A DNA stretch of 64,000 nt, from assembly GCA_013265495.1 (NCBI GenBank), contig MU061814.1:5831684-5895683 (forward strand), given 5' to 3'. Below are positions 1-64,000 of the stretch, piece after piece. How positions within the stretch are numbered: the stretch's first letter is position 1; every line of letters starts with the position of its first letter. The position numbers and the translations under genes were made by a program. Below the pieces are notes generated by a model. That model did not search any database, had not been told where the DNA came from, and was given only the letters and a program-made list of their open reading frames with translations. This DNA is from Vicugna vicugna. Lineage: Eukaryota.

Positions 1-1373
1 CTCCCCTGCCTGCCACGCTTCCCAAGGCGAAATTCCAAATACAGGAGGCCAGCCATCCACAGGGACAGGCGAACGGGAGGCCCCAGCGGAGATCGGCCAC
101 ACCCCAGTCTGCACAGCTGGGGCCCAGCGCAGCAGGGTTGGGGTGGGGGGGAGCTGCATCCACAGAGACCTGCCCAGCCAACGGCCAGACCGCGGATGCC
201 CAGGGGAGGTAGGGGGTGGAGTGACGCTCGTGAGACTCGCGCACCGCAGAGCTGAGCGTGGCCCGGGCTCCTGGCCCAGCCGTGGACACCTCCGGCCCTT
301 CTGATTCCCAGCAGCCTGATCACAACCCCTGACCTGAAGGAACAGCCTGTGGCCAGAAGCACCCTGGACACAAGCTCCAGGCAAGCAGTACAGCTTCTGC
401 TGGGACCCCAAATCTCCTCTTGTGGGGCTGCAACAGCCTCCCCTGCAGCACCCACGTGGGGGACACACAGGCAGCACGGGCAGGTGGGGGCCACCCTTCG
501 AGCCCCTCTCCAGGCGGGGGGCTCGGAGCATGCATGGATGCAGATGGACAAGCATGCCGCCGCCCTGGGGGCCCTGACCCTGCTGTGGAGCCCCTCCTGC
601 TGCCCGCTGCTGGGCACCACGGCTCCCAGCTCCAGCGCGGACCACATGCACATGAGGACAGGTGAGCACAGCTGCCGGCACCTGCAGGGCCGCCCTGGTC
701 GGGGAGGGGGCGGGCAGGAGGGGCACCCAGAGCAAGCAGGAGGACAGACGCCCCACACGCCCGACAGCAGACAGTGGACAGAGAGGGAACGTGCCAGCAG
801 TCAGGGAGCCCACGGGGCGAAGGTCGGGCAGACTTTCACCGCCCCGTTTCCAGTCTGCCCTGAGCCAGGCCTGTACGGGGGAGGGGGAGCTGTGGACCTC
901 CGGCTTTCCGGTGTGTCTGGTGTGTCAGGACCGAGGGGCCCGGCACCCACAGGACGGAGCCGCCTCCCGCGGGCGGGCGGGTTAAGGGCAGCGGCCCTCT
1001 GCTGCGTAGTAGAGGTGCTAGATGGGCCAGCTGCAGGGGAGCGACTCGCCAGAGAGCAGTCAGAGCCTGGACGCTCCGGTGCTCTGTCGGGGTTTCAGAG
1101 CCCCCGGCCAGCCCCCCTCCTGCTGGGAGCAGAGCATCGTTTGGCTTGCAGATGAGGAAGGGCATTGGCTCCGTGACTACGTCACCAGGAGGGTTTGGAG
1201 TCAGAGGGAGCCTAGCGCTCCAGAAGCGGCTGCCAATCAGAATCGGGCCTAGGGGGCCGGGCCGGCGCCACCTCTCCCTGGTCCATCTAGAACCTCTAAT
1301 AAGCAGAGTGTCCGGAGCAGGAGGGGACAAGAGCCGTGCAGCAATGGTTGTCCGAGCGGCGTGTCCGAGGTAC

Positions 1374-1427
1374 CTAGCGTGTCCAGGGCAGCATCCACAC
1401 AGGGACTCTCTGCACCGTCTGCCTTTA
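1374..1427 (-). CDS. KCNQ2: KCNQ2 exon 12 (54 nt, alternative cassette)
   Basis: ttccag|T AAA GGC AGA CGG TGC AGA GAG TCC CTG TGT GGA TGC TGC CCT GGA CAC GCT AG|gtacct encodes (S)KGRRCRESLCGCCPGHA(S), homologous to human KGSPCRGPLCGCCPGRSS. Branch-point-like GACTAAC at 1448-1454. Confidence 0.93.
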
Positions 1428-4200
1428 CTGGAAATGAGGAGAGGACAGTTAGTCCCGGGGGCGCCGGCATCCAGGACGTGACCAGAGGGGCCTGCCCGGC
1501 GCGCGGGCAGAGGGCACAGAACCGAGCCACCGACCGACCCAGGGCAGCTCTGGGCTCCGGCCCCACTGGCTCCAGAGTTCGCGTCTGAGTGAGAGCAGCC
1601 GGGAGGCCGTGAAGAAAGTCTTCCCGCTGGCCTGGAAAAGAATAGCCCCTATTTTTGGAGGAAAAAAATTCCCTGTTTTTTCCTCCAAAAATACCTTTTC
1701 CTTCCAGCATGTAACCAGTTTTGGGACCACGTCTTTTAAAAGATGTATTATTTTTTGCTCTATTCATGCCAACAAAAAAATAATACATGGGCTAAGGCTT
1801 TGCCAGTTCTGGGAAGACAGGACTCCAGAAAGCTCACGTTTTCAGAGGAAAAACGTGCCAGTTTGGCTTCACAAACCAACCCAGCCAGCGGCCCGATCAG
1901 AGCGGCCCCGGCTTACCAGGAGACAGCAGCTGCCTCTACCTGGAGGGAGCCAAGGAGGAGGGGGCTCGGGGCACCTGGACTTGGAGGGACCGCCAAGGTC
2001 GGATCTTGGGTGAAGTCCACCCCATGCTGAGGCCCCGGCAGGGCGGAGACGGAAGGCCCACGGCCAGCCCTGCCCAAGAACCTCCCCAAAGGCCCGAGAC
2101 TCATCTCTGCACTAGAACCTGCAAACTTCTAAGCAAAAATGAAAAGAACCAGAACAAGCAAGAACTTTAAGAAACCCTTCACTTCCCCGGGGCCTCTCTC
2201 TGCCTCCACCTTCGGTGCTGTTGCTTCTGTGACAGTAGTTCTCAAACTGTGCACCTGAGCAACCCAGATGCGCCCGTGTCCTCACGTTCATTTAAACTCC
2301 AGTGGCACCTGCCAGTGTCCAGACAAGGATCTCCCCACTACGCATGAAGGACACCCTTTCTCAACACCAGCAAGCCTGCAGGTCAAGGTTCCGCAAGGAG
2401 CTTTCGCTTGGCTGCCCACGGCTCAGGGTCACTGGACCCCCCCCCCGGCCTCATCCCCCACAGAGGACCCCGCCAGCACGGCTTCCTCCCGATGGGACCT
2501 TCCCTAGTCACTTCGGGGTGTTGAACAAGATGAACTAGAGGTGGATCCCAGGCAGGACGGAGCCGTCAGGTGAGAGTACTCATGCAGGGGTCCCTAGGAC
2601 CCGGAACCTCACCCAGTGGCCCCTGAATCTGGGGCAAATGTGGTCTCCCAGGGTGCATTCTGGAGGCAGCCACAATTCCACCAGGGCCTGCTGGACAGCA
2701 AAGGACCTAAAGACCCGGACCCCACCCCCCCGCCAGCTCCTCCCGGGGTCCCCAGGCCTGCACACAGGGCCCTGCCCACCCTGCCTGGAGGCTCCTCCCC
2801 TGGGAAGAGGATGTGGCGGGGATGGTCTCTGCCTCCAGCTCCCTGGGATGGCCCCAGCTTTGACCACTCCTCCAACCTTCAAACTTCCTGCTGCCTTTGA
2901 AGCTCCCAGCAGTTGCCCCAGAAGCATCTCCCAGGCCCCGTGGCCCAACACCACCAAACGCACCATTCCGTGGGTGCAGGCAACGGCCCCGTGCCTGGCT
3001 CCCAAGCCCAGGAGACCGAAGACCGGTTCTCTAACTGCATGGAATCTTTAATTTTAGTGAAAACTTAAACAGCCTCTCGTGGCCAGTGGCTCCTGTGTGG
3101 GGCAGTGCCGTCTGAGAGCATGACAGAGCGGGGGACGGCAGGCTGCTGGCAGACGGCCCTCCCCGGGCACTGCCCCGTGGCTTTGGGGGTGGGAGGATGC
3201 CTGGCTAAAGCCCGTCTCCTCCAGGCCCCAGCCTGGCACCAGGGTTTCCTGCCCAGGTCGGCCCCATGGAACCTCACCCCATCCAGACTGCCGGCAGGCA
3301 AGCCCAGGGGACCTGGGGCCCAAGAGGGTGGGAGAGGTGCCCACAGACACTCACCAAGACCAGACTGGACAGACACGCAGGCAAGCAAGGCACACTGCCG
3401 CCTGCGACGAGGAGGGGGCCACACGGACCAGGGCAAAGCGGCTGGGGTGCAGGGGTTCCCCCAGGCACAGAGGGGCATTCAGAAACAGAGTGGGACACAG
3501 GGAGAGGTCAGAGACACACCCGGAGCAGCATAGCCCGAGACCCCCGCCCGCCTCGACCCCCAGCCCCACACCTCGATGTGGACACCCACACAGGCAAGGG
3601 AAGCGCTTCCACCTTGAGCCAGGGCCGGGGGTCTCACAGCAGCTGAGGGAGGGTTCCTGGATCCACCCTGCCCACCTGCACTTTGTGGAACAAGGTCCCC
3701 TCGCCAGGCAGCTCAGGGACAGCCCACCCCACCCTGGGCCCAGCGGCAGGACATTTTCCCGCACACCTGCTGTGCCCTGGGTGCTAAACGTGGCTCTGGA
3801 CGCCCCAGTCAGGGGAAAGAAATGCCGCCTCTGTCACCTGGTGGACAGGTGTGCATCCAGGAGAGGCAGGCCCTCTGCTCCCAGGGCCTCAGCCCAGGGT
3901 CCCCGGGAGGCGGGCTGGTCCAGGCAGGCCCGGGAAGCCGCTGGGTCACAGGCAGGCAGGGACACAGGACACACGGGGAGGAACAGAGGGGCGGTGTGCG
4001 GGAAGCAGGGAGGAGCCACAGAACGTACCGGAGAGCCGGGGGCTCCCTGTGTCCTCACCTCGAGTCCTGCTTTCAGGGCCAGCCACCTCATCCCCAAAGA
4101 CAGAGCGGACGTGATAGGGGCCCGAGAAGGGCAGTGACATGATTAAAGGCACTTGGGGGGACAGCAAGATTTTCCAGATTGGGGGAGGGGAGGGCAGGAG

Positions 4201-4218
4201 AGGAGAGAGAGAGAGAGA
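4201..4218. repeat. (GA)n / transcript (UC)n microsatellite in KCNQ2 intron 11
   Basis: aggagagagagagagaga. Confidence 0.85.
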
Positions 4219-5539
4219 CAGGCTGAGACGACAGTTGTTGGCTGGGGAGTAAAGCAGGGCTCGAGAAGCCGCGTCCGGCCAGAGGGGCCTTGGTCCACCG
4301 GGCGGGCGGGCTGAGGCCGGAGCAGCGCCCACCAGGGCAGAGCCAAGGGCAGACCCACCTGCTTCCTCAGGCAGGAAGGGCCGAAGGCAGCGCCAACGGG
4401 GACTGACAGAACGGGACACCCTTGGGGCGCGCCGCACACCAGGCCCTGCCGCACACGTCTCCCACCCGGCCCTGACCACAGCCCCGCGTCGGGACCCCCT
4501 CGCTCCCATCCTGCGGATGAGAACGGAGCTCGCTGCCCGGGCTGAACCCTCTGGTCCCGGGTCTGAGGGGTCACCACTTCTGCTCTTTGGGCTGGTTGGG
4601 GGCAAAAGCATTGCTGACCTCCCCAGTCCCAGTCCCAGCTGCCACCCCACTTTTGGGGACGTGAGGGATGGAGGCGCAGGCCCCCTTCTGATGGAGGCTG
4701 AGGGTGGGGCTCAGCCTGACTCCTCCCCAGCCGAGTGGCCGGCCAAGCTGCCTTCGGTCCAGGTGAGCAGGCACCTCTGGACCACGGCCTGGGGAGCTGG
4801 AATCACTCTGCATGGGGGAGCGGGCACCGGGGACCCCTGAGCTCAGAGATACACAGTGACCCACACGCAGGCTGAGGTTCATCAAACTCAGAAGTTGGAA
4901 ACTGACCTGGATTTTCTATTAAACACTAGGAAACTAGCAGGCTGCCAGCACGCCTTCGCTGCCCCCAGCAGAGGCGGCCCGTGGGGGTCCCTACACCCAC
5001 CAGTCTCTAACTCCCAGAAGTAACAGAGCTGCAGGGGCCTGAACAGACACGGGGAGGGGGAGCTCCAGCCCCACCGAGGGGCTGTGAGGGGGTGGGAGAC
5101 TCTGCCCAAAAGGGGACCCTCTCCCACTCGTCCAGGAAACTTCAGCAAACGGGACTTGCCAGTGGGTGGAGCGAAGACGCCTCGGTAGAGTGGCCCCACC
5201 TTCCACCCTCTGCCCCGACCCGCAGTGTCGGAGGGAGACCTGTCCACTCAGAACGGCCCTGTGCCTGGACTGGCAGGCGTGCTCTCCCAGAAGCCCCTGC
5301 CTTCGAGGGGCTGCATCCTGGGTGGGAGGCGGGAGGGAGCTGCCCCTAGGCTATGAGCCAGCCCCGGGCCCTGGGAGGGGACATGCACACAGCAGGTGAT
5401 TTAAGGGCCCACATCACCGGCGGGCAGGGGTCTGCACACAGTTCCACACGGGAGCACGCCCAGGCCCCACGACAGCCCTCGGCTACCGGGTGACACGCAG
5501 AGCAGGCACGGAGGGAGCAGGAGGCAGACGGGCACTGAC

Positions 5540-5569
5540 CTTGGCGAGGGCTCCGGCTGAGGCTCCTTC
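5540..5569 (-). CDS. KCNQ2: KCNQ2 exon 11 (30-nt microexon)
   Basis: tttgaag|G AAG GAG CCT CAG CCG GAG CCC TCG CCA AG|gtcagt encodes (R)KEPQPEPSP(S); human is KDPPPEPSPS. Confidence 0.93.
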
Positions 5570-6441
5570 CTTCAAACAGAAGCACAAGACTATTAGCAGC
5601 CGGCCCGCCATGTAGAACCCAGCACAGACCCCACACCCAGCCCAGGCCCGCCCCCATGCTCCCACGGGCGGGTGTCTGCGTGTGAGGGGTGCAGAAACAG
5701 CCCCCCGTCTGAGGGCCCCTGGGGGAACCCGGAAGGGGCCACAGGAAGCTCTGAGCCTGAGGTCACTACCTCCCCACACGTGGGGGCACGCATTTTAATC
5801 AGAAGCACCAACATTAACAAAGTTTCAAAGAGGCACGTGAGGGAGGCACTGGAGGTGGTCAACTTCCGCGGTCGACGTTCAGGCCAGACATCAGCTGAGA
5901 CGCTCCCGCCGCCGTGGGCTTGACGGAATTGCCACTCTTGGAGGGTGGGCTGGCGCCGAGCCCTGGGCGCGTGTCCCCAGGTCCTGGTCTGCTTGGGCTG
6001 GTGACCTCCACGAGCGAACACCGAACAGAAGGCTGAGGGCTTGGACTGCTCTTGGTTGGTCCACGGACAACTACCGGCCAGCCCCGCAGGTGCCTCGGGA
6101 CGGCGGTGCTCACACTGGTCTGTTGTGTCACCAAGCGGGCGCTCCGTGCACGTCCAAAGTCTTTGCAGAACAGGCTCTGTGTCACCATGACACTGGCAGA
6201 GCCAACGTGACAACGAAGACAAGACGGTGTGGCCAGACAACCTGCTTGGGGCTGGGGTCTCTGGGGACCGACCCCCGGAACTCACACCCTCGGGAATAAC
6301 ATCCACCCCAGAGGGACTAGCTCAGAAACGCGAGTGGAGGCCCCGTGGGCGCCCCATGCCGACAGCGCCACTGGGAGCTCGACGTTTAGAGCTGCCCTGG
6401 GCACTCTCAGCCCGGCCCGGGGCCGTCCGTTTCCCGGGACG

Positions 6442-8494
6442 TGTCAGGTTCCTGGGAGGCCAAAAGCAAGGCAGCACAGACCTGCACTGAAAACAACAGA
6501 AACACGCCCTCTCCCAGCTCTGGAGACCAGACGTCCGAAGCCAACGCGTCCGTCAGGCTGGGCTCCCTCCAGCTGCCCTGGGAGGGTCCTTCCTGCCCCT
6601 CCAGCTCCTGGAGGCCCCGGCCTGGGCTCATGGCTGCCTCCCTCCAATCTCAGCGGATGCGTCTCCTCAGGACACTTGTAAATGGCTCTGGGATCCACCA
6701 GACAGCCCAGGACGAGCTCATCCAGAGACCCTTAACCACAGCGGCAAACAAGGCCCATTCACGAGGCTCCAGGGCACGGACCCGTCTTGGTGGAGCCACC
6801 ATTCAACCCACTACAGTCCATCCCCCAAAGTTCATGTCCACTTTACATCCAGAACACATTCACCCCAAGCCAACATCTCTCAAAGACCCAGCCCGCTACA
6901 GCATCAGCTCTGTGTCCAAAGCCTCACTTCAGCCCACAAAGTCCCGAAGGTCATCGTCTCAATCACCTGAATCCGGTGTGAGCGGCTCTGGGTGTGGTCC
7001 GTGAGTGGACCTGTGAACCCAGAAGGCAAGTGATCTGCTCCAAAATGCAGCGGCAGGACTGGCACAGGCCAGACGCGCCTGTTCAAAACGGGAAACCAGG
7101 AGGAACAGCCACCGGTCACCCACATTTGAAATCCCACAGGGCAAATCCACTTGGTTGGAAGCCCCTTGCCCACCTCTGTGCTCCTGGCTCCCTAAGCCTC
7201 GGCCCGCACCCCCGGCCGAGGCATCGTCCCTCCTCCTGGAGGGCCACACGTGCACAGCCAGCCGACTGGCTCCACCAGCCTGCTTCCCGCGGCGGAACCC
7301 CAGGGCTGCCGTGTTCCTGCTTTCTGCCCACCTCCCTCCCTCGCTCTTGGTCCAGGCAGGCAGTGTTTCTGCCAGAATGAAACTCCTAAAGCCTCGTGGG
7401 CACCCGCACATGCCCCAGGAGGGACCTCTGCCCGGTGACCCACCCTAGTCCCGCTCCTGCCAGGAGGGCCGGTCGCACCCACGACCACACACCGGTCTCC
7501 CCCACGACAGCCGTCCAGCCACGCCCATGGCCCTCTCTCCAGAGCACGCTCTCCTGGACCCAGGGTCCTGGTTCATGGTCCTGTGCACCCTGGACGGGCC
7601 CGGGCCGCTCCTGCCTCCACCCCCTTCTCTCCACCTGCGTTTTCCCACAAGCAGCGAGGAGACACCAGGCCCACGGCCCACACTCTGCCTGGAAATCTCC
7701 TCACTAAACGTCCAGGTTCATCGAGTGCAAGTTCTGGGATGGGATTCGGCCACTTTCTATGCCATTTACAGAAAGGGTCACCTTTCCTCCAGTCCCCAAC
7801 AACTCGCCTCATGCCAACCGAGCCCTGCCTCTGCGTCGTATGTAGAGCAGTCACGGCAATTCCTGCATCACGGGACATCCCCATGCGCCTCAGTCATCGT
7901 GCCTGCCAGCTCCCACGGGAACCGATTTTAACGTCCGTATTCCCACCAACTGCCTCTCCCAGGCAATCTGGGCCTTCTCTCTTGTGCTCTTCAAAACGCT
8001 GCCGCCGTCATCCAATTCCAACCACTCTCCAGTCTCAGCCTGGCAGCACCCCACCTCCCGGCCCCAAAATCCCTGCTCGGCTGCCAGAGCTGCTGCGATG
8101 CTGCACCACAAGCAGGGCAGCTTAACTAAATCACAGAAGCGCGTCCTCGCCCAGCTCTGGAGGCCAGGCTCCAAAATCAAGATGTCAGCAGGGCGACCCC
8201 TCTGGGGCTCCAGGAAGGGTCTTCCTCGGCTCCCCAGCTCCTGGTGGCCTCAGGCATCCCCTGGCTGGCGGCCATCTCCCTCCAGTGTCTGCCTCCGCCC
8301 ACGTGGCCATCTTCAGTGTCTTGTGAAGGACACGTGTCATTGGCTGAGGGCCCACACTGATCTAGGAGGACCTCACGCTGAGGCCCTTCACTTAATCACA
8401 TTCACAGAGATTTCTTCCAGATAAGGTCCCATTCACAAGTCGCAGGACATGGACATATCTCTGCAGGGTGGAGGCCACCATTCAACCCACGACG
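6442..8494 (-). mobile_element. Two-LTR MaLR provirus (MLT1C-like): 3'LTR 6442-6815, internal 6816-8073, 5'LTR 8074-8494
   Basis: Both LTR 5' ends share ccaccattcaaccc(a)c on + (rc of the MLT1 start TGTAGTGGGTTGAATGGTGG). The internal region starts gattttgg...ggggtgctgc on minus and resembles MLT1-int. No convincing target-site duplication. Subfamily is from memory. Confidence 0.8.
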
Positions 8495-8942
8495 GCTGCT
8501 CACCCCGAGGAGGGTTCTTCAGTCGGGGAGCCCCGTGGGCACCGTCCTTGCCTCTCTCCCATCTGCAAGCTTGTCTCCCATGCACATCCGTCTCTGTCCA
8601 GCACTCTGGGAGTCGCAGATTTTGTGTTCATGGGAGAACCGGCGGTTACCACCCACATGTGTGTCCACTCAATGCTCCAGGGAGATGCGGGGCTGGACTC
8701 TGCCTCCCACCCGCAGCCAGAGCTTCCTGGCCCCACGTGGAGGTCCACCCTCTGCCCCACCCTCACAAGCAGCCGCCCTTGGGATGGGAGCCTAGGGCAG
8801 GGTCGGCAAAAGCGGAAACCACCAGTAGCACCGGGTCCCGTGGCCAGCCCACCGGGAGCGCCCCGGGGCTCGGCGGCAGCCGGGGCCCCTCAGGAGTCCC
8901 AGACACCAGGGCCCCGAGCTCCAGCCTGCAGCACCCGCTAAC

Positions 8943-9011
8943 CTGAAGGTGAGGCCAGATTTACTCTTGAGGTTCCGCAGCAGCTCCAGCTGGTTGAGTG
9001 GCGGGATCAGT
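8943..9011 (-). CDS. KCNQ2: KCNQ2 exon 10 (69 nt)
   Basis: cag|A CTG ATC CCG...TTC AG|gttagc encodes (R)[22 protein letters not shown](R). Confidence 0.96.
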
Positions 9012-9903
9012 CTGCAGCGAGAGGAGAGGGCAGTGAGCCCCCGCCACGCAGCCCAGGGCCCTCACCCCGCCCTCACTGGGGTCACCTCGCACACGGGGCA
9101 GGCGGCGCCCGGGGGACTCGGGCTGCGCCCTGTCACAGGCAGAGAGGGGGACTTCACGCGGCCCGGGCTGGCGTCTCCACCGCTGGGGCCGGGACAGCAG
9201 CCACACTCCCCGGGGGGACTCTCCAGGGGCTTGGCCCTGGCAGTGGGCGGTGCCCAGGCCGTCCCTAGAGACCCGGCCCTGCCCACATGGAGCGGGCCCA
9301 GCACAGCCCTGGAAGACAGGGGCTGGGGGCTTCTCCCAAGCCCTGAGCACCCCCTGGGGGCAGCACAGTGGCAAATGCAGCCCCCCAACGTCCTGAGGCT
9401 CCCCGACCCGTCTCCTCAGAGCCACACTCTCTGCCAAAGCTGGGGCGGGGCCGAGGTCAGTGGGAAGGGCTGTGCCAGGCAGAGAGGCCCACTGGTCTGT
9501 AGGTGAGCCTCCAGGACGGCTGGAGGAGAGGCCCAGGACCCTGCACCACCTGGCCTGGCTCTGTTCCAAGGCCCCTCCTCCCAAACCAAGTCACGGCCAC
9601 CAGGCCCACATTCAACACTGCAGCCACCAGGCAGGGAATCCGAGAGGTGAATCAAGTTTCCTTGTGATGCCAGCGGCGGGCTGCACACCTGGGAGGTTCC
9701 CGGGGAAGCCCAGGCTCCCCACTCCGGCCGTAGGAGCCTCGGGTCCTCACTAGGTCTGCAGAGACTCCTGCTCCCCACCCACCCCCAACCCACCCCTCAC
9801 CCACCTCCTCCCAGCTCACTGTCACCTTCTGCCCCTTCACAGGTTCTCGTCTCTTTGCCCTGCTTCCTGACCCTGGTCTCTCCTTCCTGACCCAGCCTGA
9901 CCC

Positions 9904-9953
9904 GCTGTGACACCCCCACCGCTGTGACACCCTCAGTGCTGTGACACCCCCAC
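9904..9953. repeat. 17-bp tandem repeat x3 (core GCTGTGACACC)
   Basis: Cores at 9904, 9921 and 9938. Confidence 0.85.
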
Positions 9954-12031
9954 CCAGTCTCAGCCCCCGAATCTTGTCCTGAGCCTCCATGGTTCCTGAC
10001 CCTGAGGCCCCCGATGCCCCAGGGCAGCTCTGTCCAAGCCTCTCCTGGGCATGCTCCCTCTGTGTCCTGCAGTGCCACCACCCCCGGCACAGGCCTGGCT
10101 CCAGCCCTCACCCCACCCCCCACCCCGTCTCCTCCAGGACCTGCCTCTCTCCTCCCGCCCCTCCTGTGCCCTCCTCCCCTGGGGCTCTCTGGACGCCCAC
10201 CACCCTCCTTCCTGGGGCTCGTTCTTGTCACCCTCCTGCTCAGACTCTCCAGAGCGCCCTGTTGCCTCCAAGGTAGAAGGATCTCTGACCCCGCTGCACC
10301 CGGACGCGCCTGCCGGCCCTCCCTGCTAGTCTCTGGCTTTGCTCTGGTCCGCCCTCCTCTGCCCAGCGCTGCCCTCTGGCGCCAGGTGGAGTGCCCTCTG
10401 CCCCCCTGTGGCCCCAGCAGAGCCAGGCCTGGATCCTGGAACACGTGCCCTCCCCCCGCCTCCCCATCCAGGGCTGTCCCCTGTCCTCATAGGTCAAGAC
10501 CAAGCAGGAGGCCCGGGCAGTCGGGTCGGCTCACGTCATGGGTGCAGCGGAGCCCCAGGACTGGACATGGGGCAGAGTTGGTCCTCCCACCCCCCCGACC
10601 GCCCACCACAGGGCCTAGAGCAGAGACCCCAGACCGCTGGCCCCAATCAGCCCCCACACACACAGGTCCAGGGTAGGGACACGCAGTGAGGACATCATGC
10701 CTTGGACACACAGCGGCAGGGAACAGAACACGGGCGGGCAAGGCCACGGGCAGGGACGTGCACGCACCACGCACATCGGGGCCACGCACACGCAGCACCG
10801 GTGTGGGGGATGAGGGTGCCGTGAGCGACAGGGGTGGGGACACGCTGGGGAGCGTCTCCCAGGAGCGAGCAATTGTTAGTCTGGGAGTCAGCCACCTCCA
10901 GGAGGCCTGGGGCAGGGGGCACCTCCACAGACGTCGAGGGGTGTGGGGCTGGCTGGAAAAGACGGACCGAGGGAGCCACCAGGTCTAGGAGGGGCTGTCA
11001 GGGCCTGACGCAGGCACCCTCCAGCTGCGTCTGCCCCAGCAGACCAGGACCAGCAGCTGGGGAAGGACGCTGCTCCCACTGGCACCTTGTCCTCTGAGTG
11101 AGGCCCCCGGGGTCTGCAGCCAAGGGGAAGGGTAAGCACTGCTGGGTGGAGAGGCCGAGGGGCTCAAGTCCCTCCCTCCCATGGAGCGTGCCCTGCACTG
11201 CCCAGCACGGCACCCTCTTCCCTTCTGGGAGTGGAGGGGCTGACTTTCTAACAGGGCGCCCATTCAGGTGCCAGGGGAGGGTGAGAGACCCCTGGAGGGC
11301 CCCTCCTGGCCTACGCAGGGAGACGGTGTCCCTGGCTCGGCAGGGCCATGCGTGGATGTCCCCGTCTAGCACAGTCCCACCACTCTGCAGGGAAGGACAG
11401 GGCCTGCAGGGGGACCTGGCCCCGGGCTCGGGGAAACCTCCTATAGCAGCTCAGGGCCCCCAGTAGGCCCGGAACCCCAGACTAGGGCACAGCAGGAGGA
11501 GAGCCCTCGGCGCAGACACAATGCAGGGACACACAGGTGCACCGCAGCCTCTCCTCCCAGGGCCTGCAGCCTCCCTCTCACTGCAGTGGGAAGACTCGAG
11601 GCAGGGGGAGCGAGGGCATAGAGGGAGCCCCCAAGCAGGGTTGGGGTGAGCTGGCTGGGCAGAGGCCCCATGACCAGCACAGAGGGCCGCAGGCTGGGGA
11701 GCCCCGTCTCTACCACCTCTGCGTTGGGTGTAAGTGGGGCCCGTGGGGCGGGATGGAGGCGCAAGGAGAGACTCCAGCCACTGAGACAAGGCAGGAAGCG
11801 GGACGAGGAACAGAGGACACCTGGGACAGACAGATCCAGCACGAGAAAGCAGGTTGGGGTGGGGGCAGTCGAGAGAGGTGGCCAGGGGAGCGAGGGAGGC
11901 GCGCGTGGCTCCAGGCTGGGGCCACAGGCTGGGCGGGGCACAGGGGCGCCTGGCGGGGGCGCGGGGCGGCCCCGGAACGGACCCCAACAGAACAGGACCA
12001 CACCACACACTTTCTGCCCATGCAGTCCTAC

Positions 12032-12061
12032 CTGGAGGCCCCGTAGGTTTGAGTTTGCGAG
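12032..12061 (-). CDS. KCNQ2: KCNQ2 exon 9 (30-nt alternative microexon)
   Basis: aaag|C TCG CAA ACT CAA ACC TAC GGG GCC TCC AG|gtagga encodes (S)SQTQTYGAS(R). Confidence 0.95.
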
Positions 12062-13147
12062 CTTTCAAGGGTTTTCACACACACACAAAGGGAAAGGAAC
12101 GAAAATTGGAAAAGAACGGGATAAGAAAAACGAAGCGAAGAAAACGGTCAAGGAAAGTGGGGGGAACAAAAGAACAAAGAAAATTAGCAGGAGGGTCAGT
12201 GCTGCCTGGACCGGAGCGCTGGGAGCGCCGTGCGGGGCCGAAGGCAGGCGCCTCTGGCGGGGAAGGTGGCACCGGGCGCCCGCACCAAGCTGAGTGCTCC
12301 AGAAAGTGCGGGTGGGGTGGACGTGGAGGGAGGGCTGGGCGGCCCCCCCTCTCCAGGTGGCAAATCCTCACAGAGGCAGGGGGCCGGTGGAGCCCCAGGC
12401 GGACAGCTCCGTGAGTGCAAACCCCAGGAGCAGGTAAGGAGACTGGGGCCCCCCAGGCCCCCAAGGGTGGAGGGCAGGCTGGCGGGGCAGTGCCCACCTG
12501 AGGGCACCAGCCCTGCATGGACTCCGGGCGGCCCCATCGCTTCTCAGCTCAGACCTCGTCTAAGCTGGAGCCTGGCACAGACAAGCCCAGGGTGGCCTGG
12601 AAAGCCGCCGGCTGACCAGCGGCCTCATGGGTCTACTGGCACTGCCCCCGCTGACCGCCCCCGGGGAGGGACTGCCGGCCCCTTCTCTCCCACCGAGGGC
12701 ACCTAGGGGTGTCTGTGCTTTGTCCTTTCGGGGCCTCACTGTGGTCCTGGGTCCTCTCCTTTCTCGGGGAGAGAACCCGGCCCCCGCTGAAGGACAGAGG
12801 GTCAAGGTTAAGGTTAGCCTTTCACTTCTAAACGCGGGGCCACCCTGGCAGGGCCGCGCCGCGCCGCGCCGCACCGGGGCTGCGATTCACGGACTGGCCA
12901 GCATTTACCTCCGCGAGCTCTGGGGGGCTGTCTCCGCGGTGCTCACACACAAGGCACCTGACAGCAAGGACACTAAGCAGGGGGGCGGAATGAAGTGAAA
13001 AATAAAAGCCGCAAACTACAAAACAAAGAACAAAATTAACACCTCAAAATAAATCACACACAATTCTTTTTTGGAAGTTACACACATTTTAAAGAAAGAG
13101 AAACAAAAGAAATCAGAATGATGAACAACAACAAAAAATGGGGCTTA

Positions 13148-13291
<144 letters not shown>

Positions 13292-13779
13292 TCAGGCGGC
13301 CCTGAGGGGAGGCGGGGCTGGCAGAGCCCAAGGCCTCAGGAGGGGCCCCCACCTCTCCCAGGGCCTGGCCCCTGAGCGCCCCCCTGCACCAGGCTCTGGA
13401 CCGCGGTCCCCTGGCACCTGCCCCACCCCCGACAGGCCTCAGCCTCTGTAGAATGGACACACATGTTTGCCCGCTGTGGCTGGCGGGGCCTGGAGGAAGG
13501 GGCGCAGGTCAAGCACACGGTGAGTCTGCAGGGGGCCTCCACTTCTTTCCTTTCATCTCATCTCACTGAGGCCCAGCAGCTACCACCTGGCATCGTGGCT
13601 GCCTTCCTGCCCTCCCCCAGCCCTGAGGGAGCTTTCCACTGGACTCCGGAGCTGGGGGCGGGGGCAGAGCCAGGGACCCGCTGGCCAGCCCTTATTTTGA
13701 AATGCGTCACCCCGCCGCCTTCCGGCCCCCACAGTCTCTGGTGAGGAATCGGCAGTTACTCTCACTGAGGCCCCTTGGG

Positions 13780-14620
13780 CATCAGAAGTCACTTCTCTCT
13801 CGCTGCTTCCAAGATCTGCCTTCACCAGTGTGCTCCCAGTGTGTCCCGGAGCAGCTCTGTGACTATCCTGCTTGGATGTATAGATTCACGCCTTCCACCC
13901 AATCTGGGAAGTTTTCAGTCTTTTCGCCTGCCTCTCTTCCCTTTCTGGGACTGCCATTATGCCAAGATCGGCAGGTTAGCTGGTGTCCCGCCAGTCTCAC
14001 GGGCTCTGTTCATTCCCCTTCCTTTGCTTTCTTTCTGCCCCGCAGCCTGGGTAACTTCGACTGACCCGTCTGCAGGTTTGCCGACGCTGCCTCGTGCCGG
14101 CTCAGGTCTGCTGCTGACCCTCCGGTGAGTTTTTCGTTTCAGCCACTGTACCCCTCAGCTCCCGAATTTCTCTCTGGCTCCCTTTTATAATTTTGATCTC
14201 TACTGACACTCCCCGTTGGGTGAGATGTCAGTCTTCTGTTTTCCTTTGGTTCTTTCCTGTGGATCCCTTTAGACTTCTGAGCATACTTAAACGGCTGACT
14301 TGATGTCTTCGTCTAGTAAATCAAATACCTGAGCTTCTTCAGAGACAGTGTCCGCTGATTTTTCTCCTTGTGATTAGACCATACCTCCTTGTTTCTTTGC
14401 ATGCCTCACAATTTCTCGTTGAAAACTGGACATTTTGAGTATTACCACGTGGTTCTTCGGAAGCAGATTCTCCCCTGTCCCCAGAGCTTTTCGCTGCTGC
14501 TCGCCACTGACGGTAGCTGTTTGTCAAATGACTTTTCTAAGCTGTTCTGCAAACACTGTACTCTTCGTTGTGTGTGGTCACTCACATCTGTTCCCCTTAC
14601 CTCAGTGGTCAGTGACTTGA
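13780..14620 (-). mobile_element. Old L1M (L1M4/L1MC-like) ORF1/5' region fragment in KCNQ2 intron 7
   Basis: Antisense L1 motifs: cttctctctcgctgcttccaagat, tgggaagttttcagtc, gtttctttgcatgcc...gaaaactggacattttga. Confidence 0.75.
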
Positions 14621-15625
14621 CAGAGGTTCCATTAAACCCAACAAACCAAAGAGGAAACAAACACCCTCGGTCCCTGCAGACCGGCCCTGCGTGGGGGCAC
14701 ATTCAGCAAGGCCACGTACAGCTCCACCTTAGCCTTCACTTCCTGTTGCATGGAGTCTAAAGACGGCCTGAGGTGAGCACTGAGGGTCTTCTCTAGTCAC
14801 TTCCGAGCCTGCGTCCAGCACTGCGCAAGTGAGTGGCCGCCTACATCCCCCCGAGACATGGGGGTCCCTCCCAAACCCTCAGTCCCCTGTGAGTCCTTCC
14901 CAAACCTCTGAGCTTCTTGGAGAGGAGAGGAAGAGGGGAGGTGCCGTGTGTTCGGGCCTCACCCCCTCCCTGCGATGCCCGAGCCTCTGAACCGCAGGCA
15001 GGGCTGCGACTTCACTGCCAGTGGGCGAGACTGCGGCGCTTTTGTTCTTCTTTATATCCTTGTGCAATTAAAACAAGTAGCCATTTGAAGCTCTTACGGT
15101 GAAAGACACACGCGTACATATACCCGTAAATGCAGGCTGCACCCAGGGCAGGACCTCGTCGTCAAGAAAGACAGACACGTGAGGTGCTGGGGCCATGTCC
15201 AGCCAGCGGTAGAGCCGGTCAGTTCCAAAGTCCCCGGGCCCCCCACGCTTTGAGAGCGGCTGTGGGAACATGAGGCCACACTTTCAGGATGGCTCAGGAA
15301 GCACTGCTGGGCGCCGAGCAGCCACTGTGGCCCCTGGCGGTGGGGTGGGCCTTCAGCTGGGGCACCTACCTGAGGTGGGGCCTCTGAACCCTGATCCCAC
15401 ACCTGCAGGGTGGGTACCAGTGCTATGAAGGGACACCTCAGGGGCAGCTGTGACAGCCTGGCCCAGAGCCCGGGGCCAGCACCAGCCTCCACGCTGCCTG
15501 GGCTGGAGCCGCCATGCAGCCCGGGGCGTCTGAGCTGGTTCTCGGCACAGACACTGGCTCCCCGACAGGGAGACGCTGAGCAGGGCTCTGCTCCGACGCC
15601 GTGGGCCCGGCCAGAGGCTCCGCCA

Positions 15626-15686
15626 GTTCCCGTGGGGGTTCCTGTGGGGGTTCCCGTGGGGGTTCCCGTGGGGGTCCACGTGGGGG
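15626..15686. repeat. 12-bp minisatellite x5 (GTTCCCGTGGGG)
   Basis: Five adjacent units; two carry substitutions. Confidence 0.92.
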
Positions 15687-15700
15687 CCGCCTGGACTCAC

Positions 15701-15796
15701 CTGGATCAGGCCAGCTGCAGGGTTCCGCCTCTTCTCAAAGTGCTTCTGACGATGCTGCTCTTGAACTTTCAGGGCGAAGCCAGACCCCAGAATGCC
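15701..15796 (-). CDS. KCNQ2: KCNQ2 exon 7 (96 nt; end of S6 / proximal C-terminus)
   Basis: cag|[32 protein letters not shown]|gtgagt. Confidence 0.98.
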
Positions 15797-16385
15797 CTGC
15801 AGGCCACTGGGATCAGATGGCGCCCCAGGGACCACAGTCCCCCCACCCTTGCCTGCACTCCTGGCTCTACCCTCCCACCTTCTCAGCCCCTCATCACCAG
15901 GAGTCACCAGGAGACTGGCTGGGGGGAAGACTTGGGCTCACAGGAGCCTGGCAGGGCCCGCCCACACGGAACACACCTGGGCCCAGAGAGCAGTCCTCCT
16001 GCCCTGGTCTGTCCACACTGACGTGAGCGGAGGGGTGAGGCCCAGGGTCACAGGAGGGCCACCTGGGGAGCAGCCCCACTGGCCACCCCCGACCCTGCCT
16101 GGCTGTGGGTGACAGTTATCTGAAGCTCCGCGGCAGGAGATGGGGTCCCGGGTGCCCTGGGAGCTGACGGGGGGCCGTGTCGCCCTGCAGCACTGCTCCT
16201 GGTAATAGGGCCCCTCCTGGCCCAGCCCACTGGGCTGGGGGGAGCTGGCAGGTGTGGGTCAGAAGGCACAGCTGGGAGAGACTCAGAGCCCCCGATGGAG
16301 CCTTGTGGGAGCTCTGTCCCCACGGAGGTGCCGCTTGCAGCTGCTCGGGGGCTGGGGGCCTGCTGGGAGCCATGTGCCCGCCTCA

Positions 16386-16769
<384 letters not shown>

Positions 16770-18569
16770 TCAAAGGCTCTGCTCCTGCGTGTCGCCCAGG
16801 CTAGCAGGGCAGGTTCGCCGTGGACGGAGCAGCGGCTCCAGCTGAGCTCAGGCCAGGTGGGTGGCCAGGAGGCTCGCAGAGAGCAGGGCCTGAGAGGGGA
16901 CAGTGCCCAGAGGGCCCCTCCAGGGACACAGAGAGGGTTGTGTGGGGGCCCTCAGAAGGCGGCTTGTAAGCCGAGGCCAGAAGAGGAGTGGGAGAGGGCT
17001 GGGGGAGGAAGAGGACTTCTCCCTGTGGTGTGGCGGGCAGCGCGGGCGGCCCCAGGGCGATGGAGGGACCGGGAGACTCGGCGTCCGGGGGCCAGCACCC
17101 AGGGGCGGCGTTCATGGCCCGCACGCGGGAGGCCAGCTTGAGAGGGAGGCAGTGGGGGGACTCCCCCAACACCAGTGAGCCCCTCCAAGGACCACAGGCC
17201 TGCAGAGCAGAAGAAAGGGGGCCTCAGGCAGGAGGCTACCCAAGAATGGCAGTGATGGGAAGGGGGCTGACCTCATCCTGTCACAGCACAAAATGAAATC
17301 TTCCAAGTGTGACGTTCACAGTGGGGGCCACGGTGTAGGTGTGACTGGGGAGCACGCAGGAGGGGTCCGGGCTGGGGAAGACGGGCACAGCGGGGGTTCC
17401 ATGTAACACTCAGGCACTACTCGGCATATTAAAATTTTGGATTCAATTCTTAAAGATGGGAAGGCCCTCAGGAAGGGCAGGCCGCATCACCAGCGGGGGC
17501 AGACTGTCCAGTCAGAGCCTGGACCTGCAGGGAGCTGTGGGCTCTGGGCCCCAGCCTCAACTCCCCTCGCCTACCCTGCGCCCAGGCCCCTGACCACCCT
17601 GCTGCCCACGTGGTGAGATAGAAGGACACGGATTCGAGCCTTGTGGCAATTAAAATGACCACAAGTAAACTGCATTCTGCTTAAACGCTGGGTGGAGGCT
17701 GGCATCTCTCTTCCCAGCAACTGGGTTTGCAGCACCTGCCTAGCGTCACAAGGTCGTCATTTTCTGAGCTGGGTCTAGGGTCCCAGAGACGATAGGCTCT
17801 GCCCTCCCAGACCTACGGGACCCTCCACAGGCCTGGCGCCCCCTAGGCGGAGTGTCCAGCACACCCAGGAAGTGCCACAAAGGAGGGGTACTTGGGACCC
17901 CGCACGTGGAGGCGTCCATGGAAACGGCTGAGAAGGAGCCAGGCTGACAGCCGTTCAGCTACTGGGGTTGCGGCCTGTGGGGCCCAGCTCGGTCTCCAGA
18001 GGGCACTCTCTGAAAGCACGGGGTCCCCACTAGGAGCAGGAGGGGCCCAAGAAGGCTTTTCTCACAAAAGGCCACTAGCGCTGGGCCCAGGACGGGGTGG
18101 CCATGAGCGTGGACCAAAAGTCCGTAGGCAGCCCTACTACGCTGGGCAGGGGCAGCCTGGGAGGTTAAGCTCAGGGAGGCAGGGGGTCCAGTTCCCCTTT
18201 TTCAAACTCCACTGTCTCTTAACATGACAGGCAAGGCCGCCCCTCCTCCCCTCCAGCACAAAGGTCACACAGGTGTCAGTAAGGCAGGAAGGTAACTGGC
18301 CAGGCTGCTCACGGGTTCCCCGGGGGCCAGGCCTTTCTCCGCCCCACATGGGCCAGCGCATCCCCACCCAGCCTGGACCAGCACCGCCACCTGGCCTCTT
18401 GGTCAGGAGTGGCCAGCAGGTGGCCCCCGAGAGACGTCTCCAGCCAGGTTGGCCAGGGAGAGTCACTGCACCTCCTGTTCAGCCCAGGGAGTCGAGGGCA
18501 CACCCGGGGGGAGGGGGCAGACAGTGGCGGAAGGACCCCGAGGGGCCGTGCCCAGTGAGCGCGTCCTCA

Positions 18570-18734
<165 letters not shown>

Positions 18735-19120
18735 TCATAGCCGCTGGGCCAGCGTCCAGCCCTGTCTGCCCCTGGAGCACTGAGGCCCCGCCTGCCTGGA
18801 GGCCTGCTGGGCTCCGCGACGCCAGGGCTTCAGGGGGTGGACGCCCTTCCAGAGTGCCAGCCACAGAGCCCCCAGCACCCCAGGGCCGGGGCGGGCAAGA
18901 AGGGCAGCTGGTTTCCAGTCCTGGCCCTGGGTTGTCCAGCCTCTGTGCATCTCACACCTGGAAGGGCAGCGGGGAAGGACGGCCCAGCGCCGCATCCACC
19001 CGGGTTAGGTGTGTGGTCAGGTGGCCTCCAGGCAGTCAGGCTGGAGAACCTCGGGACTGTGGGGACCCTATCCCAATTTCCCCGAGCCTGGGGGAGACAC
19101 CTCAGTACCTTTGGGGACTA

Positions 19121-20369
<1,249 letters not shown>

Positions 20370-20419
20370 TTACCCTGTGGTTGCCATGGCGCCCGCCCCT
20401 ACCCATCATGGGGCTGCTA

Positions 20420-21226
<807 letters not shown>

Positions 21227-24200
21227 TTAACACCAGCTTCACACACACCCATCCCAGACGCCCAGATTGCGTCCGCAGTTCCCGACTGACGGAACTGAGA
21301 GCCGCTGGGCAGCAGGAGTGGACTCCGAGGCCCTGTCCAGTGTGTCCCACCAAAGTGGACAAAGTGAAGCTAGGGAACAGAGCCCCTGAAGGCTGAGAAC
21401 GGGGTCCAGGGCTCCTGAGAGGCACAGAGTACGTGGTGTGAAACACTGGACAGGGGCCTGCACACCACGCCCCTCCCACATCTTCACCGCCCAGGACTCC
21501 CTCATCACCCCAGCTCCACCGGCCCGAGGAGGCAAGACCACCAGCCTCCCTGGTGGAGACGGGGGATGAGACCCTTCAGAGCCACACGGCACAGGCCAAC
21601 CCCGGGGCAGCCACAGCGACACGGGCTCGGGCCAGCCCCGCCCTGTCCAGATGGGCATCCTGCCGGCACCACCGAGCGGGGGCCCGACACCGAGAACACC
21701 GAGCCTGGGAGGATCCAGGCACCTCCAGCAGCCCTGCCCACATGCCCTGAAGAGGCCTGGCGAGCAGGCCCAGAGAGTGCCGCCCCCACTGGGCCAACCT
21801 GGTGCCTCCCCGCCTCCCAGCACGCCCCCAGCTCCCAGGCAGAGGCGCTGGTAGCGGATAACAAGGGCCACTGGAGCAGGCGGATGCACGCGGGGAAACG
21901 GTCACATTTCAAAGTCGCAATTAATTTCCTTTGCTCATTAGCCAATTTATCCAATTAGCTGAGTCCTGGGAAAAAAAGTCCAGATATCTCGTGTGCCTCA
22001 TGCTCGTAATTCTCTGCCTGGGGGTATCTTCTCCCAGCTCTTGGTGGGAAGGAGCCCACGTGCCCAGAGGGGCCTGCCAGGGTTGGAGGAGACCCTGGGT
22101 TGTGGGTCAGGATTCCGGAGGCCTGGGCGGTGGGAGAGACTGACAGGATTGCCCACTCAGAGGGGCAGCTGGACCCGGCTCAGCTCAGCACTGTGATGCA
22201 GGAGCCCGGGGGGACACATAACCCAGCAGGCTTCCCTGCGGAGGTGCACACAGCACCGCAGGGTGAAGAGCTGGTGGGCATCAGGGGAGAAGGGAAGGGA
22301 GCTCCTGGCAGAGCGAAGAGCAAGGCGGGTGGCTGGGCGTGGAGGTGGACAGTGTGTCCAGGACCCTGTCGGGGAGACTCAGAGTCCAGGGCTGTGCCCA
22401 TGAAGGCCAGCACCTCGTGTGGTATAAAATCACTTCCCTAAAGTCAAACAGACAAGGCCCAGGTCCCGAGGTGACCAGACCCTCTCTCAGCCCTGCTTCC
22501 CGAGGGCGGCTCTGACCAGCATCTCGGAACATTCCAGAATGACTCACCCACGCTGTATGGAAGCGCAGCCCTTCCCAGCAGGCAGTGGCCAGGATGCCGG
22601 GCACCAGGCCAGCAATTCAGGAGACAAACCCACAGCTGCAGCCGGAAGGTCCCATGGCCAGGGGGAGGAGGGCTGGCTCCCGAGAAGCGGGCCTGGGAGA
22701 CGGCCCCCTCCCAAAAGTGCCGGCGACACTCCAAGATTTGTTTCTGCTGTTTGGGGACAGATGGCCACAGATGGCACGTCCTGGTGGTGTGCAGCGGTGG
22801 CAGCAGGTCAGACACTCGGGAAGAGGCCACCCGCCCACTCGGACATGAGGAGGAAACAGCCAGGCAGCTGCGCGCGTCCCTGTCACCCTATCACGTCCCA
22901 GAGCAGAGACAGTCCCACGGGCGCCCGCATCCCCACCCACACCTCTAGGACCCTGCAGGTCAAGAGAGGAACACCTCCAGAGCATGGTGACTTCCCGCCA
23001 CCCCTCAGCCACTCTTCCAGGCAGCTGAATGACGGGAAAACCTTTCCAGACCTCCTCCTGTCGCAGGCACCACAGTGACCAGCGCCCAGCCACCTCCTGG
23101 ACCTGAGACCTCCGGTGCTCACACCCATTTAGAGACGGGGCAGCTGAGGCTACGAGAGGCCGGTAGGGGCTCTGCCTCTGGCCTCACAGTCCCTAGACTC
23201 AGCATCTTCGGTCATAGGGACACTTCACTGGGGCCCAGCCCCGCTGGCTCAGACCCCAGCATCGCCCTCCCACGGGACAGCAAGGGTGACCACCCACAGC
23301 TCCACAGCCCATCAAGGGGTCACCTGCTGGAGTTATGTCGGGGTCCTGGCTCCGCCGCTTCCAGGAGACACTGGGGAGTCTGAGCCAGGCAGGGGCCTCC
23401 CTGCCCAAAGGCGACCGGTCATTCTGGGTCCTGGCTGATGGCAGGCTCAGGAGAGATGGACCAGAACCCCCTCGGGAGAGGAGCTGGGCAGATGCACAGG
23501 GGACACCACTGACACCACCGGGGGGTGCTGCGTGCTGACCCACAGGCCCCAGAAAATGGGGGGGCTGGTAGCTGGGTCTGCTTCCCCCCCAGGATAGCTA
23601 GCTGAGGCGCTTCACCCGCCCGCAGGCTGGGGGTCCCACCCCTCAGCTGCAAGGTAGGGGCTCGCCTCTGGCCTCAAGCCCAGCACCACCTGAGCGTCCC
23701 CCCAACATCCAGACCGAGGCCTCGGGGCCCTACGGGAAGGGTTCCCAGGCCTTCCAACCCAGGAACTGTCCAGGCTGTTTCAGGAAAGAAAGGCAGGGAG
23801 GCAGGACACGGTGGTTCTCCTACAACCGAGGCTAATTATGAAAATGAATTCAACATCAAGATGCTTCCCTGGCTGCGGTTGCCAAGGAGACAAGCAATTC
23901 AAGCAGCTGGTTCCCAGCCCCAGACTCCAGGGGCCGAGATGGCTCAGGAAGCGGAGCTGGGAGGGGAAGGACCTCAGACCACGCTCACCTGAGCAGTGGG
24001 GAAGGCAGCCACCTGCAGAGTGAGCTTCGGCAAGAACAGCCTCGTCCCAGGTGCACACCCAGGTGTGCGCCAGCCAGAGCGCCCAGTTCACAAGCCCCAG
24101 CACTGCAGGATCCACAGCAAACAGACTGTCTTCACCCACAGCAGGACAGACCTCAGCCAGGCTTCAGGAGGGGCTTCTGCCGCCTGCACCCTGGGGGAGG

Positions 24201-24899
24201 TGGACCCCTCCCTTAAAACAGGTGGAGGCCCGGCGGGGTCCTGAGCGCAGGGATTCTGATGTTTGGGGAGACAGGTGGGGAGGGGCCCAGGGAGGTAGGA
24301 GGTGGTGGGAGGAACGGAGGGTGGTGGAGGCTGGATGGACGCCAGCAGAGGAGACCCCAGTCGAGGCCTGACAACACCCACACCTTGCGGCAGGCAGCCA
24401 CCGCCACACCCGCAGTTCCTGGCGTGCGCTGTGAATTCTGCCTGCCCCTAAACTCTCGGGAAGCGCAGCCCCTGCCTCAAGAGAGAGACCTCTGCTTCTG
24501 GATCTCCCCCCTGCCCCCCCCACATCGGACTGCAGGCAGTATTTCTTTTCTAGAAAAATGTGACAAAGCCTCTGCCACCTTGTTCCCACATCTGACGCCC
24601 ACTTCACCATGGGGAGGGGGTGGGCGCCAGGGAGGGCTGGCGATGCAGCCCAGGCGGGGACAGAGCACTGGAGGTCGGTCCCTCAGCCCAGACCCCCCAC
24701 TCCCTCCAAAGGCCAGCTTGGGAGAGGGCAGTGGTCATTAATCTCACTTTACGTATTTAAGGAAACAAACCTTTCGCAAGCAACCGGCAGGGCTGAGAGG
24801 AAAGCGGGGCATGTCACCAGCACCACTCGCTCACCCGGCCCCCGGCCGGCAAAGCTGGGACAGGAGGGTGGGGAGGGGTCCCCGACACACAGCACCACC

Positions 24900-25010
24900 C
24901 CCAGGCTAGAATCATGACAGCCCTGCAGACAGGGAGATGCTCGTCCATTTCACAGATGAGAAAAACAAGGCTGTAATGCAGCTCACCGTGACCCCATGGG
25001 GTCGAGTCTG
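24900..25010 (-). mobile_element. MIR fragment
   Basis: Core motif ccatttcacagatgagaaaaacaaggct. Confidence 0.6.
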
Positions 25011-26099
25011 AGCACCCCTTCCAGGGGAGGGGTCTCCCCACAATGACGCCCATTCCAACAAGGCTGTGTCTCCCTGGGGGCCACACAGCCCAGGAACCTG
25101 AGGGAGATGGGAGGGAGAAGCAGCCAGTGCGAGGCCACCGCGGTCCCCTCAGGTCCAGGCCCACACCCGGCTCCCCAGGGAACCTCCCGCTGCATCGTCC
25201 ATTCTGCGGCTGGTGCTGCAGCCTGGAATCTAATTTCACCCCCTAATAAACTGCTCTGCCCCCAGGACCCACTGCCACTTCCAACTTCTGGGAGCGACGG
25301 GAAGCCTGGACTGCTGACGGCTGCTCCAGGTGCAAACCAGATGCAAAGAATCACACAGATCCCACCAGGATCAGAGGGAGCAGGAGGCCACATGCCTGAG
25401 ACCACCATGCACAGACCCCTCTCCCAGAGCCCATGGTCAGCCCACCCCCAGCCCACTGCAGCCCGTCCCTGTCTGAGCCTGCTCATCGGAGAACCCCCAG
25501 AGCCTGAGGGACCCTCGTACACAGCAAGTGCTCAATAAATGCCTCAGACCCGCAGGCCTCCACCGACGGGCCTCACCTCCATTGCCCCACCCCACCCCCA
25601 CCCTGCTCCAGCCCCTTTCCCAGCTGGACCCGAGGGCACATCACGTCTGTGGCCTTTCCACACCAGTTCCCCCATCCAGCCCCCCTCTCGCCCCACACCC
25701 AGGGCAGGAAGGCACACTCAGGGGACCCCTTGATGACCCCCACTGGCCAGTGACCTCTGAACAGCCAGTGTCCCCCAAAGCCTCAGCCGTGAGTACTGTC
25801 CAGGACTGGGGGCTCTGGTGGTCTGGGGTCCTAACCTCCCCAAGCACCAGTCCCTAACCATTCACCCACCAGAAGCTCTAGGTTCACAGGGACCCCCAGC
25901 CCCACCTTGCTCACTGCAGATCCCAGACCCCCCAGAAAGACCGGGCATCTTCGGTGAAGCTCCAGGTGCTCGGGAAGTCACAGGGTGTGGGGGGAGCTGC
26001 CACTCGGGGGCGGGCCGGGGTGGGGGGACTCGGGGCCCTGGCGGCACATCTGCTGGCTCAGCACACAGTAAAGCCACTTCCCCAGGCGCCTCCCACTCC

Positions 26100-26780
26100 G
26101 TCCAGGAGACATTGCTCCACTCGGGTGATTTGCTGTCCATTGGTCACCTGTCCACACGCAGACTGTAGAATCAAAGGCTCACCTGCGCACCCTCCCCATC
26201 CCACACCAGAGCCCACTCACACACATACCAGGCAGCATCGGACACCTGACCCCACCACACCCATGCCCTGGGCTCTCCCTCTGCCTCCCACCCCCACCCT
26301 TCTCAGAGACAACAGTACCCCCGACCAGGCTCACAGCCCCCAGTCAGAGGTCCTCCCTCCCAAGAGCTCACCTCAGCCGTCCCATCCATTGTGCCCCGAC
26401 TGTGTCACAGCTGTCCAACCCCCATTCCTGCCACCTGTGGCCCCCACCAACACTAAGACCACAGGAAGAGCGCCTGCTCCCCTCCTGCCTATTTCTGGGC
26501 CTCACCAAGCCAGCTTCCCTGCCCCAGGCCCTTTGCACCTTCTCCTCCACCACCTGGAATGTTCTTCTGCCAGCACGTCTGTCACAAGGCTGCCTCCTCC
26601 TCCTGTCCAGGATTTACCTTCAACATCACCGTCTCTGAGAGGTTGCCCAGCCCCCAACTCTCTTCAGTTTCTCTCCTGGGGCCTCGACCCTCCTAGCACC
26701 AGCACCCTCCTCGCCCACTCTGTTCACAGGCCCCCAAGTGCACGGCCAGAGCCCACACACAGCAGTGCCCTCAGCTCGAA
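26100..26780 (+). mobile_element. L2 3' region fragment (boundaries approximate)
   Basis: ggccctttgcaccttctcctccaccacctggaatgttcttc resembles the L2a motif ggcctttgcac...gcctggaatgctcttcc. Confidence 0.55.
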
Positions 26781-27074
26781 GGCGTATACCCACTGGACAG
26801 TTCAGGAGTAAGGAGCCAAGAAGTGGCCATGGACAGGAGACCTGTGTCCCAAGGAACGCAGAGGCTTCCAAAGGCCAGCCTGGAGGTCCCGAGACCAGGA
26901 GGGCACAGCTGGCCCCGGGGGGCCTGGCCACGTCTGAGCCCATGAGGTGGGAAATGCAGCTCATTAAAAACAAGGCTGCAGTTCCACAAGAAACGCTTGC
27001 GTGTCTCCGCACAGAAACCTGAACTGCCACATCCCACAGTCTGGGCACCGCAGACCGAGGCAGAGGGGCTCAGT

Positions 27075-27420
27075 CATCGGCAGATGAGTGGTGGACTTGG
27101 GGGCCCGTCCACGGCGGAGCGCGACTCAGCCTGAGGCGAGTGAAGCACCGACACCCGCCACAACCTGGATGGACCTTGGAAACACGATGCTCAGTGAGAG
27201 GACACAGACACGCCAGGCCACAGGGCATGCGACCTGCTCACATGAAAAGTCAAGAACACGGAATCCGGCTCCAGGGGCCAGAGGTGGGGAGACAGGGACC
27301 TACAGGGGCTGTGGCGCTTTATGGGGTGAGAAAAAGACACCTCACTGTGAACACACTGAATGCCACCAAACTGGTTGAAAATGGCTCCCTGTGTGTCCCG
27401 TGCACTTCACCTCAGGTACA
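27075..27420 (+). mobile_element. L1MB/L1MC-like 3' end fragment
   Basis: acaacctggatggaccttggaaacacgatgctcagtgagagga and the tail actgtgaacacactgaatgccac. Confidence 0.75.
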
Positions 27421-28759
27421 GGAAAGAGAACAGGCCAGGCCGCTGAGGCCTGAAGCAGCAGCCCAGCCCCGCCTGCCTGCCTGTGCCCGGCAGTGCCCCC
27501 CCACAACCTGGGCCCTGGGCCCCCCTGCGTCGGCACAGATTTGGGTGGGAAGAGCCACCACCTCCCCCCAGACAGGGGGGGTCTGTCCGGGAACAGTCCC
27601 AGCCCCCACCCCGTGAAGCCTCAGCACCAACACATGAGGTAGCCTCCTGCGGGGAGTGGGCAGCCACTGGCCAGTCGGTTTCCCGAGCTGGTGGCGGAGC
27701 ACCCCTCCCATGGTCTCCTCTGGGCTCTGTCCTCACAAGCCCCAGTCTCCCCTGACCCCGGCTCACTCTGGGGGCCCGTCCTTGGGTGTGTCTCCCTGGC
27801 CTGCCACACACGCCCCCGACACACGCACCTTTCAGGTCCCTCGATTGCCCTGCCCCGTCCGGAGCTGGCCTAACCAGACCAGCACGGCTGACTCCTGCCC
27901 CTGCAGGTCCCACAGCCCCGCCCTGCCGGGTCTCGGCCCCGCTGTGTGGAGCCTGCCCAGGAGCGGGGTAGGGAGGGGCTCCCCGAGGGCAGTACTGCTG
28001 TGGACAGGCCTCTGCGATCAGGATGCGATTACAGAGCTTGTAATTCACTGCGCAGACACCAGTTTTCAGGGGGTGCTCTTCCCCCAACAAGGGGGTCCGT
28101 GTGGGCCACACCCCTGGCATCTAACATCCCCTTCGTGAGCATAGGAACTCACGCAGGTGCTCAGGGCCCCCCGCAACAGCTCTGCTGACCCAGGGCCCCT
28201 CACAGACCTGCCTCCCCCATGTCAGTCTCCCCCAGACTCTTTCTGCAGACCCTCCTAGTGTTTCTCTGTCTGGCCCACCCCCCAGGCTCCCCAGCTCTTG
28301 GCTCACTGGTCCCCTAAACCACTCCCAGCGTTCTCTCAGTCTCCACTTACACGCTTCCAGCGACACAGGGCTCACCCATGGGCAGGACCTCGTTTTAACA
28401 ACCCCCTCCCAGGGCAGCCCTGGTCCTGACCCCGGGTGGCCGCCAGGCATGCTCTCACTCGGGGGCCTGCCCCAGGCCAGCACCCACTGCCGCCATCTGC
28501 TCCCCAGGTGTAAGCCAGCGAGGGCGCAGGGTGAGGGGTCGGGGACAGGCCACCTCGTCCCCTGCCCCAGGGAGCACCGGGAGCCCTGACGACAGAGGCA
28601 AAGCGAACACTCGCCCATGGGCGGCCCATCTGTTGCCACAGCACGTGGTTAACACAGAGGAGGACAGCAGAGTCTGAGTTTTGCCTCCTGTAAGGAAGGA
28701 GAGATGGGCACAGACGGTCGGAAACACATCGGAACAGACAAACGTTCCCCCTCGGGTTT

Positions 28760-28820
28760 TCCGCGTCTTCCCCGTTTCCTGCAGTGGACATGTATTATTT
28801 CCGAAATCAGAAAAGATAAT
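28760..28820 (+). mobile_element. L1ME/L1MC-like terminal tail fragment
   Basis: gacatgtattatttccgaaatcagaaaagataat resembles the old L1 3' terminus. Confidence 0.5.
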
Positions 28821-30025
28821 AGAGCACAACCGAGCATTCTCCTAAGAGCCATCGGTGCCCCCGCTCAGGCTGTGCAGTGCTGCCTGCCCATCGCCTGGGC
28901 CGAAACACATGCTTTCCGTGCACACAATATTAATTCAGCTCTCAGCTAATTAAACCGCACAGACCAGAGGGGACCATCTTGGAGAACCCTAATGAGGAGG
29001 GACGCGTCCTGGGAGCACAATGGCTGAGTCTGGAGATGGAGGAGTGGCCGTGCCCGGGTGTCGGCCCCGAGAGCCCCACCCTGTGCCAGCAGCAATGGGC
29101 CAAGCCCCAGCTCTCCCTGGGCCTGAGCCCCCACGGAGAGACGGCTGGGGGCTTGTGCTCAGGACCATGGCCAGTGCCCGGCATGGCCCTCCCCTGTGTC
29201 ACCCACCCGGTTACACGACCCGGCCCCCCGCCCCCACCCCTGCCACAGGCTGAGCTCCAAAACGCTCCCCCTTCCTGGGGCTCTGGGTCTGCCCTGCCCT
29301 CCTGCCGGGGGCCCTCCCGGGTGGTGCCACCACATCCCACACCAGGCTCACCTCTGGGGTGAACAGGCTTCTAACCCCCCATGGATGTGGCCAGGCTCCT
29401 GTGGTGACCTGTCCACTGACTGGACGCCTGGCTCAGGGCTCTGCACGGATCAGCCAAGTGCTCACCGCGGCTCCTCCCACTTCCACATCCCCTCCTGGTG
29501 ACCCAGCTTCCTCCCCTCAAAACCTGGGGTCCCAGGAGAAATAGGCCTTACCCTCCTACAAACCCTTCAAATATTTTTTTCCAAACCTGAATGGAAAAGC
29601 AAACTCAAAAGGTCAAGACTGAGGCTCTGTGGAGGAAAGGGCAGACCAGACAGGGCCTGGAGGAGGGTGGGGCCTGGGCAGGGGGCTGCTCGCAGCAGAC
29701 ACCAGAACCACCTGAAGGACACTCCCTGCGGGCGGCCGCCTCGGGCCCTGGGAGCTGTGACCCGCCGCCACCACCAGTGAGTAAGGGATCTCTGGACACA
29801 CTGTGTTTCCAATCGCTTCCAGCAGGACTTTCTGGAACCAATGCTGTTTGGTACATTTACAAAATTATTCCGGGTAATCCAAAAAATTAAAGACCTAATT
29901 TTATTCAAGCCAGTAACTGGTTGAGCCCAAAGATTCTCAGCTCTGAGCACGTCCCAGAGACAAAAGTCAGACTCAGGACTGAGAGCCTGGAACCCGGGCC
30001 CTTCCGCCCGCTCCCCCAAGTGGAG

Positions 30026-30068
30026 CCACCGCGGCCCCCAACCACCGCGGCCCCCAACCACCACGGCC
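30026..30068. repeat. 16-bp tandem repeat x2.7 (CCACCGCGGCCCCCAA)
   Basis: Units at 30026, 30042 and a partial unit at 30058. Confidence 0.85.
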
Positions 30069-33000
30069 TCTGCAAAGTGCTGCCGGAAAAGGCTCCGCCT
30101 GCCCGCCTGCACCCCCTCCCTTTGGCCAACTGCAGCTGCTGGGCAGTGGGGCTAAGGCTCTGCACAGCCGGTGGCTGGGGAGCAGTGAGAGCCCCATCAT
30201 GCATAGGTCACCTGCCCCGGACCAGGGGTCTCCCCACAGTGCTCGGGGCTGCTGAAGAAGGCGCAGCCCCCGCGCTGCACCAGCCAAGATGCAGAGCTGG
30301 CGGCCTCGCTCGCCAGCGCGCGGTCTCGGTTCGGTTACTGCACTGGCCCACCTGGGCCCCCCACCTCAGTGTCACGACACCTGGCAGGAGGCAAGTCATC
30401 GTCCCTGTTCTCCACTGGGCACCATCCTGCCCGTTCTCATGGGAACCCTTCTCCGTGACAGAACTCACACTTTGCCAAGCCCAGGCCTTCACAGGCAGGG
30501 ATGCTGGGGCCTGTGTCCCCCAAGGGCCCTGGCTGGCTGCAGAGGGAGCCACACAAGCTCACCAGCGTCGAGGTGGGGGACATGAGCCCTGCAGCCGCAC
30601 GAGGAACGCAGGTCCCAGAGCGGCCCAGCCAGGGCATGTGACCCTCGAGTGTCGGGTCCTGTTTCCTCCCAGATGAATTAATAGCATGGTGCATCCCAGC
30701 TTCAAGCAACAAAGACCCAGGTCCTCCCTCTCTAACTCCTGACCAGTCCGTTTGCTGACCAGCCCCTGGGCCCCTCCTTCCAACTCCGTGGCTGTGACTG
30801 TCTTAGCTCAGGTGAGGAACAGACAGGCCTCAGAAGTAGTGATCTCGCTGCCCCGAGCCTCTCCTGCAAGCACCCACCTCACCACAAGGGGTTTCAGGGG
30901 CTACATAACCCTCTTTTTCCTTCCTTGGTCCTGACCAAGCTGGCCTGGCCTTGCTGGCGGGGGGCCCGTGGCCACGCCACGAGGACGCCGCATGGAGCAG
31001 GTGAGGCCCGTTTCTGGAGGCCGCCAGAACTGTCAGCAAACCGCCGTTGGAAAGCACGGCGCAGATCCAGCCTTAGGGAAGGAGCAGCCCCACCGGCAGG
31101 CGACTCCCATGTGCAGGGACCCACATGGCACCAAGTCACCACACAACAGCTTAGGAGAGAGGGGGTGCTCATGGGGACATATCCCACGTGGAAATCTGAC
31201 GTCCCCTTTACGGTCTAGGGCACCCACTGGTACAACCTGCCCACAATGGTGGTTTTCAAGCCAAAACCATCCCGGCCTCCCTGCTCGGAGGTTCAGGATG
31301 CTGGGGCCGTGAGTCCATCAGCTGTGGACAGAAGGCCTCTCCCAAACCCAGGCAGCCATGGAGCAAGCGGTCTCCTTTAGGAAAACGGCCAGGCCCCCTG
31401 GGCAAACGCACAGCGTCAGACCGGGGCCCCGTGCCTAATCATGAGGTCCAGTTAACAGCAGCCCCAAACCTCTCCATCCAGGTCCCGCCACTGGCCAACT
31501 GGACTGAGAACTGGGTGGGGGCAGGCGGCCCAGGGTGTTGTCCAAGACGCACCAGCCTCCAACCGCCTTCGTCTGCCTTTCTCCCGACCGAGCCACAATC
31601 ACGCAGATGGGACGATAGCCAGAAGCCCCCCGAACACCACACACACCAAGCGTTGAGCGAGTCACAGGAGGCCAGCACGGAACTGTCCCCACGTCACAGA
31701 CGAGGAGATGCGGGCCCCAACTCGGAAGCACCGGTGGAGGCAGAGCCCGCGGCCCCCACCACTCACCATCCTCTGCCACACACGCCCTCTGAACCGTTTC
31801 CACTGGTTATACCCTCACATCGCACCTCGCGGGGGGCGTGGGAGTGAAGAGGTGACGTGTGTCACTGACGCGCACACCCAGCAACGTCCACCCAGGGAGC
31901 ACCTGGCTTACGCCTACGTTCATGCTCCAGAATGCTTCGCGCGTCCCACCTGCAAGGTAGCCTGGGCACCACTGTTTGTCATAACCAGATGTCGGCACAT
32001 GCAGTAACAAGATGCCAGCGTCCTCCTGATGCAGCATCCAGCCCAGAGTCCACCCACCAGCCTGGCCCGTCAACAGGCTCAGCCTGGCCTCTGGCCCCTC
32101 CCCTCCCGCCCGACCTCCAGGAGACTCTCAGGCGGCCCAGCACACCTGCTGCGTGTCCCTCCGCAATGTTCTGTAAAGAGGTTCATCTTCCATGTGGTCT
32201 CCCCTGCCTCCCCCACCTTCTCACCTTCCATAAAATGCCCAAGAAACCTCGTCCTCTGGACTCTGTTTCCTCTCCAGGGCGTCAGAATGTGCCTCCTGGG
32301 GGGTGGAGGCCAGCCTTGCGGCTCTCGGTGGCAGGGACTCAGGGCATCCTGTGAGTGACACTGATACACAGACATGCTGGGCCTCCGTGGACAGGCCGGA
32401 GTGCAGAATTGACAAGGTCTGAAGATCATTTACTGACCGAAGCGAGCTGGGGAAACACCACCTTGAACACTCTACCGACCACCGGACTCAGCCTGTGCTC
32501 TGGGAAGCGATTCGGTCTCTTCGAAAACGTTCCGGGACTTACGCCTCTTCAGAGGCTGTGCCCGCGCCGAAGGCCTGCTTCTGAGTCTCCACGGAGACCC
32601 GCTTTGATGTCTGACTGATTTCCAGTAAAACAGGCTCTCTCTGCTCCAGTCAAGAACAGGGGCTCTGACCTGCCCCGTTGCCTTGAAGACAAGAGACTGT
32701 CTGTGGGATTCGCTCCACAGTGTAATGAGACACAGTGACGAAGAAACAGTTCACGGTCGTGGGTGAGAAATCCGACAAGGAGGCCAAGGTCTCCAGACAG
32801 CCGGGACAGCCTGCTGAGCCCCGGTTTCCCCGGAAACCACACCCTCCCCCTGCTTTCACCTTTGGGGAAATTTCCGTATGTCTCTCCAATCAGCAGCCAC
32901 TTCCTCCCCGGGGCTGTAGGGAGGTCTGGGACCTGAAAGAAGGTGAGAATTCAGCCGTTCAGGCTCCAGTCCCCTGCTCGGAAGCAGAACACCCGTCGGC

Positions 33001-36000
33001 AGAGACCCTGGCCACTAGCCTGAGCCCACGCTCGCCCTCAGATGCGGTCAGACCAAGGAAAGAGCGGCCAGCACGGGGGTCCCGACTCCGCCTCCCATCC
33101 AGGCTTGCCTGCTGGGGGCAGAAGGTGAGCCGGGCTATGGGACCCACATGGGTCGTCCAAGGCCATGCAGGGGACTGGAGCAGGGCCCTGGGGCTCCAGG
33201 TCCCCATCCCACTGCCATGACCACAGCTGCCCAGCAGCCTCCAGCCATGGGCCCCCGATACGTCAGCCTCCAAAGACGCCCCTGGGTGACACCCGAGGAT
33301 GGAAAGGGCTTGACGGACCAGCCCGGGGTGGGGTGGGGGGCTCTCAAAGGCCGGCGGTCCAGGGGGCCCCAGCCTCCGGGGGTCAGCCCCACCCTCTGCT
33401 GTCACCATCACTTTCCATCTGGCCTACTTCAAACACGGTTTCATCCTGACAACTCAGAGTAGTTTTAGGATGTTGGAAACGTCAATTTATCTGCACCCCA
33501 AGCTGCGCCGCTGGGCAGAGACCCCTCTGGGCGCCAGTAGGCAAATCCGGAACTCGACCGTCTTGGCCTCGGTCTCCCCACAGCGAGCGAGGGCCAGCAA
33601 AGTGAGAGACGCCTGAGCCCCGCACACGGCAGGCCCAGAGCAGGTGTCGGTCCCTCTCCCACCTAACTTGAGACCCCCCTACCCCCGCCTCCGGGGATAG
33701 ACTGACTGCCGCTCCCAGCTCCCACCTGCGGGCTCTCAAAGGAGCCCCAAGGGCTCTCCTGGAGCAGGTGAGTAAACTAGGAGCCCCGTGTACCCAGACA
33801 CGCATACCTAGGATGGTCCGGGGCCTTTTCTGTAGGTCACATGCCCTTTGAGAAACTCATGAAAACCGCACCTAGAAAATTCTCTGTAAAGATGCCTGGT
33901 CCTGAGGTGCACAGACCCCCAGAGCCCAGACACCTGCCACGGAGTGTGAAGGGCGGGCAACGGGACCCTGAAATACACCCTTCCCCACCCCACGTGGCCC
34001 AGCTCCTCGAGACAGGGCTCCCACCACCACTGAGGACGCGAGCCTGTGCCCCAGAAGCCCACCCAGGTCTGGGTGCACACTCATGCAGGCTGGGGCCTGC
34101 CCCCCCCCCAGAGACGGCTTTGCCTCCAGCCTGGGCAGAGGAAAGAACCCTCCAGGGGCTGCAGGGCAGAGAGAGGTGGTCTGAGCTGTTTCGTCCCTGA
34201 CTCAGGGAAGTCTCCCATCTCCAGAAGGGCTTCTGGAGAAGCTCACAGGCGAGGGCGTGATGGCCGTGGCTCCATGCCCAGAGGCACGGCTGCGGAGACA
34301 GCCCCTTCCGCAAAGAGAGGAGGCCTGGTCTGATGCCCACCAAGCCTGGGGGCCACTGGGTGGCTGCCTCCTCCCCACTTCTGACAGCTGCTGCCCATGG
34401 ACCCACTGGGACACCCAGAGGGCCCGGCACATCTCCACCTTCCAGAAGCCAGGCTTTGGTGAGAAAGGCAGAGAAAGGGGGCCCAGGAGGGGCCCCCAGC
34501 CCTGGACTGTAGTCCCTGCCCCCACCAGCTTCCCCAGGCCCAGCTCAGGAGGGACTTGAACTTGCTTAATTAAGGAATCAACAAACCAACCGATTGATGC
34601 AGACGTGGGCCAGCCCATGCAGGGTGGGAGTGGAGGGTGCAGGTGCACAGGGGAGGCCACACCCTCTGGGACCAGCACAGGGGCAGTAGAGGCCTCCTGG
34701 GTTGGGTGGGCTGGACCTAGGGACAGTGGCCTGGGGAGCTGGGGCACAGCCAATGAGCAACAAGCAGGACAGAGATGTTGCTGTTCAGGGAGAGCCCCCA
34801 GGCCAGACCTGGGAGAGTGGAGACTCCACGTGGTTCACCTCCACAATGCCTTGGGGACAGGGGAGCTGTGCCCTGCTTACTGCCACTGGAGCCCCCCATG
34901 CAGCAGGCCCTTCTGTCCCGACTCAGGGACACCCAAGGAGGAGACAGCACAGACCCCACGCGCAAAGGCAGCTGCCTGATGCACGGCCCCACACACTCTG
35001 TCCTCGGTTCCAGGTGCTGCAGCCGTCAGGACGCAGGACACACAGGGAGGTGGACCACTCAGGCCCAGGCAGGGAGAGGCCACACAGACAGGACCCAGGA
35101 AAGGCTACCATCAGGGACATTCACACCCAAAGCACAACGAGTCCTCCAGCAGCCACGCCACAGGCCAGGCGGGGTGGGCTGTGGGGGCAGGCTCTGTCTA
35201 TGTACTGGAGGTCACCTCGGGCCAGGTCTTGCCTGACCAAGGAGACCCCTGAGCCCCAGCCAGGCAGGGCGGGAGGAGGCGGTAGGAAGGCCATGGATGA
35301 GGAGACACAGAGCTCTTTCAAGGATGCAGGGCACACCTGGGCATGCCTGCATGGGAAGAGCCAGGGCCACCTCCCGGGGGGCAGGCGGGAGCTGCCACCT
35401 TGGTGCCAGGGGAGCCCGTGCCTCTCGGAACTCCCAGGGTGGCTCAGCGCTGGGGCTGGGGACAGCGCCCAGGGCTGTGGTCGCTCCAGCACACCCACCC
35501 CGCCAGCAGCCTGGCGTTTCCCTCCTGGGTCTCCTCCCCCATTCCACACAAGGTCTGTCCAGAGCACACACTGGCAAGTCATAGGCACACTCAAGGGGCA
35601 CATACCCCCTCACCCCAGAGCGGGCACCAGGTCAGAGCCAGTTTCCCAGAATCCACCCCTCACTCCCATCCCAAAATGCCTCTTTCATACAAAATGGCCG
35701 AGTCCCGGTCCCAGTCTAGCTGGGATGGGAGAGAGCGCCTGCACGCTCAGAGGCTGTGCACGCCAACGGCACAGGGGCACACGCACATGCAGCGACTCCT
35801 GCACAGATGCCACACACACAAACACCCCTGTGCACACAACACCTGCCCGAGGCCACCAGCCCTGCCCCAGGAGCCGGGAGTTCCCTGAACACCCAGCCTG
35901 AGGACACTGACAGCCCCTTCTAAGGCCAGGGCTGGTGGGCCCCAGGACGGTGGCACCCCTCCTCCTGGAGGTCTGCTCTGCCAAGGAGGGGATCCAGAGC

Positions 36001-36723
36001 CCAGAATGTGCGCAAGGGTGTCAAGCATACACCTGGTCCCCAGCTGGCTGCTGCAGAGAGGGGTCAGGGCTGCACTGGGTGGAGGGGGGAGTGGGGGGTG
36101 CAGGCCTAGCCAGGGCTGGATGCAGGTACAGGGGGGCAGGATGGCCAACTAACTGCCTTTAGCTTAGGGCTCAGCAAGTAGGACCCCTCCCCCATGTCAG
36201 CAACCCAGTTCACCCCAGATGGAGAGTGAGAGGTTTGGGGGGATGGGGAAAGGTAGGCCAGCCCCTCCCCCACTCTTCCTTCCTTGGGGGAGCCCATGTA
36301 GAGGGGCCCCCCCAGGAGTCCGGCTCCAGTGGCAGGACAGGCAGCGCCGCCCTCCCTCCCAGGCTGGCCTTTGTTCGGTGCAGCGGCCGTGGGGAGGGGC
36401 CTCTCGGGCTGAGGAGGGGAGGCTGGGGCGCTGCACATCTCCCCATCCTGCGGGGGAGGGGCTGATGCAACCCAACCAGGCCGCGGGCGGGGGAGGGGGA
36501 CAGGCGCCCCTACCCCGACCTGAGCGCCAGACCCCAGAACTCCTTCTAGCCAGATATCTCCAAAGTCGCTCTCCAAACTCCTCCCTTCGCTTTAACCATG
36601 GGACCCCAGGCACACGGTGTGACCGTGTGACAGACGCGGGCCCTCATGGCCCGCGGCTGCGCGGCTGCGGGCCGCCAGCAGCCGACCTGCCCGGCGGTGC
36701 CGCACGACCCGCGCCCGCCGCCC

Positions 36724-37055
36724 NNNNNNNNNNNNNNNNNNNNNNNNNNNNNNNNNNNNNNNNNNNNNNNNNNNNNNNNNNNNNNNNNNNNNNNNNNNNN
36801 NNNNNNNNNNNNNNNNNNNNNNNNNNNNNNNNNNNNNNNNNNNNNNNNNNNNNNNNNNNNNNNNNNNNNNNNNNNNNNNNNNNNNNNNNNNNNNNNNNNN
36901 NNNNNNNNNNNNNNNNNNNNNNNNNNNNNNNNNNNNNNNNNNNNNNNNNNNNNNNNNNNNNNNNNNNNNNNNNNNNNNNNNNNNNNNNNNNNNNNNNNNN
37001 NNNNNNNNNNNNNNNNNNNNNNNNNNNNNNNNNNNNNNNNNNNNNNNNNNNNNNN
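36724..37055 (-). other. KCNQ2: 332-bp assembly gap inferred to contain KCNQ2 coding exon 1 (ATG and about 296 coding nt)
   Basis: N run. The right flank matches my recollection of the human KCNQ2 5'UTR up to about 25 nt before the start codon. Gap length fits that UTR remainder plus a 296-nt coding part and a few intron bases. Exon sequence itself is not visible. Confidence 0.8.
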
Positions 37056-37067
37056 GCGGGCACGGGC

Positions 37068-37133
37068 TCAGCGAGGGCGGTGCGTAGGGGGCGGCGCGGC
37101 CCCGAGCCCAGGTCCCCAGCCCGGGAGCCGCAT
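37068..37133 (-). other. Upstream ORF in KCNQ2 5'UTR (21 aa, MRLPGWGPGLGAAPPPTHRPR*)
   Basis: ATG at 37131-37133 in gccATGc context, 20 further sense codons, TGA at 37068-37070. Confidence 0.8.
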
Positions 37134-37139
37134 GGCCAA

Positions 37140-37166
37140 GGCGGCGGCGGCGGCGGCGGCGGCGGC
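37140..37166 (-). repeat. (GCC)9 trinucleotide repeat in KCNQ2 5'UTR
   Basis: Nine perfect GGC units on the + strand, ending 6 nt before the uORF ATG. Confidence 0.95.
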
Positions 37167-39572
37167 TCCGCGCGCCTACGGGCCCCGGGCCAGTGCCCCT
37201 GGGCTCCTGGCCCGCGGCCGCGCCGGCTCCGCCCGCCGCCTCGCCCCGCCCCCCGTTAACCCTTGCGCCGCCGTGCGGGCCCCAGGAAGGAAAGGGCGGG
37301 AGGAGAGGGAAGAGAGATGAGGGAAGCGGACCCCTTTCCGCTCCCCGGACACCTGTGCCCTGACGGGGGAATCGGCCCCCTGGTCTCACCTGGGGTGAGC
37401 AGGACCGGGCAAGCACACTGCCTGAGCAAAGCCCCCAGCTCTCTCTGGCTCCCCAAGCGGTACCAGGGCCCAAGCCCTGTTGAATTCTTACCAGCTGGGC
37501 CCTGGGACTGGACACCTTGGAGTGGGGCAGGTACCGGCTCTTGCCAGGCTATGACCCAGCCGCCTGGGGACAATATGCTCTTGGCCTCTAGATGAACCAG
37601 GCATGAGGACCCCCAAGACCCCAGCCCCCTGGGTGTGCAGAGAGGTGTCTGGGGAGAACCTAAGAGGTAGCCTGAACTGGGCCTTGAGGAAGGCATCTTG
37701 GGCAGGGGCAAGGCGGGCTTTTGCAGAGGTCTCTTGGCAGGGAGAGGGGCAAGGATGGTCAGAAAGGCGAGGCCTGAGAGACTCACCCCTGGAGGACCTC
37801 GAAGTCTTTGTTCTACAGACCCCAGAGGGGCCTGCCACAGGAGCAGGGGATTGGAGGGTGGGTCTCAGGCAAGGCCTAGGCCTGAGGCCAGTAGGGACGC
37901 TGGTGCCACAGTACAGGACAAAGGAGGGCAAGCTCTGGACACAGACGGCAGGCTGTCCCCTTAAAGGAGACTCGGCAGAGTTGGCCTCCTCTAGCCATGG
38001 ATGTCCTGAGGGGTCGCTCTGGACCCTGCTGCTGGAAGGCCAAAGGACCCTTTCCTCAGCCCCTGAGGGGTCCCTGCACACTTGATGCTGTCAGTGCCTC
38101 CCCTGTGCCCACGGGAGCCTCCCTCTGCACACCTGGGATGGTGCTGCCGGCAGGTGCCCCTCCTGATGACATTCAGCCCCTCCCACATCCATCCGGCGTG
38201 GTGGGGTCTACCGTGGGGTCTACCGAGAGAAAGTCCCTGCTGAGCACCTGGTGCTGCCCCCTCAAGTAACTCAGCCGCTAAAACAGTAGGCCCCCTGGCT
38301 CCAGGGCAGCTGTGTTGTTTGCCCTTTGGGTTCCAAAGCCAGTGGCCTGGGCTTTTTTTTTTTAATTGGGCAGAAAACATAATGGTCAATGCAGGTCATC
38401 TAGAAGGTTGGAGATGGACTGCAGCTCATGCCACACACATACCTGTGCACACAGGTTCGTCCTGGGGCCACACCTCTGACCCCCAACTGCCTGCCTCCAT
38501 GCCTGGTCACTAGCTATGATCATCAGCATTAGGTAGGTTTGCCCCAAGTGGTTGCAGGCACCCCCACTGAGCCCAGGCTGAGGAAGGAGGCGCCAACCTG
38601 GTCAGTTCAAGGGGCGGAGGTGGACCTGGGTTACAAAAGGAAAGAAGGGACCACTGGGTCCCCACACATGCTAGGTCTACATGGGGAGGGGGCGCATCTG
38701 GGGGACACTCACATTCAGTCCTCAGAAACCGGACATGCAGATGCCACAAGGTTTGGGCCACCTTGTTGTACTGAGGAGGAGCCTTCCAGACCTCGGGGTT
38801 CCACCTGAGCTGGGCATGGTACCTTCTGGACCGTGAGAGCCCCTCCCCAGGGTAGGATGGGAGAGCAAAGTGGGCCCATGGTTAGAGTGGTTCACAGAGG
38901 ATGAAGGTGTCACTTTAGCTGGTACGTTGAGACAGGAGCAAGGTTTGGGCTCTGCGTTCTAGGGCGCTGAGCAGGAAGAAAGAGGAGTGGGTGTCCTTGA
39001 AGACTGAGGGGCCCCTGGCTACCTTCAAGATCTCCTGGGGGAGGCAGTGCTGAAAGGGACCCCTCACCCAAAGGCTGGAAGGGGACCAGGCTCAGGTGCA
39101 GGTGGCCTCTGCCTCCCTGAGCCCCCGCTCGCTTGTCCCCAGTGGCCTTGGCACCAACAATTTTGCCACATCTCTCAGGGGTTCTGGAAGGCGAACCTGC
39201 ATCAAAGTTTGGAAACCTCTTCCTCTATTTAGGGCATCTTTTCCGTGATCACTGACGCTCTCAGCTTTGTGTCTTGCACACCATAGACAGTGTGCCATCA
39301 GCGTCCTGGTCACCACTGCCCCCACCCCTGCAACCCAGGCAAAGCAGGTCCGTTGAAGACAGTCAGTTGGGGCTGAATTTCATGCAAGCGAGAAGAATTC
39401 CATTTATTTAAAAATAGATGGGAAGAGCTTTCAGGCTCAAGCCATCTTTGCCAAGACTGCACTGACAGGATCCAGAGAAGAGGAGTGGAAAAATTCAGAT
39501 GCACATGACACCCAATTCCAGTTTGGGAAGAACGCTTTCACCGGAACTTTGGGGCAGCAGACGCCCAAGCCG

Positions 39573-39592
39573 GGCGCTGTCCTTTCAGCACC
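39573..39592. promoter_or_regulatory. Non-canonical RE1/NRSE: two perfect REST half-sites back to back
   Basis: GGCGCTGTCC (rc of GGACAGCGCC) + T + TTCAGCACC. Motif only. Confidence 0.5.
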
Positions 39593-41439
39593 ACCGGCAC
39601 CGCGCGCTCTCCCCTGAACCTTCCGAGCCAAACACCCTCTTCTTTCGCCCTCTCCCCGTGGTCTTCTCCTCCTGACTGGCACGTCACTAAGCAGCCAGAA
39701 TGGAATACTGAGCTGACAAAACTGATGTTGGCCACTGTCACATCAGAGGCCAGCTCAGGGTCTCACAAATCCCCTCCCCAAGTATTACTGTGCTTTCTTT
39801 TCCCATGGGGAGCTCATCCCGCAGGGCTGTGACCCTGCCTCTCCTGTCCTGGCTCCCCTGCCTTTGTGTGCCTCTCACCCACCATCGTGTCCCCCCGAGC
39901 CTGTCACAGACAGGACCCACGATGTAGTCCGGGGATGTCACAGCTGCTGTTGGCAGAGGCCATCGGGAAATATACCTGGATTATCCCATCTTTGGGGAAC
40001 CTACAATGGTGACCCTCCCCATGGCGGTGAAGCTGAGACAGTGGGCTCAGCACCTCCCGGGAACCCACTTCTCTGCAATGCCGGTGGCTCATGTCTCTAG
40101 TTCCACACACTCAACCTTGGACGGTGGGGCCAGAAGGGAAGACATCAGAGCAGAAGAGAGTCAGTGGGGAAGAAGCCAGCTTCCACCGGCTGCCCATCCT
40201 GGCCAAGGGCCATCAGCTGCGAGGGCGTGCAGGCCACTCTAGTGGAGGGGGAGGTGGCTCCAGCACCTTGCTGCGGGGGCCCTTTTGGCACAGCCCCATG
40301 GGATGCTCTGTTGAGACCCTGCAGCCACAAAGAAGATCCTTACATCCCGCTCGTGGCCAGTGACCACAAGGACACGGGGGACCAACGCTGAAAAGCAGCA
40401 TCTCCCGTCCCATCCCCTCCCCGCTTCCTCCCAGCAGGGAAGGAGCAAGCTCCTTCTTCAGTCATGGTGCCTTCAGGAAAGCAGACGACCACATGGCACC
40501 CAGAGAGAAAGCTCTGCCAGACAGAGAAGCAAGACTTAATTTGGGAGAATGAGAAGAGCCAGGTTCTCGGTCGTGTAACCTGGGTCAGGGCTGCTGTTGC
40601 CCTCGCCCTGTGGTTTGGGCAGCAGGAAGTGCCTACCAGACAGAAAGTCCCGGCCCTCCCTGCCAAGGAATTTTCCGTTATTAGGGAGAAGGGCTGTGCT
40701 ATTTATCCAACTCATGGGGGAACAGGGAAGTGAGGAAAGTATTTAAGACACGAAAGCACTGATTTTTTAAGTCATCTTACGCTAAAGTCAATATAAATTT
40801 AGTTTATAGTTTTTTCAAGATCGGAACTCTCCGCAAGCTCTCCAGCCCCTGGCAAACCAGCCAGTTGTGTGAGAGGGAATTTCTCACCCACCAGTAACAC
40901 CTTGACACCAGGAGCCCACGGTCGCCCGTGGCAGCAGAAACAGGCCAGGCGAGGGTGGCCCTGGATGTGTCTAGAGGGCAGAAATCAACTTGTAGATTCT
41001 GGACCGTCCAGGGAGCCCCTAGACTGGCACTCTGCCTCGAGGTGCCCCCACCCCGCACCCCAGCTTCTAGGAGCAGGGGCTGTTTGGGAGGCTGTGCGTT
41101 TTGTCCTCATCAGTCCATGGCTTCTGTACAAGGTATCTCACCCTCCCCTTTCCACACCTCTGGGCAAATGTGGAGTCTGCGACACTCATCCTCATTCCGT
41201 GAGAGAGAAAACAGGGCTCAGAGCTCACACATTCTGGCTCTGAGGTGTGACCCAGGCCCCACTTAGGTTCTCAACTTGCCGTCTCTCCCAAGGCAAGTTG
41301 AGGACATCCACTTTCCTCGCCACAGACTCTTCACCTCTGTGATCCAGCCCTGCAGCTCACAGACCACCCCGTCCTCACCCCACCTCCCTACCTCCCACCT
41401 CCCTACCCTGGGCACATGACAGCTGCAAGGACCCTCAAG

Positions 41440-41700
41440 CAGGAGCCTTCACATGTACTGTTCCCTCTGCCAAGAATGCTTTTCCCTTCACTAGCACCAG
41501 AAGTTCCCTTCATGAGCACCAGAAGGTCCCTGTGTTTCTTCTCAGGGAGGCCCTGCTTGTGGGTCTCCCCTGAGGTGGGACTCCAGCCCTCCCTCTCAGC
41601 TCCAGTTCCTCATCACAACCTGAGACTCTGTTACTTACTTTCTCTCTCCTGTTCATCCGCTACCCTGACTAGACAGGAAGCTCAAGAGGAGAGCAGTGCA
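41440..41700 (+). mobile_element. L2 3' fragment
   Basis: gccttcacatgtactgttccctctgccaagaatgcttttccc. Confidence 0.6.
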
Positions 41701-42051
41701 CACACTCACACCCGTGCACTCACAGCCCCATGCTCACACTCCCTCCCCGTGCACACGGCCACTGGCCCAGCCCACAGAAGCTGCTCATCAGCCTTCCTTG
41801 TATGAGTGAACACCATGTTCTAGGGCTGGATGTCACTTGGAGTCTCTAGCCAGGATGCACCCTTGATGACTCGCCTTGGGCTGGTGTGGGGCAGCAGCTG
41901 CTGGGATAGACCAGGGAGGATGTGAGCCAGAGCTCAATCCCGTGGAGACAAGCTCCCCAGCAACAGAGCGGTCAGCCGCCCTGCCCACACACAGGCTGTT
42001 GGCATCTAGGCCCTGGCTGCCCGCCCACTGCCAGCCCAGGCTCGCTTGAGT

Positions 42052-42071
42052 GCTTGCTTGCTTGCTTGCTT
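42052..42071. repeat. (GCTT)5 microsatellite
   Basis: Five perfect units. Confidence 0.9.
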
Positions 42072-42633
42072 GGCCAGATGTCCATTAGGCATTGGGCAGA
42101 ACTGTCCAGCCTGCGGCAGAGCCCATGGGCTGTGAGAGTCCCCCCTCCCCTCACCCCCTCACCCAGGACAAGGTCACCACACACTAAGCCAGGGAGATGG
42201 GACAGAAAAGGTGGACTCCTGGACCAGCACACCAGGACACATCAGCCTAGGAGGAGCCGCAGCCGTTGGCCAGCACCAGGGGCCCTGCTGGGGTGGCCAC
42301 TGAAGAACCACAGCACTGGCAAACAGGAGCTCACCTCGCGGCAGTGCAGAAGGCCTGGGGCAGCTCCTCACTGGTCAGGCAGAGGGAGATGGTCCCACTT
42401 CATGAGGCTGCCCGGTGCTAAATGGAGATGATCCTGTAGAGTAGCACCCAGGACAGGGAAGTGCCCAGGAAGAGCAGGGAGATGCACGGTGACCCCCATC
42501 CCAGCTTAGAAGCCCCTGCTTCCTTGGTTTCCTGCAGACCCTCCCATGGGGGAGGACTCCCAGCTCAGACCTGCTGACACACCACCCCTGCCTCCTCCCG
42601 GCGTCTAATCACAGAGATAAGATCTGCTTAAGC

Positions 42634-42836
42634 CAGTCACTCTCACGCGGGGCAGCTCTGTCCCCCAGGGGACATCTGTAATGTCTGGAGATATTTTGAT
42701 TGATTGGTATGATGGGAGCAGGGACTATTGGCATCTAATGGGTAGAGGCTTCCAAGAGTGCACAGGACAGGCTTCCCACCCCTACAGAGAATTCTTTCTC
42801 CCTGGATGATGAGAGTACTGAGGTTAAGACACCATG
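42634..42836 (+). mobile_element. MER20 (hAT-Charlie MITE), near full length
   Basis: cccccaggggacatctgtaatgtctggagatattttg...ggcatctaatgggtagaggc...gaggttaagacaccatg match the MER20 consensus as recalled. Confidence 0.85.
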
Positions 42837-43199
42837 ATTTGGTTAACAAGTGTTCTTTCTTAAACGGCAAATATTTCTGATATGTTAGCCATTCACACCT
42901 TAGTATGAAATAGTGCCAACAAATGAATTTTCTCCCTAAAGCTCCTAAGGATACCTAAGCCAAGGGAGGAGAGCTTTCACAGGCAAGGAGAAAGGAGTCT
43001 GGGGTGTTGGGAAGGAGAGCAACTCCCCCCACTCCAGGAAAGGCTTTGGGTGGTGAGTATCTGCCAAATGGCGACAGGATAGCTCCTCACCGGAGTTCAA
43101 CAAAGTAACCCTAGGTTTTTCCACGTTGCTATTTTCTAGCCTGATGACAACGTCTACCTTTATACCATCACAGAACAAGGAATCTCTGCTTCTGCTTCC

Positions 43200-43375
43200 C
43201 AGCTCACTGGCTTACTCTAAGTGCATCACTAGGCCAGCTGTGAGCCTCTCTGTCCCTCCATCCCTCAGCCTGTACATGGTGGGGTGATGCTGCTAAAGAT
43301 GTCACGGGAGTGTAATGACAGTGCACAGCACCTAGAACAATTCCTGGCATGAGTAAGCGTTACATAAGCTTCAAA
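43200..43375 (+). mobile_element. MIR fragment
   Basis: gagcctctctgtccctcca...gcacagcacctagaacaattcctggcatgagtaagcg. Confidence 0.5.
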
Positions 43376-44664
43376 GTAAAAATAAATGAATCGATTCCAG
43401 GGCCGGCTCTGAGTGATCACATTTCCAACATGTACCCCCTTCTTCGACACCAGGGCTGTGGATCCTGGGTGTTGGGAGACACACAGTAAAGGAAGGGCTG
43501 AGAGGACACCAGAGGCACCTAGTGTCCCCAGAGCCCGCCCCTACCCCAGCAGAGGCCGCTGCAGCCTTCCTTCTGAGAGAGCTGGGGCACAGGCAGCAGC
43601 CCTGGTCTCACCCAGACCCCAGGCCTAAAGGTGCATAGAGCCCCTATTCAGGCCCTTCCCACTCCGAGGAGCAGGAAGTTTGCTCAGAGACCTGAGACGG
43701 AGGGGGAAATTTTATAAAACCCCACTGTGGGATTCAGGAGCACCGCCCCACCCCTCTCCTCTCCCTCTGCCTGTCCTCCAAGTCCCCATGGCTCAGCACT
43801 GTGTCTTACTCTCTGGACAGCTGAGGCCTGGACCGCAGGACCCCAGCCGGCAATACAGGCCCAGCTTCAAACAGCAGCTGGTATGATGCTCATTGCCAGA
43901 GCCTGGGGTGGGCTCCCTGGGCCAGGGAGCTGGGCCCATCAGGCACTCGGGGCTGGCACAAGCCCAGGGCACAGCCCCCAGCCCCCAGCCCCCATGGGGC
44001 TGCCAGTGTGCCTGGCAAGGCGGCTTTCAGAGGCTGGGGCCACTTCGCCAAGCATCTTTAGAGACGGCCCAGAGCGTATGATCTGGTCCCTGCTCCACTG
44101 ACCCTTCCAGGCCGCCTACTCTACCCAGAGTGGACACAGGACAAGCAGGGCCTGGACAACCTCTTGCCTCCTCCTGGTCTTGGCGCCTTGCTCACTGCTA
44201 CCTCAGGCCCTCTCAGCCCATGTGCAGGCCAGGCCCTGGTGTGAGGCTGACTGGACCGCCATTCTGGTAGCAACCTTGGCTGGACTCCCAGCTGATGAGC
44301 CCACATTTGAGCTGTTTTTCTCCTCGTGCAGTCATGGCCACCCCCAGCCCTTCTCTGCCTCCTCCCCACCTGACCCCCACAGAGAGACACCAAGAGCAGG
44401 AAATAAAGCCAGGAAAGGAGGCAGCTCCCCCTTTCATGAGCTCCATCCCTCCACGACCCAGCCCAGTGGAGTCAGGAGCAGCGTGGACTCATACTCTACC
44501 CAACAAGTGTGGCTGCCTGGCTGGCTTCTCCCAACATGGCTGCTGGGCCAGGAGAGCTGCCCAGTGCTGCCCTCATGCAGCCAGCCATGGGCACCCCCAG
44601 GGGTGCAGTCCTGACTCCAGGCAGCCAGCCATCAGCGCAGGTGGAGCCGAGACACAGCTGGTGT

Positions 44665-44900
44665 GTGCTCACACACAGTCATGCTCAGGTACTCATATGT
44701 GCATGCACACGCATGCTCTCCTGAGCACGCACAAGATGCACGTGTATACACACACGCACACACACCTGCACACATTCACTGCCCCAGCTCCCAAGGACTC
44801 CGGTTCACTCCACCACGTTCTGCCCACACTCTACACAGCAACACGCAGATGTGCACGGTTCTCACACAGGTCTGTACGGCTGGGTACACACCCCTGGGGC
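44665..44900. repeat. Degenerate (CA/TG)-rich alternating purine-pyrimidine low-complexity tract
   Basis: gcacacgcatgc...gtgtatacacacacgcacacacacctgcacac. Confidence 0.75.
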
Positions 44901-45295
44901 ACATGTGTAGTCTGACATACCTACGGTCCCACTCAGAGACATGCTAGGGCACCCAGGAGGAGACACACCCACAGCCACCCACGAAATGAGAAACCCTGGG
45001 GTCCCGTCACTGGAGTCTGAGGTCCCTGTTCAGACACAAAACTGTTACCACCAGGGTCACCCCAACCCCTGGAGGAGGGAGGGAAGGTGCTTCCTGCCTT
45101 CAGGGAAGGGCGCTGGGAATCCTGGGGAGACAAGGGCAGGAGAGCCAACCAATTTGCCCAGCTCAGCAGGACCCTGCAGCTCCACGGACTCATTAATTTT
45201 TCAGAGGCACCAAAAGTGCAGATTGAAGTTGCCAATCCGGTCATGGCGGGTCCTGCTTTAAATTATTCACCAGACCAGCAGAGCGGGAGAGACCT

Positions 45296-45323
45296 GGCCC
45301 CAGGCCCCAGGCCCCAGGCCCCA
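45296..45323. repeat. (GGCCCCA)4 tandem repeat; (TGGGGCC)4 on minus
   Basis: Four perfect 7-mers. Confidence 0.9.
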
Positions 45324-45572
45324 GGTTCCAGCTTCAGGGGCCACTCGCCCTGCCTGGGCTTGGCACCAGCTCTGTGGCTTCGGAGAGGGCAGCCCCCTGG
45401 GCCCCTACGTCCTCCTTGGCAGCCCAGGCTTTCAAGCTGGGTGTGAGCACTGGTCTGTGTCCCCGGTTTGGGCCCCGGCCCTGAGGCTGTACCACTGCCC
45501 CCACCCCAGGGTTCACTGTCCGGGCTCTGGTGGCCCACCCCATCCACCCGCCGCCCCGCCCCCAGGCTCGGT

Positions 45573-45691
45573 GGACTCCGCCCCCCACCCTGCTCCTCTG
45601 CCCCAGCCTGCGATGGGAAAGCCCGCTGGACAGGACTCCGCCCCCTCCCCTGCTCCTCTGCCCCAGCCTGCGATGGGAAAGCCCGCTGGAC
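45573..45691. repeat. 60-bp tandem duplication x2
   Basis: ggactccgccccc...tgctcctctgccccagcctgcgatgggaaagcccgctggac repeated at exactly +60. Confidence 0.92.
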
Positions 45692-47129
45692 CAAAGGGAG
45701 GGCCCCCCACTCCAAACGTTTCACCGCGCCGCCTCAGCCCGGACTCCAGGGCCCGCGCTGGGAGCTGGACAGCGGCAGGGGCAGTTGGGAGGCCACTGCG
45801 CAGTGCCAGCGAGCACCTGACCGCAGCGGCTCCTTCCGCCCTCCACCTGCTCCATCCGCGCGCGCGCATTGGGCGTCCGGGGAGCCTATGCCGGAACCTG
45901 CACCCTTGCTTCCTGCACTGCGGTTCTTAAAGTTCAGTCCAGGCACCCCAGGGCCCAAGAACCTTCCAGAAGGCCCTCAAGGTCAAAGCTGTTTTCACAG
46001 CAATACCGAGGCCTGGTCTCTGTCCAGCCTGCTCTCCCTCCTACAGTGGGGTATTCGGGGCCACGTGCTGTGTGATCTTGTGCTTCATGCATTTCTGATT
46101 TTATTTCCTGGGCACAAAACCCATGGCTACGACCCCAGTGGTGTTTGACACTGAGGGTTTGAGAACCGGCACCCGGAGTGTGATGAAGGGCTCAGCTGTC
46201 CCACCCAGCCCTCCCCTCCCGACTGGGGCACATCTTCCCGCTATCAGGCCCCAGGTGTGGCCAGAGCCCACCCTTCCCCCAGAAGCCCCTCCGGAACAGC
46301 CCAGAGACCCTGGCTTCTGCCCACCCCCATCTCTGCAGGGTACTGGTGGTAGGGGAGCTCCAACCCGGAGGTCAGCGGGAAAATCCTGGGAGAAGTGCTG
46401 TGTGTGCTGCCCCTGCGTGGACACTGGGAGCTACTGCATGTCCTCACCAGCTAGGACCCAATTTCTCCTCCGCCCCCGCGGACTCCACTTTGAGAAAGGC
46501 ACCAGGGGCGCAGCGAGGTACGGATCCCTACCAGGCAACAGAGTAGGAGCCTGTACCTTCCTGGGCCTGGCTTTATTACTCCATCCCCAAAGGGGCTCGA
46601 GGCGCCCAGATCCTCCTGAGATACCCCACCCTCCACCGCTGTGGGGACCTCCGTCTGCTTCAGATTACGCTGGGCACCAGGAAACGCTTCCACTTCTGTC
46701 CTCATGCCATCTTGGGAGTCCATGGGCCTGGAAGTATCTGTGCCCCCACACCAGAAACACGCCGACCAGAGGGGCGGGCAGTGTGACCCCAAGGGCAGCC
46801 CTCTGGTGGGCAGGACAGGTTGACATTGCTCTGCCCATGACATCTCGATGGTCAGAATTTGCTGGGACCAGAGAGTGAGTAAGGGTCCCCTCAGGGACCA
46901 CACAGGGGGCTTCCTTGGACCCCAGCTGGTTTCACTCTTACCTTGTCTCAGGTTGGCAAGTTTCTCTGGCTTGACCCTAATTCTAACTGGGCCAAAATGT
47001 GTCAGAACAGCTTCCCGGGGCACAGCCTGTAGGATCACACCAGTTTCCTCTCACCAGCAATGGTGGCTCAAGGAGGCCCAGGACTGCCAGGGCTCCGGAG
47101 AGCTGCAGGAGGCCCCCAGTTTCCTTGGG

Positions 47130-47305
47130 TAGGGCCACCAGATAAAATACATAGTCCACTTTGAATCTCAGGTAAGCGACAAATACTTTTTCAGTGCAAA
47201 TATCGTATGGGACATATTTACATTGAAAAGTTATCCACCATTTATCTGAAATCCAAATTTGACTGGGGATTCTGTGTCTGTGTTTGCTGACTCAAGCTGC
47301 CTTCC
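47130..47305. mobile_element. MER53 palindromic hAT MITE
   Basis: tagggccaccagataaaatac start, central caaatatcgtatgggacatat, inverted arms tctcaggtaa / tttatctgaaatcc. Confidence 0.8.
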
Positions 47306-47580
47306 TTGGAGGCCTCTGTGGGTCAGCTCCGACCCTTCCTGGCTACCAGCACGACCCTGGGAAGGGCGTCCTGACCCACTTTCTGCCTGGCCAATTCAGC
47401 TGTCCTTTTCCTGGTCCTTTCTCTGCGTGCAGCCCATCCCCACTCCAAGAGGCCCGTCCCCACTTTGGGACTGGGTGGGGAGACACCAGCAGCCCCTCCA
47501 TGGGCTTAACCCTGAACCACGTGCACCCTCCTCTCCTGGCTGGCCCCTTGTTTGCCTGCACAACTCCCATCCCCACCTAC

Positions 47581-47990
47581 TGTGGTGAGCTGGTTATGCT
47601 CCCAAAGACTTCAGGCCCAACCCTGGAACCTGTGACATGTGGCAAGAAAGCGTTTTGCAGAAGTGACTGAATCAAGGGTCTTGAGATGAGATTATCTGGG
47701 ATTGGTCAGGTGGGCCCTCGGTGCCCTCATATCTGTCCTTGTAGGAGGGAGGCAGAGGAGACTTGACCCAGAGAACAGGAGGCCATGGGACCATGCAGAC
47801 AGATTAGGGGCATGCGGTCACAGGCCAAGGAAGCTTAGCAACCACCAGAAGCTGCAGGAGACATGGGATGGACCCTTCCCGAGAGCCAGTGCAGGGCGCG
47901 GGCCTGCCCACACTGGATCTAGTCCCAGTGGTGCTGACTGTGGACTGAGAGTTCATTGCTACTGTGTTAAGCTGCCAGCTTGAGGTCCAT
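47581..47990 (+). mobile_element. Solo MLT1 (MaLR) LTR
   Basis: tgtgg start; ggaacctgtga, gggtcttgagatgagattatc, ggccaaggaa...accaccagaagctg. Confidence 0.8.
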
Positions 47991-48442
47991 TTGCTGCCGC
48001 AGCCCCAGGGGTCTCACACTAGGGTGCCCTGCGATTGGCCCAGTGCTCACCCTGGAGGGGAGCCTGCACCCTGCAGCCCAGTTCCCGCTGAAGGCAGACA
48101 AGTCTGCACTGTGCACACTGTCAGGGAATCTGCTCACCCCCACCCTGAGCTCGGTCTGCAGCACCAACACCTGGCACAGTCTGGCTGTGTTCTGGGAGCA
48201 GAAGTGGCTGAGATGGGAGTGGTCCTGCTGCTCCACCCCCTACTCCCACCCCCACACCCTGTGCTCGCTGACCAAGGTCAGGGCTTGCTCTGGGGTTCCT
48301 GGGGCTGGAGTTCCTGGGTGTGCCAAGGGCCCCGATGCGAAGCAGGATGGATAGGAAGCTGTCTCCAGCCACAAGTGACCGGCTGGCAAGGACAGTAAGA
48401 CAGGGCTTCCAAGGGCGTGGGAGCTGGAAAATCCGGGTTTTC

Positions 48443-48474
<32 letters not shown>
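48443..48474. repeat. (TG)10(CG)3(TG)3 compound microsatellite
   Basis: Read directly; 32 bp of alternating purine-pyrimidine. Confidence 0.92.
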
Positions 48475-48840
48475 AGACAATCACGCGTGGGGGAGGAGCC
48501 CTCAGCCCATCTGTCCTTGGAGAGAGCCCAAGAACACTCAACCCCCTTCTGCGGTCCGAAGTGGCTTTGTCCTGGAAGCCCCCACAGGGGGAACGCCAAA
48601 GCCCCCTCACCAGCTGGACTCGGGATCCAGCGCCCCACGGCCCACCCCAGGTAGCCCGGGAGGACACTGGTCAAGGCGCCGGCAGGGCTGGTGGACCCCG
48701 GGCGAGACGCCGAGCGGGGAGAGGCCACCAGCTTGGTCGGGGACCTGGAAGGGGCCCTAACAAGCACCCTCCTGCAGGACAGGCCGCCCCGCCCCACCCC
48801 ACCCCCAGCAGCAGGCGCACACGGCTGCGGGGTCGCTCAG

Positions 48841-48846
48841 TTTATT
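48841..48846 (-). terminator. EEF1A2: EEF1A2 polyadenylation signal AATAAA
   Basis: tttatt on the + strand, about 200 nt after the TGA; 3'UTR spans about 48825-49046. Confidence 0.9.
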
Positions 48847-49046
48847 GGTAAAACGGGCACTGAGCGTGGTGAAGGCTGGACGCGGAAGCCGGGGCGGCAG
48901 GGGCGCTTTTCCTCTTAAAGAACTTCCACTGGACCTTGATGGCGAGCATCCAGTCGCTGACGGAGAGCCTCTTACAAGCGGAGGTGCAGACATGCGCCTG
49001 GAGGGGGGGCGGGGCTCAGGCGGGCCGCGCCGCGGGCGCCCGTGCT

Positions 49047-49223
<177 letters not shown>

Positions 49224-49349
49224 CTAGCGCCCGCAGCATCCGCCCCAATCCCTGCGCCGGTTTGGGGTGGGGGGAGGGGCAGTGGAGTGGGAAGCTCCCG
49301 TCTCCTAACTTCGGTGGCAGGAATGACTCACATAGAACTCGGCCAAGGC

Positions 49350-49600
49350 CTTGTTGTGAGAATTAAATGGCATGTGACCCGTCCTTAGAACATGCCTGGC
49401 ACCGAATGTGCCCTTTTAGCTATTTTAACAATGGCCAGCAACCTTGCATAAGGCAGCTCTCCGATATAGATCTGTGGGTCATCCTGTGGGTATCTATCTG
49501 GGGCGGGCCAGCTGGAGGTGGGTGGTTAATCCTAACTCTGCTACTAGACTAGCTGTGGACCTTGGGCAAGTCACTTAGGGGCCTTCATCTGCAGGGAGGG
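49350..49600 (+). mobile_element. MIR fragments in EEF1A2 intron 7
   Basis: ttgtgagaattaaatgg...tgcctggcac and ctctgctactagactagctgtggaccttgggcaagtcactt. Confidence 0.55.
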
Positions 49601-49681
49601 ACACCATCCCAGACCTGCCCAGTGGAGCCACCTGTGCTTCTGGAGACAAAGACCAAGGCTGGGGGCTTCTGCTAAGCTTTA

Positions 49682-50149
<468 letters not shown>

Positions 50150-50371
50150 TCAGGCTGGGGGGGGGACCCAGGCCCCCAGACCTGGACTTATGATCCTCAT
50201 CAAGCCCCTGAAAAGCCACAAGAGACAGACAAGGACAAAGGCGCTGGTGATAAGACTGGACCTTGGTGACCATCTTTCAGTTGTATCTCAGTAAAGCCAA
50301 TTTTAAAAATTGTAGTCATGTACGAGGTGACCAAAGAGGGCATAGTGAAAATGTAGAGAATAAGAACATCA

Positions 50372-51052
<681 letters not shown>

Positions 51053-51993
51053 CTAGGAGAAGAAGGGACTGAGGTAGCAAGTTCCCAGAACATAAGGAAA
51101 ACAGGCAAGGGGAGGCAGTCTGGAAGGGCCCCACCCTGCCCCTGGGTGGCAGCAGTCCCCAAGGAGGCACTGGGGGGTGGACCCTGCCTGTGGGCAGCAA
51201 CATTGAGCGGGCCCCACTGGGGTGGCCCAGCTGGCCCCAGTGCTGCGGTCTTGGGGGTCTCGGGGCCAGTCCTGAAGGGCACGGGCGCCCAACACTTGCC
51301 ACAGTCTGCTTACCCTGCAAGGCTACTCAGTAGGTGTCTGGTGCCCCCCAGAGCAGGGGATGGGGGCTCCACCCTGGCCTCCTGGGCTGTGACAGAGGCT
51401 CGCGTGGCCTCACGGAGACTGAAGTTGGTGGCTGTTCTCTGTGCTGGGTGAGCGTGATACCTGCACCCTGCACACAGGCCCCCAACGTCTCTTACCATAG
51501 CCGCCTGGCCAGGAGCCCCTATTGCCACCCCTCACTGGCCTCATACTGATTCATGGTTTCTGTACCATTTCACAAACAGCTTTTCCCATCCCTGGAAGAG
51601 ACCTTGTCTCCCACAAGACCAAAACCTCCAGGTGAAGGGCAACATGTGACTGACCCCATGCCAAGGTCCTGGCTGAGGGCTGGGCACTTCTCTGAAGGGA
51701 GGAAGATCCTGGCAAATATGAGATGGACTGCTGGGTGGGTGGGGGTAGGTGGGCGGATGAATGGACAGGCGGATGGACACATGGACAAATGGATACTGGA
51801 TAGGTTGGGGTGAGGTGGACCGGTGGACAGATAGATGGGTGGATGGAGACGGGGGTAGATGGTCCCCCAGAGAGTGTGCAGCAGAAGGGAGAGGCAGAGA
51901 TAACCCGGCCATGGATGGTCCTTGTCAGGGGCCTGTCCTCAGGAGGAGGTCTGAGGGTGGAGCTGGTGGGATGGGCAGATCATGGTGCCCTCA

Positions 51994-52206
<213 letters not shown>

Positions 52207-52736
52207 CTATGTGAGATCCAGTGAGGGGAGTGCCATCCACAGCACCAAACACGCTGCCCAGCCAGACCCAGGAGCCCCCGACCACAGAGTTCCAGAGCTA
52301 GGTCTCCCCTGGCTTCCCTGAAGTCCCCTCCATGTCCGCCTCCCTCAGTGTGGGCAGCTGCAGCCTGACCAGGATGAGCCCACCCTGCCGGGCCAGGGGT
52401 GTCCTCTGGCTTGGCTGTGCGAGGCACTGGGTCCTGGGCTCCACACATTCATAACAACCAGGCTCCACTCCTCACTCCCTGTTGAGTCAGAGTCCCTGGG
52501 ACACGGGCTGCCAGGGCCCCCAGCTTCCTGGCTGACTAGCAGAGAGCCTGGCCTGCTCCAGGCCTCGGGGAGGTACCTGGGAGCCCTCTAGGCCCTGGCT
52601 CCCATGGAAGATGAAAACTAACCCCACCACACAGGTGTCCCAGAGATGTGGCAGGTGGGCCTGGGCCACTGCCCACACAGTGTCTGCTGGGGGGGTGTTG
52701 TCCCTGGCCAGAGAAGGGGCTGTGGAGGCAGCCTCA

Positions 52737-53294
<558 letters not shown>

Positions 53295-53636
53295 CTAGGC
53301 CCCCGGGGCAGCAGGCGGCGGGCTGGGCAGTCGCCCTGGGGTAGAACCTGGGGTCTTGCCCTCAGGGGCAGTGTCTGTCTGTCTATGAATTCCTGGCAAT
53401 GTCGGATTGTCGAGGACCGTCTGTGTGCATTTCTGCCCACATTTGCAGTGTCCCCATCCTGGCCTGTGTCCGTGTGTCTGTGAAGGTGGCCCTGACAGTG
53501 GCCGGTTGTCCTTACAGGCATCCTCACTGGGCTGAGATGCCAGGAGACTTAATTAGTTCTTGGTGGGGGGCAGTGGTGACAAAGGTGAGAGGTCTCAAGC
53601 TCTGGCGAGGACGCAGAGGAGACCCAACTATCCTCA

Positions 53637-53942
<306 letters not shown>

Positions 53943-54133
53943 TCAGGACGGGACCCGGACAATGCTGGCCCGGCCAGCGGGTCCCCCTGGGCCGTGGGAG
54001 CAGCATATCACCGCGGAGAAGCCCCTCTGTCCTGCTGGGACCCTGGGACTCTGGACCCATCTCTGGAACGGGGCATACCCATGCCCCGCTGGGCCAGCCT
54101 CCGCCGCCTAAACGGGCGCCATTCGAGCGTCCA

Positions 54134-54147
54134 CCAGCAGGGGGCGC
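54134..54147 (+). promoter_or_regulatory. CTCF core motif in EEF1A2 intron 2
   Basis: CCAGCAGGGGGCGC is a full match to CCASYAGRKGGCRS. Binding is not shown. Confidence 0.55.
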
Positions 54148-55038
54148 AAGGGCCTGGGAGCCACTCTCGGAGAGAAGCCGCCAGGCGGTTTCGACCCCTC
54201 CCCCACTGCCGAGGGCTCCCCTTTATCTGAAGCCAGCCCCCCCCACCCCTGTGTCGGCTGACGACACCACTGGGTTTCAGACTGTCCAACCAAAAAACCC
54301 CTCTGTGATTTTTTTTTAAGGGAAAAAGAAAGACATGGGATGAGGCTGCAAGGAGGGGCCTGGCTTTCCAGCTCTTTCTGCAGCCCCTAAAGCGCCCGAG
54401 TGGCGCCGAGGCGCCTCCTCCCTTCCCTGCCCAACCTGAGCAGGGGAAGCAAGGCCTGGGCTGCCCTCTGCCAACACCTGTGCCCAGAGCCCACGAGACC
54501 CCAATGCCCAGGGCCAGGGCTGCAGTCAGGGCAGCAGCTGTGGTCACTGCCCAGCTGGACAGGGCTCTGCCCTCTAAGGAGGCTCTGCAGCCAGGGCCCA
54601 GCTGGACCTGAACCAGACACCCTGCTAACACCCTCAGCGCCCCTCAACACCAGCCCCGCAAGGAAGGGGAGACGTAGCTATGGGCCCAGGAGCACCCCCA
54701 CCCCCTCCGCAAGGCTCAGCCCAGGCCAGCCACTGCCCCCTCCTCAGCCCTGACCCCAGCCCTGCCATCATCCAGGTGAGAGCCCTCACAGCTCCCCTGG
54801 ACGGGCCTTCTCCTATGAAGGGACACAGAGAGCAGATCCCCACTCCGTGGACACTTGCCACAATGGATCTCGGCCATGTGAGAGGACCGGCTTCAAGAGA
54901 GGGAGGTCAGCCAGTAGGGCCCTCTTATCCTCACCAGGCGACCAAGACGCTGCCCTCCAAGGGCGCCATCCTGGATAAACAGCCTGCCCCCACCCGGCAT
55001 GGGGAAGTGGAGCTGATGGGCTGGGTGCCCATCGGTCA

Positions 55039-55719
<681 letters not shown>

Positions 55720-56973
55720 TCAGACGGAAGCCCAACAAAGACACTGCCCTGCACTGGCTGGGAACACACCCTGCCCACAGACCAGGCCCTGAGGTCTCCA
55801 AGCTTAGTGGGGGTGGAAGAGCCTCCCGAGCCTGTGCTTGGCCAAGCAGAGCCCGGTGGCAAGCCCAGACAGTCCAACTGCCCGCAGAGATACCCCTCCA
55901 CGAAAGAAATTCACCCCCATCTGGAGGGACCGAGAAACACCCGGCTGGGTGAGCCCCATGACCAGTCAGGAGCCTGCTGATGAGTCACCCTGCCCTGTCC
56001 CCAGGACTTGCTCCCCCACCCGGAGTCCTGGGCCAGGACACTGCACCCGACCCCACCCCACCCCCACCCGCAGAGCTGCCACCAAGGAGAGACGGTCAGC
56101 GTTTCCCACTCCCCATCCCGAGCAGGGACAGCGCCATCTTCCTCTCATCCCTGCCCGGCTGGCTGGCACCAGGGGAGACAGGCTGGATCAGAGCTCAGGC
56201 ACGGTGATGCGATGCCCAGATCAGGGGCCCAGAATAGCTCAGGCCCTCCCGGGATCTGGACGGGGGCAGACAGCAGGGCGGGGGGGGGGGTCCCTGCTCT
56301 GTCCAGAGGAGGGAGAATCTGGCCCCAACAGCCAAGCTCAGCAGACGCCAGACAGATGCCTCAGCCTGGTGGAATAAGGGGCCATCCCCTCCTCCTTCCC
56401 TCTGGTCACAGGGTCACAGCCCCTGCCCCATTCTGGAGGTTAGTGAAGAAACCTAGGCAGGCCAGGAGGGGACAGGTGGCTGGGGGAGGGAAAGAGGGCG
56501 AAAACCGTGCACCCTAGGGTGGGGACACTGGGTGGACATGCCGGCATGGCAGGGGGCAGGGTGGCAAGGACCCCTCGGGTCTCACTGCCTCCCTCTTCCC
56601 ACTCCGTCGACAGGGCACCCCCAGCGCCCACCTTTACCAGCCCCAGCGCTGACGACCCTGCCCCAACCCGCAGGGCCCCAGGTGGTCCCAAGGTCACAGC
56701 TCCAGGGCGATCGCAGCAGCCCAGGAGACCAGCCCCCGCGGCAGCTGCCGCGTAAATAAGCGCCCTCGCTGTGCCCCTACCCCACGCCCGGGGACTGACC
56801 GCCCGCGCCGGGTCCGGGAGTGCGAGGCCGCGGCCGATCTCCGCGGTGAGCAGCGCAGCCTCGCCAGGCGCCGAGCCTGGCCCCTCTCTGCCCCTAGGGC
56901 CGGTCCCCAGGGAAAGGACCCTCTGCGGAAAGCTGGGCGCGGGGGCGGGGACCCGGAGGCCCAGCGTCCTTAC

Positions 56974-57002
56974 CCAGAGCCGAGGTCTCAGCCAGAGGGA
57001 CT
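56974..57002 (-). other. EEF1A2: EEF1A2 non-coding exon 1
   Basis: tccctctggctgagacctcggctctgg|gtaagg resembles the human EEF1A2 mRNA 5' end as I recall it; strong donor; TSS approximate. Confidence 0.85.
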
Positions 57003-57022
57003 GGCAGCACCGGCGCCGGCGG

Positions 57023-57030
57023 TTTTATCT
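57023..57030 (-). promoter_or_regulatory. EEF1A2: EEF1A2 TATA-like box (AGATAAAA) within a CpG island (about 56700-57300)
   Basis: About 25-30 nt upstream of exon 1; flanked by GC boxes and dense CpG. Confidence 0.75.
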
Positions 57031-60000
57031 CTCCAGGAGGGGGTCCACCTATTGACGGAGCAGGCGCAATGCACTGCGCCCCTGCAGTACGGCAATGCGG
57101 TACCCGCGCGGGCGGGGCCGGGGGGCGGGGACGCAGGGATGCAGGGATGCAGGGAAGGCGGCCCGCGGACGCTTGCGGGAGCGGCAGGGGCGTGAGAAGG
57201 GGATGCGGCGAGGGAGCGAGCTACAGAGGCAGAGAAGAGCCCCCGAGGAAGGGCGGCGCGTGGAGACAAACACCCGCGGAGGCAGGGGAGGGGTGGGGAC
57301 CCGGAGAGGGAGACAGAGGGAGGGAGGGGCGGAGATGGAGAGAGGCACCGGAGAGACACACAGCCAGAGGCAGAGGACAGATAAAGCGGAGACTGAGGCA
57401 CCAGGCTCAGGCGCGTGGAGACAGGAGCAGTGGGCCCCACACAAGACAGAAAGACATTTTAATCATAAAAGGAGGCCCAAGGATGAGGCTGGTCCAGGGA
57501 GGGGGCAGGTGGGGCAGGGGAAGAACCGGTCAGGTCTGGGAGGGGGTTGCTGAGGTCGGGGGTCTGGACAGCTGTCCTGCCTGCGTCTCCCAGGGCCAGG
57601 GCTGGCCCTGCATGTCCTTGGTGCCTAATTTTCAAATGGAGCTGTGTTCTGAGACTTCTCCCGGAGGTGGCCTGGGGGTTCAGGCCGTCCTGGTGAGACC
57701 CCAGAATCGGCTTGTTTCCAGCACCCCTGCCTCAACGTACCTGCCGCACGGGCTCACCTCAACAGGCCCTCAAAGCCAGGTTCTCCCTATCTGCCCCATG
57801 ATTTGGCCCTGAACAGGGACCTCCAGGGTCCCCTCAGCTGGCCACGTGGCCTGAGGCGCCATCAGCAGGCCCAGTCAGACCACCTCCCTCAGAGGCCCCT
57901 GGAAAGAACTGTTTTCCACCCGGGGCCCCCCTGAGTGCAGGGAATACTTTAAGTCCACCCCGAGGGCCCACCGAAGTCTTCAAGGGCTGCGCTAGTCTGC
58001 ACGCATAGGCGAGGGTTCCCAGGGAAGCAGAGTTTGCCAGTGAAACAATCAGTTCCCAGATAGAGTTCCAGGCTGTGGCCCCTCGGCCTCCCTCACTCCT
58101 GGCCCTGGTGGGGTCACAGTGCCGAACCACAGCCAGTCTGTCAGAAGTGCGATGGTCACTGAGGATCCTGGTCATACCAGCGTAGTGGCCAAAACAGACC
58201 TTGAGGAGGGGAATGGGGTAGCGAAGACCAAGGCTGTGGGCCTCTACCAGGGACCTCTGATCTTGTCAGTTCACCCATGACTGCATCTCCCCGTGGCCAC
58301 CCCTCCTGTCTGCCTCAGATGCGGAGGACGCTTGCATCTTTTCCAGCTTTGTAACCACAGGGTCCAGGAGAGGGTTAGGCAGGGTTTAAAAAAATGTGTG
58401 TTGAGTGGGTGAGAGCGGAGGCCTTGTGCCTAGCACCTTCTGATGGGCAATGCCCATGGAGAGCCCCAGAGATGGGACCTCCACCAGGTCAGCAGGTAAA
58501 GACGGGCCCGGGGCAGTGGCTGGGGCCGAGCAGGTCTCCCCAGCCCATGGGGAGGGTCTCTCAGGGAGGGGAGGGGCCCTCCTTCCGGACTGTCCCAGAG
58601 TCTGCCTCACAGAACAGGCAGGGAGCAGCTTGCAAGGACCCAGCCCTTCCAAGTGCTGCTGATACCACCAAACGGGAGCCAGGGATTAAAAATAAACGCC
58701 TGCAGAGAAGGCGTGACCCGCCCCACCCTGCCCAGCTGGCCTCTATATTTACCACGTCCCCTCTTGCTGAAGGTTAGGCAGGATTTGGGAGTTGCTGTGA
58801 CTGGCTGAGGCTGGGATGGGACAGACCAAGAGGGCAGGAGGCCTGGGTCCCTGTGGATGCCACCCCAACTCCCCCCAAGGGACCACCAGCTGCCTGCAGC
58901 CTCAGAGGGTGTCTATCAGACACCCCCTACACAGGTCTGAGCCTCGCCTCTCCACCCCCTCACCCACAGCTGGCAGTTGGCAGGAATCAAACCGCAGTGG
59001 GGTGCCCGTGCCAGGGGCTAGTCTGTGCTGGGAGGCCCGGCTGCCCAGAGCAGTGGCCACTGCTGGTGGAATGCAGTGTACTCCCTCGCTGGCCCTGGCA
59101 AGGGGTCTCCAGTGGTTTCTCCAAAGGGCCTCTGTGTCCCCAGGACGTGCCCATCAGCTGGACTGCCTCCGGGGCCCCGGGAGTCCAGGCCGCTGGGCCA
59201 TCTGGAGACACTTGGGCTCATGCAGGCAGTGAGACTAAGGAAGGTATGATGCTAAATACTGACACACCAGCAGTGCTCACCTACTAACCGAGGCATGGCA
59301 CAAGTAACTGGTCAGCAGCTCCTAACCACTGCGTCATATAAATAACTAGCAGACAGCTGCCACCACTGCGTGGTGCAAATAACTGCTAAACAGCTACTAA
59401 CTACGAAGTAGCACTTGATGTCTACTAGCGACTGATTCGTACTTAGTAACTAGTGAATAGTACTAACTTACTGCTAGTCACTAACTAGTACTGAATAACT
59501 ACTAACTACTAAGCAATACCGCTTACTGCGTCAGGTACTGAATTGCCACGGTCACCAAGCCTTGCAAGTTCGCCGAGTGCCGGGGGGTCCCCCAGGCAGC
59601 CTGAGGACCCGTGGGCCAAGAGCCAGCTGGACACAGAGAGGCAAAGCACAGCGCCCAAGGCCACAGAGCAAGGAGGCCGGGCTTGCAGCTGGCTCGGAGG
59701 GCCTGAGCCAGGCCCCTGTTACTTCCAAACGAGCCCTCCAGGGCCCCACCCGGGCTCTGCCCCTCCCCAAGGTCAGGCTCCGCCACCCCAGCCACAGCGG
59801 CTTTCTCCCACGTCTGAGCCAATGGGCACAGCGGCCCCAAGCAGCCCAGGGCACGGGCGGTGGAATGGGGGGGGGGTCCAGCCAACCAGGCTAGGGCAGC
59901 CTCCCAGCACGAAGGGTGCAGGCCCCGCCCCACCTCCTTGGCCCCGCCCCGTAGCTCCCAGGCCCAGCCGCGAGCGGTTAGGGGCAACACAGGCAGCCCC

Positions 60001-61519
60001 CTCTTGGCTGGACTGCGGGGGTTTCACGAGCCTGGGGAAAGAAGATCCAGCTAAAATTAACCGTTATCAAGCTGTCAGCCCTGGAAATAAACCCGCCTTC
60101 CATTGGCTACGAGTGATGTCACCGCGGACCAGGTTAATAATAACCTGCCAATGCAGAGCTTTCTACCTGTGCCGCCTTCCTGGGGGCCGTGGCCAGCAGG
60201 TGGGGCTTGGGGGCGGGGTGTCTCAGAATGACCTCACCTCTGGCCTTGGGCCGCGGGCTGCCCTCTGACCCCTAAGCATCAGGTGCACATCCTCACATGT
60301 GGGTCAGTCTCCCAGCCTGCCTGGGCAGCAGGACCTCAGATGGCCTCAGAGGCACGTTCCCTGACCCCAGCTCTCCAGCCCAGGGGTCTGAGCTGCCCTT
60401 GAGGCAGAAAATTAAGTGGTCTCCATGGCAAAGAAGAGCTCTTGGCTATAGAGCTGCCCTCAGAAAAGCGAGGTCACGACCCCTAATCAGAGAAGGGGGG
60501 CTGGGCTGGGTGGGGCGGGGCCATGTGCACACTAGCTGGACCCAAGGCCAGTCAAGGCTGCACAGCCTGCCGGCGCTGTGCTCAGTCCCTGGGCCAAATG
60601 AAATGGGGAGCTGGGGTGACTTACTGGACAATCCAGGCTCCCAAACACTCCACCCTCCCAGACACAGTGTCTGGGAGGGTATGAGGCCGACCTGAGTCAC
60701 CTAGGGAAGGAAGCCTGGAGAGGGGCTCACAGCTCCTCAGAGAGGGGGAGGGGCTGCCTGGCCTGCCCCACCCCCAGCCGCGCTGGGGCCACCTGTACCT
60801 GCAGTGCTGAAGGAGTAGGTGGCCCCTGCGGGCTCCTCCCCAGGCCCTCACCCCACAGGAGCCCTCAGACGTCTGAGTGCAGCCCTGCTCACAACCACAG
60901 GCCGCCACCGGCTTCTAGGGAGCAGAGAGGGGGTCTGGTGGGCCGGCGCCCAGGGCCAGGGGCTCCAGCCTGGAGCTAAGAGGAAGGAGCGGCCAGGCTC
61001 CCCATTTGGTCCATTGCAGGCTGGGAGGCCAACCAGAGATGGGGGTGGGGGGCGCTGCGGCTGGATCCAGATGCCCTGGCACTGGCACCGCCCTGGAGCC
61101 CTGGAGTGGGGGAGGCGAGGCCTCAGCACTCAGCCAGCCTCCCCACCCCCAAGTTCAAGGGGTGCATCTCCAGGCAGGAGTTGCCCAGGGGAACGTGAAG
61201 CTCGTTAGCATCTCCCAGCCCGTGTTTTCTCCTCTCTGAACGGAGCTCCCCTCAACTGGGCATTTGGGAATAACCCGGCCTGGGGAGCCCCACAGACGCT
61301 GGGGCCTCTTGGGATGGGCTGATGCCAGAGATGGCGGGCGGGGCAAAGGATGGGAGGGAGACTGAGGGGGACAGTGCCCCAGCTTGTCCCTGAACAGACC
61401 TAGAGACCTACAAATGTGCCCCGCCCCCAAGTCGGGAAACAGCCCCGCCCTCCCGCCCTTGAGAGCACCGCTACCTTGGCTCCTGCCGCGCAGACAGCGC
61501 CGCCTGCTTGAGCGCTGCG

Positions 61520-64000
61520 GGGATAGTGTGCATGGTGTGTATCCTCTGGGCGGTTTCCCTCACCTGCCATCATGCTGACGGCTGTGCCCAGGCTGCTGCG
61601 CTGGGGAGCTGTTAGTTTATTTTTGCTGCTGGGTGTCATTCCACTTCCAGCTTGGGGCTACAGCCAATAAAGCTGCTCGGAACCTCCCTGCGTCCCACCT
61701 GTGTGCGTATTTCCATTTGCCGCACACACAGCTGTATGTACATCACGCCAGTCTGCCATTCACTGCCTCTTGGCTGTAAGATCCCCCTGTGATACCTGGT
61801 CAGTGACACCGAACAAAATCATGGTGGGCATTCCTCCTTTACAGCGAGCAGGTCTATTTTCGCAGAGCAGGCAATGACAGGTGAATTTGCAGCCAAGAGG
61901 AAACGGATAGCTGGTGTTCTTCCTCGACAAAGAGGAAATTGTCCTATTGTTTTGCATGTCTGACGATTTGGGGCTGCATACTGAGCATCCTGTGAAGACC
62001 CCGGTCCCGACTCCTCCGGACTCCTTGGGAGACCGCTGCTTCGCGTCCCAGCGGCTGTTTGTGCTCATGCGCTGCTGCTGACCTGGGAACCTCGAAGTGC
62101 CTCCCAGGCCCTCGACTCGGTGACACTCAGACTCCAGTCTCTGCCCCCGCAAAGCTCTCTGCGGGACTCAGCTGTAACTTTCTTCGGTCGGGCCCGGGGT
62201 AGGCGTTGCTCTGGGTTGTAGCCTTTGCTCCTAAGAAGTAAGCAAGCAGGTCTCTCCCCTCTGGCTGGGCCCGAGCGTGGGGGCTGCCGCGTACGCGTCG
62301 TCGTTCAGTTGTACCACCGTCTCGTCACCACCTTCCAGTTGATGGGCATTCGAGTTGTTTCTTCTTTTTAGCTAGGAGGGACGGTGCTGCCACGCCAGTC
62401 CTGTCCGAGCTTTCTCGCTGGGTATCTTCGTCTTTCCTGGGTGGACATCTAGGAACAGAACTCCTGGGTCTTTTGGTGCCTGTGACCTTTCAAGAAACTG
62501 CCAGACGGCTTCCCACAGCGGCTGCACCTTTTCACGTCCCCGGCGGCCGGGCGGGAGGGCTCCAGCACCTCCACAGCCTCACCGGCACTCGCGACTGGTC
62601 TGTGCTTTTGATCAGAGTTCGTCTGTGAGTGTGAAGTGGCGTCTCGCTGTGGTTTGATCTGCATTTCCCTGAAGACTGACGATGCTGAGCGTCGTTCCGC
62701 ACGTGTGGCCATCTGTGTACCTCCTCTGGAGAAGCGTCCGTTCGGACCCTTAGCCCGATTCTAAGTGGCTTGTTTATTCTCTCAGCACTGAGCTTTGAGG
62801 GCTCTTTGTGTCTTCCGGATACAAGTCCTTTGCAAGTATTTTCTCCCCGTCTGTGGCTTGTCTTTTTATTTACTTAACAGCCATTCATAGTACCAAAGCT
62901 TTCAATTTTGATGAAGTCTGATGCACCCACCTTTTTTCTTGCGTGGGATGATCCACTGACACTGGCAAACCCCCAGGTTTAGGACCTACGGCTTCAAAAA
63001 TTTCGCTGAGATTTTTATCAAAACTGTATGAAATCTGGACGTCAGTTTGGAGGGAACGGGTGTCTGTTCTGCTGTGTTTCCACTCACTTAGGCCTTCTTT
63101 GATTTCTTTCATTAGCAGTTAGTTCTCGGCGTGCGGACCCTAGACATGTTTTGTAAGGTTTATACTTAAGTGTTTCATAGCAGAGGGTAGCCATTATAAA
63201 CGGTATTTTTAAAATTTCTGCTTCTCACTGTAAATCACTAGTGTGTAAGGACACGGTTGGTTTTTGTGTGCTGACTTTGTATCTTGCTAATCTCATTTGC
63301 TCAGTTAGTCTTTTTGTGGGTTCCTTGATGACGGGCCACCATGTTGTCTGTGAAGAGGCACAGTTTCGTTCCTCACTTTTGATCTATGTGCCCCCTGTGT
63401 CTTTCTCTTGCCCCACCGTACTGCCTAAGGCTTCCGGGGGGTGCTGGGTAAGCCTAGCGAGAGAGCCCCGCCCCGGGAGGGAGCCTGTCTTTCTCCCTCA
63501 AGCACACGTGGCCTTGCTCACTGGGAGCTGGCTGGTGTGAGCTCTCCACTGACGCTCTTTACAAGATCGAGGACGCCCTTTTCCCTTCCTGGCTTGCTGA
63601 GTTTTCATCGTGAGTGGGCCTACCAAAGCTCATTGCCCATCATTTGACAGGCGTGCTCACGGCTGCCAGCTGGTGCATTTCCACAAGCACTGCTTTAAAG
63701 CCTCCGTCGGGTCCCCGCAGCGTCAGGGTTCGTCCCTCCAGTGCCACTTCCTGGGGTTTTCCTGGTGCTTTTATGCCGAGCGATTTAGCTCTTATCCCGA
63801 AGTTCAGTGTTTCTGAAGAGTGAACACTCTGTGGTTTGCTGTACACCTTGAGCTGAATTCCAGGGCACTGAGATGCTCGTTTCTGACAGTTTCTCCAAGG
63901 CTCCTATTTGCTTTTCGGAGAGGGAGTTTTTTGACCTCCTCACTCCTTCGTGCTGGGAATCTGTAGTATCCCTTACTACACGACTCACCTTTTCCTGCTC
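61520..64000 (-). mobile_element. Old L1M cluster (3'UTR plus ORF2 3' half, interrupted), continuing past the window end
   Basis: Antisense L1 motifs: ccagcttggggctacagccaataaagctgct, gtggtttgatctgcatttccctgaag, ttttctccccgtctgtggcttgtcttttt, gcttgctgagttttcatcgtgagtggg. Confidence 0.85.

What the first reader, a model, noticed from the sequence alone, without database searches (positions are those of the whole stretch)
1626..1860. Cluster of perfect AT-rich hairpins just upstream of KCNQ2 alternative exon 12
Seen: in very GC-rich DNA, a 235-bp island holds several inverted repeats. (a) A perfect 18-bp stem, TATTTTTGGAGGAAAAAA 1650-1667 with TTTTTTCCTCCAAAAATA 1676-1693, 8-nt loop, extendable by GGAAAAG 1634-1640/CTTTTCC 1695-1701 and GCTGG 1626-1630/CCAGC 1704-1708. 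(b) A perfect 14-bp stem, 1743-1756 with 1775-1788, whose loop reads GGCAUG on the transcript. (c) An 18-nt near-palindrome at 1729-1746 overlapping the arm of (b), so the two folds are mutually exclusive. (d) A 6-bp stem (1807-1812/1825-1830) and an 8-bp stem (1835-1842/1850-1857). Established: RBFOX binds (U)GCAUG, including in hairpin loops; intronic dsRNA can modulate splicing or attract ADAR/Drosha. Inference: a structured RNA element (possibly a switch) controlling exon 12 or the candidate exon at 1917-2128. An exapted palindromic DNA transposon is the main alternative.
Basis: partly seen in the sequence, partly recalled or inferred. Interest (0 to 1): 0.8.

Follow-up and report, generated by a model that had tools for sequence, protein, structure and literature searches.

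The report
Conserved twin hairpins in KCNQ2 intron
Two hairpin-forming stretches in an intron of the epilepsy-linked potassium-channel gene KCNQ2, just upstream of an optional exon, have been kept as well as the exons themselves across carnivores, bats, primates and rodents, so they are probably a regulatory element (most likely for splicing), though its function is untested.

Summary
The 18-bp and 14-bp perfect stems are the two longest perfect hairpins in the 64 kb, and they lie 50 nt apart. The window is KCNQ2 on the minus strand. The island lies 206-430 nt upstream of the 54-nt alternative exon 12 (1374-1427).

I fetched orthologous introns from bear, a bat, a galago and two sciurid rodents, and all keep both hairpins. 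Identity to the window is 91-93% for hairpin (b) and 78-88% for hairpin (a). That equals exon 12 (85-96%). The linker (54-68%) and the spacer to the 3' splice site (39-50%) are at background. A recent MITE and chance are therefore excluded.

The loop GCAUG of (b) is invariant, one of only two fully kept GCAUGs in 5.6 kb. The loop of (a) varies from 5 to about 45 nt while its arms persist.

Covariation is weak: 1-2 compensatory changes, not above shuffles. RNA structure is therefore favoured but not proven against a DNA-level enhancer. Elements (c) and (d), and the proposed "switch", are not conserved. Read-level RNA evidence could not be obtained.

Verdict: a probable new member of a known kind, a conserved intronic splicing-regulatory hairpin module. 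Moderately interesting and directly testable.

The parts
1650..1693 (-). Hairpin (a), inner stem: 18 bp perfect with an 8-nt loop. A purine arm (UAUUUUUGGAGGAAAAAA) pairs with a U/C-rich arm.
   Evidence: The arms are kept in all 5 orthologues while the loop varies from 5 to about 45 nt. Galago shows one A-U to G-C double change.
1634..1701 (-). Hairpin (a) with its outer helix (GGAAAAGG/UCUUUUCC) across an asymmetric internal loop. The conserved UAGGGG and a 3'ss-like UUCUUUUCCAG|G lie on its 3' side.
   Evidence: RNAalifold on A2 and model R1. 78-88% identity to the orthologues. Each orthologue folds the same way, z -1.7 to -4.6.
1743..1788 (-). Hairpin (b): 14-bp perfect A/U-rich stem with an 18-nt apical loop.
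   Evidence: 91-93% identity in all orthologues. The only stem changes are A-U to G-U at the base and bat changes at the base.
1765..1769 (-). GCAUG (as GGCAUGA) in the loop of hairpin (b). It lies about 340 nt upstream of exon 12 and about 147 nt downstream of the GGTAAG donor at 1916.
   Evidence: Kept in 5/5 orthologues. Of the 7 GCAUGs in 5.6 kb of sense strand, only this one and 529-533 are fully kept.
1702..1742 (-). Linker between the hairpins. It includes near-palindrome (c) 1729-1746 and is not conserved.
   Evidence: 54-68% identity. The palindrome is broken by an indel in galago and sciurids.
1800..1860 (-). Stems (d): present in the window but lineage-specific.
   Evidence: 48-64% identity. 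Neither (d) stem appears in the consensus fold; RNAalifold instead pairs 1807-1812 with the downstream UCUGGA, and the bat carries a 20-nt insertion here.
1374..1427 (-). Alternative exon 12 of KCNQ2 (54 nt, 18 codons).
   Evidence: Absent from the bear product P0180 and present in many isoforms. Human numbering from PMC7657400. It is a regulated cassette in mouse; the PMC13310073 primers span its junctions.
1428..1460 (-). Branch point (ACUAAC), polypyrimidine tract and acceptor of exon 12.
   Evidence: 85-94% identity. Near-invariant block in A1.
520..565 (-). Conserved GCAUG cluster about 810-845 nt downstream of exon 12 (UGCAUG 529-533, GGCAUG 553-557).
   Evidence: Kept in 5/5 and 4/5 species. 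65-91% identity. In bear it lies about 2.5 kb upstream of exon 13.
5540..5569 (-). Exon 11 (30 nt), the upstream boundary of the intron that holds the island.

Best explanation
The core of the island (about 1634-1795, minus strand) is a single-copy intronic element of KCNQ2 that is at least as old as Boreoeutheria. It consists of two separately conserved hairpins. I think it most likely works in the pre-mRNA as a splicing-regulatory module for the neighbouring alternative exon.

Shown: the hairpins are real, they are not due to chance, and they are under purifying selection as strong as on the flanking exons. The selection is confined to the two hairpins. The apical loop of hairpin (b) carries an invariant GCAUG. 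The arms of hairpin (a) persist while its loop is free to change.

Inferred: hairpin (b) presents the GCAUG single-stranded to RBFOX proteins. By the usual position rule, a site about 340 nt upstream would repress exon 12. A site about 147 nt downstream of the conserved GGTAAG donor at 1916 would promote the candidate exon ending at 1917. Hairpin (a) locks a U/C-rich tract (a PTBP/hnRNP C/ELAVL-type target) against a purine-rich tract. It thereby sets the access to, or spacing of, the conserved flanking motifs UAGGGG and UUCUUUUCCAG. The conserved UGCAUG cluster downstream of exon 12 would then be the opposing enhancer arm.
For: Both stems are the longest perfect hairpins in 64 kb. Both are present in bear, bat, galago and two sciurids. 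Identity is 91-93% for (b) and 78-88% for (a), against 85-96% for exon 12, 54-68% for the linker and 39-50% for the spacer (profile). Every orthologue folds into the same two hairpins. The core z-score is -2.8 to -4.6 in all six species. RNAalifold recovers both hairpins. Loop length in (a) ranges from 5 to about 45 nt with the arms kept, and the bat stem is re-registered with a bulge rather than lost. There are compensatory A-U to G-C (galago) and G-C to A-U (bat) changes and several G-U substitutions. Across the helices, 275/286 cells pair in the sense orientation against 260/286 in antisense. The loop GCAUG is kept in 5/5 species, and only one other of the 7 GCAUGs in 5.6 kb is equally kept. 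Exon 12 is a genuine regulated cassette. Kcnq2 is a reported RBFOX and PTBP2 splicing target.
Against: Covariation is statistically weak. On the model-fitted alignment, 95.0% of cells pair against 94.5% in shuffles, and 79/500 shuffles are at least as high. Only one pair changes on both sides in that register. The stems are conserved mainly as sequence, which a DNA-level or protein-binding constraint would also give. The motif is GGCAUG, not UGCAUG, and it is about 340 nt from exon 12, outside the usual 300-nt window. The only Rbfox1-linked Kcnq2 RT-PCR assay whose exon I could pin down (PMC3526159; no change found there) targets the 30-nt exon, not exon 12. There is no Rfam family match. Only six sequences were compared, two of them close relatives, and none from outside Boreoeutheria.
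Confidence: 0.45

Rival explanations
1. It is a DNA-level intronic enhancer or silencer. The conserved arms would be transcription-factor sites, not RNA stems. Candidates are inverted GGAGGAAAAA / GGAAAAG motifs of NFAT/ETS type and CCAAAAATAG-like A/T-rich boxes of MEF2/SRF type. Dyad symmetry would reflect paired sites.
For: The arms are conserved as sequence with almost no covariation. The loop of (b) and the flanks of (a) are conserved too. The spacer between the arms of (a) is free, as between independent sites. From my own knowledge, unchecked here: GGAGGAAAAAC is the classic IL-2 distal NFAT core, and NFAT-dependent, activity-driven KCNQ2 transcription has been reported (Zhang and Shapiro 2012).
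Against: The two double changes that restore pairing (galago, bat) and the bat's re-registered stem are not expected for independent sites. G-U-compatible changes outnumber A-C ones in the sense orientation. Fourteen- to eighteen-bp perfect arms are far longer than a binding site. The location next to a regulated cassette exon and the invariant loop GCAUG fit the RNA reading. No motif scan or chromatin data were available.
Confidence: 0.25
2. It is a precursor of a small RNA, or a dsRNA substrate. With its outer helix, hairpin (a) has a 5' arm of about 31-35 nt. It could be a non-canonical pri-miRNA, an ADAR target or a stable intronic RNA.
For: The pattern of conserved arms and a variable loop resembles that of miRNA genes. 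RNA-run contigs hold 27-47% of the sampled words of 1600-1900 but only about 14-18% of the flanks.
Against: No miRNA family in Rfam reaches even a third of its gathering score. The arms are low-complexity A/U-rich. There is a large asymmetric internal loop. The apical loop is 8 nt in the window and about 45 nt in the bat. Sciurid hairpins are only marginally stable (z -1.7 and -2.1). No small-RNA or editing data could be read. The excess in RNA contigs may simply be GC bias.
Confidence: 0.07
3. It is a relic of a palindromic DNA transposon (MITE). If ancient and exapted, that is an origin compatible with any of the functions above. As a neutral or recent insertion, it would be a full alternative.
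For: It is an AT-rich palindromic island inside GC-rich DNA. Dfam/RepeatMasker were not available, so an ancient family cannot be excluded.
Against: It sits at the orthologous site in Carnivora, Chiroptera, Primates, Rodentia and the window species. It is conserved like an exon. No second copy was found by BLAST, nhmmer or the covariance model in 317 kb of KCNQ2 loci. No terminal repeats or target-site duplication bracket the island. The neutral or recent version is therefore refuted.
Confidence: 0.15

Closest known systems
Conserved intronic RBFOX elements near neuronal cassette exons (GCAUG position-dependent RNA map; distal conserved sites of Lovci et al. 2013, from my own knowledge)
   Same: It has an invariant GCAUG in an intron flanking a regulated neuronal cassette exon. 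It pairs with a second conserved GCAUG cluster on the other side of the exon. Kcnq2 is a reported RBFOX target gene.
   Different: The motif is GGCAUG, not UGCAUG. It sits in the apical loop of a conserved 14-bp hairpin about 340 nt from the exon. RBFOX binding and RBFOX dependence of exon 12 are not shown. The one Rbfox1-linked Kcnq2 RT-PCR assay whose exon I could identify (PMC3526159) targets the 30-nt exon.
Local RNA stem-loops that mask or present splicing signals (e.g. MAPT exon 10 stem, SMN2 TSL2, FGFR2 IAS2-ISAR; from my own knowledge)
   Same: It is a stable, evolutionarily kept intramolecular helix close to an alternative exon. One arm is a pyrimidine tract that would otherwise bind regulators.
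   Different: Here the helices do not overlap a splice site of exon 12. They lie 206-415 nt upstream, and no mutational evidence exists.
GCAUG in terminal loops of pre-miRNAs bound by RBFOX (pre-miR-20b/107; from my own knowledge)
   Same: A GCAUG is displayed in a hairpin apical loop.
   Different: Hairpin (b) is too short for Drosha or Dicer processing, and no miRNA family matches.
MITE-derived palindromic hairpins (e.g. Made1/miR-548-type)
   Same: It is an AT-rich perfect inverted repeat in an intron.
   Different: It is single-copy in all sequence searched, sits at orthologous positions in four orders, and is under strong constraint.

Membership tests
RBFOX-regulated cassette exon with intronic (U)GCAUG | GCAUG in the intron flanking an alternative exon, conserved across species | tested here: met
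   GCAUG at 1765-1769 is kept in 5/5 orthologues. Exon 12 is alternative.
RBFOX-regulated cassette exon with intronic (U)GCAUG | Full hexamer UGCAUG within about 300 nt of the regulated exon | tested here: not met
   The motif is GGCAUG (CGCAUG in the bat). It lies about 340 nt upstream of exon 12, although only about 147 nt downstream of the GGTAAG donor at 1916.
RBFOX-regulated cassette exon with intronic (U)GCAUG | RBFOX binding (CLIP) and a splicing change on RBFOX loss | not testable with these tools
   The literature names Kcnq2 as a target, but the exon is not resolved.
Evolutionarily conserved RNA secondary structure | The same helices are predicted in all orthologues, with stability beyond shuffles | tested here: met
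Evolutionarily conserved RNA secondary structure | Compensatory covariation significantly above a null | tested here: inconclusive
   There are 1-2 double changes. 79/500 shuffles reach the observed score. Sense pairing is 275/286 cells against 260/286 in antisense. Six sequences are too few.
pri-/pre-miRNA | Match to a known miRNA family | tested here: not met
   The best miRNA hits score 22 bits against gathering scores of 60-144, and no hit reaches gathering threshold.
pri-/pre-miRNA | A stem of about 33-35 bp with few interruptions, and an apical loop of at least 10 nt | tested here: inconclusive
   The stem is 18 bp plus 8-12 bp across a 6-11-nt asymmetric internal loop. The loop is 8 nt in the window.
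pri-/pre-miRNA | Small-RNA reads with defined ends | not testable with these tools
MITE / DNA transposon insertion | Multiple dispersed copies | tested here: not met
   Only the orthologous site is found in 317 kb.
MITE / DNA transposon insertion | Terminal inverted repeats plus a target-site duplication at the island borders | tested here: not met
   None is among the repeats. The 12-nt direct repeat D10 flanks only hairpin (b) and is imperfect.
MITE / DNA transposon insertion | Lineage-restricted (recent) presence | tested here: not met
   It is present in Carnivora, Chiroptera, Primates and Rodentia.
Intronic transcriptional enhancer | Open chromatin, TF occupancy or reporter activity | not testable with these tools
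   Only motif resemblance from memory.

The most novel reading that the evidence does not exclude
The twin hairpins form an autonomous structured RNA device. One possibility is a stable intron-derived RNA or non-canonical small-RNA precursor. Another is a conformational sensor in which the conserved CUGGA / UCCAGA / CCAGG segments pair alternatively. Such a device would couple neuronal activity to the choice between exon 12 and a frameshifting exon, tuning M-current channel output.
Probability: 0.08. Interest if true: 0.8.

Novelty: new member of a known kind. Interest (0 to 1): 0.5.

Why it matters
KCNQ2 is a major neonatal-epilepsy and developmental-encephalopathy gene, and its splice variants differ with neuronal maturation. 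This is a compact intronic element (about 165 nt) conserved like an exon. It lies next to a cassette exon that changes after nerve injury in mouse, in a gene reported as a target of RBFOX and PTBP2. It gives a concrete, mutable target for working out how that exon, or a nearby frameshifting exon, is controlled. It also marks a non-coding place where patient variants could matter and where antisense oligonucleotides could act. It is a clean test case for structure-presented RBFOX motifs.

Tried and rejected
1. Rfam at gathering and at E<=10: only noise.

2. Second copies: BLAST inside the window, and nhmmer and the covariance model R1 over the window plus five loci (317 kb). Only the orthologous site and its own palindromic reverse matches were found.

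3. Deeper orthologues. Eight of 12 encoding-contig look-ups returned nothing, including four marsupial proteins and the coelacanth one. A fifth marsupial (Dromiciops) was found, but its gene is too long for DNA to be returned. The age beyond Boreoeutheria is therefore unknown.

4. Pattern scans of metagenome and prokaryote genome contigs for host contamination. The first scan found nothing. Five hits in later scans are chance matches in 23-30% GC microbial DNA.

There is therefore no junction, editing or coverage data.

6. A long-range 'RNA bridge' search with duplexfold between the island and intron 12 gave only unrealistic whole-length duplexes.

7. Literal sequence search of the paper library: no relevant hit.

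8. The primary Rbfox papers (Gehman 2012, Jacko 2018, Lee 2009) are not held.

9. The template-switch origin I first considered for the perfect stems is moot, given their age.

Full report
**1. Observation**

The repeat finder returns the 18-nt arms 1650-1667/1676-1693 and the 14-nt arms 1743-1756/1775-1788, both 100% complementary. I checked the extensions, the near-palindrome (c) and the two short stems (d) letter by letter.

GC falls to 0.375-0.395 here, against 0.64-0.72 around it. An exhaustive scan of the 64 kb for perfect stems of at least 12 bp with loops up to 40 nt finds only three hairpins. The two longest are (a) and (b), 50 nt apart. With a per-base match chance of about 0.26, I expect about 0.02 stems of at least 14 bp in the window, so this is not chance. 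Both strands of 1620-1865 fold better than all 200 dinucleotide shuffles (z -3.8 and -4.1).

**2. Context**

The window carries KCNQ2 on the minus strand. Exons 5-10 were located by conserved peptide motifs and open segments. Exon 1 is masked (N 36724-37055) and I left it so. Exon 11 (30 nt) is at about 5540-5569.

A 54-nt exon sits at 1374-1427. It has a CUAAC branch point, a pyrimidine tract, a CAG acceptor and a weak GUACCU donor. It encodes KGRRCRESLCGCCPGHA. Among the proteins fetched, that peptide is identical to Camelus isoforms, and predicted isoforms either contain or lack it. Human RefSeq transcripts b, c, d and f lack 'exon 12' (PMC7657400). In mouse trigeminal ganglion the same cassette is a validated regulated exon; the primers span the exon 11-12 and 11-13 junctions and begin TAAAGGCAGACC (PMC13310073).

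The island is therefore in intron 11, with hairpin (a) 206-222 nt and the loop of (b) about 340 nt upstream of exon 12.

**3. Comparative evidence**

An exon-5 peptide search gave KCNQ2 proteins. From these I fetched genomic loci of Ursus americanus (L001), the bat Rhynchonycteris naso (L002), Otolemur garnettii (L003) and two sciurids (L004, L005). The intron is collinear in all of them.

In a six-species alignment of 5.6 kb, conservation peaks at five places: exon 11, a block at 3950-4230, the two hairpins, and exon 12 with its 3' splice site. Background is about 0.3-0.6. Identity to the window, by region:

- Hairpin (b): 91-93%
- Hairpin (a) with its outer helix: 78-88%
- Exon 12: 85-96%
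- Linker between the hairpins: 54-68%
- Spacer to the 3' splice site: 39-50%
- Region of stems (d): 48-64%

Selection is thus focused on the two hairpins themselves. The near-palindrome (c) is broken by a 3-nt deletion in galago and sciurids. The proposed mutually exclusive fold is therefore not conserved. It is also thermodynamically one-sided.

**4. Structure**

Each orthologue, folded alone, forms both hairpins. The core has z -2.8 to -4.6 in all six species. RNAalifold recovers (a), its outer helix, (b), and a 6-bp helix (UCCAGA/UCUGGA) that closes (b).

The loop of (a) is 5-10 nt in bear, window and galago, 19-20 nt in the sciurids and about 45 nt in the bat, while the arms persist. The bat compensates a G-to-A change by re-registering with a one-nucleotide bulge. 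Galago has an A-U to G-C double change in the inner stem, and the bat a G-C to A-U change in the outer helix. Several changes give G-U. Over 48 pairs, 275/286 cells pair in the sense orientation against 260/286 in antisense.

The formal test is weak, however. On the model-fitted alignment, 95.0% of cells pair against 94.5% in shuffles. 79/500 shuffles do as well, and one pair changes on both sides. The stems are conserved mostly as sequence. Six sequences cannot separate RNA pairing from another constraint.

**5. Motifs**

Of the seven GCAUGs on the sense strand of the 5.6 kb, only two are kept in all five orthologues. One is in the loop of (b) (1765-1769). The other is a UGCAUG at 529-533, which sits in a conserved cluster with GGCAUG 553-557, about 810-845 nt downstream of exon 12. 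In bear that cluster is about 2.5 kb from exon 13.

Kcnq2 is cited as an RBFOX target (PMC6906172, PMC3765197, PMC12652946). It is also cited as a PTBP2-repressed, adult-type exon gene (PMC3896118, PMC10679656). I could not establish which exon is meant. The one Rbfox1-linked RT-PCR assay I could read (PMC3526159, which found no change in that mouse model) concerns the 30-nt exon.

The island is also about 60-280 nt downstream of a GGTAAG donor at 1916, kept in 5/6 species. That donor belongs to the candidate exon of another note (s1-246788). The acceptor proposed there is kept in only 2/6 species, but a YAG about 20 nt further on is kept in 6/6. The regulated exon could therefore be that one.

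**6. What it is not**

- No Rfam family matches.
- No other copy exists in 317 kb.
- No terminal repeats or target-site duplication bracket the island.
- It is not a recent insertion, because it is present in four orders.

An ancient exapted transposon cannot be excluded without Dfam.

**7. Mechanism and rivals**

I commit, at about 0.45, to a pre-mRNA splicing-regulatory module. Hairpin (b) displays GCAUG to RBFOX. Hairpin (a) sequesters a U/C tract and positions the conserved flanking motifs. The steps marked 'inferred' in the explanation rest on established RBFOX and PTB biology, not on data from this locus.

The main rival, at about 0.25, is a DNA-level enhancer with inverted GGAA/NFAT-like and A/T-rich boxes. 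The near absence of covariation favours it. The two compensatory changes, the G-U bias and the arm lengths argue against it. A small-RNA or dsRNA-substrate role stands at about 0.07. Its only hint is that RNA-run contigs hold more of the island than of its flanks, which GC bias could also explain.

**8. Limits**

- No sequence from outside Boreoeutheria could be obtained.
- The sciurids are near-duplicates of each other.

**Verdict**

This is a probable new member of a known kind: a conserved intronic regulatory hairpin module beside an alternative exon.

Noticed in passing
window 3950-4230 (minus-strand sense, intron 11): A second conservation peak inside intron 11, 73-88% identical to all five orthologues and as high as the exons. 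A predicted Myotis myotis isoform X7 (P0025) reads the orthologous stretch as coding. It is either an unannotated alternative or terminal exon, or another regulatory block.
   Followed up: partly
window 520-565 (minus strand): A conserved cluster of GCAUG motifs (UGCAUG 529-533 kept in 5/5 species, GGCAUG 553-557 kept in 4/5) about 810-845 nt downstream of exon 12.
   Followed up: partly
window 1911-1917 and 2105-2131 (minus strand): This concerns the candidate exon of note s1-246788. Its GGTAAG donor is kept in 5/6 species. The proposed TAG acceptor at 2129-2131 is kept in only 2/6, but a YAG about 20 nt downstream is kept in 6/6. The exon length varies from 176 to 239 nt and is a multiple of 3 only in the bear (228 nt). 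No fetched predicted isoform contains it.
   Followed up: partly
window 1600-1900 versus 1300-2300: Assembled contigs of RNA runs X15-X17 hold 27-47% of the sampled words of the island but only about 14-18% of the flanks. The cause could be GC bias or a stable RNA species.
   Followed up: no
window 1632-1650 (minus strand): Directly 3' of hairpin (a) is a conserved sequence that looks like a strong 3' splice site (CUAUUUUCUUUUCCAG|G), preceded by a conserved UAGGGG. The DNA after it is not conserved, so it is more likely a decoy or protein-binding site than an exon start.
   Followed up: no
window 1428-1520 region; P0249: A predicted Vulpes vulpes isoform (P0249) extends exon 12 upstream by 30 codons. 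This implies an alternative acceptor inside the poorly conserved spacer between the island and exon 12.
   Followed up: no
window 60652-60680: The only other perfect hairpin of at least 12 bp in the window: a 13-bp GC-rich stem with a 3-nt loop.
   Followed up: no
P0058 (Latimeria chalumnae KCNQ2): The coelacanth protein already contains an exon-12-like segment (KGRSCRETLCGCC...). The cassette is therefore much older than the mammals in which the hairpins could be checked.
   Followed up: no
window 36724-37055: Most of KCNQ2 exon 1 is a 332-base run of N (masked). I left it untouched.
   Followed up: no
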